In this document: one piece after another, positions 1 to 64,000 of the stretch | Position numbering within the stretch: the first letter of the stretch is position 1 | Layout: every line of letters starts with the position of its first letter | Source: a virus | DNA length: 64,000 nucleotides | Reading direction: 5' to 3' (one strand) | Virus record (IMG/VR): IMGVR_UViG_3300037089_000506 | Notes under the pieces: generated by a model | What the model was told of the DNA's origin: nothing | Seen by the model: only the letters and a program-made list of their open reading frames with translations | Database searches by the model: none | Made by a program: the position numbers and the translations under genes

Positions 1-49
1 TATCTTTCAATGATACATTAGCTAATTCTAATTCTGTTTTTTCCTTCAT
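1..49 (-). CDS. 5' fragment of a hypothetical protein running off the window (MKEKTELELANVSLKD...)
   Basis: ATG at 47-49 overlaps the TGA of ORF 46..507 (ATGA coupling); the frame stays open to base 1. Confidence 0.4.
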   Translation of the reverse strand, partial: MKEKTELELANVSLKD

Positions 50-507
50 TTTTCACTCATCTTTTTTATATCTCTGAATATCTGTCCATCTATAAAGGAT
101 TTTAACTGTTGTACTCTAATGCCATATTTTATTGTATTCAGTTTATTTATATCTATCTTTTCTTTTATTTCATCCCAATCCATATTATCAATTTCTCTAT
201 AGTAATAGCATAAAGAAGTTATAATAGAATCCTTATAATCTTCTTCTGTAGGAAAGGTAATAGTCTTACCCCCACATACAGAAATAAGTTTAGCAAATTC
301 AACTGAACCTAAAATAGTAAATAAGTGCATTAGTAGCTTCCAGGCTTCGTCGTCTGACTTTTGTGTTACTTTAGCTTTCTCAAAGGTATATATTTGTTGT
401 AATTTGAATATATCTTCGAAGAAGGCCGATGATTTAGTTTCACGAGTTAGAATATCATTTACTCGTTGTTCAAATAATGATCTTGGATTTGTATATACTT
501 TTTCCAT
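46..507 (-). CDS. Hypothetical protein, possibly Mor/C-family transcription activator-like
   Basis: ILGSVEFAKLISVCGGKTITFP resembles the Mor-family xxG-x3-A-x-KL-x3-GG-x2-I-x-P motif; preceded by ACTAAC-5nt-ATG. Confidence 0.45.
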   Translation of the reverse strand: MEKVYTNPRSLFEQRVNDILTRETKSSAFFEDIFKLQQIYTFEKAKVTQKSDDEAWKLLMHLFTILGSVEFAKLISVCGGKTITFPTEEDYKDSIITSLCYYYREIDNMDWDEIKEKIDINKLNTIKYGIRVQQLKSFIDGQIFRDIKKMSEK

Positions 508-512
508 ATACA

Positions 513-518
513 GTTAGT
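513..518 (-). promoter_or_regulatory. Late promoter motif ACTAAC (leaderless, 5 nt before ATG 507)
   Basis: Minus strand ACTAAC TGTAT ATG. Confidence 0.7.
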
Positions 519-524
519 ATAAAT

Positions 525-929
525 CTATTTTATTGCAGACTCAGCTACTACACCTAATAGTAATCCAGCAGCACCTGTAATTCCACCTATAATAAAATCT
601 CGTTTTAGCCCATGATTGGCTTTATAATTATCAAATTTTATTTTAGAATTTTTCAAATCAATATTGTCCTGTTGCTTCTGGATTTTATCCTTCTGAATCT
701 GTCCATCCTTTTGAGCAATGATTACATCTCTAGCGGCTAATTGTAATACATATTTATCTGTAGTATCTTTTATAGCTATTGCAACAGCATCATCTACTGC
801 CTTCTGTATTTCTTTAGTTACTTCTGTCTTTATTGCATTCTCTAATGCAGTTTTATCAATAGTAATAGTTTGAGCATAAATAGGTAGTGTAAATAGGAAT
901 ATACATAATGCTAATAAGAATTTTTTCAT
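525..929 (-). CDS. Exported/membrane protein with signal peptide, coiled coil and C-terminal TM helix (spanin-like topology, function uncertain)
   Basis: N-term MKKFLLALCIFLFTLPIYA, Q/K-rich helical middle, hydrophobic FIIGGITGAAGLLLGVVA C-term; SD GAGGAG. Confidence 0.4.
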   Translation of the reverse strand: MKKFLLALCIFLFTLPIYAQTITIDKTALENAIKTEVTKEIQKAVDDAVAIAIKDTTDKYVLQLAARDVIIAQKDGQIQKDKIQKQQDNIDLKNSKIKFDNYKANHGLKRDFIIGGITGAAGLLLGVVAESAIK

Positions 930-945
930 TTTGTCTCCTCAATAA

Positions 946-951
946 GTTAGT
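946..951 (-). promoter_or_regulatory. Late promoter motif ACTAAC (leadered)
   Basis: ACTAAC TTATT GAGGAGACAAA ATG. Confidence 0.6.
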
Positions 952-960
952 AATAGAAGC

Positions 961-992
961 AAAAAAAGAGGGACGATTTCTCGTCCCTCTTT
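961..992 (-). terminator. Intrinsic terminator after 996..2870
   Basis: Minus strand AAAGAGGGACGA-GAAA-TCGTCCCTCTTT followed by a T run. Confidence 0.85.
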
Positions 993-995
993 ATA

Positions 996-2870
996 TTAGC
1001 TAAACTTTTCTATTTGCATTGTCAAGTTCACATTTCCTTGTAATGCTGGATTCGAGAAGTTAATGTAATAATTTACATCAGCAGGATAATTAGCTACAGA
1101 ATAAGTAGTACTAGCAGGAGCAGTAACACCAGGAGCAAAGTATGGAGGTTGTCCACCAGGATTATTCAAGTCAGTATAAGTATAGGCAATCCCTGTTGAG
1201 CCAGCTAAAGTACATACTGTAGTTGTAGTTTGTGAACCAAAGGCAACTAAGTTCTGGAATACTGGGGCAGGACCTACAATAGTAACAGTAGTAGAAGCAG
1301 GGGTAATCGTATACCCATTCAATGTGAACCCTTGCTGATACACAGGAGATGCGGCTAGTACAGGGGCCGCAACAGCGCCAGCACTAAAAGTAGGAACTGA
1401 CATATAACCAGGAGTCTGTGCAATCATAACTACAGCAGCACCCGTTGGGTTATAGCATATCCATCCACCAGCGTCTCCAGGCTTACCAGGGACGTTTGCT
1501 AATGTAGCTAAAGCAGCCGCAGTTGTAGAAGCAGTACCAGAGGAAGTAAATAGAGCACCATTTAGGTAGTTGGTACCACCTGATGATGAAGATATTGTAA
1601 AGTAATAGAAAGCGCACCCAGAAGCTACTAAACAGGACTGAGCTACAGTCAAAGCAGTAGTAGCAACGGCAGGCATAGGTATTAGAGTGCCATTGATAGC
1701 GTATAAACCAGCAGTAGCAGTAGAACCAGCAGTAGCAATAGTAACAGTATTAGTAATAGGAGTAATACTATCATTCACGTATTGAGGAATTGTAAACCCT
1801 AACTGGGAATAAATAGTAACTACAGTGTTAGAACCTAATGCAGCAAGAGTAGGAATAGGAGTAGCACCAGGACGGGTAGCAAAGAAATATACAGTAGTAC
1901 TTGAACCTGAAGCTATAATAGTCCAACCAGGAACATAAGCAGCATTCAATGCTACGTTCCATGCTGTCTGGTTACCACCAGTAACAACAGTAACTCCATT
2001 AATTGTCATTGACACGTTTGCTACCCATGTCATTGTAGCTACATACATTGACCTTCCGCCTAATACTAATCCCATCTGAGGTGCAGTTAATGCTGTACCA
2101 GAAGCATAAGGAATAGTTACTGTTTGCCCACAAAGGTTGTAAGTACCACCAGCGGTTTCCGTAGTTGTTAGAGTAGTAGTAATACTATTTCCGTTATATG
2201 AAGAGTTAGTTAGAGGAGTATAAATACCAGGGGTTGAAGGAGGAGTAACTAATGGAAGTAAGCTTACAGAAGCAGCGGTAGTTGCTGGAATCCATGTAGG
2301 TGATAGATATGTAGTATCTACTGATCCTGTTGTAGTGTGAACAAAAGCACCAAAAGTAGCAGCACCAGTTGAAGATAATGTAGGTGCAGTAGATACAGCA
2401 CCAGGAACAGCACCCGTTAGAACAATATTAGCTCCATTGGAGGTTACATTGAAAGCCATAATGTTTCCAGCAACTCCTGTAAGAGTTCCTATCGTTGATG
2501 TAATGTTATAAACAATAGCAGCAGCAGAAGCTGCTAACTGTAAAGCACCAGTAACACCACCAGGTAGAGCTGCGATAGCTGTAGCTTGAGCTGCACTTAC
2601 AACGGTACCAGCATTAACAACGCCACCACCCCAAGTACAAGTACCAGTACCTGTATATGCTGAAGTTACAGTAATTGTGTAAACATCATTTACACCAATA
2701 ACCTTACCTAATGAAATTGTTCCTGTCCCTGCTAACTGTCCAGGATTTTCTACAATTAAAGCATCTAATACTTTGAATCCACGAGGGACTGTAAAGTAAT
2801 CCCCTGACGTTGCTCCTTTAATCCACCAGCGAGCTAGTCCACCTTTCTTTACTTTCTTTAACAAAGCCAT
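996..2870 (-). CDS. Virion structural protein, paralog 1; possible capsid cement/decoration beta-sandwich carrying nested inserted modules
   Basis: Shares N-term (KGATSGDYFTVPRGFK) and C-term (YYINFSNPALQGNVN) with 2949..5156; T/A/G/S-rich; about 13 charged residues in the last ~570 aa. Confidence 0.6.
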   Translation of the reverse strand: MALLKKVKKGGLARWWIKGATSGDYFTVPRGFKVLDALIVENPGQLAGTGTISLGKVIGVNDVYTITVTSAYTGTGTCTWGGGVVNAGTVVSAAQATAIAALPGGVTGALQLAASAAAIVYNITSTIGTLTGVAGNIMAFNVTSNGANIVLTGAVPGAVSTAPTLSSTGAATFGAFVHTTTGSVDTTYLSPTWIPATTAASVSLLPLVTPPSTPGIYTPLTNSSYNGNSITTTLTTTETAGGTYNLCGQTVTIPYASGTALTAPQMGLVLGGRSMYVATMTWVANVSMTINGVTVVTGGNQTAWNVALNAAYVPGWTIIASGSSTTVYFFATRPGATPIPTLAALGSNTVVTIYSQLGFTIPQYVNDSITPITNTVTIATAGSTATAGLYAINGTLIPMPAVATTALTVAQSCLVASGCAFYYFTISSSSGGTNYLNGALFTSSGTASTTAAALATLANVPGKPGDAGGWICYNPTGAAVVMIAQTPGYMSVPTFSAGAVAAPVLAASPVYQQGFTLNGYTITPASTTVTIVGPAPVFQNLVAFGSQTTTTVCTLAGSTGIAYTYTDLNNPGGQPPYFAPGVTAPASTTYSVANYPADVNYYINFSNPALQGNVNLTMQIEKFS

Positions 2871-2935
2871 ACAAAATCTCCTATTTACCCTCAGAGGGTT
2901 CCTAACATGGGCTTTGATAGCCCTATTAAATTAGT
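2871..2935 (-). promoter_or_regulatory. Late promoter ACTAAT plus two-hairpin 5' UTR and SD
   Basis: ACTAAT TTAAT A GGGCT-ATCAA-AGCCC ... ACCCT-CTG-AGGGT AAATAGGAG; conserved upstream of 5156. Confidence 0.65.
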
Positions 2936-2948
2936 TCTAAAAAACATA

Positions 2949-5156
2949 TTAATTATACTTTAGCATTATAGCAGTTACGTTTACGTTTCCTTGCATTGCA
3001 GGATTAGAGAAATTTAGATAATAGTTATAATCTCCTGGTAATGAAACTACAGATACTGTTTGTGAAGTAGGCACAGTAATAGCATTTAATATTGGGGGTT
3101 GTGCTCCTGCATTATTTATATAATCAGCAAAAATATAATTTCCTCCTGTTGTTCCTACTACTGAATACAGTGTAGCATAAGTAGTAGTAGTAGCGGGAGA
3201 GGGGGCAGTAATAACAGGAGAGGGTCCTGACCATGAAGTAGAACCAGTAGTAGTAGAAGTATTATATGCAGATACATATCCAGCTAGAGTAAATCCTTGC
3301 TGGAAAGTATTGGAACCAATTACAGGAGCTGCAACAGCGCCAGCACTAAAGGTAGGAACTGCCATGTACCCAGGGTTTTGTGCTATCATCAATACTATTG
3401 ATGAAGCTTGGGTAACTATTGTCCATCCACCAGCATCAGTAGCTTTACCAGGAACATTTACTAAGTTTCCTAAGTTCGTAGCTGTAGTAGCACCAGAAAC
3501 AGCAGCAGTAAATGAAACACCATTAATATAATTTGTACCAGCAGTACCACTTGTTACTGTAAAGTAATAGTAAGCACATCCAGAGAATACCTGAGCAATC
3601 TGTGATGCTGTCATGGTATTCAAAATATTTACTGGAGTCCCATTTATTGCATATACACCAGCAGAAGCTGCTGTAGAAGTAAATGTAGTAGTAGCGGTAA
3701 TAGCAGTAGTACTGTCATTTACATAGCCAGGAATTGAGAATCCCATTTGGCTTACTATTGTACCTATTGTAAGGTAAGTAGTATAACCAGAACCAAAAGT
3801 AGGTAATGGCATTGGACCAGAACGGGTTGAATACATATAAACTACGTTTGAAGCTCCAGGAACTGCTACCATCCAGCCAGGGATTACAGCAGAAGCAATA
3901 GCGGCAGCAGTAGTAGCTGAGTTTGTAGCAGCGGTTATTGATACTCCATTGATTGTAAATGAACCACCAGATACATATGTTACTGTAAACTGGTAATATG
4001 ATCTACCTCCCATAAAGAATCCTGTATTAGGGGCGGTAAGTCCGTTAGGAATAGTTACTGTATTTCCACAAATATTGTAGGAACCAGCAGCAGTAGCAGT
4101 AGTAGTATATGTAGCTGTTAATTGAGCACCAGAGTAAGAGTTGTTAGTCAAAGGAGAGTTAGCTACAGGGAAATTAACTATAGGGGACGTAACAAAAGAA
4201 GGACCACCATTATATACTGTAGTACCTGTTGTTGAAACTCCTGTAATAGAAGCATAGCCAATACCTGCTTGTAGAGGTGGGGCATATATAGCTTTACTAC
4301 CTATAAAAATATTTATAGCGGTAGAGCCTACTTGTGTTACTGTCCACGCCTGTCCAGAGGCGGTGCCTGAAGCAAAAGAAGTTGCAGCTATATCAGCAGC
4401 TACTTGTGTTGCTGTGTGACCTTGAGCAGTGGTACATGAAATTCCATCTACAGTAATTACAGTTCCTGAGCCACCAACGGTACCTATCCATGTTATAGTT
4501 TGATAAGGAATAGTAGTGGGAGAAGCATAATTCATAGTAATTAATGATACTGAAGTAGGCGTCAATGCTGGAACCATAGAAGGAACCATGTAAGAGGTAT
4601 CTGTTGATCCTGTGGTTACTGAAGCAGCAGTTGCGCTTGTAACGGTAATACCTGTGGAACCTACACCAAAGGTAGGTGCAGAAGAACCAGCACCAGGAAC
4701 CATACCAGTAATATAAATTACTGCTCCGACTGAAGATAATGCCCACTGTTGTATATTTCCAGAAGTACCTAACAATGTTGGTGTCATCTGACAAATTAAA
4801 GCAGCAGTAGCCGCTAACTGTAATGCACCTGTAGCTCCACCTACTAATCCAGTAACTGTTGCTAATTGTGCTGAAGTAATCTGAGCTGTAGTAGAAATAA
4901 TTCCACCTGCCCATGTCCAGTTTGTTGCAGCAGTAGTAATAGCACTAGTAATTGTCATTGAATATACAGCATTAACACCAGGAACTTTACCTAAAGATAG
5001 AGTACCAGTTCCACTCAACGGTGCATTTCCGTTCTCTACAATAACAGCATCTAAAAGTTTAAATCCACGAGGAACAGTGAAATAATCTCCTGAGGTAGCT
5101 CCTTTTATTGTCCAGCGAGCAATACCTTGTTTCTTCAATCTCTTTACAATAGCCAT
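2949..5156 (-). CDS. Virion structural protein, paralog 2, with one extra inserted module
   Basis: Collinear with 996..2870, including a near-identical PGYMxVPTFSAGAVAAPV block; extra YQTITWIG...AWTVTQVG module. Confidence 0.6.
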   Translation of the reverse strand: MAIVKRLKKQGIARWTIKGATSGDYFTVPRGFKLLDAVIVENGNAPLSGTGTLSLGKVPGVNAVYSMTITSAITTAATNWTWAGGIISTTAQITSAQLATVTGLVGGATGALQLAATAALICQMTPTLLGTSGNIQQWALSSVGAVIYITGMVPGAGSSAPTFGVGSTGITVTSATAASVTTGSTDTSYMVPSMVPALTPTSVSLITMNYASPTTIPYQTITWIGTVGGSGTVITVDGISCTTAQGHTATQVAADIAATSFASGTASGQAWTVTQVGSTAINIFIGSKAIYAPPLQAGIGYASITGVSTTGTTVYNGGPSFVTSPIVNFPVANSPLTNNSYSGAQLTATYTTTATAAGSYNICGNTVTIPNGLTAPNTGFFMGGRSYYQFTVTYVSGGSFTINGVSITAATNSATTAAAIASAVIPGWMVAVPGASNVVYMYSTRSGPMPLPTFGSGYTTYLTIGTIVSQMGFSIPGYVNDSTTAITATTTFTSTAASAGVYAINGTPVNILNTMTASQIAQVFSGCAYYYFTVTSGTAGTNYINGVSFTAAVSGATTATNLGNLVNVPGKATDAGGWTIVTQASSIVLMIAQNPGYMAVPTFSAGAVAAPVIGSNTFQQGFTLAGYVSAYNTSTTTGSTSWSGPSPVITAPSPATTTTYATLYSVVGTTGGNYIFADYINNAGAQPPILNAITVPTSQTVSVVSLPGDYNYYLNFSNPAMQGNVNVTAIMLKYN

Positions 5157-5219
5157 AATCTCTCCTATTTACCCTTAGAGGGTCCCTAACTGAGACTTTA
5201 ATAGTCCTAATAAATTAGT
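5157..5219 (-). promoter_or_regulatory. Late promoter ACTAAT plus two-hairpin 5' UTR and SD
   Basis: ACTAAT TTATT A GGACT-ATTAA-AGTCT ... ACCCT-CTA-AGGGT AAATAGGAG. Confidence 0.65.
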
Positions 5220-5225
5220 AATTGT

Positions 5226-5588
5226 TTATTGTTGAGGTGGTTCCTCGGCAGTACCTGATACTCTAGGATTTATTTGTGATACTGCTGGCATAGTCGTAGT
5301 AGTTGTAGACATAAAAGGCTGTGTATTATACCCACTCCACGATTGTGAATATTGATTTTCACCAAAACTTTGTGCAGCTTTTCCACCAAAAGCTATTGTT
5401 CCTAATACACCAATAAGCCCGATGAATGCGCCTAGAGGAAAAGGCTTGCCTAACAAAGCAAATATAATAGCTGCTATAGCTACTATCGAAGAAAGAATAA
5501 TAATATATTTTATCATCCACAAAAAGGCAATTCGCATTGCACTTATTTTAGAATCAGTTTGTATTGCATCTTTCTCTAATTTATTCAT
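5226..5588 (-). CDS. Holin-like two-TM membrane protein
   Basis: Two hydrophobic segments framed by KISAMR and GKAAQSFGE, a pattern typical of small phage holin-like proteins. Confidence 0.55.
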   Translation of the reverse strand: MNKLEKDAIQTDSKISAMRIAFLWMIKYIIILSSIVAIAAIIFALLGKPFPLGAFIGLIGVLGTIAFGGKAAQSFGENQYSQSWSGYNTQPFMSTTTTTMPAVSQINPRVSGTAEEPPQQ

Positions 5589-5932
5589 TTCAAGTCCTTG
5601 ATAACAGCATCAGCAGCATCTTGTGATGCTTTGTCTACAACATCTTGAATATTAATTTGTGCTGGTACCGATAGTGTCTGTATAGCTTCAGTAGTAGTTT
5701 CCATATTTATGGATGCTACTGTTTGTGCTGCTGTTTGATTTATATTTGTAACTTGTTGAGCTGTATTCATATCTATTTTAGCATCTTGGGCTTTTACATC
5801 AATATTGGGAATTAATGATTGTCCACCTTTGTTAGTAAACCATTCCACTGCTAGAATAGTAGCAATAGCACCACCAATAACCTCTGCTACCACTTTCCAA
5901 TGCTTTTTAAGCCATGCTAAAATCTTTTTCAT
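5585..5932 (-). CDS. Type II membrane protein (i-spanin-like topology)
   Basis: Basic amphipathic N-term, one TM (VVAEVIGGAIATILAV), helical A/Q/D-rich C-term; ATGA-coupled to the holin-like gene. Confidence 0.4.
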   Translation of the reverse strand: MKKILAWLKKHWKVVAEVIGGAIATILAVEWFTNKGGQSLIPNIDVKAQDAKIDMNTAQQVTNINQTAAQTVASINMETTTEAIQTLSVPAQINIQDVVDKASQDAADAVIKDLK

Positions 5933-5944
5933 TTTAAGCTCCTT

Positions 5945-8900
5945 TTATCTATTTAGTATCAATACCCAAATTCGCTCTATGCTAAAATCCGTTTTAGTTT
6001 GAACTACCTTACCAATAATAACACCAGGAATAAATCTATCAAAGAACATAGCCCGAGTGGCAAACCCATCTTTATCAGATATAAGTAAATCCCCTATGTT
6101 TAATGGTTCCTTTACCTTTACTTTTACCCGTCCAGTTAATCCTACAGGAGTTTTAGTTGTCTCATCTTGAGCGCCTAGAGCATAGCCAAAGGTATCAGAA
6201 TGAATACCAATAACTGTTTTATCTGCTCTCTTATCTGCTTTTTTTACCCCATTATTAGTAATTACTAATACATCTCCAGCTTCCGAAATACCCTCTCTAT
6301 GGATAAATTCTGCCATATCATTCCATATAGCATTATACATTTTAGTAGCATAGAGATACCCATTATATCCTAGTACTGCTGTTCCTGAAGGAGAAGTTAA
6401 ATTATATTGTAATACTCCAGCAGAACTTATCTGTAGTGTTCCCCCTATAAGAACATTAGCGTTTGTAGCCAAATCATAAGAAACATTAGGGGCCGTATTT
6501 ATTGATAGATAGCCTACGAACTCAAAAGTACCAGCATTTCCACTATATCCTGCAAATGTCAATTGAAGAGAAGCAGAGTTTGATGAGTTGGCACTATACA
6601 GAATATTGGCGCTCGCTATCTCCCCAAAACCTATCTGACCACTAGTGGATTTCAGATTAAACATAGTACCTGTGTTGATACCACTTATATTCGTAACTGT
6701 AGAGCCCGCTGTAGACCCTATGTTTATAGTAGAAGCGGTAGCAGTGAATATGTTCATGGTAGATTGATTAGTGAGAATTGTAGCTGTGTTTACATTAAAA
6801 GTACCTGCTATAGTCAATGTTGAACCGCCAGGGACAGTAGTGGTTCCAGTAAGGGTATTTGCAGAACTTCCATTTCCAATGTATATAGCAGTGGTAGAAG
6901 TTGTACCTATATTGATTGTAGCTGTATTAATAAGAATATTAGCAGTGGAGGAAGTAGATGTCATTGAAGAATAGATAGTAAGAGCACCAGTAGTGTTAGT
7001 CCCTACAGTTAGGTTATTAGTAGCAAAGCCATCGTAAAAATAAAGCTCTCCATCATAGTTTAGACGAACTGTGTTATGTGCAGGACTACTTGCACTTCTA
7101 TCAAAATACCCTGACCCTTGAACATTGTAGGCAGCAGTAAAATCTACAAGCCCTAAGGACCATACTTGGTTCATCTTCTGGTCCATATTATAATCAAAAT
7201 ATTTATTATATCTCTCAGTCTTATAAATTATTACCCTGAATTGCCATGTATTATCGATAGCTACATAGTTAGCAGGAGGAGATTGTCCATAAAGATAGTA
7301 GGCAAGTCCATCATCAGCGAAGTTTACTCGCACATATCCAGTAGTATCTGACTGCAATTGATAACCATATCTCTTATAACTCAAACCAGAATTATAAGTA
7401 ATAGTAATAGGATTAGGATCAATTTTATAAATACTTACATATTTATAAACATAGATTTCAGCAAATAAAGAAGTAAAATCAGGATTGTAAGAGAAAGTAG
7501 TAATAGGAACTTCGATATATTGAGTAGGTGTACCACTTGTACATCCACTAGGTAGTGCTCCCCATGTGGTCCACCCAGTATCATACCTAAATGAGGGGGC
7601 CTGTGGAGGATTGGATTGATACCAATTAGAATATTTTATTTCAGTTGCTGGTGTAGAAGTAGGAGGTAATCCAAAAGTAGTAGTACCATTCCCACCAAAG
7701 GTAGTTCCAATAACATTGAATAAATCGGGATAGGAAGAGATATTTGGAGTAGACCCATCACACGTTAGATACCCAGTATCCAGACTTGCTGGTTTAGCAA
7801 TAATAGAGCCAATCTGATTTCCATCAGATTTCTGAGTGTTATAACTTATATTTACATAGATAGAGCTAGGGGATTCCACGTATCCTAAAGGAGAAGCTAT
7901 GTCTGAATAGTAAGAAAGAGTAGCTAGGTTAGTAGTAAACCCACCATTGATATCAGCATATACTGGGGAGCCTGTTGATAGCCCTGACCATGCAGCAGAC
8001 GTTGTTACACCTACTTTTTGTATAACTACAGGGGTCTGCGCTATTATCTGTCCACCAAAATATATAGTTCGTGTTGTAGCTGATTGTGCTATAACAGAGA
8101 ATAATTGTAATGTTGGAGACCAAGACATAGTAGTCCATGTACTTGCATTCAAATTAGTAGGGGTAAATGAAACCCATGTTTTTCCATCAGAAGAATATGC
8201 TGCTGTGGCTGTAGTAGTATTACTAGCAATGGCTACAAATATATTTCTGTCAGGGCACCATTCTAATGTACTCCAATTAGAAGATGCTCCTGCTGCTGGC
8301 AATGATGAGGATTGCGCCCAGTTAACACCATCTACAGAAGACATTGACGTTCCTGTACCTACATTCGCAGCAGGGTTTACAGCAACGAATAACTTTAGGG
8401 TAGATGAGTATTTTACAGAAGTACCACCACCTGCGGGCATCCCAGTTCCACCAGCATTCCAAGTAATACCATCAGTAGAATAAGAGGAAGTTGCTGATCC
8501 TGAGGCTATAGCAACAAGTCTACCAGAGTCAGGGGACCAGTCAAGGGATGTCCACGTTGCTGAAGCAATATTAGTAGTTGGTGTCCATCCAGTTAATCCT
8601 GTTGAAGAGTATGCTGTAGTAGTTGATCCACTACATATGGCTACAAATTTTGTTAGAGAAGCACACCACTTGACTGCTACCCATGCTGCTGCTGAAGGCA
8701 TTGACATTGTTGTCCATACCTTCCCATCAGGAGAGGTGGCGGCTTGAGTATCACTAGTAGATATAGCAACCAATCGTCCTATTGATGGTGACCATGTTAC
8801 ATCTACCCAGTTCTTGGAAGCAGGGAGGGAAACTTGATTCCAGGTAACAGCATCAGTAGACCAATATGCATATGTAGAAGAAGAACCTAGAGCTACAAAT

Positions 8901-10432
8901 AATCCTAGTTCTGCTACCCACAATACTTTCTTTATAGTGGAGATTCCAATAGTTCCTGAATTAGTACTATACGTATTGGCATAACCAGTATTAGCTCCAA
9001 CTAAGAATCCAATGGGAGTATTTCTATTTACTGTTGCTATAGGCGTTAATGTTACTGTTGATGTACTTGATGTAGCTGTCCATGAGATGTTTCCACTAAA
9101 TGCATTTGCTATAGCTGTGGCAGTAAGTATAGTAGTAGTTTGGACTGCTGGATTTAATGATACTACAACACCAGCAATATTTACCGTATTTGATGTTCCA
9201 GCGATAGCAGTAACTGTTATCTGTGTTTGTGCAGCGTAGGAATACTGTAAGGATAATGCAGAGATAGTAACCCCAGTAGAAGCAACAGCCAAGGAAGGTA
9301 CGGCTACAGCAGTTAAGACTGTCATTGTTACTGCTGTTCCTTGGGCGGATACTGTCCATCCTGTAGGTAAACTCTGCGTCATTTTGTATGCTACCTGAGC
9401 AGCAGTATCAGAAGCCGCTACAGTTACAGTTCCACTTGCTGATCCTGACCACGTTAGAGTTCCTCCTGCGGAGGCTCCTGTCAATACAGAAAAAGTGATA
9501 ACTGTGGATTGAACTTGTATTTGGGTAAGCCCCACACCACAAGCATTATTGGTAATCAATACTTTGGGTTGAACATTATTATATGATTTTCTTCTATCCG
9601 CAGTATAAATAAGTCCATCAGAACCCATTGAAACTACTACAGGAGCTGCTGTATTGGGAATAACTTCACCAGCATTGGCGGTAATTTGGGTTAGTCCTGT
9701 CGCTCCTCTAACATCTCCTTGAAGGTCAATAATCATAGAAGATATAGATGTAACTACACCTACTTCTATTAAAGGTGAACCAGAGGAAGCAGCCAAGGAT
9801 CGAGAGGTAGTTAATTGTGGGTTAGAGCCTAAAGTTCCTGATGCTGTATAAGTAGAAGCCGCTGCTGGATATAAATAAAGAGGTAGTCCAATATCGGAAG
9901 TGTTAAAAGCAGTAGAAGCAAAGTTATAGGGACCCTCTGAGGCAACTTCAATAGCAAGACCAAAGGTTAGAGTCTGCGATCCTGTTACAGTCATTGCATT
10001 GCTTAATGTAACTTGGCTGCTTGAGTCTACTGAGCCTACAACTGTATTCACAGGCACACCAGTTCCTGTTACTAGAACTGGACCTGAAGTAAGCATAGTG
10101 TTAAGAGCAGCGGTAGAACCTGTTCCTGTAATGGTGTAAGACCCCGTTGCTAATGTTCCGGTTAATGTAATAGGAGTGGTAGCTGCCACTGTATTCATGG
10201 CTATACCGATTATTGCGGTTACGGAATTTGAATCCGCAATGGCTACCGTATTAGTAGGAGTAGTTTGTACTGCTACAGCATAACCTTTATATATGGTTTG
10301 TGCTGAACTTACCATATACCATGTTGAGGGTTGGAAGGAGAAATTCACTCCATGAATGTTTGTTGCTAATTGCTGTCTAGTAGAGTCACCTAAGATGAAT
10401 ACATCACCGTGCTCACTGGGATAATTTGCCAT
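5945..10432 (-). CDS. Long tail fibre/receptor-binding protein: 7-blade beta-propeller, phage tail collar domain, C-terminal intramolecular-chaperone/peptidase-G2-like domain
   Basis: Seven WSPxxGxxVA...SxDGxTW repeats; collar motif GYLTCDGSTPNISSYPDLFNVIGTTFGGNGTTTFGLP; C-term WNDMAEF...PVGLTGRVKVKV...GDLL. Confidence 0.8.
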   Translation of the reverse strand: MANYPSEHGDVFILGDSTRQQLATNIHGVNFSFQPSTWYMVSSAQTIYKGYAVAVQTTPTNTVAIADSNSVTAIIGIAMNTVAATTPITLTGTLATGSYTITGTGSTAALNTMLTSGPVLVTGTGVPVNTVVGSVDSSSQVTLSNAMTVTGSQTLTFGLAIEVASEGPYNFASTAFNTSDIGLPLYLYPAAASTYTASGTLGSNPQLTTSRSLAASSGSPLIEVGVVTSISSMIIDLQGDVRGATGLTQITANAGEVIPNTAAPVVVSMGSDGLIYTADRRKSYNNVQPKVLITNNACGVGLTQIQVQSTVITFSVLTGASAGGTLTWSGSASGTVTVAASDTAAQVAYKMTQSLPTGWTVSAQGTAVTMTVLTAVAVPSLAVASTGVTISALSLQYSYAAQTQITVTAIAGTSNTVNIAGVVVSLNPAVQTTTILTATAIANAFSGNISWTATSSTSTVTLTPIATVNRNTPIGFLVGANTGYANTYSTNSGTIGISTIKKVLWVAELGLFVALGSSSTYAYWSTDAVTWNQVSLPASKNWVDVTWSPSIGRLVAISTSDTQAATSPDGKVWTTMSMPSAAAWVAVKWCASLTKFVAICSGSTTTAYSSTGLTGWTPTTNIASATWTSLDWSPDSGRLVAIASGSATSSYSTDGITWNAGGTGMPAGGGTSVKYSSTLKLFVAVNPAANVGTGTSMSSVDGVNWAQSSSLPAAGASSNWSTLEWCPDRNIFVAIASNTTTATAAYSSDGKTWVSFTPTNLNASTWTTMSWSPTLQLFSVIAQSATTRTIYFGGQIIAQTPVVIQKVGVTTSAAWSGLSTGSPVYADINGGFTTNLATLSYYSDIASPLGYVESPSSIYVNISYNTQKSDGNQIGSIIAKPASLDTGYLTCDGSTPNISSYPDLFNVIGTTFGGNGTTTFGLPPTSTPATEIKYSNWYQSNPPQAPSFRYDTGWTTWGALPSGCTSGTPTQYIEVPITTFSYNPDFTSLFAEIYVYKYVSIYKIDPNPITITYNSGLSYKRYGYQLQSDTTGYVRVNFADDGLAYYLYGQSPPANYVAIDNTWQFRVIIYKTERYNKYFDYNMDQKMNQVWSLGLVDFTAAYNVQGSGYFDRSASSPAHNTVRLNYDGELYFYDGFATNNLTVGTNTTGALTIYSSMTSTSSTANILINTATINIGTTSTTAIYIGNGSSANTLTGTTTVPGGSTLTIAGTFNVNTATILTNQSTMNIFTATASTINIGSTAGSTVTNISGINTGTMFNLKSTSGQIGFGEIASANILYSANSSNSASLQLTFAGYSGNAGTFEFVGYLSINTAPNVSYDLATNANVLIGGTLQISSAGVLQYNLTSPSGTAVLGYNGYLYATKMYNAIWNDMAEFIHREGISEAGDVLVITNNGVKKADKRADKTVIGIHSDTFGYALGAQDETTKTPVGLTGRVKVKVKEPLNIGDLLISDKDGFATRAMFFDRFIPGVIIGKVVQTKTDFSIERIWVLILNR

Positions 10433-10449
10433 TAAAAAGCCTCTATCTA

Positions 10450-10455
10450 ATTAGT
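10450..10455 (-). promoter_or_regulatory. Late promoter motif ACTAAT (leadered)
   Basis: ACTAAT TAGAT AGAGGCTTTTTA ATG. Confidence 0.6.
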
Positions 10456-10462
10456 CAGGATT

Positions 10463-13400
10463 TTATGAACCTATACGTTCTATTGTTATTCTAGGAGCCC
10501 CTGGAGTTGTTAGTCCTTGTAAGAATGTCCCTGAAGTGTTAGAATAAGAAACTACTACTTGAACATAATCACCTGCACGTAATCGTATTGTTTTATTCCC
10601 CCCAAGAACAAATATATTAGGAGTGGATGCCAAAACAGCGGTAGATGTCCAGGAGTTTATAGTAGAGAAGTAAGTACCATTCTTATAGAGATAAAGGAGC
10701 CACGTTTCTCCTGCGGCGAAGGCTTTTGCTGTTGCTAAACCTATATTAGTTTCTACAGAATATACTCCAGGTTGAGGTGCTGTAAACTTCCATCCTATAC
10801 CAGGAAGAACAGATGTATGAGTATCCTCAACGAGAGTGTCAAAGTTTACCACATTTCCTGATGTTGGAATTGTAGAAGATACAATAGCATACTCAGCACG
10901 AATTACTGGTGGTTGCTCTGCTGTATTACCTTGAGAACGTTTACGAAGCCTCCAATACCATGTGGTTATTGAAGACCACAATACTGTAGGAGAAGCTGCT
11001 GAAAAGAAATTTACACTTAAAGTAGTAGAGTTTATCGTAGTAACAGTTACCCCATATGCTGTAGTTCCATTTGTATAATAGCCTATTCCCAATTGATCAG
11101 GAGTCAACCATGAAGAGGTGGATACAGCAGGATTCATAAACTCTAAAATATAATCATCTCTATTAGTAAGAGTTTTCTGAAATTGAACATATTTTTGTAT
11201 TGATGTTAATGAAGAAGGGCTATATCCATAGATTAATGTACCATTGGCTCCATAGGCGAAAGAAGTAGTATCAGTAGTAGCATTAGCACTGCTGTTATAG
11301 CTATACTCTTGATAATCAGTAGAAAGATTAGTAGGAACGTTCCATTGGGCAATAGGAAGGCGTACATTATAATGAAACTCCAAAGATGCTGTAGTTAGCC
11401 CTGTCGTAGCAGAACCACAAATAGCCTCAGCAGTAGCAGAAGTAGAATAATAAAGTTTGAAAGAAGATAGAGATACTGAAGGAACAACATAAGCATGGGC
11501 TATATAATAATTACCACTAAAAAAGACTCGTCCTTCTCCTTGAATCTGAATAGGATTAGAATAAGAAGCAGAAGGAGCTATTTTAGTCCAGTCAATAGTC
11601 AGTCCAGAAGGTAATGGAAATAGATAATCACCAGAACCAGCATTATTATTTCCAACAGCATTAATAACCATATGGTAAGATAATTCCATATCGCTACCAT
11701 TTCTACTCCATTGTGCTATATAGTCATAGAAGGTCCCAGTACTACCAAAGGTAGGAGGGGTGACAGTTGCACCTAATTGTAATACACCATTAGCACCACC
11801 ATTAGTATACTGTGTCCATCCATTTATCATAGAAGAGGTTGTATTCAATAAATTTTGAGGAGTTACAGATACTGCGTTGAACTGGAAATATTCTCCTGTT
11901 CCGTTCCATCCTGTAGCACAATGAAATAATAGTCTGTATTGTGAAGAGGAAGAAGGTAAGAATGTAGCCAAGAACATAGAAGGAGAACCAGAGGTAGCTA
12001 GTACTGACTGTGTAGATAAGGGAATAAAGTTTAGATTAGCCTTATCATACAGATAAATCATAACATCACCAGAAGTGAAGTTATACGTATTGAATAAGAA
12101 AGAAATTTGGAATACCTGTGTAGTCATTCCATAATCTATAGAGAAGTCATAGGAAACACCCTGGCCTAATGAAGAAGCACCACCATAGGTGAGTCTCATA
12201 TCATAACTACCAAATAGTACAGAAGTATTTGTTGTTGAGAATACTACATTGGAAGCAGTTCCTCCTAATCCATTTGTAGGAACGGCAGTAGTATCGTTAT
12301 AGGCAAAATAACCTAATGGGACTGAAGCATTCTGCGGAGTATAATAAATATATGTAGATAATTGTAAACCAATAGACCTACCTACAAACTGTGCAGCATA
12401 TAGAGTACCATTATAGTTTAATCGTGTAAGAGTAGAGGGAGGATAGGATGTACCTGCATCAAATGACCCTACTGTTGAAGTAGTGCCGGTTATTGTTAAA
12501 TTTCCTGTAGCAGTTATGTTAGAAAATGTTTGAGTACCACTAAAACTCACCACACCTGCATACGTTATATTTCCACCAACAGTAAGATTATTACAGGTAA
12601 AATTATTTACATTAAAGGTTCCGCCATAGTTTAGTACTGTTGTAGCGCCTAAGGAAGAGGGTGATCTAGTGTGAGTCCAATAACCACTTGTTGGACCAGG
12701 AACACCACCGGGAGCAGTAGCTACTGTTCCAAAATAAGCACTAAAGATACCATTACTAGCAGCATCTTGAAATGCTAATGCTATTGAAGCACCAACACCA
12801 TTTATAGTAAATATATAGGGACCTGTTCCTGTAACACCAAAAGTAAAACAAGAAGTTAAATCATATGTTTCAGCATAATTACCAGCATTATTACCAGAAG
12901 CGATAAGCCCTAAAAAGTTAGGCCCTAAAATAGAATTAGCAGTAGTGCTGCTATTAGGATCAGCAGAATTTAATCCTAAATAAAACTCATAAATACCATT
13001 AGAAGTTCTATCATTAGAAACAGCAGTAACAATAATATTAGAAGCATTTCCTGTTGTTGTAAACGGACTATTAAATCCTAATGCAGATGCCCCTGAATTT
13101 AATGCTGCTTCAAAGGCTTGGGTGAAGGAAAGCATAGTAGTATAGAGTCCCGCCCCCACAGTACAAATCGTTGTTTTTCCAGCATATTTACTATCATTAA
13201 TACCTAAAATAAAAGTAGCAGGATAAGATAAGGTTAAATTAAAAGAAGGTACATTTGCTCCATATAATCTGAAGGACATTGCTATTGTAGAAGTATCGTT
13301 AGTATTATATCTAAGCCTATTATTCATATAGGCTAACAATGCTGTAGTAGTACTAAAAGGAGAACCATTTGCAGGAGAAGCATCATTAAAAGTTATAGTT

Positions 13401-13924
13401 CTAAAATTAGAGTTACTTACATTTATTGTAGTAGTACCGGCATTGTATACAATACTATTCCCCACTGCTACAGTAAACCCTAGAGGGCTTGTAGAGCCTA
13501 AGGCAAAAGTAGAAGAAGCAGAACAATTGAAAGTATGTGCTGTAGAGTAAAGATTAGAATAAGGAGTAGTTGGGCCAGAAAATAGAGACAGAGGAATACC
13601 AGAATAAAACTCTCCTGCGTATTCATTTAATCCATTATAAGTAACATATCCTATTGCTATGCTTCCAGATATAATAGACCTAGATTCTATATTAGAAATA
13701 CGAGTAGTATTATCAATAGCATTGACAAATAGATTATAAAAGTTGGTATTTATTGCCTCGCCTGTGAAAGGAGAAACTACAGTGCTATTGGTTCCTACAG
13801 CGGAAGAGGTGCTGCCTGAAAATGGATAAGTTGTAGTGCTACTATCTGTTCCCGTAGGATCGGTGCCTACAATTGTTGGTGGTCTTAGAAGTGTTGCTAA
13901 TGTAGTAAGTGAAAAATATGCCAT
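10463..13924 (-). CDS. Tail fibre protein with C-terminal C1q-like domain
   Basis: C-term VNFD...FTAPQPGVYSV...LYKNG...IRLRAGDYVQV (C1q/TNF-like); RLNYNGTLYA motif shared with 5945..10432. Confidence 0.7.
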   Translation of the reverse strand: MAYFSLTTLATLLRPPTIVGTDPTGTDSSTTTYPFSGSTSSAVGTNSTVVSPFTGEAINTNFYNLFVNAIDNTTRISNIESRSIISGSIAIGYVTYNGLNEYAGEFYSGIPLSLFSGPTTPYSNLYSTAHTFNCSASSTFALGSTSPLGFTVAVGNSIVYNAGTTTINVSNSNFRTITFNDASPANGSPFSTTTALLAYMNNRLRYNTNDTSTIAMSFRLYGANVPSFNLTLSYPATFILGINDSKYAGKTTICTVGAGLYTTMLSFTQAFEAALNSGASALGFNSPFTTTGNASNIIVTAVSNDRTSNGIYEFYLGLNSADPNSSTTANSILGPNFLGLIASGNNAGNYAETYDLTSCFTFGVTGTGPYIFTINGVGASIALAFQDAASNGIFSAYFGTVATAPGGVPGPTSGYWTHTRSPSSLGATTVLNYGGTFNVNNFTCNNLTVGGNITYAGVVSFSGTQTFSNITATGNLTITGTTSTVGSFDAGTSYPPSTLTRLNYNGTLYAAQFVGRSIGLQLSTYIYYTPQNASVPLGYFAYNDTTAVPTNGLGGTASNVVFSTTNTSVLFGSYDMRLTYGGASSLGQGVSYDFSIDYGMTTQVFQISFLFNTYNFTSGDVMIYLYDKANLNFIPLSTQSVLATSGSPSMFLATFLPSSSSQYRLLFHCATGWNGTGEYFQFNAVSVTPQNLLNTTSSMINGWTQYTNGGANGVLQLGATVTPPTFGSTGTFYDYIAQWSRNGSDMELSYHMVINAVGNNNAGSGDYLFPLPSGLTIDWTKIAPSASYSNPIQIQGEGRVFFSGNYYIAHAYVVPSVSLSSFKLYYSTSATAEAICGSATTGLTTASLEFHYNVRLPIAQWNVPTNLSTDYQEYSYNSSANATTDTTSFAYGANGTLIYGYSPSSLTSIQKYVQFQKTLTNRDDYILEFMNPAVSTSSWLTPDQLGIGYYTNGTTAYGVTVTTINSTTLSVNFFSAASPTVLWSSITTWYWRLRKRSQGNTAEQPPVIRAEYAIVSSTIPTSGNVVNFDTLVEDTHTSVLPGIGWKFTAPQPGVYSVETNIGLATAKAFAAGETWLLYLYKNGTYFSTINSWTSTAVLASTPNIFVLGGNKTIRLRAGDYVQVVVSYSNTSGTFLQGLTTPGAPRITIERIGS

Positions 13925-13932
13925 TTATTCCT

Positions 13933-14871
13933 CTATTGTGATAACAAGTTCTGTAATTTAGTCTGATTCTCAGGATTCAGTACCAATGATCCTATAATGA
14001 GAGTTTGTGCTGCTGGATTAAATTGGATATAACCGTCAATAATCAAAATACCCCCAATATCCGTAAAAGAGTGAGCACCAAGAACCAAACTGTTAGTATT
14101 AACAGAATAAGTTGATAGTGCTTGGACATATAGAGTATTTGTATTTGCTGTATAATAAAAATCAGGACTACAGAATAAGTATGAAGTATTCGCACTATTC
14201 AAGAAAGGTATTGACCCCGATGGATAAGAGGAAGTATAGAAAGAAACTAAAGATACTTCTTCCTTAGTACCTGTATTTTTCTTTCTAAAGGAATCGGAGG
14301 CAGGGTCATAGGTAATATAGTTTGCATCATTAGATATAGTAAAGTTACTTCCTGAAAAATAAAGATTATAGTCTTGTAACGTTGTTCCTGACAAAGACAA
14401 CATGCTAGAATCTAAATACGAAGTTCCCAACTGTATCATTGAACTTTGAATGTTAGTAATAGAAGCAGACTGAGCAGTAAGGGAGGAAGTAAGAACTAAA
14501 CTATTGTGAGTTACATCTGAGGTAGGGGTTAAGGACTGCATGAAGTCCATAGGGTCTACAATATCTACAATAAAACTACATTGAATAGATAATAAACCTA
14601 TTGCTGCCTGTGTACCTATCTGTATGTTTCTATATATTTGATTTCCTGCTGTTTCTGATAAATATATATTCTGGTTTACAAATATAATATCAGTGCCTAA
14701 TATTCCAGAAGAAAGTACAGTGCTACCATTATTAACTACAAAGCCCTTGGAAGTAAAAAAATCATTAGAGAATGATACTACATCTCCTATTTTATTTTGG
14801 GAAGTGTCTAAAGTAAGAGATATAGGTGGGTATCCACCAGGGTTAAAGGGTAATTTCCAATACTGATCCAT
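13933..14871 (-). CDS. Putative baseplate/tail-associated protein
   Basis: S/T/N-rich 312-aa ORF between baseplate and fibre genes. Confidence 0.45.
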   Translation of the reverse strand: MDQYWKLPFNPGGYPPISLTLDTSQNKIGDVVSFSNDFFTSKGFVVNNGSTVLSSGILGTDIIFVNQNIYLSETAGNQIYRNIQIGTQAAIGLLSIQCSFIVDIVDPMDFMQSLTPTSDVTHNSLVLTSSLTAQSASITNIQSSMIQLGTSYLDSSMLSLSGTTLQDYNLYFSGSNFTISNDANYITYDPASDSFRKKNTGTKEEVSLVSFYTSSYPSGSIPFLNSANTSYLFCSPDFYYTANTNTLYVQALSTYSVNTNSLVLGAHSFTDIGGILIIDGYIQFNPAAQTLIIGSLVLNPENQTKLQNLLSQ

Positions 14872-16049
14872 TATGATAATCCTAAGTCTGAAGCTTTCCA
14901 GACGGGTAGTTTGAATCGTGAGTGTGCGTTAACTGCTCCTATTTCAGTAGCCCCTGCATTCTTAAATATAACCGTTGCCTCGGGCCAGCAGTTACTTGTA
15001 TAAGTAGAAGTATTCAGGGTTGCCCTGTCTCTAATCAATACCAGGATGGTATAGCCTATCCCGTTTAGGGGGTAGTTTGGGACTCCTGCTAGATAGTCTA
15101 TAATCTGTTGCTGCGTAGAGGAAGTAGATAGGGTAAAACTTCCTTTTTTTTGTAGAAAACTTTCCCATACAATTGAAGAGGTGTGTAGTATTTCATCACT
15201 TTTTACTCGTAAGAAGTCAATTTGATAATAAGTGGAGAGCGCACCAGTAATGTTCAGAATAGCACCTGTATTATAATTTGTAATATAATTTAGAATTCCT
15301 AAAGGGGGGTTTATAATAGTAGTGTATGCATTCCCTGCTGTTCCTGGATATACGGGAGAAGCACTCCAGTTAGAAAGGGTTTCTGTAGATAGGAAGTTAT
15401 CCCCCACAAATGCCGACCCCTGTGCTACATACAGCCCTGATCCATCTGATGCGAATTGTACTAGATACTGTTCATTCTTTGTATAGAGTCTATTAAAAGT
15501 ATCTCTATTACTCTGCCCCTCATAACTTACATGGAATAAATTAGCATTATGTGCAGTATTAGCAGCCACATTATTTAATAAAGAAGCTATCAGTACTAGA
15601 TTACCATTCCCTGAGAATGCATATCCAGAGAGTCCTGAATCCGATACAAGACTAAATGCGGCATAGATTGTTGCTGTATCTGAAGTACTGTATGTCCAAT
15701 CGGCAATTAGGTGTAATCGGGGCGAACCAGATAAACCATCCCACGTTGCTTTAGAAATTGAATACGTATAGTTATTTGTCAAAATTATCTTTCCAATAAA
15801 AGTTCCCGTAGTGTTAAAGGGGTCTTGGGCTTGTCGCTGAAAAAGCAGTGTAGTTCCAGCAGCAATAGTCAAATAAAGGGAACTACCATCATATGAAACA
15901 CTAGATATTTGAGGAGTTGTCCCCAAATAATTGCCTGTTCCTGGCTTCATTATACCATAGAGTATTTCATTACCAAAAACTGAAGAAAGATATTGTGCAG
16001 GATATATAGAAACCTGCTGTTGACCATTATTTACTGTAGTTCCACCCAT
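14871..16049 (-). CDS. Putative baseplate/tail-associated protein
   Basis: Position in the tail operon; leaderless late promoter upstream. Confidence 0.45.
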   Translation of the reverse strand: MGGTTVNNGQQQVSIYPAQYLSSVFGNEILYGIMKPGTGNYLGTTPQISSVSYDGSSLYLTIAAGTTLLFQRQAQDPFNTTGTFIGKIILTNNYTYSISKATWDGLSGSPRLHLIADWTYSTSDTATIYAAFSLVSDSGLSGYAFSGNGNLVLIASLLNNVAANTAHNANLFHVSYEGQSNRDTFNRLYTKNEQYLVQFASDGSGLYVAQGSAFVGDNFLSTETLSNWSASPVYPGTAGNAYTTIINPPLGILNYITNYNTGAILNITGALSTYYQIDFLRVKSDEILHTSSIVWESFLQKKGSFTLSTSSTQQQIIDYLAGVPNYPLNGIGYTILVLIRDRATLNTSTYTSNCWPEATVIFKNAGATEIGAVNAHSRFKLPVWKASDLGLS

Positions 16050-16054
16050 ATATA

Positions 16055-16060
16055 ATTAGT
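16055..16060 (-). promoter_or_regulatory. Late promoter motif ACTAAT (leaderless)
   Basis: ACTAAT TATAT ATG. Confidence 0.7.
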
Positions 16061-16064
16061 CCTT

Positions 16065-19000
16065 TTAGTTAGCAATAAGGAGATTGAATGCCAAATGATA
16101 ATTATTACTATTGTATATAACAGGAGGAAAAGTAGCATAGGCTACCATAGTATTAGTACCATCAAAAATTCCTATCTCAGTAATAGCAACATTAGAAGTT
16201 GTAGTACCTAGTTTGTATTGCTCATCTATATACATATTTTCTAATACATAATTACTAGGACTGGTGGCTTCGTAGGTATTAGATAGCATACCATTAGGAT
16301 TATATTGTAACTTCATGCCAATAGCACCCTGTACATGGTCTACATAGAAATATTGGGGATTATTTAGCGTATCATACATCAATGTTAATCTACCTTTAAT
16401 AGCAGTTATTTCATTTGTAAGTTCATACGTATTCAAAACTCTATCCCAGATTCTTATATCTGATAAATAGCCTTTATAATTATAGGAAGAAGCAGAAAAC
16501 CCCCCAATAAGAAGAGATAGCCCAGAGTCGGTAAGATAAACCCCGCTCCCTACAGTTCCCGCTGTGGCTGTTACAATAATTCCATCCACATATACTAAAA
16601 TACTCCCAGGCCCCGTTGTAGCAGAAAAAGCAAGAGTAATTCTATGCCACCCAGTAGCAGGGATAGCAATTGTCCAGGTACCATTAGTAGTAGCAAAAGC
16701 AGATTTGAAAGTAAGAGTAGCGGTACTTCCACTTGAATATGTCATATAAAGCCCCCAACCAGCAGAAAAAGAAGAGGTTTGCTTGGCTACTAGTACTGTA
16801 GAAGTGTTAGCATTGGTATTAAGATTATAGGAAAAAGCCAAACTCATTCCATTAGTTTTTGGCATATCTCTGTTTAAAGCAAGAGAGTCCGCAACAGTAA
16901 TATAGGCTGTAGAACCATCATAGGAATATCCATTTTTTACATAGCCAGTAATAACAGATACTGTTCCATGGACTGTTCCATTCTGTTGATTATAATAACT
17001 ATCAGTGAGAGTTGTTATTGAGGAGGTATCGTTTCTATAATCACCAATAAGATTTTCGTATAAAGAAGGGAACATATCTATATTGTAAAGTTGAAGAGGT
17101 AATAGTGCTTGTAATTGTGCTGTTGGTAGATAGGAATTGCTGGATAAGTTTTCAAACGTATTGTCCATAGTATACCCAAAATAAGTAGAAGTATTAGCGA
17201 GTTCAGTATAGGGGTTTATATAAACCATATAAATAGTATATACCGTTACATTTGATATAATGCTGGTCCCCCAACTTATTGTCCAGTTAGGAATAGTAGT
17301 AGCTACTATTCTTTCTGCAATGCTCTGGTAGGTGTCAGTTTCATAGATATCTATTATTGTATTGTTAATAGTAATGTATGTTCCGCTTTGTGGCGAAATA
17401 ACAGAGGAAATAGTAAAGCTATAGGAATAAGGAAGCACTCCACTCTTAGTTATTGGCCCTATTCCGATTCCTGGGGCTGTAGATACTACAACGGTAGGGA
17501 TAGCTGCTATCATATTCTGAACCCTATACTTTGGATTGTATATTTGAGCTATAGGGTCTATCTGCTCATACATAAATAAACGTTGGTGTATATCATTGAT
17601 AATAGATATCATAGTAACAGTAGCACCAGTAGCTACCACCCTCCAATTAGGTATAATTGTACCGGCAATAGCAGCAGCGATTTGTGATGTTGTCCAGTTA
17701 TTATATACTGGTATGGTTATAGTTCCTGATGAAACTACAATATAGACATTTCCTCCTGCTGTGGCAGCATGAGTAACAAGAATAGTATAAATAGTATCTA
17801 CAGCCCCACTAGTAAGAGTGAAGGTAACCTGTGTACCAGCATCTGCACTTATAGTAGGTGCTTGGGGTAATACATTAATATTTATGTTAACCTGTACTGC
17901 TCCAGGGGCTATATAAGTATGTACGAATTGTAAGGTGGTAGTGTAAGCTAAAGTAGGAAGCATATTGCTTCCATTTATTATCATATTAACTACATTCCCA
18001 GTAGTATTGAAACTTCTAGAATGAACAACAGTATTTACTAGAGTATAGGTACCTAAATTAGAAATCTCTCCAATAAGAATTGGAGAAGAATAGAGTGGAT
18101 TTTGTAAATCTATTAATTGTGTTTTATATTGGGCAGATACAGACTCACCCACCTTTACAAATACATTGGTGTCTACTGTTCCTAATATTCTATATACCGA
18201 GGTAGTATCAGGAAGAGGTGACCACGGGGTAGTAGCACTTATATTAATAGTTGTAGTATTATTAGATAGTATTACTCTTGTTTGCCCTGCTCCTGTTCCA
18301 CTTAAGATATATACAGAATAGTTTGCCCAGTTTGTTGTCCATGTTTGAGTAGAGTCTGTTATAGATGTAGAAGTAGATGAAGTCACTACAGATTGTTGTA
18401 CAGAGACTGGGGACGCAAAATCGGTGTACCCCCCAGACCCTATCTTAATATAAGAGGAGTTAGAAGCACTTGTCCATCTTCCCTGGAATACTTGAAACTT
18501 AGCCTGTATATTAGGGTGAGAGTATACGGCATCTGAACCAGAGAGGCTATTAAACCTTCCATCTTTATTAGTTACCAGAGTCATTTGTGTCCCTATCTGT
18601 AAAGTATCTTGAGCACGAGTAACCTCCTGAAGTAAGGTATTTACTGTATCTAAAAAGATATTTTCAAGCAAGGAGGTATGGGTATTTACACTATTAGTGT
18701 GAAGTAATAATCTATCTAAAGCTATCTCTATAAAAAGTCTTTTCCCCGCATTGGTAATTAAGACTTTGGAATCCCAGGCAATAGGGAATGTATTGTTTTG
18801 TGTTACCTTAACATCCCATGCTTGACCTGTATCCCATCGTAAATAAGATGGAGGAATATCAGAAAAGCTAATGAGTCCCTCTATATTCGGGCTTATTGGA
18901 TATACAGAACTTGTTGTTCCAGGAATAGCAATATTGTAGCTTTCGGGGTTTACTATTCTATATATCCTATTAGTTGAGACTTGAATAGAACCAGAGGTTG

Positions 19001-19772
19001 CATTTATTAGTCCTAAATGAACAGTACCTATTCTATGTATTAACTTTATTGGAAGATTGTAGCCATTTAGGCTACCCACCCAACGATGCATGAGCCATAT
19101 TCTTTTTACTATATTACGAAGGAAGTCATTTTCTTTTGTAATATCTAATGCATCCCCCTGCTCCACATTAGTATAAGGGAGAAAAGCTAAAGGAACTTTG
19201 AAATCAAATATAGAAGATATATTGGCTATTTTATCCATAAAAGCTGCTTGGTCCCCATCATAGTAATCTATATTATAAAGGGTTTTAAGCTCATTAAATC
19301 TATCTATCATGTATTGATATTCTGTAACTAGGGCATCACATAATTCAGCATAAAATTCATTTTGCATTAAGGAGTGTATATGTATATAGGGATTTATCAC
19401 TGTTATGTAATCGGGTTGCTGCCGTATATAGGAGCTGATAGAAGTATCTGTTACATTGGTTATCTGATATTTCGAAGTAGCATCAGGGATATTTTTCCAA
19501 TTATTCTGAACAACAAGGCTAGTAGTCCCATTAGAAACTATTGTATTAGTTTGTCCTGCCCCTGTTCCAGAGAGAATGTAGATTGTATATCCTGCATATA
19601 CATTAGTTACCCAAGATTGTGATGTATCATTAAAAACATTTGGTGAATTAGAACCTGAGGAAGTAGAATTTATTACTATTGCTCCATAAGTAGCATCTAT
19701 AGGTATAACCTTTATATAACTGGGGACCGTAGAGGGTAGGGAGCCTAATCGTTCTATTAAAGTAGTGCTCAT
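16065..19772 (-). CDS. Baseplate wedge/fibre-attachment protein with LamG (concanavalin-A-like) domain and inserted modules
   Basis: Follows gp6-like gene; LamG motifs WHRITLAF, LVYVDG, YKGYLSDIRIWDRVL; C-term ITEIGIFDGTNTMVAYATFPP typical of fibre-base domains; two SGTGAGQT modules. Confidence 0.65.
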   Translation of the reverse strand: MSTTLIERLGSLPSTVPSYIKVIPIDATYGAIVINSTSSGSNSPNVFNDTSQSWVTNVYAGYTIYILSGTGAGQTNTIVSNGTTSLVVQNNWKNIPDATSKYQITNVTDTSISSYIRQQPDYITVINPYIHIHSLMQNEFYAELCDALVTEYQYMIDRFNELKTLYNIDYYDGDQAAFMDKIANISSIFDFKVPLAFLPYTNVEQGDALDITKENDFLRNIVKRIWLMHRWVGSLNGYNLPIKLIHRIGTVHLGLINATSGSIQVSTNRIYRIVNPESYNIAIPGTTSSVYPISPNIEGLISFSDIPPSYLRWDTGQAWDVKVTQNNTFPIAWDSKVLITNAGKRLFIEIALDRLLLHTNSVNTHTSLLENIFLDTVNTLLQEVTRAQDTLQIGTQMTLVTNKDGRFNSLSGSDAVYSHPNIQAKFQVFQGRWTSASNSSYIKIGSGGYTDFASPVSVQQSVVTSSTSTSITDSTQTWTTNWANYSVYILSGTGAGQTRVILSNNTTTINISATTPWSPLPDTTSVYRILGTVDTNVFVKVGESVSAQYKTQLIDLQNPLYSSPILIGEISNLGTYTLVNTVVHSRSFNTTGNVVNMIINGSNMLPTLAYTTTLQFVHTYIAPGAVQVNININVLPQAPTISADAGTQVTFTLTSGAVDTIYTILVTHAATAGGNVYIVVSSGTITIPVYNNWTTSQIAAAIAGTIIPNWRVVATGATVTMISIINDIHQRLFMYEQIDPIAQIYNPKYRVQNMIAAIPTVVVSTAPGIGIGPITKSGVLPYSYSFTISSVISPQSGTYITINNTIIDIYETDTYQSIAERIVATTIPNWTISWGTSIISNVTVYTIYMVYINPYTELANTSTYFGYTMDNTFENLSSNSYLPTAQLQALLPLQLYNIDMFPSLYENLIGDYRNDTSSITTLTDSYYNQQNGTVHGTVSVITGYVKNGYSYDGSTAYITVADSLALNRDMPKTNGMSLAFSYNLNTNANTSTVLVAKQTSSFSAGWGLYMTYSSGSTATLTFKSAFATTNGTWTIAIPATGWHRITLAFSATTGPGSILVYVDGIIVTATAGTVGSGVYLTDSGLSLLIGGFSASSYNYKGYLSDIRIWDRVLNTYELTNEITAIKGRLTLMYDTLNNPQYFYVDHVQGAIGMKLQYNPNGMLSNTYEATSPSNYVLENMYIDEQYKLGTTTSNVAITEIGIFDGTNTMVAYATFPPVIYNSNNYHLAFNLLIAN

Positions 19773-19781
19773 GTATTCGCC

Positions 19782-22211
19782 TTATATGGATTGTAACTCT
19801 ATAACAACATCATCTATTACGGTATTATTCTGTAAGATTTGCCCTATTTGAACTATGCTATTAGGGGTATAGGCAGTAAAATTATTGTTTATTGGTTGTG
19901 CCACTATTTCAATGACTACAAAGTCATCCACAGCAGAATCTTGGAAATTAAGATAAGGTTGAGTGGTACTCCCTGGTAGGTATAAAGGAATACTGATAGA
20001 GCCATAGCCTAGCTTTACTACTGAAAGATCAGTAGGTATCAGACTGGTGTAGTCAAAAGAAAAATAAAATGGTATGTATAGATTATTTACATTAGACCCT
20101 ACTACTGCGGGAGTATTTGTCACAGGAATAACATAGGGGGCTGTAGTTCCACTTAGGACATAGTTTGTCATATAATTGTTATCAGTTATTTCAGAAATAT
20201 AGGGATATTCCAACATCTGAAATACCCCAGAAGGTGTGGTAGAGAAGTTTACTCCTATAATACCACTAGAAGCAGGAACATTAATAAAACTTGATCCAGC
20301 ACTAGAGGTTAGGGTTGGGGTAACCTGCATAATACCTGAAGAAGGGGAAAGGGTTATTGTATAAGGAGAAGAACCAGAATTATACGGTGCAACTCCTGGA
20401 TAGACTGTACCACCATAAGTACCACCAACAATAGTGTAATAAATGATATTCATTACAATTGTAGGTGTTGGGGTAGGGCTGGAAGGTATAGTAATTGCTA
20501 TTGTGCTATTGCAGAAGTTTATATTCCCATTTGTGATAGGATTAGTAACTGTGCAGGTATAGGAAATAGTATTGTTGGCAATAGGAACAAAAAATAATGT
20601 TCTGCTATTGGCAAGGCATGCTGTACAAGTGAATATGATATTCATTTTCAAGCAGTACTGATGATTATTATCAAAGCCATATAACGAAGTAAAAGAAGGA
20701 TCAAAATAAAAGCTCTGGGTATAATATCCGGGGTATGAAGAACTGATAGCAAAAGAACTTGCAGGGATGTCTATTACTGCTTCCAGTTGATTGGTTACCT
20801 TTTGAAGGGAGTACTTACTACTGATGTAGGAAATAACAGCAGAGCTATCAAAAGAAGAGTTAAAATTTTGTGTTACTGTTCCATACGTAGAGTAAATATC
20901 ACTTTGAACAGTAGAACCCAAAGATACAAGGTCTGTTGCAACAGAACTATCTACCGACCCCTCAATATTTAATCGTATATGAATAAAGTTAGGATCAATA
21001 TACTGTATTACATCCAAAGGGGAGTTCTTGTCTACTAAAGCAGAGCTAACATCTGCCACAAAGGTAGAATTAGAGCTTTCTACAACATTACCTTCAGTAT
21101 TAATAGCAGAATACATAATAGTATTTTGAGTTAGAGAAGTAGTAGGATCAGTATACATAGCAGTATATACTATAGCCGTCTGAACATAACTAAAACTCTC
21201 TATTACTTTTTTATAAGCTGCTGTGGATATAACTGATCCTCCATTAGTAATATACGCAGTAGGTGCCTTACCCTGTATAGAAGAGATTGTATCTTGTCCC
21301 GCCCCCCCTAATATAGAAGTTAGATTACTACAATAAAGAGTAGAGGATAAAGTAGATACAACAGTATTTACACTATAACTCTTAGTTACATTCCCTGAAG
21401 TACCTAATGAACTTAAATAATAAACAGTTATTGTTGATCCCGATGTTAGCAACGCTCCAGTAGTCCCATCACCGAACCTGATTAAAGTAGCAGATAGGTC
21501 TGTAGGCACTTGTATATCATAAGCATACTCTGTAGGCCCAGCAAGGAATATATCTTCATAGTCTTGCATTGTTATTGAAGAAGAAGACCCATATGGTTGA
21601 TATATAACATTCAAAAAGTTAGAAGAAATACTATTTGAACCATCCTCCATCGTAATATCAGCAATAGAAACTTCCTCAAAGGGGTTCCCTAATATAATAA
21701 TAGAAGTATTTGTTTGTACTCCTTGAATTACAGGAATCTCTAAATACTGCACCCCTTGTGATCCTTGGTATGTCATGTCTTGAGTTGATATAAATTGAAT
21801 GGTAGGAGATACCGAGGTAGAGAATATTGTTCCACGAGGTATAGGAATATCCGCTCCAGAGTAGGTAGATAGGTTAGCCTCTAAGTCCGCTAAAGTAAAA
21901 AGTATAGACCCTAAGTTATTCATTTGGGGGTCATGGGATACATAGATGCTCCCTATTGCTGAAATTCTACGTTGTGGTAAGTAACCTAAATAAGAGGATT
22001 GAGTTACGAAAGAAGAGAGATTTTGTGCATATCTCCACTTGCTTTCCGATAGTAGATTTTCCATATAACGAACTGACTCAGCCTCCGACTCTCCAATTCC
22101 ATCAATAAGACTAGTGGTAGCAGAATCACCTAGAATCTGTGACCAGTATTGGGTTGAAGATAAAGTGAATTTTAGTCGTGTTGATACTGATATAGGATCA
22201 AATTGTTTCAT
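19782..22211 (-). CDS. Baseplate wedge protein (T4 gp6 / baseplate J-like)
   Basis: AQNLSS..SYLGYLPQRR, IPRGTIF, IRFGDGTTG, ITVYYLSSLGTSGN, GGAGQDTISSIQGKAP motifs. Confidence 0.85.
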   Translation of the reverse strand: MKQFDPISVSTRLKFTLSSTQYWSQILGDSATTSLIDGIGESEAESVRYMENLLSESKWRYAQNLSSFVTQSSYLGYLPQRRISAIGSIYVSHDPQMNNLGSILFTLADLEANLSTYSGADIPIPRGTIFSTSVSPTIQFISTQDMTYQGSQGVQYLEIPVIQGVQTNTSIIILGNPFEEVSIADITMEDGSNSISSNFLNVIYQPYGSSSSITMQDYEDIFLAGPTEYAYDIQVPTDLSATLIRFGDGTTGALLTSGSTITVYYLSSLGTSGNVTKSYSVNTVVSTLSSTLYCSNLTSILGGAGQDTISSIQGKAPTAYITNGGSVISTAAYKKVIESFSYVQTAIVYTAMYTDPTTSLTQNTIMYSAINTEGNVVESSNSTFVADVSSALVDKNSPLDVIQYIDPNFIHIRLNIEGSVDSSVATDLVSLGSTVQSDIYSTYGTVTQNFNSSFDSSAVISYISSKYSLQKVTNQLEAVIDIPASSFAISSSYPGYYTQSFYFDPSFTSLYGFDNNHQYCLKMNIIFTCTACLANSRTLFFVPIANNTISYTCTVTNPITNGNINFCNSTIAITIPSSPTPTPTIVMNIIYYTIVGGTYGGTVYPGVAPYNSGSSPYTITLSPSSGIMQVTPTLTSSAGSSFINVPASSGIIGVNFSTTPSGVFQMLEYPYISEITDNNYMTNYVLSGTTAPYVIPVTNTPAVVGSNVNNLYIPFYFSFDYTSLIPTDLSVVKLGYGSISIPLYLPGSTTQPYLNFQDSAVDDFVVIEIVAQPINNNFTAYTPNSIVQIGQILQNNTVIDDVVIELQSI

Positions 22212-22603
22212 GAAGCTGGTACCCCCAAATTAATCTGAGTTGTCAAATTATTATATGTATCAGAAAATAATATAGTAACAATGAATTGCTTACCTTGTGT
22301 ATCTATACTAGTAGATATTTTATTGATAACAATGTTAGTATAATTAGATAGAGCATCCCTAATTTTAGTTTCTAACACTTGTTGGTTGGAAGGAGTTAAT
22401 TGGGCTCCAATTATCTCAAATAATTGACCCCCTTTTCCTATAGTTCTACCATAATCACCTTGAGCGGAGAACAAATACATCTTTATTACATTTTTTATAG
22501 CATCTATACTCTTTATTTGAGCTGTAGAGCCCTCACTTACTATGGTTCCATTATAATCAAGATCAACATATTGAGTTACGTCTACACTATTTATATTTGC
22601 CAT
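22208..22603 (-). CDS. Baseplate protein (T4 gp25-like)
   Basis: 131 aa; DAIKNVIKMYLFSAQGDYGR..GG; ATGA-coupled to the gp6-like gene. Confidence 0.75.
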   Translation of the reverse strand: MANINSVDVTQYVDLDYNGTIVSEGSTAQIKSIDAIKNVIKMYLFSAQGDYGRTIGKGGQLFEIIGAQLTPSNQQVLETKIRDALSNYTNIVINKISTSIDTQGKQFIVTILFSDTYNNLTTQINLGVPAS

Positions 22604-22611
22604 GTGTCCCT

Positions 22612-23175
22612 TTACAAAGCACCTACATACCTAGCACTTGTATCAAAATACATGTGTCCGCATGAAAAAGAAACCTCTAACTCTATAGGATTATTTTCCG
22701 ACCAATCATATGAAGGATAAGAAAGAGATTTTGGGATTGCATCCTCTACTATGAGTACACCAGCGTGAGTATGATTATCGTTTAAAGATATTTTTATAGT
22801 TCCTGTTGGGTTCACGCCTGCGAAATAATAATGATTTATAAAATCATAAATTTTATTCAACCAATCCTTAAATATGCTTAATAAATCATATGTAGAATTT
22901 TCTTTAAATGTAAGAGTTATGCCTTTTATTCTATCTGGTCCTTTTATTATAAAGTTTTGAATAGCCTCATTATATTCCATTGTATTACCAAAAGAACCCT
23001 CAAAAGTAACTTTTTTTACTCTAGAGGTAGTTAATAAAGAGGTGAGTTTAGTATTTATGTCTGATAAACTGTTAGTATTAGTATCAATAAGAACTTCAAA
23101 AAGATTTGGAAATGCCCGAGAACTTTCAACATTTAGAAGAGTAGATATTTGTTTTCCATCATCTGTAGGGGTCAT
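22612..23175 (-). CDS. Tail-tube-like protein (tube initiator, gp54/gp48-like)
   Basis: PNLFEVLI, ITLTFKEN..DWLNKI, PKSLSYPSYDWS..ELEVSF tube-fold motifs. Confidence 0.6.
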   Translation of the reverse strand: MTPTDDGKQISTLLNVESSRAFPNLFEVLIDTNTNSLSDINTKLTSLLTTSRVKKVTFEGSFGNTMEYNEAIQNFIIKGPDRIKGITLTFKENSTYDLLSIFKDWLNKIYDFINHYYFAGVNPTGTIKISLNDNHTHAGVLIVEDAIPKSLSYPSYDWSENNPIELEVSFSCGHMYFDTSARYVGAL

Positions 23176-23180
23176 ATATA

Positions 23181-23186
23181 ATTAGT
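23181..23186 (-). promoter_or_regulatory. Late promoter motif ACTAAT (leaderless)
   Basis: ACTAAT TATAT ATG. Confidence 0.7.
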
Positions 23187-23213
23187 ATAAAAAAGCCCTT
23201 CGTGGAAGGGCTT
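23187..23213 (-). terminator. Intrinsic terminator after the tail tube gene
   Basis: AAGCCCTTC-CAC-GAAGGGCTT then a T run on the minus strand. Confidence 0.85.
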
Positions 23214-23217
23214 AATT

Positions 23218-23907
23218 TTAAAGTTGAGTGGTGAGCTTAGGAGAAGAATCCCTATTCTGAACATCTCCAATATTATTGGTATTGATTGATGACCATGGTT
23301 CTACATATCTACCAAAGATAAATTCAGCAGTAGTAGTAACTGCATCTGCTCCTGATCTTTGGAAATTAGGAGTTCCTACTTTACTACATATTACATCAAA
23401 AAAAATCCATTGAGCACCTAAGGTTGAATTGTTTAGAGTACCAGAAGAAGGATCAGTATACCCATCTAACGGAGTAGAGACATTATAAGCAACTACAACA
23501 ATCGTACCATAATTTGTTAGATCTGAGGTTACTGCTGTACCATTATCAGATAATGATCCTGGTTGAACATTCCCTTCTCCTGAAGGGTCTGCCCATATAT
23601 GTTTCCAGCTCATTAGGTCCCCATAAAGATTATAAGCAGTATCTTGTCTAAACTCAATAGTAAAAGTTCTTTCTCCTTGTAATTTAGGTGCTTGTTTGGT
23701 TAATTGAACAGCTTTATAGTCAGAATTGTATGTCATTAAACTTAATTCTGGAGGTTGAAACCCCATAGCACGAACACTATAATTATATCCAGATGCATTA
23801 CCGTACTGAGGATACGATATTGCACCAGGAAGTGTTATCTTTATATCATAAAGATTAGTAAATGCATCAATACCTGCGTTCATCAAAAGGGTTATTTCAC
23901 CACTCAT
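23218..23907 (-). CDS. Tail tube protein (gp19-like)
   Basis: NLYDIKI, GERTFTIEFRQD, WIFFDVICSKVGTPNF..TTTAEFIF; immediately downstream of the sheath. Confidence 0.75.
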   Translation of the reverse strand: MSGEITLLMNAGIDAFTNLYDIKITLPGAISYPQYGNASGYNYSVRAMGFQPPELSLMTYNSDYKAVQLTKQAPKLQGERTFTIEFRQDTAYNLYGDLMSWKHIWADPSGEGNVQPGSLSDNGTAVTSDLTNYGTIVVVAYNVSTPLDGYTDPSSGTLNNSTLGAQWIFFDVICSKVGTPNFQRSGADAVTTTAEFIFGRYVEPWSSINTNNIGDVQNRDSSPKLTTQL

Positions 23908-23928
23908 TATTATTCCCCCATCCTTCTA

Positions 23929-23934
23929 ATTAGT
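23929..23934 (-). promoter_or_regulatory. Late promoter motif ACTAAT (leadered)
   Basis: ACTAAT TAGAA GGATGGGGGAATAATA ATG. Confidence 0.6.
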
Positions 23935-23938
23935 CTTT

Positions 23939-26617
23939 TTATGCCGAAGTCACATTGGAAGTTTGACCAACGTTATTGAAAATCAAGGTTACGTACTCAC
24001 TGAATGGCGTTACTTTTACCCTTATCTTCATCATAAAGTTATTCTGTGCCATAGTAGAAGGAGTATTTACCTGAGTAATAAATACTTGCCCAGAATTCCA
24101 TATTGCTGTAGGTCCTGATAATCTTTGACTTAGATATATATTAGATTGGTCTGTTCGAAGCTGCATATGGTAACTATCTATTAATTTACCAATCTGAGGT
24201 AGCATTACATTTTGTCGTATTTGCGCCTCAAACAAATCGAAGGACATTTGGTGGCCCAAATAAGACCAGTCTGTAAGTATAATAGGTGATTGGGCTGTCT
24301 TCTCAGAGGTAATCATAAGATTATAATAAGAATCCAGAATAATTGGATTTATTCCCGCTGCATCAAGTGAATCTAAATGCGAGGCTTGGAGGGTATACTT
24401 TGCCCACTGCACACTCTTATTAATCTGCCCACCTACTGCTGGTGAACCTTCATTAGTAAACATAGGAGCGGCACCACCAAGTTTTACATCCATTATGAGT
24501 GCCAACATTGAAGCTACAGCACCTAAAGGAATATTGTAATAAGAGGTACTGTTGTAAGACTCTGACATCCAGAACTCATTACAGTAATAAGCCAATCCAG
24601 TAAGATTAGGATAGGATGCCCGAGCAGTAATTATATCATTTACAATAGTATTAACTGCTGAAGTTGAAGTAGCGGCTAGGTCTGAAACCTTTATGCCAGT
24701 GATAAAGGTGGCAAATGGATAGGTAGATGTTCTCAAAGAAGCCATTATAGTAGGAATATTGTAGGAGTCACATTCAGGATCAAAGAATATATTAGTATTT
24801 TGTAGCGCTGGAATACTTAGCATGTTCCACCCAGATACCAATATTGAACTTAGTTGTAGTGGTGTTATAGTAGAAGTAGTAGCTGCTCGTGTTCCTATCA
24901 TAGAAAAACTAAAAGAATTGGGAAACTGGAACCCTGGAACCATATTAGTAAAAGATTGATAGCAAATAGCACCTAAGAAATTATCTCCTGTCAATACTGT
25001 AGGAGCATATTGAGAGTTCCCTGCCCCATCTGTTTGGGTTGAAAGAGGACTTAAAACATAATTATTTGTATAAGTATTTCCAGGATAGGATAGTTCATTA
25101 TAATTGAAGGCAATAGTATTGTAGTTATAGTTAGTCTGGGCTGTGCCTAGAGTGGCAACAGGAGAGGTAGTAAGGGCTGCTGAGAATCCTAGCCATGTAG
25201 AGCCTAATACCAAAGTGGGTATAGGTAAAGACTGCGCATAAGTTATGATTATAGTATTTGTACTGGCAGTTACTGCATAGTTTCCAGTAGCACCTGTAAC
25301 AGCAGGAGAGGCTATGGTAGCAATAGCTGTGGCTAAACCAGTATTTGTGGTTACTGCTGAACCAGAGTAATTTAATATGTATCCACCAATAGTTATTGTT
25401 CCAGAGGTTACTGATCCTGAGCCACTTAATGTGTAAATTGTAACATTATTTACAGTAAATCCTGTAGTGTTTGTTCCAAGAGTTAACGTAGGGGCAGCAA
25501 GATTTCTGGCTGCTGTTATTGATACCGTAGTTGTACCGAAAGTAGCATTATACCCAACAGGGAGTACATAACCCCCTGATGTTATATTACTTGACATGGA
25601 GGCTACTACCTGCGTAGGCGTGGTTAGTGTAGAACCAGCTACAGCAGATACAACTATACCACAAATAGTAAAATAGTAAGTGCTTGCACTTGTTATAGAC
25701 CCTGAGCCCCCCAAAGTAAATGTATATGTAGTTTGGGGATAAACAGGATTTTGTAAATCAACCTTAGCATTGGATACAGTACCTGATATTGCTCGTGGAG
25801 AGTTTTGGTATAATGACATAATAGCGAGAGATTGAAGATTATATATCCATTGAACTACTATATTATTTGTAGCTATTGAAGTAATAACAGTTGTGCCTGT
25901 TTGGAAATTTAGGTCAGAATAAGAACCATTAAGATAAGTAGTGAAAGGCCCTGAGTTAGCACCATTTATGGTTATTTGAGTACCACTAGAAGATACTGCT
26001 CCAGCGGCTGATGTTAATGTAGCACCACCATTAGGATTCACTACACTTATTGTTGTTGCTGTTGCATTTACCGTAAAGGTAATTGAAGCTGTAGTACCAT
26101 CGCTTCTGGTAAAGGATAATACTAATCCAGATACATTTGCTAACTGGAAAAATGCTTGGGGTATGCCTGTAATAGTAATCTGATAAGAACTATATACTAT
26201 AGCCGCATTCCCCGATAGAGGAGAACCATCACCAACCTGTACAGCAGTTAGAAAGTTTACTGAGGGGATACCTGTATTGCTTTCTGTCACTTGATAGAAG
26301 GGCTCAAAAGACCCTAAAGTTGTAAGATACCCACCACCAAAATAACTATAGGAATTAGATGCTGGAATTGTACCACCAGGGGCTGAAAGCCAAAGACTAT
26401 AATTATTGATAAAGTCTAATGCTTCTTGCACTCCTGGATACTGCGAAGACGGTGCTCCATACAAATTCAAGAGAGTTTGAGTATCTCCCTTATTTACTAG
26501 GTGAGGATACGCAAGTCCTTTTGATGCTTTTATTACAGTAGCACCAGTAATAGCTGTCTGGGTACCTACTGAGAAAGATTGGTCTATATTCTGGAAGCGT
26601 AATCTATTAGTTACCAT
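23939..26617 (-). CDS. Tail sheath protein (gp18-like) with inserted modules
   Basis: N-term FQNIDQSF...G..L..LYG; C-term sheath motifs GINPII, SEKTAQ, VNTPSTMAQNNFMMKIRVKVTPFSEYVTLIF. Confidence 0.85.
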   Translation of the reverse strand: MVTNRLRFQNIDQSFSVGTQTAITGATVIKASKGLAYPHLVNKGDTQTLLNLYGAPSSQYPGVQEALDFINNYSLWLSAPGGTIPASNSYSYFGGGYLTTLGSFEPFYQVTESNTGIPSVNFLTAVQVGDGSPLSGNAAIVYSSYQITITGIPQAFFQLANVSGLVLSFTRSDGTTASITFTVNATATTISVVNPNGGATLTSAAGAVSSSGTQITINGANSGPFTTYLNGSYSDLNFQTGTTVITSIATNNIVVQWIYNLQSLAIMSLYQNSPRAISGTVSNAKVDLQNPVYPQTTYTFTLGGSGSITSASTYYFTICGIVVSAVAGSTLTTPTQVVASMSSNITSGGYVLPVGYNATFGTTTVSITAARNLAAPTLTLGTNTTGFTVNNVTIYTLSGSGSVTSGTITIGGYILNYSGSAVTTNTGLATAIATIASPAVTGATGNYAVTASTNTIIITYAQSLPIPTLVLGSTWLGFSAALTTSPVATLGTAQTNYNYNTIAFNYNELSYPGNTYTNNYVLSPLSTQTDGAGNSQYAPTVLTGDNFLGAICYQSFTNMVPGFQFPNSFSFSMIGTRAATTSTITPLQLSSILVSGWNMLSIPALQNTNIFFDPECDSYNIPTIMASLRTSTYPFATFITGIKVSDLAATSTSAVNTIVNDIITARASYPNLTGLAYYCNEFWMSESYNSTSYYNIPLGAVASMLALIMDVKLGGAAPMFTNEGSPAVGGQINKSVQWAKYTLQASHLDSLDAAGINPIILDSYYNLMITSEKTAQSPIILTDWSYLGHQMSFDLFEAQIRQNVMLPQIGKLIDSYHMQLRTDQSNIYLSQRLSGPTAIWNSGQVFITQVNTPSTMAQNNFMMKIRVKVTPFSEYVTLIFNNVGQTSNVTSA

Positions 26618-26638
26618 TGAGTTTCCTCTTTATTTATA

Positions 26639-26644
26639 ATTAGT
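26639..26644 (-). promoter_or_regulatory. Late promoter motif ACTAAT (leadered)
   Basis: ACTAAT TATAA ATAAAGAGGAAACTCA ATG. Confidence 0.6.
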
Positions 26645-26657
26645 CCCTATTTTTTTA

Positions 26658-27743
26658 TTAGGTATAGCCTATAATACCAGGGATTTGAACCCCATTCTCC
26701 CCTGCCAGGGTAGTAGCCTGTGTTATATACTTTGTAATATTGCCATTATCAGAGGTAAACCACACAGTAATATTATAGGTTGAGTCAGAATGTAAATCGG
26801 TTAGGATATAAGATAGCTGGTTCATTGGAGCCGTATAATTATCAGCACCATTTACATTTATTACTACTGTATTTTCTGTATAATAGGGCATTACAGCTTG
26901 ATTGTATGCCCACGTTACTGTGATGGAATTAGCAGTTATCTCCTCGGTAGATACTATACCTAATAGTTCAGGATCGGCTGTAAATACTCCCTTAATCTCC
27001 ATATTATAATTATCCTGATCATAAAAGGTATTTTGGAACTTATAGGATAGGAAATCTAATAATACATTTTCCGTAATAACGGGGGAATCTTGAACAAAGA
27101 AAGTAGAAGATTGAGGAGTTTGTGGAATCTGGCTCATAATCACAGAACGTAAATGAATATCAAAGTTAATAGGAATAATATGAGCTTTTTCTAACCATTC
27201 ATCTTCATTATAGGAGGGCATCCATTGAATATTCTCTACTTCAAAAAGAATAGGTATTTGTATAGCATAGCCTAAGTATGTCAAGGACCCATAATTAAAC
27301 TGCTGTGGTGCTGGGTTTTGAATCCATACTAAAGTTTCATAGGCTAATTGTGCGTCGTCAGTACGGCTAAAAAAAGCAGTACAGTTGAATATAATCTGTC
27401 CTTGTAGAAACCGAATATTCTGAAATCCTATAGAACTATCAGGAAACCCCACTAATCCCGCAGTAGCATTCTGCACCGCTGGTCTATCGTCTATCTGCCA
27501 GTTGCCTGTCCAGAAATAACGCATAAAAGGCAAATCCAGCTCCTGAATAGAAGGGTTGCCATTTTTAGATTTTAGATTCAATCTCTGTCTAAATGCATAA
27601 TTTTCTGAGGCAAAGATAACCCTACTCAAATCACTTCTTAATAGGTTATTGGCAAAATAAGTTTCTATCGCCATTCTAATAAGGGTAAGTGAGTCTGAGT
27701 ATAAAGATAAATCATAATAAGAGGGAGGGGTAATCAATGCCAT
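26658..27743 (-). CDS. Tail terminator/sheath-stabiliser-like protein (gp15-like) with C-terminal fibronectin type III domain
   Basis: Just upstream of the sheath; ELDLPFMRYF; FN3 pattern SITVTW...YILTDLHSDSTYNITV. Confidence 0.55.
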   Translation of the reverse strand: MALITPPSYYDLSLYSDSLTLIRMAIETYFANNLLRSDLSRVIFASENYAFRQRLNLKSKNGNPSIQELDLPFMRYFWTGNWQIDDRPAVQNATAGLVGFPDSSIGFQNIRFLQGQIIFNCTAFFSRTDDAQLAYETLVWIQNPAPQQFNYGSLTYLGYAIQIPILFEVENIQWMPSYNEDEWLEKAHIIPINFDIHLRSVIMSQIPQTPQSSTFFVQDSPVITENVLLDFLSYKFQNTFYDQDNYNMEIKGVFTADPELLGIVSTEEITANSITVTWAYNQAVMPYYTENTVVINVNGADNYTAPMNQLSYILTDLHSDSTYNITVWFTSDNGNITKYITQATTLAGENGVQIPGIIGYT

Positions 27744-27748
27744 GTCTA

Positions 27749-27754
27749 ATTAGT
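27749..27754 (-). promoter_or_regulatory. Late promoter motif ACTAAT (leaderless)
   Basis: ACTAAT TAGAC ATG. Confidence 0.7.
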
Positions 27755-28504
27755 CTATAGAACACCCGCCAATCTATTCCTAATTTCTAGTAAAGATACT
27801 TCATATATTTCTTCTATCTCCGAAGTAAAGAACAATTCCTTGAATTTATCTAAAGTCTTGGCTTTTTCTATGAATTGGTAAATACCAATACATATAATAT
27901 AAAATTGATGTAACGTAGTGCATTTATATAAATCCTTTATTACTGTCATCATGTTATTTATAGCATCTGTTTCTTTATTAAAAAGATAGTTAGCAGGATC
28001 ATCAATAATATCATTATCATATGGCCTAAATAGATAAGTAAAATTATAGCTCTCAGATAGTTCCCCTAGCTCCGTTTCTCTAGTTCTACCATTCTCTATA
28101 TGTTCATTCAGAGAGGTAATTCTGTCAGCAGCTTTTATTTTAGGCCCATACAGTGACTCTAATACTTTAAATGATAATAGACCAGCAAAAGAAGCTCTAG
28201 TCTTAAAATCTTGCTTCTCATATTGAGACATGAATTTAACTGTAGATTCTAACGCAGTGTCATCAACAATATCGGGAGGTAAGAATATTTTACCTTTAGT
28301 CTTTTTCAATATAAGTGAACGGGCATAGGGTACTAATTCTTTGAACATTTGATGATATATTGCTACTTCACTATCAGTGGGAACCCCCTCTAATTTAGAT
28401 ATACCCTCTTTTATCTCTATTCTTTTTTCTCTTTCTTTTAGATACTCTTCTTCTAATTTTGTCAATAATAGTTCTGTAGCGGGTTTCTGTTTACTCCTAG
28501 CCAT
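27755..28504 (-). CDS. Sigma-factor-like protein with region 2 but no evident region-4 HTH (candidate late sigma); start re-called to ATG 28504 (249 aa)
   Basis: DDTALESTVKFMSQYEKQDF..SFAGLLSFKVLESLY...ITSLNEHI resembles sigma region 2.2-2.4 and the SLD motif; SD AGGAG 6 nt before ATG 28504. Confidence 0.55.
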   Translation of the reverse strand: MARSKQKPATELLLTKLEEEYLKEREKRIEIKEGISKLEGVPTDSEVAIYHQMFKELVPYARSLILKKTKGKIFLPPDIVDDTALESTVKFMSQYEKQDFKTRASFAGLLSFKVLESLYGPKIKAADRITSLNEHIENGRTRETELGELSESYNFTYLFRPYDNDIIDDPANYLFNKETDAINNMMTVIKDLYKCTTLHQFYIICIGIYQFIEKAKTLDKFKELFFTSEIEEIYEVSLLEIRNRLAGVL

Positions 28505-28506
28505 AA

Positions 28507-28549
28507 AATCTCCTGTATATAGTATAATGTAAATATAGGAGATTGTCCA
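28507..28549 (-). promoter_or_regulatory. Sigma70-type promoter TGGACA-17-TATACT with an inverted repeat covering the SD
   Basis: -35 at 28544-28549, -10 at 28521-28526; AATCTCCT (28537-28544) / AGGAGATT (28507-28514) inverted repeat. Confidence 0.7.
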
Positions 28550-28553
28550 CTTT

Positions 28554-29054
28554 TTAGAGATTTTTGAGGTGTTTGAGTTTTGATAATATAGATTCAGAAA
28601 AGAAAGCATCTACGGTTGCAGTCTTATTCGGACTGTTAGGTAGTGCTCCAGAGTGCTCATCACCTTTATTAGAGTTACCAGTATTTATCTGATTGATAAT
28701 CTTCATTTCAGTTTCTGCTCTTTTTTCTACAGGAACTATAATGCTCTTTCTTTGGTGTCCAGACTCTTCTTGGGCAAGAGTATCGCAATAAATTTGTGCT
28801 TCGTCTTCGCTTTGGAACGTATCTGAATCGTAATCAACAATACCCCCATCAGATATAAGTAAGCTAAAGGCGACAAAATTAATCCCCATGGCTTTTTCTC
28901 CATCAGGATCAGGGAAACGAGTAAAATTTGCTTGGGTTTGGGAGCCTAAAGTTCTGTCTGAAGAGGAATATTTATTATCAGAGGGATTATCGCTTTTAGC
29001 ATAATAATTGTTATTAGATGCAAATGCATAACTGTTTTTCTGGCCTGGGTTCAT
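28554..29054 (-). CDS. Hypothetical late protein
   Basis: 166-aa ORF with leaderless late promoter. Confidence 0.6.
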   Translation of the reverse strand: MNPGQKNSYAFASNNNYYAKSDNPSDNKYSSSDRTLGSQTQANFTRFPDPDGEKAMGINFVAFSLLISDGGIVDYDSDTFQSEDEAQIYCDTLAQEESGHQRKSIIVPVEKRAETEMKIINQINTGNSNKGDEHSGALPNSPNKTATVDAFFSESILSKLKHLKNL

Positions 29055-29059
29055 GCCTA

Positions 29060-29065
29060 ATTAGT
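29060..29065 (-). promoter_or_regulatory. Late promoter motif ACTAAT (leaderless)
   Basis: ACTAAT TAGGC ATG. Confidence 0.7.
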
Positions 29066-29069
29066 CTTA

Positions 29070-29627
29070 CTACTTGCATATCCTCCTAACTATTTTGTTT
29101 GAGGGTAATAAAAGTGAGGGGTCATGCAAATCTTTAATATAATCTATTGGAGTTAATACTCCATAAGAGGTATTGGGGGATTTATGTATTGTGTGCCCTT
29201 CAATAAATATACCTCTAATTATACGATCAAATAATTTTTTCGTATCCATAATAAGCTCTAAATCATGATTGCTTCCTTTTACCCATTTTAAATTTTCTTT
29301 ATCTTCACGTAAGAATCTATAAATAAATACTGACACTTTTTCCAGATACGCTTTATAAATCCCCCCTACAATGCCGCTCTGACTAAAAAATTCCATAAAA
29401 GTTCTACCAGTATATCTATTTATACTAGGGTTATCTTCAACATGACTATCTAATTTTACTTCTACTACTCTTGTATCCCTATTAATATAAGTATCAAACC
29501 AATCTAAACTTCTATTATTTTTTTCTTCTCTAGTTTTTAGTACAATACAATCAGGATGATCCTTTTGAATAATAGTTAGTCCACTTTCTTCTGCTATGAC
29601 ATCAGATTCAAATTTAAAATGTCCCAT
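29070..29627 (-). CDS. Hypothetical protein
   Basis: 185-aa ORF with SD AAGGAG. Confidence 0.6.
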   Translation of the reverse strand: MGHFKFESDVIAEESGLTIIQKDHPDCIVLKTREEKNNRSLDWFDTYINRDTRVVEVKLDSHVEDNPSINRYTGRTFMEFFSQSGIVGGIYKAYLEKVSVFIYRFLREDKENLKWVKGSNHDLELIMDTKKLFDRIIRGIFIEGHTIHKSPNTSYGVLTPIDYIKDLHDPSLLLPSNKIVRRICK

Positions 29628-29641
29628 TTATTGCTCCTTTT

Positions 29642-30562
29642 TCAAAATTCACCGAAAGCTTTATCCTTTTTCTTTCCATATAGCTTTTTAGCTTCAGTTG
29701 TCCATCTTTTTTCCACATCATCCATATCAATATCATCACTAAAATCTATCTCACTACCCTCAGGAGAAGAAGTAAGCCTTTTACGTGCAATCTCACAATA
29801 CTCTTCTGATATGTCAATACCTATAAATCTCCTTTCCAATAATTTTGCCATTTTAGTTGTAGTTCCACTACCATTGAATGGGTCTAGTATTAAATCACCC
29901 TTATTTGTCCATGTCAATATATGGTCCCCTACTAATCCTTCAGGGAATATTGCTGGATGTTTGGAAGCAAAGTCATCAGAAGATGAATAGTTTTTTCCTG
30001 TAGCATACTTCCATATATTTGTTCTTGGGGATAAATCAGCAACAGGCCTTCTGTCTATTTCAACCAATTCACCATCTCTTTCCCTTTTTGTCATTTTACC
30101 AAAACCCTTCCATCCTGCCCAAGCATTAGGCTTGTCTACCAATAGATGTGCAGTTGTTGGTGTTCCCTTTGAGAATACAAACATATATTCAAATACTTGA
30201 GAATATCTATTCCCTGTTATTGATGCTGGAAAGGCAGAAGAATTCTTTTTATATATCATTGTATCATGAAGATTCAACCCTAATTCCATAAAGTATAATG
30301 CTTGTCTAAACGAATTTCCTGTCTCACTTTTATTTTTTACTTGATCTCCAACTACCCAAACAATAACACCACCGGGGGCCAATACTCTTACCAATTGATT
30401 AGCAATTCCCTTGAAATCAAAGTCATATTCTTCTTTTTTATCCTTATTATAGATACGTAAATCATCATAAGGAGGAGAAGTAATAACGCAATCTACCACA
30501 TTATCTTTTATAGTAGATAAAAGTTTGTTAGAATCACCACAATAAATATGATTTATAAGCAT
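29642..30562 (-). CDS. DNA amino-methyltransferase, beta class (N4-cytosine/N6-adenine)
   Basis: Motif IV ITSPPY precedes motif I DPFNGSGTT; HPAIFPE; IGIDISEEY. Confidence 0.92.
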   Translation of the reverse strand: MLINHIYCGDSNKLLSTIKDNVVDCVITSPPYDDLRIYNKDKKEEYDFDFKGIANQLVRVLAPGGVIVWVVGDQVKNKSETGNSFRQALYFMELGLNLHDTMIYKKNSSAFPASITGNRYSQVFEYMFVFSKGTPTTAHLLVDKPNAWAGWKGFGKMTKRERDGELVEIDRRPVADLSPRTNIWKYATGKNYSSSDDFASKHPAIFPEGLVGDHILTWTNKGDLILDPFNGSGTTTKMAKLLERRFIGIDISEEYCEIARKRLTSSPEGSEIDFSDDIDMDDVEKRWTTEAKKLYGKKKDKAFGEF

Positions 30563-30820
30563 TTAACCCCTCATTTGAAATAAGAAATAATCTATCTTAT
30601 TCCTGTACACCCTTTCTATCTCTCTATGCACAGCAAGAAATGAATCTATATTGAATTCTTCTTGTGTCTGATCTTTTATACTTTCCAGTGCAGAATTCAA
30701 AAAAAATAAACTTTCTTCTCTAGTCATATTGAATTCCTTACCATCCGTGTGTAGTATAAACGTTTGCTCCTCTTTTTCTAATAGAGCAATCAAAAAAGAT
30801 AAAGTTTCTTCTCTAGTCAT
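30563..30820 (-). CDS. Hypothetical protein with an internal duplication
   Basis: MTREETLSFL and MTREESLFFL repeats. Confidence 0.55.
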   Translation of the reverse strand: MTREETLSFLIALLEKEEQTFILHTDGKEFNMTREESLFFLNSALESIKDQTQEEFNIDSFLAVHREIERVYRNKIDYFLFQMRG

Positions 30821-30883
30821 GTTTTTGTAATTTTTTTTCCATCTCTGTAGTAAACCATTTAACAGATTCTCGCACTTCCATAA

Positions 30884-31141
30884 TTACTCCTTATTAGCTA
30901 TTTCAGCCAGAACATCTCCATGACAATCTAATGGTGAACACCAACAACCTAATATTTTACCTTTTAGTTCTTTGATAATCTCTTCCTCAGTAAAAGCAGT
31001 TTTTATATATTCTTTATATTTTTCTACTACCTCATACCGAGTCCCATCCCTACCTATCTCAAAAGGGTTGCCCCATTTAGAAGGTCTACCTATATAGATA
31101 TCATAAATATCATGTTTACAATGAACTACATAGGGATTTAT
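30884..31141 (-). CDS. DUF4326 family protein (start probably the ATA at 31139-31141)
   Basis: VVHCK..DIYIGRPSKWGNPF..ELKGKILGCWCSPLDCHGDVL; SD AGGAG 7 nt upstream of ATA. Confidence 0.75.
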   Translation of the reverse strand: MNPYVVHCKHDIYDIYIGRPSKWGNPFEIGRDGTRYEVVEKYKEYIKTAFTEEEIIKELKGKILGCWCSPLDCHGDVLAEIANKE

Positions 31142-31841
31142 TTTATTTCTCCTTTCCAAACTATATCTGCATCTTTTCCTGAATGTAAATACCAATAAGT
31201 ACCATCAAAACTTGGTACTAATCCTTTTTCCCATAAAGGTAGAATACAATCAAATTCATATCCATATTTGATGGTAAAAAATGAAGATATATATATGCCC
31301 ACACCGAACTCCACACCGAATTCCACACCGAAACCCACATCGAATTCCTCACCGAAACCCACATCGAATTCCTCACCGAAACCCACACCGAATTCCCCAC
31401 CGAATCCCACATCGAATTCCTCACCGAATCCCCCACCGAATTCCTCACCGAATCCCACACCGAAGCCCATTTTTTTAATTGAACTATATCTGAATCAATA
31501 ACCTCAACTTTAGGTAAAGAAAAAGGATTAATAATTGGCTTTATTATTAATTGAGGTATAATTGTTTTGAAATCTAAACTTCTAACCCATAACTCTGCTG
31601 AAGTAATTATTTCTTCTGAAATATCTGGTTTCCTATACTTATTATCATTTTCAAATTTTTTAGTCAAAGGATTGAATTCAAAGAAATTCCATTTATCTTG
31701 AACTTTTGGGGGTGTATTAAAATGAGTTAAAATATATGTATGGGAATCACAATTTTCTTTCAAATTATCTTTACGATATTCCCAATCTAAATATTTGTAA
31801 TTCCTATAATCATCAGCACAGAAACTAAAAAAATTACACAT
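31138..31841 (-). pseudogene. SV(W/R/G)x tetrapeptide-repeat protein split by an apparent +2 frameshift in an (AT)5 run
   Basis: Removing one AT at 31287-31296 joins ...SVWAYI to SSFFTIKYGYEF..LWEKGLVPSFDG..LHSGK, giving one continuous protein ending at 31138. Confidence 0.6.
31298..31468. repeat. Degenerate 12-bp tandem repeat, about 14 units (CCACACCGAATT-like)
   Basis: Directly visible; encodes SVWD/SVRN/SMWV repeats on the minus strand. Confidence 0.9.
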
Positions 31842-33029
31842 TTATTTCTCCTGTAATTTAGGAAGATAAATTTCCTGTCGATTACATCGTAATATAACTG
31901 CTCTATGTTCATTATCCATATAGAAGTCAATAATATCACTAGCATCAAGATTATGGATAAAATCTATCATCGATGTTATTAATACCACTGAAGATACATT
32001 ACTATATTCCTTATTTATTGTCAAGTCCACAGTGCGCTCCACATGCGAGGAATTATAGCCTACAACCCCTGAATTCTTGAGGGTGAATTTAATACCAGTA
32101 GGTAGTGTCTCCAACCAAAGAGTTTTATAGGAAACTTTATTTGTATAGAAACCAATAAAAAAGTTTAATAATTCTTGTAGTTCCTTTTTACTATAGGAGA
32201 ACACAGATTCGGTGGGAGCTAATCGTATTAAATCTTCAGTAGTGGGAGGAGTTATATTAGACATTGAATTATTGAGTTTGGCTTTAAACCCATACTTCTC
32301 ATCATAGATATATACTTGTTTTTCTATAATGAAAAACTCCATCTTTCCTTTTTTAGCATTTAGATTCAATATAGTCTTTGCTACTTTCTTATGGAGAGAT
32401 AAAGGAGGGGCAGTGATAGGGAGGGGGTCAATAAGTCCATACATATAAATATGCCTATTATCATTAGCAATGAGTTGATCCTGATAAATAGCAATAGCAT
32501 TATTTCTTACATCATCCTCAATAAAGGATAAACAGTTATTGAGCCCATCGAAGAAATATTCTCTGCCCCCATTAAGCCTATGGGAATCTAAAAGAATTGC
32601 CCCTGAAACAGTGATTTCCAACCCTTTCATCAGGATACCTATTTCCTCTATTTCGTTTTTCTTTGGAACCAGATGAACAAAATCTATCTTATCTTTTCCA
32701 CAGATAAATTCAAAGAGGGAGCCCTTATCGGTTATTTCAATAGTCATAACTAAACTCTTTCTTTGCTCTTCTGTATAAGTAGAGATTAAATGAACCAAAT
32801 TTTCAGAGTATATCATGAGAGCACATTCTTCAAACTCCGAATCTATTGTGGCGGGTATAGTAATAGCTGCCGTCATAATATTTCCTTTTATAAAAAAGGA
32901 AAAGATATTCTTTTTGTAATAAAGATACGAATCTAGGTTCTCCAATTGTATGTCCGAGTTAGCCCCCTTGACAATTCCCGATAATTGTAGTAAGTTAGAA
33001 AAGTCAAGATTAGTGGCAGAAAGCTTCAT
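31842..33029 (-). CDS. Sliding clamp, bacterial beta-clamp-like
   Basis: 395 aa with alternating beta/alpha periodicity; LIANDNRHIY resembles the beta-clamp ATDGHRL segment; sigma70 promoter upstream. Confidence 0.5.
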   Translation of the reverse strand: MKLSATNLDFSNLLQLSGIVKGANSDIQLENLDSYLYYKKNIFSFFIKGNIMTAAITIPATIDSEFEECALMIYSENLVHLISTYTEEQRKSLVMTIEITDKGSLFEFICGKDKIDFVHLVPKKNEIEEIGILMKGLEITVSGAILLDSHRLNGGREYFFDGLNNCLSFIEDDVRNNAIAIYQDQLIANDNRHIYMYGLIDPLPITAPPLSLHKKVAKTILNLNAKKGKMEFFIIEKQVYIYDEKYGFKAKLNNSMSNITPPTTEDLIRLAPTESVFSYSKKELQELLNFFIGFYTNKVSYKTLWLETLPTGIKFTLKNSGVVGYNSSHVERTVDLTINKEYSNVSSVVLITSMIDFIHNLDASDIIDFYMDNEHRAVILRCNRQEIYLPKLQEK

Positions 33030-33051
33030 ATAAATACCATCCTATAAGGGG

Positions 33052-33080
33052 AGTATACTAGCGATGAAGTAAAAAGTCAA
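33052..33080 (-). promoter_or_regulatory. Sigma70-type promoter TTGACT-17-TATACT
   Basis: -35 at 33075-33080, -10 at 33052-33057. Confidence 0.75.
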
Positions 33081-33090
33081 GAGGGGAAAA

Positions 33091-33714
33091 ATGACTGATT
33101 ATGAACTAGTGTGTAAAGCAAAAACAGATCAGACTTATATGTATAACTTATATAAGAAATATGAACATCTTATTCAGGGGAATTATCGAACATTTTTACA
33201 GATAAACCCCTCCACAGATTTTGAGTTCGAGGATTATATGAGTGAGGCGTATCTTATATTAAATAAGACTGTATCCTCTTTTAATCCTAATAAGATTCAA
33301 GACCCAGAAAAATGGAAATTTACTTCATTCTTCATAGAGGGGCTTCTGTGGAATAATTTGGCTACATATAAAAAATCTAATGAGAAATATTGTAAGAAAA
33401 AGAAGAATAATGAGGATAGGGAAAAGTATAGACAAGTTAAAAATACTATCTATAAATCTTTATATGCTTTTATTGATAGGCTACATTATAAAGATACTAC
33501 TATTGAAGCTGTGGAAAACGCCTTACAAATAGAAAATTTCATAGCAATACTATCCCCCCAAGAAAAGACTATAATAAATAATTATTTTATTCCAGGGGAA
33601 AGAAACAGAATCCCTTCCATGAGGGAAATAGGTATACGAATGGGTATGTCCAAGCAGCGTATTAGCGTTATCGTTCGAAAAATGAAAATAAAGTGGCAAT
33701 CACTCGAAAATTGA
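33091..33714 (+). CDS. RNA polymerase sigma70-family factor (regions 2 and 4)
   Basis: FEDYMSEAYLILNKTVSSFNP..FTSF; LSPQEKTII..SMREIGIRMGMSKQRISVI HTH. Confidence 0.85.
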   Translation: MTDYELVCKAKTDQTYMYNLYKKYEHLIQGNYRTFLQINPSTDFEFEDYMSEAYLILNKTVSSFNPNKIQDPEKWKFTSFFIEGLLWNNLATYKKSNEKYCKKKKNNEDREKYRQVKNTIYKSLYAFIDRLHYKDTTIEAVENALQIENFIAILSPQEKTIINNYFIPGERNRIPSMREIGIRMGMSKQRISVIVRKMKIKWQSLEN

Positions 33715-33728
33715 TTTTTATGAGTTAT

Positions 33729-33734
33729 ACTAAT
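33729..33734 (+). promoter_or_regulatory. Late promoter motif ACTAAT upstream of Hsp20
   Basis: ACTAAT TATAT G, followed by a hairpin-containing leader and SD GGAGG. Confidence 0.5.
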
Positions 33735-33791
33735 TATATGGATTTTGATTACGCTGGATCAACCAGGTAATCGTTTTATAGGAGGGCTGGC

Positions 33792-34265
33792 ATGGAAGGA
33801 TGCGGCTGTCGTGTTAGGGTGATTCCCAGTGGCTTTGGCTTTGGGGGTATCGAAGAGGCGTTCAGGATGTTTCATGAGATGATGGGCTCCATGGGAGAGG
33901 CTGTCTCACAATTTCCTGCAAATTTAGTATGTGGGGATTTTCCTCCAACTAATATTATTACCGATAAGGATGAAAACTTTATCGTACAAATGTCCGTTGC
34001 AGGATATCCTGAAGATGGAGTAGTACTGAGCTACAAAGACGAATATCTTGTAGTTACTTGTACTCCTGATGAGAAACAATTTGACGGTCTTACTGTCAAA
34101 ATGCGTGGTATTCGTAATTCGAAGGGGCAAAAGAAAATTCTTGTGCCTTCTGCTGAATTCGATGTAAACAAAGCTAATGCTGCTACCAAAGAGGGAATCT
34201 TGACAATAATGATTCCTCGTAAAGAAGAGGCAAAGCCTGTTTCCATTCCTATTTCTAAGGGATAA
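33792..34265 (+). CDS. Small heat-shock protein (Hsp20/alpha-crystallin)
   Basis: PPTNII..FIVQMSVAGY..A..KEGILTIMIPRKEEAKPVSIPI. Confidence 0.92.
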   Translation: MEGCGCRVRVIPSGFGFGGIEEAFRMFHEMMGSMGEAVSQFPANLVCGDFPPTNIITDKDENFIVQMSVAGYPEDGVVLSYKDEYLVVTCTPDEKQFDGLTVKMRGIRNSKGQKKILVPSAEFDVNKANAATKEGILTIMIPRKEEAKPVSIPISKG

Positions 34266-34270
34266 ACACC

Positions 34271-34299
34271 AAAGGAGAGATTAATTCTCTCCTTTTTTT
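34271..34299 (+). terminator. Intrinsic terminator
   Basis: AAAGGAGAGA-TTAAT-TCTCTCCTTT plus T run. Confidence 0.85.
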
Positions 34300-34300
34300 A

Positions 34301-34329
34301 TTGACAATTTTTAAAAAAAAAGGTATACT
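34301..34329 (+). promoter_or_regulatory. Early sigma70 promoter TTGACA-17-TATACT (A9 run in spacer)
   Basis: Near-consensus hexamers, 17-nt spacer A-T5-A9-GG. Confidence 0.85.
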
Positions 34330-34349
34330 CTCAAATAAAGGAGACTACA

Positions 34350-34559
34350 ATGAATGAAGCACAGAAACTAGCAATAAAGAAGTTTGAGAAATCTTGGGTA
34401 GTAGATACTAATTTTATAGGGGAACCTATTGTGTATACACATAAAGGAAATTCGCCCGTAATAGAAGAATATGTGATAACCAAAAATGGTGAGGCTATCC
34501 ATACTGCTACTTATCCACGAACAGTGAAACTTAGAGATGAGCTAAAGAGGTATATATAA
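34350..34559 (+). CDS. Early hypothetical protein
   Basis: SD AAGGAG; directly after the promoter. Confidence 0.7.
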   Translation: MNEAQKLAIKKFEKSWVVDTNFIGEPIVYTHKGNSPVIEEYVITKNGEAIHTATYPRTVKLRDELKRYI

Positions 34560-34798
34560 TGGTACAAATGGGAACTATAGCAAATTTTGAAGAAGGGCTG
34601 ATATTCAATATTGGTACCCTCTATCTTCAAAATTCTAATAAAAAATTTGATGTAGTTCCCTGTGAGACAAAAAAAACCAAACAAGCATTTAATGCTATAT
34701 TTGGTACCACTAATATTCAATCGTTAGCAGGAAAGAATATACAGTATGATGTGAAAGATGGAATGCTCTCATGGATAGGGTTGGATTATGGCAACTAA
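34559..34798 (+). CDS. Early hypothetical protein
   Basis: TAATG coupling to the previous ORF. Confidence 0.65.
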   Translation: MVQMGTIANFEEGLIFNIGTLYLQNSNKKFDVVPCETKKTKQAFNAIFGTTNIQSLAGKNIQYDVKDGMLSWIGLDYGN

Positions 34799-34958
34799 AC
34801 TTCAACTGTTCTCCTATATGAAGAAAATTATGGCTACCTCTAAATATACAGTGTATGGAGGGAGAAGGGTAAAAACATATCAGGTTCCAGGAACAAAAGA
34901 TTTTATAGAGCATCATAAAGCTAGTTCTGAACTAGCTGAACTTATTCTAAAGGAATAA
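34788..34958 (+). CDS. Early hypothetical protein (56 aa, below track cut-off)
   Basis: MATKLQLFSYMKK...ELILKE; overlaps the previous stop; followed by a terminator. Confidence 0.55.
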   Translation: MATKLQLFSYMKKIMATSKYTVYGGRRVKTYQVPGTKDFIEHHKASSELAELILKE

Positions 34959-34978
34959 TACTACACAATTGTAGAGTA

Positions 34979-35008
34979 AAAAGAGAGGGTATTTCCTCTC
35001 TTTTTTTT
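34979..35008 (+). terminator. Intrinsic terminator
   Basis: AAAAGAGAGG-GTATTT-CCTCTCTTTT plus T run. Confidence 0.8.
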
Positions 35009-35018
35009 ATTTTTATGC

Positions 35019-35047
35019 TTGACACTATACTAAAAATATAGTATTTT
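35019..35047 (+). promoter_or_regulatory. Probable early promoter TTGACA-17-TATTTT with internal ACTATA/TATAGT inverted repeat
   Basis: Consensus -35, weaker -10. Confidence 0.55.
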
Positions 35048-35105
35048 TATATTAGAGATAAGAAGTAGTGCGGACGACAAAGGGCGTCGGCTTAAGGAGA
35101 GTAAG

Positions 35106-35270
35106 ATGAATAAACCGGAAAAAAAGAGTTATTTTTATAAGTTGGAAAAAGGTAATTATGTTACTTGTCATTGGGACCCTAAAATGAAAATGTATTTTGA
35201 ATCTCAGTATCATAGTTATACCACTGCTCGTCATGCAGTGGCATGTGCTAATCGTGGGGAGGAATACTAA
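35106..35270 (+). CDS. Early hypothetical protein (54 aa)
   Basis: SD AAGGAG; MNKPEKKSYFYKLEKGNYVTCHWD... Confidence 0.6.
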   Translation: MNKPEKKSYFYKLEKGNYVTCHWDPKMKMYFESQYHSYTTARHAVACANRGEEY

Positions 35271-35292
35271 TCAATAAAAATTACGATTTTTA

Positions 35293-35321
35293 TTGACACA
35301 TGCCAATATAACATGTATACT
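35293..35321 (+). promoter_or_regulatory. Early sigma70 promoter TTGACA-17-TATACT
   Basis: Near-consensus hexamers at 35293-35298 and 35316-35321. Confidence 0.85.
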
Positions 35322-35344
35322 ATCTTTAGCTTGGGAGTAAGGAG

Positions 35345-36058
35345 ATGAACATGGAATCGATTGATAGGGTGAAGGATAAGATTCTGAAGCTGTTAGCTCT
35401 CTCGGAGTCTAACAATGTCAATGAGGCTGCTAGTGCTATGGAAAGGGCTAGAGCATTGCTTCTCCAATACAATCTTAATATGGGAGAGCTTGAAATTAAG
35501 TCTCTCATTAAAGAAGAGATTTACGATGAAGGAAAGGGGGAGCATGATTACGAAACAGCCCTTATATCTACTGTAGCTCTTTACAACCTATGTGAAATGT
35601 ATACTTATTATACTCAGGTGTGGATGAATCATCGTAGACATTCCCAATTTAAAAGAATACTAGTAGGGCAGGAACAGAATATAGTTTCAGCTCGTATTAT
35701 GATTAATTATGTATTCGAGGTTATGGAACGAGGAGCACAGAAAATAAAAGGTACAGGAAGGATTGAGGTAACATCCTATAAAAAGGCTTTTTGCCTTACT
35801 CTTTCTAATAGAATTTATAAAATGATTTTGGAAGCACGAATAAAAGAAAATAGTGAGTGTAGAGCATTGGTAATTGTAGCTACTGCTGAGGTTGACAAAT
35901 ATATGAAGGAGAAAGAGGGCATAACTCCAGGAAAGCCTATAGATACTAGCATCAAAGGCTTTCTGGGTGGGATTATGGGAGGACAGGATGCAATGAATGT
36001 ATCCTTAAATGAACAGATTAGCCAGAAGAAGGGTAACCTTCAGGCAATAGGAGCGTAA
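35345..36058 (+). CDS. DUF2786 domain protein
   Basis: DKILKLLALSESNNVNEAASAMERARALLLQYNL. Confidence 0.8.
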   Translation: MNMESIDRVKDKILKLLALSESNNVNEAASAMERARALLLQYNLNMGELEIKSLIKEEIYDEGKGEHDYETALISTVALYNLCEMYTYYTQVWMNHRRHSQFKRILVGQEQNIVSARIMINYVFEVMERGAQKIKGTGRIEVTSYKKAFCLTLSNRIYKMILEARIKENSECRALVIVATAEVDKYMKEKEGITPGKPIDTSIKGFLGGIMGGQDAMNVSLNEQISQKKGNLQAIGA

Positions 36059-36059
36059 T

Positions 36060-36236
36060 ATGAAAATCTTTATATTTTTTATTGGACTTATCATTTTCTT
36101 TGGTAATACTTTTGGATGTATAGCCTCCATACAAAGATTAAAAGAAAAGGATACTCTTCTACAAGAATTATTAATCGCTCTTAATATCCTTGGTGTCTTT
36201 ATAGGAGCATGTATCCTAAGAGGGTATATAAAATGA
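36060..36236 (+). CDS. Small two-TM membrane protein (58 aa)
   Basis: MKIFIFFIGLIIFFG...LLIALNILGVFIGACIL; SD AGGAG. Confidence 0.6.
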   Translation: MKIFIFFIGLIIFFGNTFGCIASIQRLKEKDTLLQELLIALNILGVFIGACILRGYIK

Positions 36237-36430
36237 TGTATTTCTACTTCAAACGAAAACGAACCAAAGTTGTGTTTAGAAGAAAAGTAGAAGCCAATTC
36301 CTTGCCTGAAGCTCAAAAAAAACTAGGAGAAAAGCTTCGTCCTGGAGATTACATTCAGAGTCCTTTGAGTGGAGTTTATTGGCGGTTTGATGGGCTTGAA
36401 TTTGAACCATATACCAGGATAATACTATGA
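36233..36430 (+). CDS. Early hypothetical protein (start re-called to 36233)
   Basis: ATGA overlap with the previous gene. Confidence 0.55.
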   Translation: MMYFYFKRKRTKVVFRRKVEANSLPEAQKKLGEKLRPGDYIQSPLSGVYWRFDGLEFEPYTRIIL

Positions 36431-36612
36431 CACAACAACAAAGATATATGGCACAAAAAATAGCTTCCATTCATGAAATACAAATAGAACCTGCTGAAAA
36501 AGGTGCTATTTATATTTCCAGTATAAATAAACGAGGAAAAAGAATACTCTGCTATAAAGTAAAACCCACAGGAAAAACGGAATTATTATTCGAAAAAGTA
36601 TTGACAAAATAA
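36427..36612 (+). CDS. Early hypothetical protein
   Basis: ATGA overlap. Confidence 0.6.
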   Translation: MTQQQRYMAQKIASIHEIQIEPAEKGAIYISSINKRGKRILCYKVKPTGKTELLFEKVLTK

Positions 36613-36629
36613 TAATAAAGAAGTAGTAT
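36601..36629 (+). promoter_or_regulatory. Early promoter TTGACA-17-TAGTAT
   Basis: Consensus -35 at 36601; TA-x3-T -10. Confidence 0.65.
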
Positions 36630-36658
36630 AATCATAGCTTAGATAAAGGAGACCATAA

Positions 36659-36982
36659 ATGGTAGATTTTTATGAGTTTGATACTACTCCTCTAGATGAA
36701 ATGGGGGTCCAAGTTTCCTCTTCTACAGATTACATGCCAGCCATGAGGACTGAGGCTAAGAGAATGCTGGAAATATGCAGAAAGCTCTGGCCCTCTATGG
36801 AATGGGGCATTAAAAGTAATCCTCATGATTTCGGCTCCTATCTGAGCATTATAGTTAAATTCAATGACGATGATGAAACTGTCTGGGACTATATCAACAA
36901 AATAGAAAATGAATGGCCCTCAACCTGGGACGAGTGCAATCAGAGGATTGCACAGCTCACTGAGAAGGATGAAGCAATATGA
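36659..36982 (+). CDS. Early hypothetical protein
   Basis: SD AAGGAG; 107 aa. Confidence 0.7.
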   Translation: MVDFYEFDTTPLDEMGVQVSSSTDYMPAMRTEAKRMLEICRKLWPSMEWGIKSNPHDFGSYLSIIVKFNDDDETVWDYINKIENEWPSTWDECNQRIAQLTEKDEAI

Positions 36983-37272
36983 CACACTACATTGCTATGG
37001 GAGGGGAGCATGGTTGTCTTCCTGATAACTGTTCATCCTATCGTTCAGAAGAAGATGCCATAGGGGGTATGGATTGTATCTATGAGCTTACCAATAAACA
37101 AAAGAGGGAGCTTAGGGTTCAAGGCTTAACGGAGCTTACCAGAAAGCAGGGTGGGGCATATTGTGAGGTTTCTGAGTGTGATTGTTCAGAGCCTTGGGAA
37201 CATGATGAAATGGGTAGTAGAAATGATTGGCCTGAATACTTTGATGAGGAGGACGAAGATGAAACGAGGTAA
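36979..37272 (+). CDS. Early hypothetical protein, Cys-rich and acidic
   Basis: ATGA overlap; HGCLPDNC...CEVSECDC. Confidence 0.65.
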   Translation: MTHYIAMGGEHGCLPDNCSSYRSEEDAIGGMDCIYELTNKQKRELRVQGLTELTRKQGGAYCEVSECDCSEPWEHDEMGSRNDWPEYFDEEDEDETR

Positions 37273-37531
37273 AATTATAGGGCTAGAGGGCTCCTGGGGT
37301 TCAGGCATAGCTACCCTCTATGTAGAGGATTCTAATGGGGATACTATTCCTCTGTATTGCGAGAACAGCCCTACTATTAAGGCATTGGATAATGCTTTTG
37401 GTGGGGTTATAGCCCCTGGGCATAGAGTCAATGTAGATGCCATCAAAGGTAAGATTATTTATTACAGTGAAGATAATATGGGTATGCTTGAAGGATTCAC
37501 AACGGAGGTGGGTTATGATGAGGACTTTTAG
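37259..37531 (+). CDS. Early hypothetical protein (start re-called to 37259)
   Basis: SD GAGGAGG before MKRGKIIG. Confidence 0.65.
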   Translation: MKRGKIIGLEGSWGSGIATLYVEDSNGDTIPLYCENSPTIKALDNAFGGVIAPGHRVNVDAIKGKIIYYSEDNMGMLEGFTTEVGYDEDF

Positions 37532-37910
37532 CCACGAAGAAATCATGGAATTTGCTGGCATCTCATGGATAAAAGAAATGTCCACTGAAGATACTGAACG
37601 TTTCAATAAAAAATATGATGATGCCCAAGAAGAGCTAGAAAATTTGAGATTAGCATATAAGACTCTTTCCCATAGCCTCAATGTTATGTCCTCTCATAAG
37701 AATATCATTAAAGCTATTCTTACCTGTATAATTCAGGATCATCGGACGTTACAACAATCCTTTTGGGGATTCATCTTTGCTCTTATTGAGGAATATGGCA
37801 AACTCGAAGAGGGAAGATATTCTGATGGTAGAAACGAAGCCTCATTGAAAGCTTGTAAAAAAATAGCTCAGTTCATTAAGACTGAAAGTATCTATCTTCC
37901 ATTGATATAA
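37515..37910 (+). CDS. Early hypothetical protein (start re-called to 37515/37518)
   Basis: SD GGAGG before MMRTFSHEE. Confidence 0.65.
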   Translation: MMRTFSHEEIMEFAGISWIKEMSTEDTERFNKKYDDAQEELENLRLAYKTLSHSLNVMSSHKNIIKAILTCIIQDHRTLQQSFWGFIFALIEEYGKLEEGRYSDGRNEASLKACKKIAQFIKTESIYLPLI

Positions 37911-37922
37911 GGAGAAAGTAAA

Positions 37923-38147
37923 ATGAAGCTTAAAATGTTGAATCCAATGAAATATCTATTAGGAAGAAATCGTATATATTTCTTTTTAATAGCAGGTACA
38001 TCATTGGTACTTATTATTTTGGCTATTATTGGTATTATTATAAATTCAATGTGGGTATTAGGAACAGCATTTTTTGCTTATGTAGTTTTAGGGGAGATTA
38101 GTAATGTTTTCATTACTTATCTTACCCAAAAAGCATACGAGAATTAA
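37923..38147 (+). CDS. Two-TM membrane protein
   Basis: Two hydrophobic segments; SD AAGGAG. Confidence 0.65.
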   Translation: MKLKMLNPMKYLLGRNRIYFFLIAGTSLVLIILAIIGIIINSMWVLGTAFFAYVVLGEISNVFITYLTQKAYEN

Positions 38148-38158
38148 GGGAGCATGGT

Positions 38159-38560
38159 ATGATGGACTTAAGCACAATGGAACGAATGAATAGATTAGCT
38201 GAGAGCAAAAGTCATCAGCCTATCTTTATCTCCAAGGAACAGATTGAAACTAATACTGTTCCTAAAATTCCCTATACGGGAGAAACAAGAGACTTTAAGC
38301 GATGGCGAACTGCTACCCTAGAAGAGGTAGATATCCCCGAGGTTAAATACTATGCTGATAGTGATAACCCGGTAAGATTTTTCGTATATATCTCAGGGAT
38401 GGGAGCAGAAGGAGAAGGTGCTATGACGACGCATCAACTTCTAAATACTATCTCTAGGATTGAGGAGAAATATCCACATCAGTTTGGATATGGGTTGTCG
38501 TTTTTTGGGGAGTTCCAGGGGTGGGTGACGGTGTATAAGAAGATAACTTCTCATACATAA
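38159..38560 (+). CDS. Early hypothetical protein
   Basis: SD GGGAG; 133 aa. Confidence 0.65.
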   Translation: MMDLSTMERMNRLAESKSHQPIFISKEQIETNTVPKIPYTGETRDFKRWRTATLEEVDIPEVKYYADSDNPVRFFVYISGMGAEGEGAMTTHQLLNTISRIEEKYPHQFGYGLSFFGEFQGWVTVYKKITSHT

Positions 38561-38840
38561 TCATTAGTAATTCTTTTACATTTTTAACATTATACTGTCT
38601 AAAATAAGGCATCAATTCATATTGTTGCTTTTGATACAGGGGGTCAAAACTTCCTGTATTTTTTTTTATCTCTTCATTTTCTTTATCTTCTTTTTGTAGT
38701 TGTGAATAGAACCATGCTAAATGTTCTGGGCATAGTATGCTTTTAGCATACTTAAACTTATAAGGTATTCTATCTATATCTGCTTTAGTTTTACATCTCA
38801 ATAGAACTAATAAATGAGCATAATACATTCCAGTGTACAT
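38454..38840 (-). CDS. Hypothetical protein (start probably 38840); 3' end overlaps the convergent gene by 107 bp
   Basis: TAATG coupling to 38840..39097; last ~30 codons look like read-through. Confidence 0.4.
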   Translation of the reverse strand: MYTGMYYAHLLVLLRCKTKADIDRIPYKFKYAKSILCPEHLAWFYSQLQKEDKENEEIKKNTGSFDPLYQKQQYELMPYFRQYNVKNVKELLMIMYEKLSSYTPSPTPGTPQKTTTHIQTDVDISPQS

Positions 38841-39097
38841 TAGAGTATACTTAAAATCCTCTGTTGACGAAGCTGATCCCATTCTTCTTCCTCAGTAAGG
38901 TTTTCATCCTCATTGATTATACTTTCAGTCATAGGAGGAGCATCAGGAGGGGAAGAAGCACCAGGGGGAGAAGCACCCTCTCCCTCAGAAGTATCCCTTA
39001 CTTCTTGAGCTTCCAATCCTGTTCCCATAGATTCAGTTCCCATATCAGGAGCATCCATTGAAACATCTTCCTCAAATTCAAATTGATTAAAATTCAT
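38840..39097 (-). CDS. Small acidic late protein
   Basis: E/D/P-rich; ACTAAA promoter at 39112-39117 and SD GAGG. Confidence 0.6.
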   Translation of the reverse strand: MNFNQFEFEEDVSMDAPDMGTESMGTGLEAQEVRDTSEGEGASPPGASSPPDAPPMTESIINEDENLTEEEEWDQLRQQRILSIL

Positions 39098-39111
39098 GCT
39101 AACCTCTCTTA

Positions 39112-39117
39112 TTTAGT
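39112..39117 (-). promoter_or_regulatory. Late promoter motif ACTAAA (leadered)
   Basis: ACTAAA TAAGA GAGGTTAGC ATG. Confidence 0.55.
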
Positions 39118-39165
39118 CTATATACTCCAAGTGTATTCCACTTTTTTCTTTTGGCTGAGGTAATT

Positions 39166-41052
39166 TTATATTAAACTGCATGATCCCCCAGCACAAGCTA
39201 TCTCTCCCCTTTGATTGGTTCCATCCTCAACTTCAGATACTTGGTTTATGTCAAAATTTCCTATTTTGGAATAGAGTTTATTATACTCTTCCTCTGTGCA
39301 TTCAGTGAAAGGAGCCTGATTATAGCTACCATTATCATAGGGTATAACAGCAATACCATTATAGTAATCTTTATTTTCCCACATCCATTTTCCCACAGAC
39401 TCCCATTCATCATCTTTTACAGAAACAGTTATTGATACATTATTTAGATTAGAGCCCTTTCTATGGCCAGGCCTAATCCAATCCTCATGAATAATCTTCA
39501 TTCGTTCTAATAAATCAAAAGGAGATTCATTTCTGAATACACTACCTTCAGGTGCCTTAATTGGAAACTTAAGTAAAGATTGATTAGATTTTACTAAATC
39601 ATCTTCAACTAAAACAGGATTATTGACATTCATATATTGATAAATAGCTTCGTTTTTTCCAGCTATAATTCTACGAATATAAAAAGGTGAGTGCCATGCA
39701 TGAATACCGGAGGATGTTCCTAGAACTGAAGAAGTTGTTCCCTCTGGTTTTACACAGGTAGTTCTAGCAGCTTTATTTATTCCTATTAATTTAGCTATAC
39801 GGGCATTCTCTTTTAAAATAATTTCAGCCCCTTGCTGTCTATCAATATTCTTCATAAACCCATTGGAAGCAATTCCTGTCATTGAGACTCCAATTAATGC
39901 CTCTTTTTCTGTAGTTTCTCTCCAACAATCCCTAAGATAATGAAAATCAGTATACCCTGCTTGTATGGTTCCTATAAAAGCTGCTGCCCTACAACGATTA
40001 TTAAAATCTTCTTGAGTTATAATATCTCCTGCATTCATCGTAGTTACATTACAGAATTGATTAGCCCGAAGTCCAATTTCAACACAAGGATTACACCCCC
40101 AATCTTTATCATTAGTAAAATAAACCCCAGGTTCACCACTATGAGCTAGTTCTGCTATTTTCCACAGAGCAAAAAAATCTTCTTTGGTTACTTTATGTCT
40201 TACTATAACAGCAGAATTATTAGCCCTACCCCGTTGTGGATTCAGTTCTGACCAGTTACCATATTTAGCTGTAAGCATCTCCTCATCATCAAGATTAAAT
40301 AATGAAATCATTGCAGCCCTGCGAATACCACCAGAAAGAACAGCGTCTGCAATATGACATTGAATATCATGAACCTCTATAGGTTTTAATTTTGTATTAT
40401 TACCTCTATCTTGGATAGCATTATCTAATATTTTTCTAATATTATGAACACAGTCTTTAAGAGGTTGAGGACCAGGAGCTTTACCACCTGAGGTAACTAA
40501 TCTAGCGCCCTTTGACCTAATATCCCTATAATCGAATTCTATCTCTCTGGTACCCTCAAAGTAGGATTTCATTAGCATTTTTATTGTATCTGCCCATCCT
40601 GTAATGTCATCTGTAATAAGAAATCGTTTTCGTCTCTCCTGTCCTTTTATCTTTATATCCCCACGTAAAGCAGGTAATTTGTCTATATGATGCTTCTGTA
40701 CTGAATACCCTACACCTGTTCCTCCTAAAAGTAGAAACATAGTTTCATTAAAAGCTTCAACAGCGTCCATAGGTAAATAACAACAATTATACATTCTATT
40801 AGGGCTCAATTCTATTGGCTTTCCAGCAAATTGTAATGCCCTCATTGAAGGCAATACCTTTTTTTCATATACAAGCTTAAATACTTCCCTAATTTCTTCT
40901 TCTAAAAGTGGGTACTTTCTAATATGCATATCCACATTCCTAGATACAATCTCTTCCCAGTTTTCTCTTCTTCCTTTTTCTGGTAAATACTTAGCATATT
41001 TCATATGTACAATAATATCAGAAAATATATCTTTAGACCTATCTTCGCTCAT
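39166..41052 (-). CDS. nrdJ: Class II (adenosylcobalamin-dependent) ribonucleotide reductase
   Basis: LPSMRALQFAG, NCC, GVGYSV, SGGIRRAAMI, NPCVEI, CVKPEGTTS, C-terminal CAGGSC redox pair. Confidence 0.92.
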   Translation of the reverse strand: MSEDRSKDIFSDIIVHMKYAKYLPEKGRRENWEEIVSRNVDMHIRKYPLLEEEIREVFKLVYEKKVLPSMRALQFAGKPIELSPNRMYNCCYLPMDAVEAFNETMFLLLGGTGVGYSVQKHHIDKLPALRGDIKIKGQERRKRFLITDDITGWADTIKMLMKSYFEGTREIEFDYRDIRSKGARLVTSGGKAPGPQPLKDCVHNIRKILDNAIQDRGNNTKLKPIEVHDIQCHIADAVLSGGIRRAAMISLFNLDDEEMLTAKYGNWSELNPQRGRANNSAVIVRHKVTKEDFFALWKIAELAHSGEPGVYFTNDKDWGCNPCVEIGLRANQFCNVTTMNAGDIITQEDFNNRCRAAAFIGTIQAGYTDFHYLRDCWRETTEKEALIGVSMTGIASNGFMKNIDRQQGAEIILKENARIAKLIGINKAARTTCVKPEGTTSSVLGTSSGIHAWHSPFYIRRIIAGKNEAIYQYMNVNNPVLVEDDLVKSNQSLLKFPIKAPEGSVFRNESPFDLLERMKIIHEDWIRPGHRKGSNLNNVSITVSVKDDEWESVGKWMWENKDYYNGIAVIPYDNGSYNQAPFTECTEEEYNKLYSKIGNFDINQVSEVEDGTNQRGEIACAGGSCSLI

Positions 41053-41061
41053 GAGACTCCC

Positions 41062-41301
41062 TTATATATTATAATTTTTTGTTATTAATGATTTTTTGAA
41101 CTTTCTATATTGTGCCATAAAAGGCTCTAATTTCTTCTCAAAGTCCTCCACTATGGCTATTACTTCTTTCTGCTTTTCCTCAGATAAATCGTGTAAAGAT
41201 ATCCCCTCTATATAATTATCATCTTCTTTTATTGCTATAACTTTGTAATCTTTACTATATTTCTCCTTCTCTTTATAATACTGAAATTCTTTTATCTTCA
41301 T
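41062..41301 (-). CDS. Hypothetical protein
   Basis: 79 aa, SD AAGGGG; ACTAAT at 41332-41337. Confidence 0.65.
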   Translation of the reverse strand: MKIKEFQYYKEKEKYSKDYKVIAIKEDDNYIEGISLHDLSEEKQKEVIAIVEDFEKKLEPFMAQYRKFKKSLITKNYNI

Positions 41302-41317
41302 GTGAACCCCTTTTCTT

Positions 41318-41337
41318 ACTAATTACATAGAATTAGT
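41318..41337. promoter_or_regulatory. Face-to-face pair of late promoter motifs (ACTAAT + at 41318-41323; ACTAAT - at 41332-41337)
   Basis: Sequence ACTAATTACATAGAATTAGT between divergent genes. Confidence 0.55.
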
Positions 41338-41776
41338 GGAGATACATAGAGTGTACTACGAAGGTGTAATAGAAGTCAATAGGAATGAAATAGACATCAA
41401 TCTTCAGGCTGAAGATGATGTACCAGAATATGATATTCAGATGAATAATGAGCCTGATACATTAGAAAAGTTTATGAGAGTGATAAAACCAGAATTTGCT
41501 CCCGATGAGCCCCCTGAGGCACCTGATGCTTATGCTCAAAAACTGCGAAAACAGGGCTATGGTTCTTTTTACACTTCTCAAACTAATATAAACGACTTGG
41601 TTAATCTCTATGCTACTACTGAGCCTAAAGACTTATATGGTTTTCCAGGTATTGAGGGCCCTCGTGAAAATGGGGATATAGTCTTTATTGAGACTATAAA
41701 AAACTTTAGTGGTGTAATAAATGAGAAAATACTAAAGAATAAAACAGTCCAATTTAGATACAGAGGAGTACTATAA
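41336..41776 (+). CDS. Hypothetical protein (GTG start uncertain)
   Basis: 146-aa acidic ORF. Confidence 0.6.
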   Translation: MEIHRVYYEGVIEVNRNEIDINLQAEDDVPEYDIQMNNEPDTLEKFMRVIKPEFAPDEPPEAPDAYAQKLRKQGYGSFYTSQTNINDLVNLYATTEPKDLYGFPGIEGPRENGDIVFIETIKNFSGVINEKILKNKTVQFRYRGVL

Positions 41777-42267
41777 TGTCCGATGAAATAAATGATCCTA
41801 CAGTAATGAAACCCTATGAAACATATTCAGATGAAGATGATAATCAACAAGATACTAATTCTGGATATCTAAAAATACTCTTTAACGATTATAAAACTAA
41901 AATACATTCAGCAGTTATCTATCTTGAGAAGATAAAGAGTCAAGGGGAAATACTGGATAAAACAGTTCATGAATGGACATCTACACTCCATAATAAATAT
42001 GAAGTATTAAATAAATTTCAACAGTCTCGTCCTCGAACTACAGTTCCAGGAGACTTCAATTTAGAAGACCGTTCACCTGCTATGACTAATACTGATGATG
42101 ATTTAAAATCTATTGATACTAAAATAACTGACCATTCAGAACAAATAAATTATAGTTTTGAAAAGTTAGAAAAATATTTAGAATTCTTAGGTACTACATT
42201 TTTAGATGCCCAGGATACCATCAATAAAATTTATGATAGGTATATGGAAATCTTTGAGAATATGTAA
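41776..42267 (+). CDS. Hypothetical coiled-coil protein
   Basis: TAATG coupling; helical composition. Confidence 0.65.
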   Translation: MSDEINDPTVMKPYETYSDEDDNQQDTNSGYLKILFNDYKTKIHSAVIYLEKIKSQGEILDKTVHEWTSTLHNKYEVLNKFQQSRPRTTVPGDFNLEDRSPAMTNTDDDLKSIDTKITDHSEQINYSFEKLEKYLEFLGTTFLDAQDTINKIYDRYMEIFENM

Positions 42268-42432
42268 TTACTTTCTCCAGTAAATATAATCTGTATTCCA
42301 ACCTGTAAAGGGTAGTACATAAATAATTGTCCACCCTACTTGCTTAGTATCCTCCATTACTCTTGCTAGTCTAATAAACAGAAACTGTAATAAAAAATAA
42401 TTTAAATAAAATAAAGGCTTATGTATTTTCAT
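42268..42432 (-). CDS. Small hypothetical protein (54 aa)
   Basis: MKIHKPLFYLNYFLLQFLFIRLARV...; fills the gap between ORFs. Confidence 0.45.
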   Translation of the reverse strand: MKIHKPLFYLNYFLLQFLFIRLARVMEDTKQVGWTIIYVLPFTGWNTDYIYWRK

Positions 42433-42433
42433 C

Positions 42434-42637
42434 TTATAGTCCCCCTACATTCCAGCCAGTCTTAATATCCTCTTCTGTTTTTATATCTTCATATATCTTC
42501 ACTATTTTCCATTTACCTTGTGAATCCTTCAATTGAACTATATTCCCTTCTTTTAATTTTCTATCTAATTTAATCCATCCTATAGTCCATGCATTATCCT
42601 TTACACGCCTGAACTCAGCTTGCTTGTATTCAGCCAT
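42434..42637 (-). CDS. Hypothetical protein
   Basis: SD CAGGAG; 67 aa. Confidence 0.65.
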   Translation of the reverse strand: MAEYKQAEFRRVKDNAWTIGWIKLDRKLKEGNIVQLKDSQGKWKIVKIYEDIKTEEDIKTGWNVGGL

Positions 42638-42672
42638 ATTTATTCTCCTGTATCTTCTAATATAAGCTTCCT

Positions 42673-42843
42673 TTAGTATCTCCAGTTGGAATGATGAATA
42701 CTATATCTCTTCTGGAGTTTTAGCTTTCTATTTTCCCTTATTCTATGTTTCTCTTTCAAAGCATAGTAAGGTTCATATATTCTATTAAAATCATCAGAAA
42801 CAATTATATCTTCTGTTCCCAAGAGCAATTGTAATTTACTCAT
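42673..42843 (-). CDS. Small hypothetical protein (56 aa)
   Basis: ATG overlaps the stop of 42836..43489; MSKLQLLLGTEDIIV... Confidence 0.4.
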   Translation of the reverse strand: MSKLQLLLGTEDIIVSDDFNRIYEPYYALKEKHRIRENRKLKLQKRYSIHHSNWRY

Positions 42844-43489
42844 ATATACTCCTCAAGTATTCATATCCTTCTACTATAAATTTGCCATAGATTTCATAAT
42901 TTGTCAAGGTCCCATACCAACCACAAGCAAAAGGATGATGAGCCTCAATCAATGCTAAACCTCTATCTGTAGTCATACCAAAATCTACAGCACCACAATA
43001 GTCTGAAGGAAACTGTATATCTAATTCAGGTGCTGCTTTATCTTCATGAGTATTACCTATATACCATGCTGCATACAAAAGTTTACCATTAATAACATAG
43101 TATCTCCATTCATCAATAAAAGTAATTATTTCTGAACATAAATATGGTGGCTTCTTCTTACCTCTATAAGTACTATCAGTAATTCTACCATCAAATCTCT
43201 TATACCTATCTGAGGGTTTAATAAATACCTTTTCACCTAAAGGCCATTTATCTGTTTCCCATACTTTTCTTTTTACCCAAGAAAATAAAAAGGAAGGAAA
43301 TGTGTCTGGTTTTATTTCCCATCCTGTTACTTTTAGAAACCATTCTACGGTTCCTACAGGTATATAATCTTTAGGGACTTCTTGTGCTCTTACTCTAATA
43401 CAAGGGATATGATTCATTGCAGCGTAAAGAACTATTGCTTTCTCCTCTATATTAGAGTTAGCACCTAGAGCGAAGCCTTTTACTTCCAT
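42836..43489 (-). CDS. ATP-grasp domain protein (DUF4343/R2K-like)
   Basis: PVGTVEW, VFIKPS..KRFDG, EWRYYVINGKL, VDFG...LIEAH. Confidence 0.75.
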   Translation of the reverse strand: MEVKGFALGANSNIEEKAIVLYAAMNHIPCIRVRAQEVPKDYIPVGTVEWFLKVTGWEIKPDTFPSFLFSWVKRKVWETDKWPLGEKVFIKPSDRYKRFDGRITDSTYRGKKKPPYLCSEIITFIDEWRYYVINGKLLYAAWYIGNTHEDKAAPELDIQFPSDYCGAVDFGMTTDRGLALIEAHHPFACGWYGTLTNYEIYGKFIVEGYEYLRSIYE

Positions 43490-43518
43490 GTATCTAAATC
43501 CTCATAAAATAGTTTTTT

Positions 43519-43719
43519 TCACCATCTCTCTACATGAGACAAGTCTAGTGGTTTTTCAACATGACTATTCTTTATATAAACAGTACAACCTATACCATTT
43601 GGAATAAACAAATATTTAAACTTTCCTTCATCTCCATATAATTCTTTTATTCTTTATTTCCATTACTCAGGTTCCTTTTCCTGTTCTTCATCTAATTTAA
43701 AACAATATGTATTTTTTAA
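43519..43719 (-). pseudogene. Degraded small gene with no start codon and two in-frame TAA
   Basis: Frame reads LKNTYCFKLDEEQEKEPE*WK*RIKELYGDEGKFKYLFIPNGIGCTVYIKNSHVEKPLDLSHVERW*; TAA at 43663-43665 and 43654-43656. Confidence 0.55.
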
Positions 43720-43921
43720 GCACCCTCACTTCATCCTCGGCTTTCTCGGCACGCTCCCGCTCGGCGGCAAGCTGAGATTGCACGAAGCGATCAATCATAA
43801 CACTGGCCAAATAGATCTGTTCAAATTCCTCGTTAGCGTTACCCGCAAGTGATAGCAATTCTGCAATGGATCGTGCCAGTTCTTTTGTGTTTTCGACATT
43901 CACTTCGTACTTGTCGCTCAT
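43697..43921 (-). CDS. Hypothetical protein in the GC-rich island
   Basis: SD AAGGAGG; ATGA coupling; C-terminal coiled coil LAAERERAEKAE. Confidence 0.65.
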   Translation of the reverse strand: MSDKYEVNVENTKELARSIAELLSLAGNANEEFEQIYLASVMIDRFVQSQLAAERERAEKAEDEVRVLKKYILF

Positions 43922-44485
43922 CGCTCTTCCTCCTTGGCAACCAGCACATACGACGAATACAGCTCGATGCCTTCCGGTTCTGATTTGTATTCAGCTCGCC
44001 AAGTTCGTGCCGCTTCCTCAATGGACTTAGCGACGACGCAATGTATTTGCGAGTGCAGACCCGTTCCTGTTATGCGGTATACTTTCATCATTTCTATTCC
44101 TCCTTGGCGCTCTCGGGATACTTTTGAGGATTAGAAGCAAATGCTTCCTGCTTAATCTCGGCATCCGAGGGTGGAAACGTCTTGGCGTTCTCAGTGGGGC
44201 GGGAGGCGAGAAGGGTGTCTAGGTCCTTGCGCTTGATATATTCGCCCTCACCTTTGGGGTAAATAGCCATCCATCCGTCGCCTTTTATGCGGACATAATC
44301 ATATCCCTCAATCTTTAACTCCTCCCCGCTCTCCGCTCCGCTCGGGGGCTCGGCGTCGAGCTTGGGCTTGGCGTCGTCGAGGGCATACCAAGCATGCCGT
44401 AGGTCAATATCCACTGCATCCAAAGTATCAGCGTCGCCTAAGTGCTCTAATGCAAGGGAGACAAATGCCTTCGCTCTGTCAATGG
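43720..44485. mobile_element. GC-rich horizontally acquired island (three small ORFs)
   Basis: Counted 33/60 GC at 43921-43980 and 41/60 at 44341-44400 versus 13/60 at 43561-43620. Confidence 0.75.
43918..44091 (-). CDS. Hypothetical protein in the GC-rich island (57 aa)
   Basis: MMKVYRITGTGLHSQIHCVVAKSIEEAARTW...; SD GAGG. Confidence 0.6.
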   Translation of the reverse strand: MMKVYRITGTGLHSQIHCVVAKSIEEAARTWRAEYKSEPEGIELYSSYVLVAKEEER

Positions 44486-44510
44486 CATTATCTTTTAGTT
44501 TTGCTAACAT
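44094..44510 (-). CDS. Hypothetical protein in the GC-rich island
   Basis: 138 aa; start overlaps the polymerase stop. Confidence 0.6.
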   Translation of the reverse strand: MLAKLKDNAIDRAKAFVSLALEHLGDADTLDAVDIDLRHAWYALDDAKPKLDAEPPSGAESGEELKIEGYDYVRIKGDGWMAIYPKGEGEYIKRKDLDTLLASRPTENAKTFPPSDAEIKQEAFASNPQKYPESAKEE

Positions 44511-46576
44511 AATATATCTCCTTCATTAACCTCTTCAGCATTTACTTTCATTACCTTCCCTCCCCGTTGAATCTTTACCTGCTCATGTGGAAAATATACT
44601 TTTCCATCTAAATGAATTTCTTCTAGAGAGAATTTTACATCCTTACAAAAGATAGAGAAACCCGTTTTACTATGAATATCAACATCAGGATTTTCTTTGA
44701 AAGCTTTCATTAATACAGGGTCTTTAGAATCAATAGCTGCTAAACGAATTTGCATTGACTTATAATCCAAAGTTGTAAGATAATATTTCTTTATATCAGG
44801 GGTAGTTAACACCTGCTTAAACAGTTCTGCTTTTATTGAGGAAGAAGGAATTTGTTGTGGATTAGGATCATGAGCACCATTTCTGTATGTAGACATTAGC
44901 ATTACTGAATAGGTAGGATGAATACGATTAGTACCATCTTCATGAGGGGTTAAATGTGGCCTCCAGCCTTTCTTCTCATTGTTAGGAAGCCCCATAAATG
45001 TCTTTTGGAGTGTAAGTAGGCTCCTCATGTTCTGAATCACTGTAGCCTCATTATAACCCCTCTGAGCCCATCTTTCCAATTCCTCATCACCCGTCTTATA
45101 CCATCCATTTTTTGTTCTGCCAAGACAAGGCCATTTCAAACCTTCAAGTATCTCTCCAAGTTGTTTTCCTGAGTCAAGTTCGTCTTTCTCTATATCTCCA
45201 TTACCTCCAAATAAGTCGTTAAATTCAGAAGTATAGGCTGATGCTGGAATCATTAATGCCTTACGTAAAGGTTCCTTCAACTCAAGAATTTCCTGTTGGA
45301 GCAACAAAGAATTTATATTCCATTTATTGATATCAACACAAAAACCATTATACTCAATCTGAGTAAAGAGGTTCTGATAGGGTATGATTACTTGTTCATA
45401 AAAGTCTCGTACCCTCCACCACCCAGGCTTAGGGGGAGGAAATTGGATATCTTGTTGTGTTAATTGCTCCTGCATAGTTTCTTCTATTCTATAAGCGTAG
45501 ATGGCATCTTTAGCAGCATATGAAGGTAGTATAGGTATATCAAGATAAGTTTTGGGCCTAAAGTTCTGGATATATAAGTCTAAATTATGATCATAGCCAC
45601 CAGCATCGGTATAATAATACGCTAAAGATTTTTGTCCATTGAATCGCATTTCATTTAAAAGATGTCCGAGCTGAAGATTATCTGAATGTGTATAAGCATT
45701 AGTAATTCCATTATGTATCAAAAATTTATCATCAAATTTACTATTAGTTCCTATTTGATATTTATCTTTTAACATCAAGTTTAACTCTTCTTTATTCACT
45801 AGCTCCCAGGGGATATAAAAACCTGTAATACCATCAAAAGATAGAGTAATACAACCAATTCTATCACGATAAAAATTTAATCCACTTGTCTCTAAATCCT
45901 TTGAGACTTTAGCATATCCTTTTGATATAGCATAAACATCTTCCCATCCATTATGATTATAAACTTCAACTATTTGTGTTCGTTGAATTGGGGGCTGCTT
46001 TGATAAAAAATCATAATGTTCTTTTATATATCTAAATTGATAATTCATAAACTCTTTGCGGCTACAGTCTGTAGGTAAATAGCAATAATCCATCCACTGC
46101 ATTAAAGTAGTAGCAAAAGAATCTATAGGAAATATGTATGTACATGTTTGTGGGGCAAAGAAATATGTTTTATTAAAAATATAATCATAAAAACATTCTA
46201 TAGATAAATTATCATCTTCAGTTATTGCTTGTAAAGCATAGCCAGAAGTGATAATAACAGTATTGTCTCTGATATATTGCTTGAAATCAGAATGATTCTC
46301 CTGATAGAACTTATAGACTCCGTGCTTCTGTATTTGTAGGAGGGGGACATTAATTTTAGTGGCTACAACAACATCATAATCAAACCCAGGAAGTTTTTGT
46401 TTGAATATCTCCTCAATAAAATGTTTGAAAGCATCTCTATTCCCTGGTATATTTTCTAGTAAAAGTAATATATGAGCATTACCATAGGTATGTAATGATG
46501 CTATGACTATATTTTGTATAATTTTATCTTGATTTTTAGGCTTTATTGCTATATCTACTCCGAACTCAAAACTCAT
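44504..46576 (-). CDS. Family A DNA polymerase, N-terminal part only (degenerate UDG-like N-term, 3'-5' exonuclease, motif A; motifs B and C absent)
   Basis: ExoI KDLETSGL, ExoII NSKFD, ExoIII YAAKDA, PNPQQIP, motif A DYKSMQIRLAA, DIHSKTG; ends GDILC*. Confidence 0.85.
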   Translation of the reverse strand: MSFEFGVDIAIKPKNQDKIIQNIVIASLHTYGNAHILLLLENIPGNRDAFKHFIEEIFKQKLPGFDYDVVVATKINVPLLQIQKHGVYKFYQENHSDFKQYIRDNTVIITSGYALQAITEDDNLSIECFYDYIFNKTYFFAPQTCTYIFPIDSFATTLMQWMDYCYLPTDCSRKEFMNYQFRYIKEHYDFLSKQPPIQRTQIVEVYNHNGWEDVYAISKGYAKVSKDLETSGLNFYRDRIGCITLSFDGITGFYIPWELVNKEELNLMLKDKYQIGTNSKFDDKFLIHNGITNAYTHSDNLQLGHLLNEMRFNGQKSLAYYYTDAGGYDHNLDLYIQNFRPKTYLDIPILPSYAAKDAIYAYRIEETMQEQLTQQDIQFPPPKPGWWRVRDFYEQVIIPYQNLFTQIEYNGFCVDINKWNINSLLLQQEILELKEPLRKALMIPASAYTSEFNDLFGGNGDIEKDELDSGKQLGEILEGLKWPCLGRTKNGWYKTGDEELERWAQRGYNEATVIQNMRSLLTLQKTFMGLPNNEKKGWRPHLTPHEDGTNRIHPTYSVMLMSTYRNGAHDPNPQQIPSSSIKAELFKQVLTTPDIKKYYLTTLDYKSMQIRLAAIDSKDPVLMKAFKENPDVDIHSKTGFSIFCKDVKFSLEEIHLDGKVYFPHEQVKIQRGGKVMKVNAEEVNEGDILC

Positions 46577-46582
46577 ACAAAA

Positions 46583-46611
46583 AGAATACTACAGAAAGAC
46601 TCAAATGTCAA
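46583..46611 (-). promoter_or_regulatory. Sigma70 promoter TTGACA-17-TATTCT, 6 nt before the polymerase ATG (leaderless)
   Basis: -35 at 46606-46611, -10 at 46583-46588, then TTTTGT ATG; no SD. Confidence 0.75.
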
Positions 46612-46731
46612 TAGAGATAAGTAATATATATAAATCTCTATATAGGATTCTTGATACATTAAATATATGAATCTTCATATACTAGGGTAACATTATTAAT
46701 ATAATACTATAAATATAATAAGATTAATATT

Positions 46732-46752
46732 AGAAGGAACTTCGTTCCTTCT
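46732..46752. terminator. Hairpin AGAAGGAAC-TTC-GTTCCTTCT, possible terminator
   Basis: 9-bp perfect stem just after the stop of 46755..49553; weak U tract. Confidence 0.4.
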
Positions 46753-46754
46753 CT

Positions 46755-49553
46755 TTATAAATTAAAGTCTGTATCGTCGGAGAGAGAAAATAAAAGTACT
46801 AAGTTTAATACTGTAGTTATAGTCTCTTTAGGATATTGTTCCATATTCAAGAATTCCTTAACTATCATATCATACATTTTTTCAACTTTATTCCTATAAT
46901 TACTTGACTTCCACTCAGAACTAAATTCATTAGCCCATTCCTTTAAAGAGTCATCAGCAGCCTGAGATTCAGATTCCTGTGCTGCCTCTTCCCTTTGTTC
47001 TTCAGACCAAGCTTCAATATCATTCTTATCTATACCCATACCTGTACCTTTACAGAATCTACATTTATTTCCTATTTTTTGGGCTAATACTTCCATTGCA
47101 GTATCATCCATAGGAATATAAGTACCATCTTCACGTTTCTTTCCATATACAGATATAAATTCATTAACGAGATTAGGGTAATCACTTTGTAATTTACCTA
47201 ATGCAGTAGCATATTGATTTTCATCCAGTTCTGTTGTCCAATCATTATCATTATCTTTAGCATAGATGGCATAACCAGTACCATCACAATAAGAGCATGG
47301 GTCAGCTTCAGATAATAATGCTGGTTCTGTATCCTTCAAGAATTCCCATGGGTTATCATAACCATATTTATATGAATAAGCATCATTACCTGCTGCATCT
47401 TCCCAATAAGTATCATTGAATGCCATATAATAAAATTTATCATCAAGGATATCAGTAAGGTTTTCTATATCAGAATCTATCATAGCAGATGTAAAACTTT
47501 TTAATGCTAATTTTGATTTTAACACTTCAAATTTTTCTGGATTTGTACATATTTCTACTACTATTTTCTTTTTATCAGGAGCGAATACAAATGCTTTAGT
47601 ATGCTCATAAATAGCATTAGATATAGGCTTAGGTAGAGCATTAGCAAACTTAGTATGATTACCAACATCCTCATCTTCCTCATCCATCCATTGATTTGAT
47701 TCTAGATGTATTTGCCACTTATCAGGAGTAGAATATTTCTGGGTACCACCAACTTCAGTTGGATGCTTTTTTATTATGATAATCAGTGGACCCTTATTAT
47801 TATAATAATTGAACTTATTCATTCCAGGATCAGTATATGTTGTACACCATTTTGTATTAGCTCCATATTTACATGCTGCTTTCATTGTCAATGGGCGTAC
47901 TACTAGCCATTGTGAGTCTTCATACCACTTCTCAGCTTCGGTAGGGTCTATAGGCTCTTTAGCCTCAATTTCTTCTAATTGGTATCTATGCACATCTATT
48001 AATTGGGATAAGTCTCTGAAGGATTTAATATTCATTATATTGTATAATGGAGTTGTATCTTTTAGTGTACCTTCAGGAGTTGCAGATAGTAATTTCTTGT
48101 TTTTTAACTTGGTGTATTTCTTTAAGTCCTCAGTAACTTTAGGGTAATCTTCCTGTAAAAATCTTACTAATCTTTTATCATAAAAATAGCCTAATTGTTC
48201 AGCACCACCATAACTAAGAGGATGATAGGTTATAATATGGTCTCTAGCCCTTCCTTCATAGGTTTCATGCCCTTCTTTTTTAAGTACTTCTAATGCATCC
48301 AAAAGTTGAGGAATTCTAAAGTCCTTCATAAAACATCTTATTATCCATACAGCATATTTTCTATCAAGGGTAGGATCAATATCACATAAGAATTCAAATA
48401 AATGAGGGGATAGAATCTCATTATATTTACCATAATTGATAGCTTCAGTGAAATCTATACTCTTTCTTTTTTTAGTTTGTACATAACGAAGTATTCTTTG
48501 TTTTTCCTTTGTAAAGCTTACCATATCTATATATTCATCAAGCCATGACCAATTTTTATTACATAATTCAATATAAGCATTAATCTTTTCAGGGAATCTA
48601 TCAATATCATCTTGTATATCCATAAAACCATAATTACTTATATCTATCATCTTTCCCATTTCAGGGCGTTTTTCAGAAGAACCATAAAAATATCTACTAT
48701 TAGTATTATATGGTAATCCTAACTCTCGTGCTACCCTTCCATGAGAAGTAATATCACCTCTAAATGCTATTAATTCTTTTGTTTCAGAATCTGCTATGAA
48801 TTTCAATCCAGTTTCTTGAGAGGATTTCCATAGTAATATAATTTCTTCAGGGGTAGGATTTTTCATTATATTTACTCTAGTACTATTACCATTTCTATCT
48901 ATATATATTGTTTTTAGACAATATTCTTTTAGTGTATTTTCATTTATATTCCTACTTCTTTTTGAATACTTACCAGTATTAGAATAAGCTGATTTTATTT
49001 GAAAGGGACTAAATACGCAATAAGAAATTCCTTCCCCTTCCCATTCATTTTCGTAGATAAGCCCATCATAACCATAGTGCTGTATTAAAGTAACAATGCT
49101 TTTTAAGCATTTCTGTATTGCTTTAGATGAATCTTGAACAGCAGTATTCCTAGCATATACTTCTTCCATATACTTTTCTATTTTAGCGGATAAATCAAAT
49201 AAAGCATAGGATAATTCTTCATTTTGTTCCTTACATGAATCACCTATAATAGTAGCTACTGTCTCAGGCTCATTATCGCTTTGAGTGTCTTCAATATAGA
49301 GAGGATTTACTATTCTTAAATAGCATACATACATAGAGGGGTTTGTTGTTCCCTTTTCTCTTGATATAGAATCTAATCTCTTATTAGATTGCTCTGGTTT
49401 AGAACCAAAATGAATGCCAATACCACTAAACTTGAAGGCAGTAAAGCCTCCTGCCTTAGTAACATGGTAGCAACGAAGGGGTAAACCAGCATCATCAACT
49501 ACTTTAGAGTCACCAAACCAAGATATAAAGTTAGGGTTTTGTAGAATGTCCAT
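46755..49553 (-). CDS. Polyvalent protein: N-terminal ADP-ribosyltransferase-like (ART-PolyVal-type) domain, PcfJ-like domain, DnaJ-type zinc finger
   Basis: NPNFISWFGDSKVVD..CYHVT..GIHFGS..YLRIVNPL..GYDGLIY..VFSPFQIKSA..NTGKYS; YGANTKWCTT..FNYY; CSYCDGTG/CRFCKGTG. Confidence 0.7.
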   Translation of the reverse strand: MDILQNPNFISWFGDSKVVDDAGLPLRCYHVTKAGGFTAFKFSGIGIHFGSKPEQSNKRLDSISREKGTTNPSMYVCYLRIVNPLYIEDTQSDNEPETVATIIGDSCKEQNEELSYALFDLSAKIEKYMEEVYARNTAVQDSSKAIQKCLKSIVTLIQHYGYDGLIYENEWEGEGISYCVFSPFQIKSAYSNTGKYSKRSRNINENTLKEYCLKTIYIDRNGNSTRVNIMKNPTPEEIILLWKSSQETGLKFIADSETKELIAFRGDITSHGRVARELGLPYNTNSRYFYGSSEKRPEMGKMIDISNYGFMDIQDDIDRFPEKINAYIELCNKNWSWLDEYIDMVSFTKEKQRILRYVQTKKRKSIDFTEAINYGKYNEILSPHLFEFLCDIDPTLDRKYAVWIIRCFMKDFRIPQLLDALEVLKKEGHETYEGRARDHIITYHPLSYGGAEQLGYFYDKRLVRFLQEDYPKVTEDLKKYTKLKNKKLLSATPEGTLKDTTPLYNIMNIKSFRDLSQLIDVHRYQLEEIEAKEPIDPTEAEKWYEDSQWLVVRPLTMKAACKYGANTKWCTTYTDPGMNKFNYYNNKGPLIIIIKKHPTEVGGTQKYSTPDKWQIHLESNQWMDEEDEDVGNHTKFANALPKPISNAIYEHTKAFVFAPDKKKIVVEICTNPEKFEVLKSKLALKSFTSAMIDSDIENLTDILDDKFYYMAFNDTYWEDAAGNDAYSYKYGYDNPWEFLKDTEPALLSEADPCSYCDGTGYAIYAKDNDNDWTTELDENQYATALGKLQSDYPNLVNEFISVYGKKREDGTYIPMDDTAMEVLAQKIGNKCRFCKGTGMGIDKNDIEAWSEEQREEAAQESESQAADDSLKEWANEFSSEWKSSNYRNKVEKMYDMIVKEFLNMEQYPKETITTVLNLVLLFSLSDDTDFNL

Positions 49554-49558
49554 TTACA

Positions 49559-49564
49559 ATTAGT
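49559..49564 (-). promoter_or_regulatory. Late promoter motif ACTAAT (leaderless)
   Basis: ACTAAT TGTAA ATG. Confidence 0.7.
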
Positions 49565-50417
49565 CTGAATAATAAGCCCAATGAAAGCCACCTGCGGTTT
49601 TCATTTGTCCTGAACAGACTCTGGATACTCTGTTTATTCCTGTTTTATTAAATACATCTGTCATTGAATCATATATAATTCCTGTCTCTATACACATTAT
49701 TTTTTTAGCATTTAGAGAGGGCTTACCTGTTTTGATTCCTTTGTTCCAAGGTATTCTTCCTATCCCAACCTGTCTAAGTTTTTCAAGTTCCTCTGGTGTT
49801 CTTTTTCTATTTTTTTGTGCTATACTTATAGCTTGTTTCTGCTCTTTGGTAATATGCCCACCATAATTCCAGTGTTTGTCCCCTTTGATTGCTCTTAGTT
49901 TTTCTAAAGTTTCTTCTGAAGCTTTATACCCTTTTCTTGAGGCTATAAGTTTTTGCTTATTCTCCTCAGACATTACTCTACCTTCACAGTTCTTATTACC
50001 CTTTAATGATTCAGAATATTTTGCTACACGTTCATCAGTTTTGTCTAAGCCCTTATTCCAAGCTGGGGTACCCTTTTTAGATTCACTTATTTTCTTACGA
50101 GTTTCAATAGATTTAGGGCCACTTCCCCCATCACCACCAGTAGTAAGATTATATCCAAATTCAGAATTATTACTTTTATATTCAGCAATATATTTTTTTT
50201 CTAATTCAGCAAGCTGTTCTTTATTACTACACTCTTCAATAACAGTCCAAGTAAAATTTTCAGCACCATATTTTCTCATAGCTGAGTGAAAATAAGTTCC
50301 TTTTCCTATTCTTGCTTTATAAAGATGATCCTTTTTTCTAATTTCCATAGATTTAGATGCTTTTCCAATATAAATTTTATTATTTATATTATTCTCTACC
50401 TTATATATTTCTCCCAT
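49560..50417 (-). CDS. Free-standing GIY-YIG homing endonuclease with NUMOD3 and NUMOD1-type domains
   Basis: EIYKVENNINNKIYIG..R..H; GYNLTTGG; S.ETRKKISES, PWNKG repeats; KTAGGFHWAY. Confidence 0.88.
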   Translation of the reverse strand: MGEIYKVENNINNKIYIGKASKSMEIRKKDHLYKARIGKGTYFHSAMRKYGAENFTWTVIEECSNKEQLAELEKKYIAEYKSNNSEFGYNLTTGGDGGSGPKSIETRKKISESKKGTPAWNKGLDKTDERVAKYSESLKGNKNCEGRVMSEENKQKLIASRKGYKASEETLEKLRAIKGDKHWNYGGHITKEQKQAISIAQKNRKRTPEELEKLRQVGIGRIPWNKGIKTGKPSLNAKKIMCIETGIIYDSMTDVFNKTGINRVSRVCSGQMKTAGGFHWAYYSD

Positions 50418-50435
50418 ACCAATCTCCTATATATA

Positions 50436-50441
50436 GTTAGT
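50436..50441 (-). promoter_or_regulatory. Late promoter motif ACTAAC (leadered)
   Basis: ACTAAC TATAT ATAGGAGATTGGT ATG. Confidence 0.6.
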
Positions 50442-50459
50442 ATAAGAGAAAGTCGCCGC

Positions 50460-51737
50460 CTACGTAGCACGCACTATGGCGGCTTTGCTAGACATTTGCC
50501 ATAGCTCTAATGTTCTTTGCTCTAATATATCAGCTCTATTCATAAAATGCTCATAATTAATAGTTCCTGGTATATCTGATTTTGCTTGTGAACGTAGCAT
50601 AGCAAAAGCCCTCAAGCAGTATGCTTTAGCCAAGTCTCGAACTTCGTCAACTCTATTCATTGGTATATCTGACCAGAAATTACTCATTGAACCCCACGTT
50701 ATTTCTAATACACCTCTTCGAGTGGTGTATCCATTGACGAAGCCCTGTTGAATATAAATACGAATTCTTTGTCTTGTGCCATAATTAATTATACCCTGCC
50801 TCGCAGCCCTCTCTAAAATATAAGTACTAAAGCTCATCGTATCCACGAAGCCTTGGCGTCTAGATGAATTTATATTGGGTGTACTAAAAGCACCACGAGG
50901 AGATATAGACATTAGAACTTCATCAAAATATCTATATAGGGGGTTGTTAGGAACAGGCCCTACAGGGTAACCCGGATTTAACATTGCCTTAGTAGCAGTA
51001 AATGCCCAGTTAGGTATTGCTATTTTGAAGTTAGCATCGGGCAATGCATATGAAGCTACAGTTTCGATAGGGAACCATTTGTAGAATACTTTCATTGCAG
51101 GTAATAGCATGTAATTACAGATATCATCCCTACTGTATTCTAATTCAGCTATTTTTATGAAGGGTACACCTATATCTATTAAAATTGTATTGATATCATC
51201 ATCATCAATAATAACTTTACTATTGGTATTAGCCTCTTGAAATGGGACCCATGAAGAATTGTAAGGTAGAGTTATTGCTTGATATGCTAATTGAGTCAAT
51301 ACTAAAAAGAAATGGGGGTCTACAATAAAAGTAGAATTATCAATAATAGTGCCTGACGTTGAATCAGCTACCATCATATTAGTCCAAGTAAAAGTAGAAG
51401 CTAGTGTATAATCGGCATCACAAAAAAAGATACACCCGTTCAAAGGAGATGTAGCTTCTACACATCTAAAAACTGTATTTCTAGTATAAACTCTAGTTAA
51501 ATTATCTATTTCTAATTGTCCCATTGATAACCATGTATCCCTAACCTGAGCTGAAGTATAAGTAAAAAAAGTTGATAGTTTTATATTAGTAGTATAAGGC
51601 GAAGACGAGGGGGTTTCAGGGGAGTACCCTGGCTGTATTGTGGTTAGAATTGGATTATAGGAAACGCCAGTTCCAGGAGATAGTGTAGTTCCTGGTGCTT
51701 GGTTGGGATCGGGCTGGAAAGGAATAAAATCTGACAT
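50460..51737 (-). CDS. Neck/head-completion protein (gp13-like) with N-terminal extension
   Basis: INTILIDIGVPFI..ELEYSRDDI..AMKVFYKWFP; C-term GTINYEHF..A..LE. Confidence 0.55.
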   Translation of the reverse strand: MSDFIPFQPDPNQAPGTTLSPGTGVSYNPILTTIQPGYSPETPSSSPYTTNIKLSTFFTYTSAQVRDTWLSMGQLEIDNLTRVYTRNTVFRCVEATSPLNGCIFFCDADYTLASTFTWTNMMVADSTSGTIIDNSTFIVDPHFFLVLTQLAYQAITLPYNSSWVPFQEANTNSKVIIDDDDINTILIDIGVPFIKIAELEYSRDDICNYMLLPAMKVFYKWFPIETVASYALPDANFKIAIPNWAFTATKAMLNPGYPVGPVPNNPLYRYFDEVLMSISPRGAFSTPNINSSRRQGFVDTMSFSTYILERAARQGIINYGTRQRIRIYIQQGFVNGYTTRRGVLEITWGSMSNFWSDIPMNRVDEVRDLAKAYCLRAFAMLRSQAKSDIPGTINYEHFMNRADILEQRTLELWQMSSKAAIVRAT

Positions 51738-51739
51738 TA

Positions 51740-52780
51740 CTAACCTCTATATGTTGAATTAGTAGAAATAAACAGGTTTATTACATTGAAATTCTGTGGC
51801 TCTGATTTTAATACAATTTTATCTGTATAATTAGATAATGAAGAAATAGTAGCAATTTGAGGGCGAGTTGATTTTATTGTAATAGTAACAGCATTAGCAG
51901 GTTGTGTAGTGGTAGCGTCAGTATAATCAGAATTATCATAAATGTATAAATTGGTAGTAGGTGTATATATACCTGTAGTTATCTCAAAATTTATATCATC
52001 AGTATAGTTTGCAGTATCGGTAAATCCCCATAATGGTGTTACCTTGAAGATAGTAGAATCAGTATATGATTCTAAACCGGATATTGAATATGATAGTCCT
52101 GTGTATCCAGTGATTGATATTTTCTGTTTTTTCTGTGAAAATAATGTAGGATAGATAGGCAGAGGTATGAATGTTCCTCCTCCTAATGTATTCTTGGTTG
52201 AAGATATAGTAAGAGAAGCTATGAATTTCTCTATAGCCGGTATTGATACTGATTGCTTTTTCTGTGATGGTGAGACTGTACCTACAAATTTTTCTATTCC
52301 TGATAGTAATAATGATTCTTTCTTTTGAGTTAAACTTACTGTACTATAATCAGCAGAGAAAGCAAAACCTACTAATGCTTGTTTCTTTTGGGTTAGAGAT
52401 ATAGTATCTGAAAATATTTCTGAATCAGTGATAGTAATACTATGTTTATTTTGTGAAACAGCAATAGTGCCTATATATACATAAGGGGTATTAGTAGCAG
52501 TAATACTTATAGATTCTTTAGCCTGGACTAGCGTTCCTCCTTGAACAGCAGTTCCTCCAGTCATAGTAATGGCTATTGATTGCTTATTTTGGGATAGAGC
52601 TAGAGTCTCACTAAAAATCTCAGCATCAGTAATAACTACTGAATGTTTCTTTTGGGAAAATGCTAATGAGGAAGAAAATAATTCATTTGAAGTTATTGCC
52701 AATGATTCTTTTTTTTGCGAGACTGCTATTGAGCCTGAAGGGGTACCTTGATTGAAGAACTTAAATAGTAATAAAGACAT
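51740..52780 (-). CDS. Fibre-like protein with about ten ~21-aa SQKKxS repeats and four YTD repeats
   Basis: Repeats directly visible in the translation. Confidence 0.55.
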   Translation of the reverse strand: MSLLLFKFFNQGTPSGSIAVSQKKESLAITSNELFSSSLAFSQKKHSVVITDAEIFSETLALSQNKQSIAITMTGGTAVQGGTLVQAKESISITATNTPYVYIGTIAVSQNKHSITITDSEIFSDTISLTQKKQALVGFAFSADYSTVSLTQKKESLLLSGIEKFVGTVSPSQKKQSVSIPAIEKFIASLTISSTKNTLGGGTFIPLPIYPTLFSQKKQKISITGYTGLSYSISGLESYTDSTIFKVTPLWGFTDTANYTDDINFEITTGIYTPTTNLYIYDNSDYTDATTTQPANAVTITIKSTRPQIATISSLSNYTDKIVLKSEPQNFNVINLFISTNSTYRG

Positions 52781-52791
52781 TTAAGCTCCTC

Positions 52792-53274
52792 CTAGAAGTT
52801 TATTAATTCAAACGTGTCTCCCGCACTTGGGGCTCCGGTGAAAGCATTGGTTACAGTAATAAAATAGGTAGAACCGGAGTATCCATTTACCCATTGTACT
52901 TGTCCTGCTAATGTACCTGTTAGAAAGGAACATAATGTGTTAGACCAATAGTTACTTGTAGTTTCAGTTCGTGAAGTTTGAAATGTAGATGCAGTATTAC
53001 TTCCATTAGCTACTACTGTACATATAACTCTATCAGGAACTTCTTGATACACAGTGCCATATTTATAGGCTTCAATAGGGGAAATAGAGGTATCCCCTGA
53101 TATAATATAGGCATAAGGGATACCATAAACAGAAGAAGAAAAATTATAGGAAAATATTCCTGTAGATAATAAAGGAGTCATTACTGTTGATATTACTACC
53201 TGATAATTATCCGTAAGTCTCCAGATACTTATTGTAGGAGTATATTGGGGGTATGCAATACCCCCATTTGTCAT
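52792..53274 (-). CDS. Virion accessory protein with a TGxxAGQ module
   Basis: NYWSNTLCSFLTGTLAGQVQWV...APSAGDTFEL resembles the modules in 16065..19772. Confidence 0.5.
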   Translation of the reverse strand: MTNGGIAYPQYTPTISIWRLTDNYQVVISTVMTPLLSTGIFSYNFSSSVYGIPYAYIISGDTSISPIEAYKYGTVYQEVPDRVICTVVANGSNTASTFQTSRTETTSNYWSNTLCSFLTGTLAGQVQWVNGYSGSTYFITVTNAFTGAPSAGDTFELINF

Positions 53275-53305
53275 ATAAGCAGTTATATAGATAATTTTAG
53301 AATCC

Positions 53306-53965
53306 TTATACTGGTATTTCTTCCCAGGTAATTGAGTATCCTACTAATATTGAAGTACCAGCAGCATTCCATGTTGGTACCCAACACATTCCAGGAGTTA
53401 CAACAATTTCGCTATCTATATATTCTATTGCTTTCATTCCTGTTAAATTCGCAATAGTACCAGCAGTATTGAAAAAGATATCAGAAGCACGAATAATCTG
53501 CAATATACTATTACCTGCCAATGCTGTACCGGCAGTAGAAGTCATAACACGAGCCGCACATTGGGTAGCCATAGAGAGATTATTACATTGTATAGCATTT
53601 ACTACAATAGTAGCATTAGTTGGAGCTAAACACCATGAATGGTATAATTGTTCTCCAGCAGCTACTGAAGTACCTGAAATAATACCTACACCAAGTTTGA
53701 GTAAACCTATGTTTACTCCTGACCCCATAGGATTCCATAATGCAAATTGCGTTGAAGAAGCAGCGGCAGCACCATTTAAATTTCCAGCAGCAATATTACT
53801 AGAAGTTACTGGTAATGCTACAGAAAATATTTTCCCTCTTGATGCTTGTTCGTAATATCTACCTTGGGCATCTCCTGTTACCATGGCTCCTAGACGAGTT
53901 GAACGGATAACGGCTGGAGTTCCATCTGCTTGTTGGATTGGACCTACTCTTAATTCTGCTAACAT
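53306..53965 (-). CDS. Virion accessory protein, triplet paralog 1
   Basis: QGRYYE..RGKIFS, QFALWNP..SG.N, EYID.EIVV.PG..W..W, ITWEEIP shared by the three ORFs. Confidence 0.6.
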   Translation of the reverse strand: MLAELRVGPIQQADGTPAVIRSTRLGAMVTGDAQGRYYEQASRGKIFSVALPVTSSNIAAGNLNGAAAASSTQFALWNPMGSGVNIGLLKLGVGIISGTSVAAGEQLYHSWCLAPTNATIVVNAIQCNNLSMATQCAARVMTSTAGTALAGNSILQIIRASDIFFNTAGTIANLTGMKAIEYIDSEIVVTPGMCWVPTWNAAGTSILVGYSITWEEIPV

Positions 53966-53989
53966 TCTATTCTCCCTTATATTCCTATA

Positions 53990-54640
53990 TTAAATTGCAA
54001 TCTCTTCCCAGGTAATTGATCCACCCCAAGTAACAGCAGTAGCAGAGGGCCATAATGGCACCCACATTGTACCTGGAGCAATAACAATATCACCATCGAT
54101 ATATTCTACCATTTTTAATCCATTCAATACTGCTATTGACCCTGCTGTCATCCAAAAGTCTGCCATACGAATGTATGTAGTGGCACCACCACCAGTTAGA
54201 GCTGAACCACCTTGGTTAGTCATACCTTTGGCTACTGATGCAGCTCCACCTAAATTGTTATTTTGAATACCACCAGTATAAAATGAAGAGTTAATGGTTG
54301 GTACTATTGAAGCCATACCATGCATAATAGGTCCAGCAGGTGAGGTACCAGCAATAGTAAATACAGTGAATTTCAGTAAACTTAAATTCTTACCTGTATT
54401 CACTGGGTTCCACAGTGCGAATTGCGTTGAAGCAGCAGCTCCAGCTCCATAGATATTTCCAGCAGCAATAGAGCCTGAAGAGGCTGGAAACGCTAAACTA
54501 AAAATATTATTACGAACTGTTTGCTCATAATAACGACCTTGACCATCGGCTTTAGCCATACCACCAATACGAGTAATACGAGCAGGGTTTACTGAGCCGT
54601 CTGCCTGTTGATTTGGTCCTACTTTCGCTTCTGCTAACAT
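53990..54640 (-). CDS. Virion accessory protein, triplet paralog 2
   Basis: Same motifs; upstream GGAGAATAGA ATG identical to paralog 1. Confidence 0.6.
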   Translation of the reverse strand: MLAEAKVGPNQQADGSVNPARITRIGGMAKADGQGRYYEQTVRNNIFSLAFPASSGSIAAGNIYGAGAAASTQFALWNPVNTGKNLSLLKFTVFTIAGTSPAGPIMHGMASIVPTINSSFYTGGIQNNNLGGAASVAKGMTNQGGSALTGGGATTYIRMADFWMTAGSIAVLNGLKMVEYIDGDIVIAPGTMWVPLWPSATAVTWGGSITWEEIAI

Positions 54641-54660
54641 TCTATTCTCCTATATATCGA

Positions 54661-55656
54661 CTAAACTGGAATTTCTTCCCACGTAATTGAATACCCTACA
54701 TACCATGCTGTCCCTGCTGCTGACCAACAGGGCGTCCAATAGCTTCCCGGACCTATAACAATATCACCATCTATATACTCTATTGCCTTCATTCCTGCTA
54801 AGTTAGCTTCACTACCTGCTGTCATCCAAAAATCTGCTAAACGAAGCATTCCTAAAGTAGCAGTATTTGTATTAAGCCCTGTAGCAGCAATTCCTGCTGT
54901 ATTGACAATGGCACGAGCCACACAGTTAGCAGGAAGTCCAGTGTTATTACATTGGATTACGTTCCCCCCTACATTTACTATAGTACAGCTACCAGGGACA
55001 GTAACACCAGCAGTAGTTCCTGTTACTGCTAATGCTGTTAATCCTAATGGTTTTGAGCCTATAATAGTAACAGTAGCTGAAGTTCCGCCTGCATTTGTAG
55101 CTGTCCAAACTTGAGTAGATGTACCTGCTACTCCATTCATCGTAGCTACTATCAAATTTGATGCTTGCTGTACAGTATTACCATTAGGAACTGAAGTAGT
55201 AATACCATCAATAATAATTGTACCAGGAGAACCAGACTCAGTTGATCCACCTAAAGTTACGGCTTGTATTGGTGTACCCTGAATTGAAGAAAATATAGTA
55301 GGCTGTGTAGCTAATGAAATATTAGTAACTACATGCATCATAGCGCCAGCAGGAGAAGTACCAGAGATAGGTGCTACACCAAATTTTAATAAACTCAAAT
55401 TCTTTCCAGAGTTTAGTGGATTCCATAATGAGAATTGGGTTAAAGGGTTTGCTCCTGATAAAGGATATATATTTCCAACTTGAGCTACAGCGTTTGTTGC
55501 TGGTAGCACTAAACTAAAAATATTTCCTCTTGATGCATTTTCATAGTATTTACCTTGACTCTCTGCTGTTACTAAATTCTGAACACGAGAGAAACGTGTA
55601 GGTGCATTATACCCATCTTGTGCTGTTACTGTTCCCGCTTTTGTTTCTGCAAACAT
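54661..55656 (-). CDS. Virion accessory protein, triplet paralog 3, with an inserted module of ~110 aa
   Basis: Same motifs plus an insert VTLGGS..TIIIDGI..QQASNLIVATMN..WTATNAGG..VTI. Confidence 0.6.
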   Translation of the reverse strand: MFAETKAGTVTAQDGYNAPTRFSRVQNLVTAESQGKYYENASRGNIFSLVLPATNAVAQVGNIYPLSGANPLTQFSLWNPLNSGKNLSLLKFGVAPISGTSPAGAMMHVVTNISLATQPTIFSSIQGTPIQAVTLGGSTESGSPGTIIIDGITTSVPNGNTVQQASNLIVATMNGVAGTSTQVWTATNAGGTSATVTIIGSKPLGLTALAVTGTTAGVTVPGSCTIVNVGGNVIQCNNTGLPANCVARAIVNTAGIAATGLNTNTATLGMLRLADFWMTAGSEANLAGMKAIEYIDGDIVIGPGSYWTPCWSAAGTAWYVGYSITWEEIPV

Positions 55657-55667
55657 ACTTTATTCCT

Positions 55668-56816
55668 TTATCTAATCTCTACCAAGTTGTAATAAGAGGA
55701 GGATGAATACCCTTGAGAAAAACTTATTCCCATAGTATTAGATACACCACCCTCTAAAGCATATAATTCGTAGTCTTGCTTTATTAATAAGTCCCATTCC
55801 TGTTGTTCCACTGTTAATTGCGCTTGTTCTGCTACCCTAATTCTATAAGAATCTTGATCTATTTCTACTCTCAACCTAGATTTATCTGGTCCTATATTAG
55901 CATAGTTAGAAATTAAAGATTTATTTTGTCTAAAATCATATACCCAATAAGTAGTATTACTTGGATAAGGAGCAGGAGTAATACCAGAAGTAGTTAGAAT
56001 ACATCTATATACTTGAGGTATACTTCCAGAACCATTAGGACCTGCCCATAATACTGTATCTCCTGGTTGATACCCACCACCGAGAGCGGCAGTAGCATAG
56101 TAGGGGTTCCAATAATCAATAGAAGTTAATGCATCTTTAGATAAACCAGCATCATAAGTAAATAACTCTGAAGAAGTAGGCTTTTGTACTACAGTTCCAA
56201 CTCCACCAGATACAGTGGCTGTACCTGTCACTGTCACACCAGTATTGGATATAATACCAAAAATAGAAGGTTCTCCAGAGAGAGCTATTGTTACTTGAGG
56301 TGTACCAGCGGTAGCAGTAGAGAATCTACATTGAAAACGTTCAATTCCTGATAAAGGAAATCTATAAATACCATTAGTAGTAGCAGTAGTAATTGGTTGG
56401 CCTTGAGTAGTAATATTAATACCTAATAAGGAATAATATGTACCACCACCAGCAGAGAAGTTTGAACCTTCAAAAGTAACAGTACCAACCCAGGCCCCTG
56501 AAAGTTGTACAGTAGCTGTATCAAAATTACGAGTATCGATACCAAAAACAGTGCTAGGTCCATTTAATGCTAATATACCAGAGTACACTACATCCTTGGT
56601 TATCATATCAACTTTTAGACGTTGCGTTTCCGGGTCTGTTAATCGAGTGCTCCCAAATACTTCCTCCATGTTTGTATCATAGGTGAAGTTAAGTTGCATC
56701 TGTCCTTTCTCATTATCATAGCTCTCTTGTTGATCCTGGGTGCTTACTCCTGTTAGAAAATATCTTTCTTGAGGTAAGTTTGGTGAGCCTGAGATAGAAG
56801 CAGCATTAATAATCAT
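55668..56816 (-). CDS. Virion accessory protein with a possible CBM5/12-like carbohydrate-binding module
   Basis: YWNPYY...YQPGDTVLW...YRCILTT...PSNTTYWV. Confidence 0.5.
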   Translation of the reverse strand: MIINAASISGSPNLPQERYFLTGVSTQDQQESYDNEKGQMQLNFTYDTNMEEVFGSTRLTDPETQRLKVDMITKDVVYSGILALNGPSTVFGIDTRNFDTATVQLSGAWVGTVTFEGSNFSAGGGTYYSLLGINITTQGQPITTATTNGIYRFPLSGIERFQCRFSTATAGTPQVTIALSGEPSIFGIISNTGVTVTGTATVSGGVGTVVQKPTSSELFTYDAGLSKDALTSIDYWNPYYATAALGGGYQPGDTVLWAGPNGSGSIPQVYRCILTTSGITPAPYPSNTTYWVYDFRQNKSLISNYANIGPDKSRLRVEIDQDSYRIRVAEQAQLTVEQQEWDLLIKQDYELYALEGGVSNTMGISFSQGYSSSSYYNLVEIR

Positions 56817-56821
56817 ACCTA

Positions 56822-56827
56822 ATTAGT
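56822..56827 (-). promoter_or_regulatory. Late promoter motif ACTAAT (leaderless)
   Basis: ACTAAT TAGGT ATG. Confidence 0.7.
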
Positions 56828-56829
56828 CC

Positions 56830-57243
56830 TTATTCCGTCACTGAATATACAAATCCTGTAATAGATACAGTAGCACCAGAGGATATAGACGTAGAATTTA
56901 TATTCAAGTCACAACCTACAGTTCCCACAGAACCGTCGCAGACAGTTGAAGCTCCGTTTGTAATTCTAAACCACGTTGCCGTTGAAGAGTAAGAAGCGCT
57001 CACATTGGAAATAGAACCAAAAGTAATGGTAACTACATTTGTACCTGTTGCCACTGTATTTAAGGTATATACTGGTAATGTGAATGTAGCTAAAACATGC
57101 TGTCCTGAAGTTGCTGTATTGGCATTTGCTGGTTGTAATCCATCGTAAATTGTTAGTGTAGCCCCACCAAACCATGAGGCTGAATTTAGTATATTTGCCA
57201 AAGCTGTAGCAGAAACGTTTGACAAATTAAATGTGCTTGCCAT
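56830..57243 (-). CDS. Small virion structural protein
   Basis: LTIYDGLQPANAN..LATFTL..ATWFRI..CDGSVG..DLNINSTSI..GATVSI pattern seen in phage virion proteins. Confidence 0.55.
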   Translation of the reverse strand: MASTFNLSNVSATALANILNSASWFGGATLTIYDGLQPANANTATSGQHVLATFTLPVYTLNTVATGTNVVTITFGSISNVSASYSSTATWFRITNGASTVCDGSVGTVGCDLNINSTSISSGATVSITGFVYSVTE

Positions 57244-57266
57244 CTATAATCTCCTAATACTTTCTA

Positions 57267-57272
57267 ATTAGT
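57267..57272 (-). promoter_or_regulatory. Late promoter motif ACTAAT (leadered)
   Basis: ACTAAT TAGAA AGTATTAGGAGATTATAG ATG. Confidence 0.6.
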
Positions 57273-57435
57273 TGTCGAATTGGTTCATATTATCTGATAT
57301 AAAAATGTATTGAGCATTAGAAATATTAGGAGTAATAACAAAGCTTACTGAATCTGTATATATTTCAGTATCTACATTAGACACTGGATTAGGATAATAG
57401 GGTAGAGTTATGCTTATATTTTCTGTTAAGTCCAT
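57268..57435 (-). CDS. Small protein (55 aa) with one YTD repeat
   Basis: IYTDSVSFVITP matches SYTDSTIFKVTP in 51740..52780; ATG abuts the previous stop. Confidence 0.55.
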   Translation of the reverse strand: MDLTENISITLPYYPNPVSNVDTEIYTDSVSFVITPNISNAQYIFISDNMNQFDN

Positions 57436-57939
57436 TTAATTCCCGAGGAATGTCAATTGCCATGTAACTTGTAATGTGGAGGATATACTAACGTTTTGAG
57501 AAGGTACGTTTACATAAGATAAGCACGTTGTAGTAGAACCCTGAACATTGGCTGAAGTTATACATGCTTCATTTATCCCTACTACGTTCAATGAACCAGC
57601 AGCAAATAAGAATACAAAGTTTAATATATTCTGCCCTGAATTACCCCAAGTGCCTACAAGTTGAGGATAGGTGGATGATACCAACTGTCCTGAACCAGTT
57701 TGAGTATTTACCCATGTTTGATTTTTGTTATTTGACCCTGTGTATCCTGTACCTAAAATAACGTAGCAGTTAGTTCCATTTATCTTCTGTCTGGCAGGGG
57801 ATAAAGAGAGTAAATCTGCTATGTATGAATCGCCCTGAGTTGTTACAATATTATGATTATACACTTCTGACTCAATATTTCCAAACCTATCTCTAACAGT
57901 AAACGTGACTAAACCTGTAGGGCTCATTATATTTTCCAT
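57436..57939 (-). CDS. Virion structural protein (fibre-base-like)
   Basis: GLVTFTVRDRFG...HNIVTTQG..LGTG..F..G....INEACI..LQVTWQLTF. Confidence 0.55.
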   Translation of the reverse strand: MENIMSPTGLVTFTVRDRFGNIESEVYNHNIVTTQGDSYIADLLSLSPARQKINGTNCYVILGTGYTGSNNKNQTWVNTQTGSGQLVSSTYPQLVGTWGNSGQNILNFVFLFAAGSLNVVGINEACITSANVQGSTTTCLSYVNVPSQNVSISSTLQVTWQLTFLGN

Positions 57940-57956
57940 TACAACCTCTATATTGA

Positions 57957-57980
57957 ATTAGTAGTAGAAATTAGACTAAA
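57957..57980. promoter_or_regulatory. Divergent late promoters: ACTAAT (-) at 57957-57962 and ACTAAA (+) at 57975-57980 (leaderless)
   Basis: Minus: ACTAAT TCAAT ATAGAGG..ATG; plus: ACTAAA TAGTA ATG. Confidence 0.7.
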
Positions 57981-57985
57981 TAGTA

Positions 57986-59485
57986 ATGAATGTTTTAGAT
58001 AATCCCAATTTTATTCAATGGTTTGGGCAAAGCAAAATAAAAGATAAAGAGGGATATCCTATAGTATGCTATAAATTTGTTCCAAAAGAAACTAATAGTA
58101 TTGAAGTGCCTAATGGTTTAGAACAAAAAGCTATTTTTTTAACATATAGTAAAAAAGCTGCATTACTACGGGGTGGGAATGTAGTACCTCTTTATGTAAA
58201 GATGGAGATGCCCTTTGATATTAGCAATAGGAAGAAAAGTAGAGATTATATTGAATGGAGATTGAAGCATAATACTATGGAAAGTGTTATTGATTATGCT
58301 AAAAGAACAGGTAGAGATGGTATTATTAATAATTCTCTAAATGAATTAATGGTATTTACTTCTAATCAAGTGAAATCAGCAGATAAAAATAATGGTGAAT
58401 TCTCTATAAAATCTAATAATTTATATGAAAGTAGTGCAATCCCTGAAATAGACCCTTATCTGATAGATACTCCTATTTCAAAAAAAATTATTAATCAATA
58501 TGAGATTACTGACGAACCTCTAGATGCTTTTTTCATTCTGGCTGATGGACAATTATTAGATGGCTCTGGTAGGAATATTGGTAATAGAAATGGTGGTAGA
58601 ATTTTAGATCATCATGAAATAGGGAGTTTTGTTAAATTGTTCCAAGATAACTATCATAAAAGAATGCTATATGCAATGAAGAGGTCAGGGGCAATCAGAC
58701 TGGATGCAAAAATAGGCTATATTGCTACTGTGGGTAGACCTAATGGAGCGCAGATTAGAGCTATATTGAATATGTTCCATGGAAAAGAAATAAGAATAGA
58801 CTATTATTCATCTTCTTTAGACTGGATTACAGGACAAATGATACCCGCCACTAAAGAGCAATTAGAATGGTTTTTTAAGTATCCTTTAGACCCTCTATCC
58901 CAGTATACAGAAATGGCATACCCCGCCGGATTTAGTATGGAAACTCTTTTAAGCTTCTCTTCCTATTCTGATAGAATAAAATATGCTAATAAAAATTTAG
59001 AATATATTAATCATGGATCGTCACGGACAGTATTTGGTGTTGATGAGAAAAAAGTATTAAAAGTAGCAAGGAATGATAGGGGATTAGCACAAAATGGGGC
59101 TGAAGTAAGATTTAGTAAAAAACAAATACCAATATGTGCCCGTGTATTTAAGTGGGCAGACGATAATAGTTTTATTGAAATGGAAAGGGCAGAACCTATC
59201 GACGATATGGCTATATTCGAATATGGCACAGGTATTACTAGTATGTTCCTTTTTCATGAATATTTAGGAGAACTTTCATATAGAGAAGATAAGGTTAATA
59301 TAAAAGGTTTTACTGATAATCCCTGGGTTCAAGAATTAGTAAAATTTGCTAAAGATAATAAGTATGAATTACCAGGGGATTTTACTACTCTATCTGCCTA
59401 TGGTATTGTTCATAGAAAAGAAGGATGGAGAGTAGTTATTATTGACTATGGTCTTACTCCTTCGGTGCATAACGATTATTATTAA
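57986..59485 (+). CDS. Polyvalent protein: ART-like N-term, unknown middle domain, C-terminal protein-kinase-like domain
   Basis: NPNFIQWFGQSKIKD..VFTSNQVKSA..NNGEFS (paralogous to the 46755 N-term); HGSSRTVF..VLKVA..QNGAE..GDF..AYG..IDYG. Confidence 0.7.
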   Translation: MNVLDNPNFIQWFGQSKIKDKEGYPIVCYKFVPKETNSIEVPNGLEQKAIFLTYSKKAALLRGGNVVPLYVKMEMPFDISNRKKSRDYIEWRLKHNTMESVIDYAKRTGRDGIINNSLNELMVFTSNQVKSADKNNGEFSIKSNNLYESSAIPEIDPYLIDTPISKKIINQYEITDEPLDAFFILADGQLLDGSGRNIGNRNGGRILDHHEIGSFVKLFQDNYHKRMLYAMKRSGAIRLDAKIGYIATVGRPNGAQIRAILNMFHGKEIRIDYYSSSLDWITGQMIPATKEQLEWFFKYPLDPLSQYTEMAYPAGFSMETLLSFSSYSDRIKYANKNLEYINHGSSRTVFGVDEKKVLKVARNDRGLAQNGAEVRFSKKQIPICARVFKWADDNSFIEMERAEPIDDMAIFEYGTGITSMFLFHEYLGELSYREDKVNIKGFTDNPWVQELVKFAKDNKYELPGDFTTLSAYGIVHRKEGWRVVIIDYGLTPSVHNDYY

Positions 59486-59502
59486 TAGATAGGAGAACAA
59501 TA

Positions 59503-60213
59503 ATGAGTATAATAAGTGAGTTTCTATTAGAAGATAATTTCCATCTCAATGAGAAGTACCCTAATGGGTTTGATATGAAAACACTTAAAAGTTTAGATAA
59601 CTATGATGATAGGCTAGAGTATGTTGATAAATATTTAGAAAAGTTAGGAGAGGGTAGCTCCCGAGCTGTGTATGCTGTAGATGAAAAAAAAGTATTAAAA
59701 GTAGCAACGGGGGATAATGGCATAGGTCAAAATGAGGCTGAATTTAGGTTTGGTAAGAAACAGCATGGTTCCTCCTCTAATACATATCAATTTACAGGAA
59801 AAGGTTATAATATATGTTCTAGAATATATGATTGGGATGAAGATTACAGATTCCTAGAGGTAGAACGGGCAGAGAGCTTTAATAATGATGGGGATGAAGA
59901 TGGACAAGCACTCTTTTGTTATATAACAGGTTTTAAAGAGTTTGATGACCTTAGATATGCATTAAATCGTCTTAATTGGGAGTGGGGTAGCGGCGCTACT
60001 ATTAAACAAATACATACAAAACCAGAAAAAATGTATGTAAAAAATTTACCCTGGCTTCAGGAGCTTTATACATTTACTTCTAAAAATAGATACTATATTC
60101 CTGGTGATTTCGCTCGTCTTTCTACGTATGGGGCTGTAATGAGAGAAGGTAAACCTCAGATTATTATTGTTGATTATGGTTTTACTCCCAGTGTAGAGTA
60201 CAACTATTACTAA
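59503..60213 (+). CDS. Stand-alone protein-kinase-like protein, paralog of the 57986 C-terminus
   Basis: GEGSSRAVY, VLKVA, QNEAE, PGDF..TYG, VDYG. Confidence 0.75.
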   Translation: MSIISEFLLEDNFHLNEKYPNGFDMKTLKSLDNYDDRLEYVDKYLEKLGEGSSRAVYAVDEKKVLKVATGDNGIGQNEAEFRFGKKQHGSSSNTYQFTGKGYNICSRIYDWDEDYRFLEVERAESFNNDGDEDGQALFCYITGFKEFDDLRYALNRLNWEWGSGATIKQIHTKPEKMYVKNLPWLQELYTFTSKNRYYIPGDFARLSTYGAVMREGKPQIIIVDYGFTPSVEYNYY

Positions 60214-60225
60214 AACTCTATTTTC

Positions 60226-60231
60226 ACTAAG
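60226..60231 (+). promoter_or_regulatory. Late promoter motif ACTAAG (leaderless)
   Basis: ACTAAG TAAAA ATG. Confidence 0.6.
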
Positions 60232-60236
60232 TAAAA

Positions 60237-60677
60237 ATGAATAATGAAGCTGAATGCTGCACAATAATAAAGAATAGCTTTATTACATTAGGACAAGTAA
60301 TGTGGAAGATTCCTGACCCATCAGGGCAATATACTCAAACTATCCAACGGCCCTTTGACTTGTTTGGCACTTGGCGTGGAAAGCCTATATATATGGAAGT
60401 AAAATATATTAATAAACTGAAATCCTTTGATTTACAGAGGATAGAGGAACATCAAATTACTAGTCTACTTGCCCTAAAGAACGCTTTACCTGAATCTATC
60501 TGTTGTATTGCTTTAGGGGTGAAGGTAGGCAGAGGGGACAATAGAATTTATTTTTTTACTGATATTTATGATATAGAGCGAAGAAGAACAAATAAGCAAA
60601 ACTATAAAAAAAAGGAACTTGAATCATTACCTTATTATCCTATCCATAAGGATTTAATACAGCTTGAGACTAATTAG
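60237..60677 (+). CDS. Holliday junction resolvase, RecU-like PD-(D/E)xK nuclease
   Basis: WKIPD..PFDLFG..YMEVK..IEEHQI..L. Confidence 0.7.
   Translation: MNNEAECCTIIKNSFITLGQVMWKIPDPSGQYTQTIQRPFDLFGTWRGKPIYMEVKYINKLKSFDLQRIEEHQITSLLALKNALPESICCIALGVKVGRGDNRIYFFTDIYDIERRRTNKQNYKKKELESLPYYPIHKDLIQLETN
60669..60674 (+). promoter_or_regulatory. Late promoter motif ACTAAT (leadered)
   Basis: ACTAAT TAGAG GAGGAACATAAA ATT. Confidence 0.55.
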
Positions 60678-60691
60678 AGGAGGAACATAAA

Positions 60692-60955
60692 ATTTTATAC
60701 GAGTATAAGTGTGAAATCTGCGGAAAAACAGTAAACAAGAATCTACCCATGATGGAAGTACATCCTAAATTTATAAAATGTAAATGCGGGAATAAGGCTT
60801 ATAGGAATTGGAGTTCGTATACAGTGAAGATTCCAGAGCATTTCCAGTCTCAAAATGAACTGTATAATAATAATACAGCTTCTGACTATAATTATATTTC
60901 AGGAAGAATGAAACACGGGGATTTACCCTCAGGTAGAAGACATGCAATCTATTAA
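60692..60955 (+). CDS. FmdB-like zinc-ribbon protein, apparent ATT start
   Basis: (I/M)LYEYKCEICG...CKCG; SD GAGGAGG 8 nt upstream of ATT. Confidence 0.65.
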   Translation: MLYEYKCEICGKTVNKNLPMMEVHPKFIKCKCGNKAYRNWSSYTVKIPEHFQSQNELYNNNTASDYNYISGRMKHGDLPSGRRHAIY

Positions 60956-60967
60956 TGAGAAAAAACT

Positions 60968-61654
60968 ATGGGAATAATTTATTGTGCTACAAATAAAATA
61001 AATGGGAAGATTTATATTGGTGAAACAATTCAATGTTTGAAAAAAAGAATGGCACAACATAAATCTGCTGGATTATGTAATTCTGAATATTATTTTCATA
61101 GGGCTATAAAAAAATATGGATGGGATAATTTTTATTTTATAGTACTTGAATATCTTGATAATACTGAAATATTTGAAAAAGAAAATATGTGGATAATAGC
61201 TTCTAATGCTAATAACCCTAATATTGGTTATAATATGAATGAAGGGGGAAAGGGGCAGAGAGGAAATCATAATTCCTATCAAAAAAAACACAAAAAATGG
61301 TCAGAAGAGTCTAAAAAAAGATTTAGTGAATCTCATACTGGGAGTAAAAATTATAATTTTGGTAAACATTTTTCTGAGAAGCATAGAGAGAAATTAAGAT
61401 TATCAAATATAGGTAAAAACAAGGGTAAGCATCATACTGATGAATCTAAAATAAAGATAGGTAATAGAAGTAGGGGATATCAGAATCCTAATGCTCACCC
61501 TATTATTAATAATGATACCCAAGAAGTATTTTTAACTATTCAAAAAGCTGTAAATAAGTATAAAATAATATCCTCAAATGTAGTAAAATGTTGTCAAGGG
61601 AAAAGAAATACCTGCGGTGGCTATCATTGGGCATATTATAAGGAAGAAAATTAA
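60968..61654 (+). CDS. Free-standing GIY-YIG homing endonuclease with NUMOD3 and NUMOD1-type domains
   Basis: GIIYCATNKINGKIYIGET..R..H; GYNMNEGG; HFSEKHREKL; TCGGYHWAY. Confidence 0.88.
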   Translation: MGIIYCATNKINGKIYIGETIQCLKKRMAQHKSAGLCNSEYYFHRAIKKYGWDNFYFIVLEYLDNTEIFEKENMWIIASNANNPNIGYNMNEGGKGQRGNHNSYQKKHKKWSEESKKRFSESHTGSKNYNFGKHFSEKHREKLRLSNIGKNKGKHHTDESKIKIGNRSRGYQNPNAHPIINNDTQEVFLTIQKAVNKYKIISSNVVKCCQGKRNTCGGYHWAYYKEEN

Positions 61655-63976
61655 GTGAAAGATGAAGTCTCCAATATGATTTCTAGTGCTCCTATATCAA
61701 ACTACAACGGAGGAGAACCTAATTCTAAGTTCCAAGCTCCTCATGCAGGTGCTTCACCTAATTTAGGCAGATTTGGCTTTATTAGGAATTTGACCTCTAT
61801 TTATGGATTTAGAAGAGCTTCGCCTAATAAAAGAAATTCAGTTAATAATGTTGAATTCTTAAAAGTTGATGCTGGTAGTGACTTAAGATTAGCCCAAGCT
61901 AAAATAGGAAGAACATTTTCCACAAAATTATCAGGTAAACTTGAGGAACTCTTCAATAGTTGGTTACGTGATACTACCGATACTTATAAAATACTTGAAG
62001 ATAGAAATAGACGTATTTCTGAATTAGAATTTGCTATTACTAATGATCCTTTCCTTTCAATGGCTTCAGATATGTATGCAGACGAAGCTACACAAATTGA
62101 TGTTCAGGGTAAGTTAATTCAAATAGATTGTGCTGATATTAGAATGAAAGAAAAAATGGAGGACTTATTAGAACAGTGGGGGGTAACACAGAATAGATTA
62201 CGCTCTGTTGCTTGTAATTTAGCCTCCTATGGTGATGCTTTTTGGTCTAATAAAGTTACCAAGAATGGAGTAGTTAGAATAGTCCCTATTGGTATTCATC
62301 AGGTAAAAGAACGATTGGAATTTAATCCTGTACAAGTTCAAACAGATATATCATTACAAAAAGGATATTTAACAGCTATTAATCGTTCCTCTAAATTACA
62401 AGCATTATTTGATACTATAGAAGGTGAAGAGAATGAAGAATTTGCCGATCTCTTTGATACTCGCTTATTCGGCTTTGCTATTGATGATGATATGGTTGTG
62501 CCTCCATGGGCTGTTACTCACTTCAGATTAAATGTAGACCAATCAGAATTTGCCCCCATGGGACGTTCATTATTCCTAAAAGCATTGGCTCCATTTAGAC
62601 AATGTAACGCCACTATGGTATTACAATCCTTAGCCCGTGTTATGTCCTTTCCAGTAACAGTATATAATGTAAAAACTGCTCCTGGTATGGATGAAGCTTT
62701 GCAGTTTGATAAGATAAATCAGATTAGAGAGGAGTATGAACTTATTGGGGATTCTGGTGCTGGTACTGAGGCTTTTTCAGTAAATACAAAAATATGGGCT
62801 CCTGACGGATTACTACGACTTGAAATGCAGACACCTGATGTTGACATAAATGCTACTGGTGATATTGAAATGTACCAGGATCGTGTTGCTGTAGCTTCTG
62901 GCATTCCTAAAGGTTATTTGGTTCAAGAGTGGGGTGGGTTTGGTAATTCAGCTATATCTTTAGTTGAGCAATACAAGCCCTTCGCTAGAAGGGTATTCAC
63001 AATCCAATCTGCAATCCTAGAGGGATTGTCAAATTTATTTAGATTACATTTTGCTATTACAGGTGAATATGATTATCGTGAAGCTTTTATTCTTTCTATG
63101 AAATTTCCTAATGAGGAAACATCTGATGCTAGACAAGCAGCAAAACAAAATTCATTAAACTTATCTACACAAGTGCTACAAACTATAGCAGGTATTATTG
63201 GTGCTATCAATGATCCTTTACCTGCTGATGTAATTCAGGATATACTAACAAAATTTAGTTTCTTAGATCCTGATGATATTAAACGTTGGATAAAGCCTAA
63301 TCCTAATGCCAAAGAACATAATGAAGAGCAGCCCCCAGAGGAGTTTGGTGGTGGTATGGGTGGTGGTATGGGTGCGCCTATGGGTGGAGATATGGGTATG
63401 GGTGCTCCTCCTGAAGGTGAAGAAGGAATAGGGGGAGCTGGTGCTGGTGGTAGTATGGAAGCCCCCATTCCTGCTGCTGGGGGTGCTGGTGGAGCCCCAC
63501 AAGGTAATCCTTTAGCTATGGATGTTAATGGTAATAAGCAGGAAGCAGTCCTTCGGCATAGACGATATAGGATATTAGAGTCAAGATTACGTTTTGAAGA
63601 ACGGCAAAACACCTTAGTAAAACGTTTCACTGAAAATAAAGATTTTATACAAGAAAAAATAATTCATCAATTTGAACGAATTGATGAAGCCCAAATGAAT
63701 AATCGTCATTACAAGTATGCCCGTATTGAAAGCTGTTTAGAGCCTATGTATAGATTATTCTGTAAGAAAATAGAGCCTGCTATGTCACAACCTTTACAAG
63801 AAGATACTCAAGAAATCAAAAGAATTGAGGAGCAAAAAGAATACTCTAGAGATATTTTACGGACTGATAGTAGAAAATTCAACTGGAAGCATATAAAAGA
63901 AGGATTAAAAGAAGAAGAAGAAGTAAATACTGATGATGAAGAGCACTCTAAAAGGATTCATGATATCATTGACTAA
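61655..63976 (+). CDS. Portal protein (T4 gp20-like) with a G/P/M-rich and charged C-terminal extension
   Basis: ASDMYADEAT, NLASYGDAF, VTHFRL, GRSLF.KA..FRQ, VASGIPKGYL, FARRVFTIQ. Confidence 0.85.
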   Translation: MKDEVSNMISSAPISNYNGGEPNSKFQAPHAGASPNLGRFGFIRNLTSIYGFRRASPNKRNSVNNVEFLKVDAGSDLRLAQAKIGRTFSTKLSGKLEELFNSWLRDTTDTYKILEDRNRRISELEFAITNDPFLSMASDMYADEATQIDVQGKLIQIDCADIRMKEKMEDLLEQWGVTQNRLRSVACNLASYGDAFWSNKVTKNGVVRIVPIGIHQVKERLEFNPVQVQTDISLQKGYLTAINRSSKLQALFDTIEGEENEEFADLFDTRLFGFAIDDDMVVPPWAVTHFRLNVDQSEFAPMGRSLFLKALAPFRQCNATMVLQSLARVMSFPVTVYNVKTAPGMDEALQFDKINQIREEYELIGDSGAGTEAFSVNTKIWAPDGLLRLEMQTPDVDINATGDIEMYQDRVAVASGIPKGYLVQEWGGFGNSAISLVEQYKPFARRVFTIQSAILEGLSNLFRLHFAITGEYDYREAFILSMKFPNEETSDARQAAKQNSLNLSTQVLQTIAGIIGAINDPLPADVIQDILTKFSFLDPDDIKRWIKPNPNAKEHNEEQPPEEFGGGMGGGMGAPMGGDMGMGAPPEGEEGIGGAGAGGSMEAPIPAAGGAGGAPQGNPLAMDVNGNKQEAVLRHRRYRILESRLRFEERQNTLVKRFTENKDFIQEKIIHQFERIDEAQMNNRHYKYARIESCLEPMYRLFCKKIEPAMSQPLQEDTQEIKRIEEQKEYSRDILRTDSRKFNWKHIKEGLKEEEEVNTDDEEHSKRIHDIID

Positions 63977-64000
63977 CTTATTTAGTTTTATTTAGACTAA

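Follow-up and report, generated by a model that had tools for sequence, protein, structure and literature searches.

The polymerase gene of the window, a term used here for the whole 64,000-nucleotide stretch of viral DNA analysed, is supported by sequence comparisons as a naturally split gene of a family A DNA polymerase (PolA), whose partner gene would be located elsewhere in the genome. We consider it likely that the product belongs to a two-piece phage PolA, with the halves docked non-covalently into one active site by the remnant of half an intein (Hint) domain. The existence of the partner gene in the window's own phage is argued from its relatives.

Organization of the polymerase ORF

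The ORF, its domains, and its immediate flanks include the following features:

46583-46611, minus strand: promoter-like sequence TTGACA-17-TATTCT, a consensus match only
44504-46576, minus strand: N-terminal half of a split family A DNA polymerase, 690 aa plus stop codon
45461-45958, minus strand: 3'-5' exonuclease domain, aa 207-372 (Pfam PF01612, E 6e-8)
44636-45181, minus strand: polymerase domain through the early fingers, aa 466-647 (PF00476, profile positions 31-199 of 381, E 2e-20)
44735-44773, minus strand: motif A of the palm, with the catalytic Asp, TLDYKSMQIRLAA, aa 602-614
44507-44632, minus strand: acidic beta tail of 42 aa, aa 649-690, with a degenerate block B (FPHE) and block N4
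43697-44510, minus strand: GC-rich block of three small, translationally coupled ORFs adjoining the polymerase stop

The product, with NEGDILC as its C-terminus, is made up of exonuclease, thumb, palm motif A, and the first finger helices, followed by the tail. Exonuclease motifs I (aa 226-233), II (aa 278-286), and III (aa 353-362) were located within the exonuclease domain and a DIHSKT helix at aa 633-638, so that the Pfam domains and the located motifs confirmed the presence of the exonuclease motifs and of motif A announced in the original prediction. Motif B (RxxxKxxNFGxxYG) and motif C (HDE/HDS) are missing from the polypeptide, with the PF00476 match reaching only profile position 199, and the ORF therefore encodes a subunit and not a whole enzyme. 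Across the six frames of the window, no motif B/C half was detected by tblastn with the C-terminal portions of fused relatives as queries, by an unfiltered search with an HMM built on 17 distant C halves, or by HMM and tblastn searches based on 31 stand-alone C halves, in agreement with the earlier claim that both motifs are absent from the window. The sequences TYRNG and SMQIR, which had been regarded as deviant, are indeed unlike TGRLS and QIELR, yet they represent the norm for their own clade (alignment A1).

Upstream of the gene, the 3' end of the promoter-like sequence lies 6 nt from the polymerase ATG, with no Shine-Dalgarno sequence between them, and it is the sole site of this kind preceding a real ORF in the window. 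It is thus possible, judging from this arrangement, that the polymerase mRNA is leaderless and starts from this site. In the promoter scan, the number of promoter-like sites in the window equalled the shuffle expectation.

The split is conserved among relatives

A search of 5.8 billion proteins retrieved about 34 proteins of 677 to 727 aa with 31-74% identity to the window ORF and 100% query coverage, these full-coverage N-half relatives being drawn from ENA, JGI, Logan, and NCBI. With the IMG/VR loci included, around 40 relatives (31-75% identical) present the stop position and the tail as in the window, the tail being common to the rows of alignment A1 and to loci L001, L002, L004, L005, L017, and L034. 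Among 30 related loci from IMG/VR, four arrangements of PolA were found:

Arrangement 1: continuous PolA genes
Arrangement 2: one gene between the halves (L005, L008, L022)
Arrangement 3: halves 4 kb apart (L004)
Arrangement 4: N half with no C half inside 10 kb (L001, L002, L017)

The ORF between the halves in L005 had no Pfam or PHROG match, and in L004 a GIY-YIG gene is placed immediately ahead of the C half.

The contig carrying L001 (G001) is a complete phage genome of 305,833 bp with terminal repeats, in which both halves could be located:

90.7-91.3 kb, minus strand: N half, PolA profile positions 3-197, in a 697-aa frame
299.0-299.6 kb, plus strand: C half, PolA profile positions 192-358, in a 336-aa frame

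The two halves of G001 are thus separated by 208 kb on opposite strands, and no further PolA copies were detected in that genome. Its C half is flanked by primase-like and ligase-like genes, as read by eye from the translations.

A search with this C half identified 31 stand-alone C-half proteins, mostly of about 266 to 311 aa and with PF00476 as their only domain, several of them encoded on contigs of 190-305 kb. These proteins begin with a conserved basic head of 13 residues (consensus MLKIKKxTIRKKI) that leads directly into [ST]LEEF. In L033 and L004, a Shine-Dalgarno sequence and a start codon were found upstream of the head. In the case of L033 (1453-2409, the C half of the 306-kb genome above), the called gene P0048, of 291 aa, begins 27 codons late, and a TTG start after AAGGAG recovers the conserved MLKI head. 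The original prediction had offered either a split polymerase or a gene broken by the downstream island, and its first branch is the one supported here, as the motif B/C half exists as a separate gene family in the relatives.

The tail derives from an intein

Alignment with full-length homologues identified the tail as part of an insert. Plain fused relatives pass from the DxHSxT helix to [ST]LEEF...RxxAKxxNFG without any insert, and five fused ones (P0029, P0229, P0231, P0232, and L023) carry about 55-60 aa between the DxHSxT helix and [ST]LEEF. The tail of the split genes equals the first ~42 residues of this insert, and the head of the C halves equals its remainder.

For comparison with inteins, 173 N-intein domains were gathered by profile search of 1.84 billion proteins. 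An hhalign comparison of the tails with these domains gave a probability of 89.4% (P 2e-6), with tail columns 2-46 on N-intein columns 59-99, FPHE on the TPDH of block B, and the end of the tail on block N4; among the controls, the reversed template reached P 0.015, and 30 column shuffles reached P 0.028 at best. A tail HMM built from 36 tails was also run against 4815 ORFs, and its top matches outside the family included real N-intein ends, those of the L002 NrdJ (E 0.027) and the L008 PolA (E 0.055), aligned end to end. Single tails searched with a general N-intein HMM fell in the right register with weak scores (best E 0.0096, Z 4815), that of the window tail being not significant, and Pfam did not detect the tail. 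Because single-tail scores are weak, the homology of tail and intein rests on the profile-profile comparison and on the fold. The resemblance to the intein block B region, proposed earlier from the letters alone, was in this way borne out, as was the lack of block A: the tail begins at the level of block B, and no conserved Cys or Ser was found at the junction.

The fold was addressed through the fused relatives. The AlphaFold2 model of P0029, made with an alignment of 70 rows, showed a mean pLDDT of 90.6, with an all-beta insert (residues 659-718, pLDDT 90-96) in which the point equivalent to the split falls immediately ahead of a long strand (705-718). The cropped insert of L023 (70 aa) was modelled with a pLDDT of 84 and the same strand order as in P0029. 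A Foldseek search of the L023 insert against the PDB returned nearly exclusively inteins and Hedgehog Hint domains (TM 0.6-0.68), and weight was given to this near-exclusiveness of the top matches, as all E-values were above 0.1. When the 70-aa insert was compared with 48,161 representative chains, the top 25 matches were all Hint folds (Z from 9.0 to 4.2) and the first other fold appeared at rank 26; this evidence comes from the fused relatives L023 and P0029, and a Z of 9 or below is middling when taken alone. The Hint matches always corresponded to the second half of the splicing domain and spanned the split or endonuclease-insertion site (residues 40-104 in gp41-1, 49-119 in the DnaE-type intein, and 50-419 in the RecA intein).

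Sequence and models together identify the tail as a splicing-dead leftover of an N-intein's second half, with its end at the canonical split-intein position, and the head of the C halves as the equivalent of the first C-intein strand. Relatives within the window's clade hold live split inteins with endonuclease genes between their halves, whose N pieces end like the tail and whose C pieces start like the head.

One such element is seen in L022 (9653-13897), where PolA is interrupted in its motif A region by a split intein whose halves flank a SegE-like GIY-YIG gene. In L008 (4359-8725), motif B holds a complete split intein together with a gene for a TnsA-like endonuclease. The class II NrdJ of L002 (12672-16055) is divided by a complete split intein, its halves enclosing an endonuclease-like ORF of 355 aa; the window has a continuous NrdJ (39166-41052).

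Proposed assembly of the two halves and alternative explanations

The tails carry a mean net charge of -4.2 (n = 36; -3 for the window tail) and the heads one of +4.4 (n = 25). In DnaE-type split inteins, the region that survives here is the one that makes the first electrostatic contact, according to the "capture and collapse" model. We propose that the acidic tail would capture the basic head electrostatically and that the head strand would then complete the small sheet of the tail. The O-helix and motif C of the back subunit would thereby be held against motif A of the front subunit, so that motif A and motifs B/C would make up a composite active site, and no peptide bond would be formed because the blocks needed for splicing (A, F, and G) are missing. 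We infer this role of the remnant in assembly from indirect evidence, namely charge complementarity, conservation, and the strand completion predicted in the fused model; the assembled two-chain enzyme would presumably be the active replicase. With somewhat less confidence, and only slightly in favour, we regard the dead half-Hint domain as having been domesticated into a heterodimerisation module that lets this clade of large phages keep an essential replicase as two genes free to change place within the genome.

At the polymerase stop, the GC content changes from ~32% to 48-56%, and the stop codon is overlapped by the ATG of the next ORF, which confirmed the earlier remark that a GC-rich island starts exactly there. 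The three ORFs of this island showed no Pfam or PHROG match. The nearest relative with DNA available, L034 (2.7 kb; 75% protein and 73% DNA identity), has identical end residues, the same overlapping ATG, and GC-rich DNA (53%) after the stop, although this DNA (L034:1991-2701) codes for a different 178-aa ORF; the island shares with it only 44319-44360 (42 nt, 95%) and 43912-43936 (25 nt, 96%) of the window. By its look, the island is a GC-rich cassette whose content varies while its site stays the same.

Three other explanations were weighed against this proposal. That the island recently truncated PolA, or that the contig was misassembled, leaving a pseudogene fragment, would account for the GC shift at the stop and for the overlap with the first ATG of the island, but such a reading is highly improbable. 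About 40 independent assemblies, down to 31% identity, share the stop position and the tail, a result that led us to reject the earlier suggestion of a gene broken by the island; L034, at 75% identity, ends in the same way ahead of another GC-rich ORF, and no C-half remnant was found in the window past the island by tblastn and two HMMs. Moreover, the tail is under purifying selection: its last 42 codons, compared with those of L034, comprise 27 identical, 9 synonymous, and 6 non-synonymous ones, versus 67, 53, and 38, respectively, in the preceding 158 codons, which makes the tail at least as conserved. The island is no part of the polymerase and no cause of the break. The original prediction had also named, as a finding that would speak against it, homologues with the insert inside a continuous PolA together with a misassembly; the insert does occur in this form in the five fused relatives listed above, whereas the misassembly finds no support in this fused minority because the C-half genes are independent, with ribosome-binding sites and starts of their own. 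Ligation of the halves by an active split intein, through protein trans-splicing, has in its favour that the Hint-derived tail stops at the canonical split site, that the partner has a Ser or Thr at a +1-like position, and that relatives own live split inteins. Nevertheless, we give it hardly any credence. The tail has neither a block A Cys/Ser nucleophile nor an N2 block, the first ~55 residues of an N-intein being gone; the TxxH of block B is reduced to FPHE, with loss of the Thr, in the window's subclade and replaced by FLGGE or FNTFD, without His, in others; and the 13-aa heads of the relatives' partners lack blocks F and G and a terminal Asn, only the +1 Ser/Thr being retained. The whole remnant amounts to ~55 aa, versus ~125 or more in working mini-inteins. 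Trans-splicing is excluded on these grounds (blocks A, F, and G absent, and the size of the remnant), so that of the two modes of assembly offered originally, non-covalent association and trans-splicing, only the former fits the data.

An alternative that deserves more weight, even if it seems rather unlikely to us, accepts that the split is real and takes the Hint remnant as vestigial, or as having a different function, for instance the binding of DNA or of an accessory factor at the fingers, while ordinary fold contacts hold the halves together. Continuous fused relatives that retain the insert are consistent with this idea, as are P0023, which is nested in the split clade and is fused and without insert, and the split PolB and DnaE enzymes known to manage without a clasp (PMC2677866, PMC7824862). 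Against this alternative, the break coincides exactly with the canonical split-intein position within the insert, so that a single strand stays with the partner half; tail and head are oppositely charged throughout the family; and the tail is conserved to the same degree as the catalytic region or above it. We maintain docking by the remnant as the preferred explanation.

Evolution of the split

A quick maximum-likelihood tree, built on the shared N region, united all remnant-bearing genes in a single, fully supported clade. Its members are 38 split genes, 5 fused ones that carry the insert, and 1 plain fused gene (P0023); in the sister clade, fused genes of the plain type predominate, alongside L008 and L005. 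The tree requires at least five changes of state, and splitting or re-fusion therefore occurred repeatedly.

As a separate observation, the polymerases of L006 (9773-12502) and L008 (4359-8725) are near-identical (branch 0.014) and differ by the live split intein and the TnsA-like gene. From the sequences, this pair looks like the consequence of a recent invasion or loss, and it points to ongoing invasion.

Comparison with known systems

Naturally split inteins in "fractured genes" were described by Dassa et al. 2009, with examples such as cyanobacterial DnaE, gp41-1, and NrdJ-1 (PMC2677866). As in those cases, an essential replication gene is broken here at the position where Hint domains are canonically split or receive an endonuclease, with an acidic N piece and a basic C piece as in split inteins, and in relatives L004, L005, L008, and L022 the halves lie side by side with a homing endonuclease, as in the fractured genes. 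The distant halves found here fit step IV of the gene-breaking model of those authors, in which the halves are uncoupled and the endonuclease is lost (PMC2677866). In the window itself, instead of the layout with halves flanking a free-standing homing endonuclease, three GC-rich ORFs and no C half were found downstream. In contrast to the systems of Dassa et al., the Hint domain is reduced here to ~55 aa (blocks B and N4, and one C-intein strand) without catalytic blocks, and PolA was not among their eight enzyme types of fractured loci (PMC2677866).

A second parallel is the NrdA of Aeromonas phage Aeh1, encoded as NrdA-a / mobE / NrdA-b (Crona et al. 2011, PMC3045599), also a phage enzyme that a mobile element has broken up and that is reconstituted with neither RNA nor protein splicing. 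Its short tails arose with the insertion and act as interaction domains for a composite active site (PMC3045599), a role that in our case is predicted for the tail. However, the Aeh1 tails stem from the insertion of a free-standing endonuclease and not from a Hint domain, and the halves are adjacent; here, the element is a degenerate intein, the enzyme a polymerase, and the halves can lie more than 100 kb apart.

Finally, a split minimal DnaE is known from group 2.2 jumbo phages (Iyer et al. 2021, PMC7824862), and split PolB from T4-like phages, phage MIJ3 (PMC6892783), and Methanothermobacter. They share with the present case a catalytic core spread over two polypeptides from separate, sometimes distant genes, but they belong to family C or B, the split intein of MIJ3 is complete, and a dead half-intein at the break is reported in none. 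In the limited literature searched, we found no split family A polymerase of such kind in phages and no dead intein remnants acting as clasps.

If our proposal is correct, inteins of essential genes would have a third fate in addition to continued activity and clean loss, namely decay into a small docking module, and such a module would make the gene split permanent and tolerable. It would explain many "truncated" PolA calls in viral metagenomes, where PolA often serves as a marker gene, and would provide an experimentally testable example of a two-chain polymerase active site, whose assembly might be controlled through separate expression of the halves. In addition, the compact natural pair of 42 plus 13 residues would be a natural counterpart to the engineered inactive split inteins used as affinity pairs, maybe useful for non-covalent protein assembly.

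Genome neighbourhood

The source of the window is a large uncultivated phage. Megablast comparison with phage records yielded no match, nor did an exact 30-mer occur in the viral and metagenome contigs searched. No PHROG match was found for 8 of the 10 other large ORFs of the window that were tested, so this phage is very distant from cultured ones. The polymerase gene adjoins a gene for a 932-aa protein with an ART-PolyVal ADP-ribosyltransferase domain (46755-49553, minus strand), and a second ORF matching the same PHROG is present at 57986-59485 (plus strand). In addition, a 285-aa ORF whose N-terminus appears by eye to be of the GIY-YIG type is located 3 kb upstream of the polymerase gene (49560-50417, minus strand) and may correspond to a free-standing homing endonuclease.
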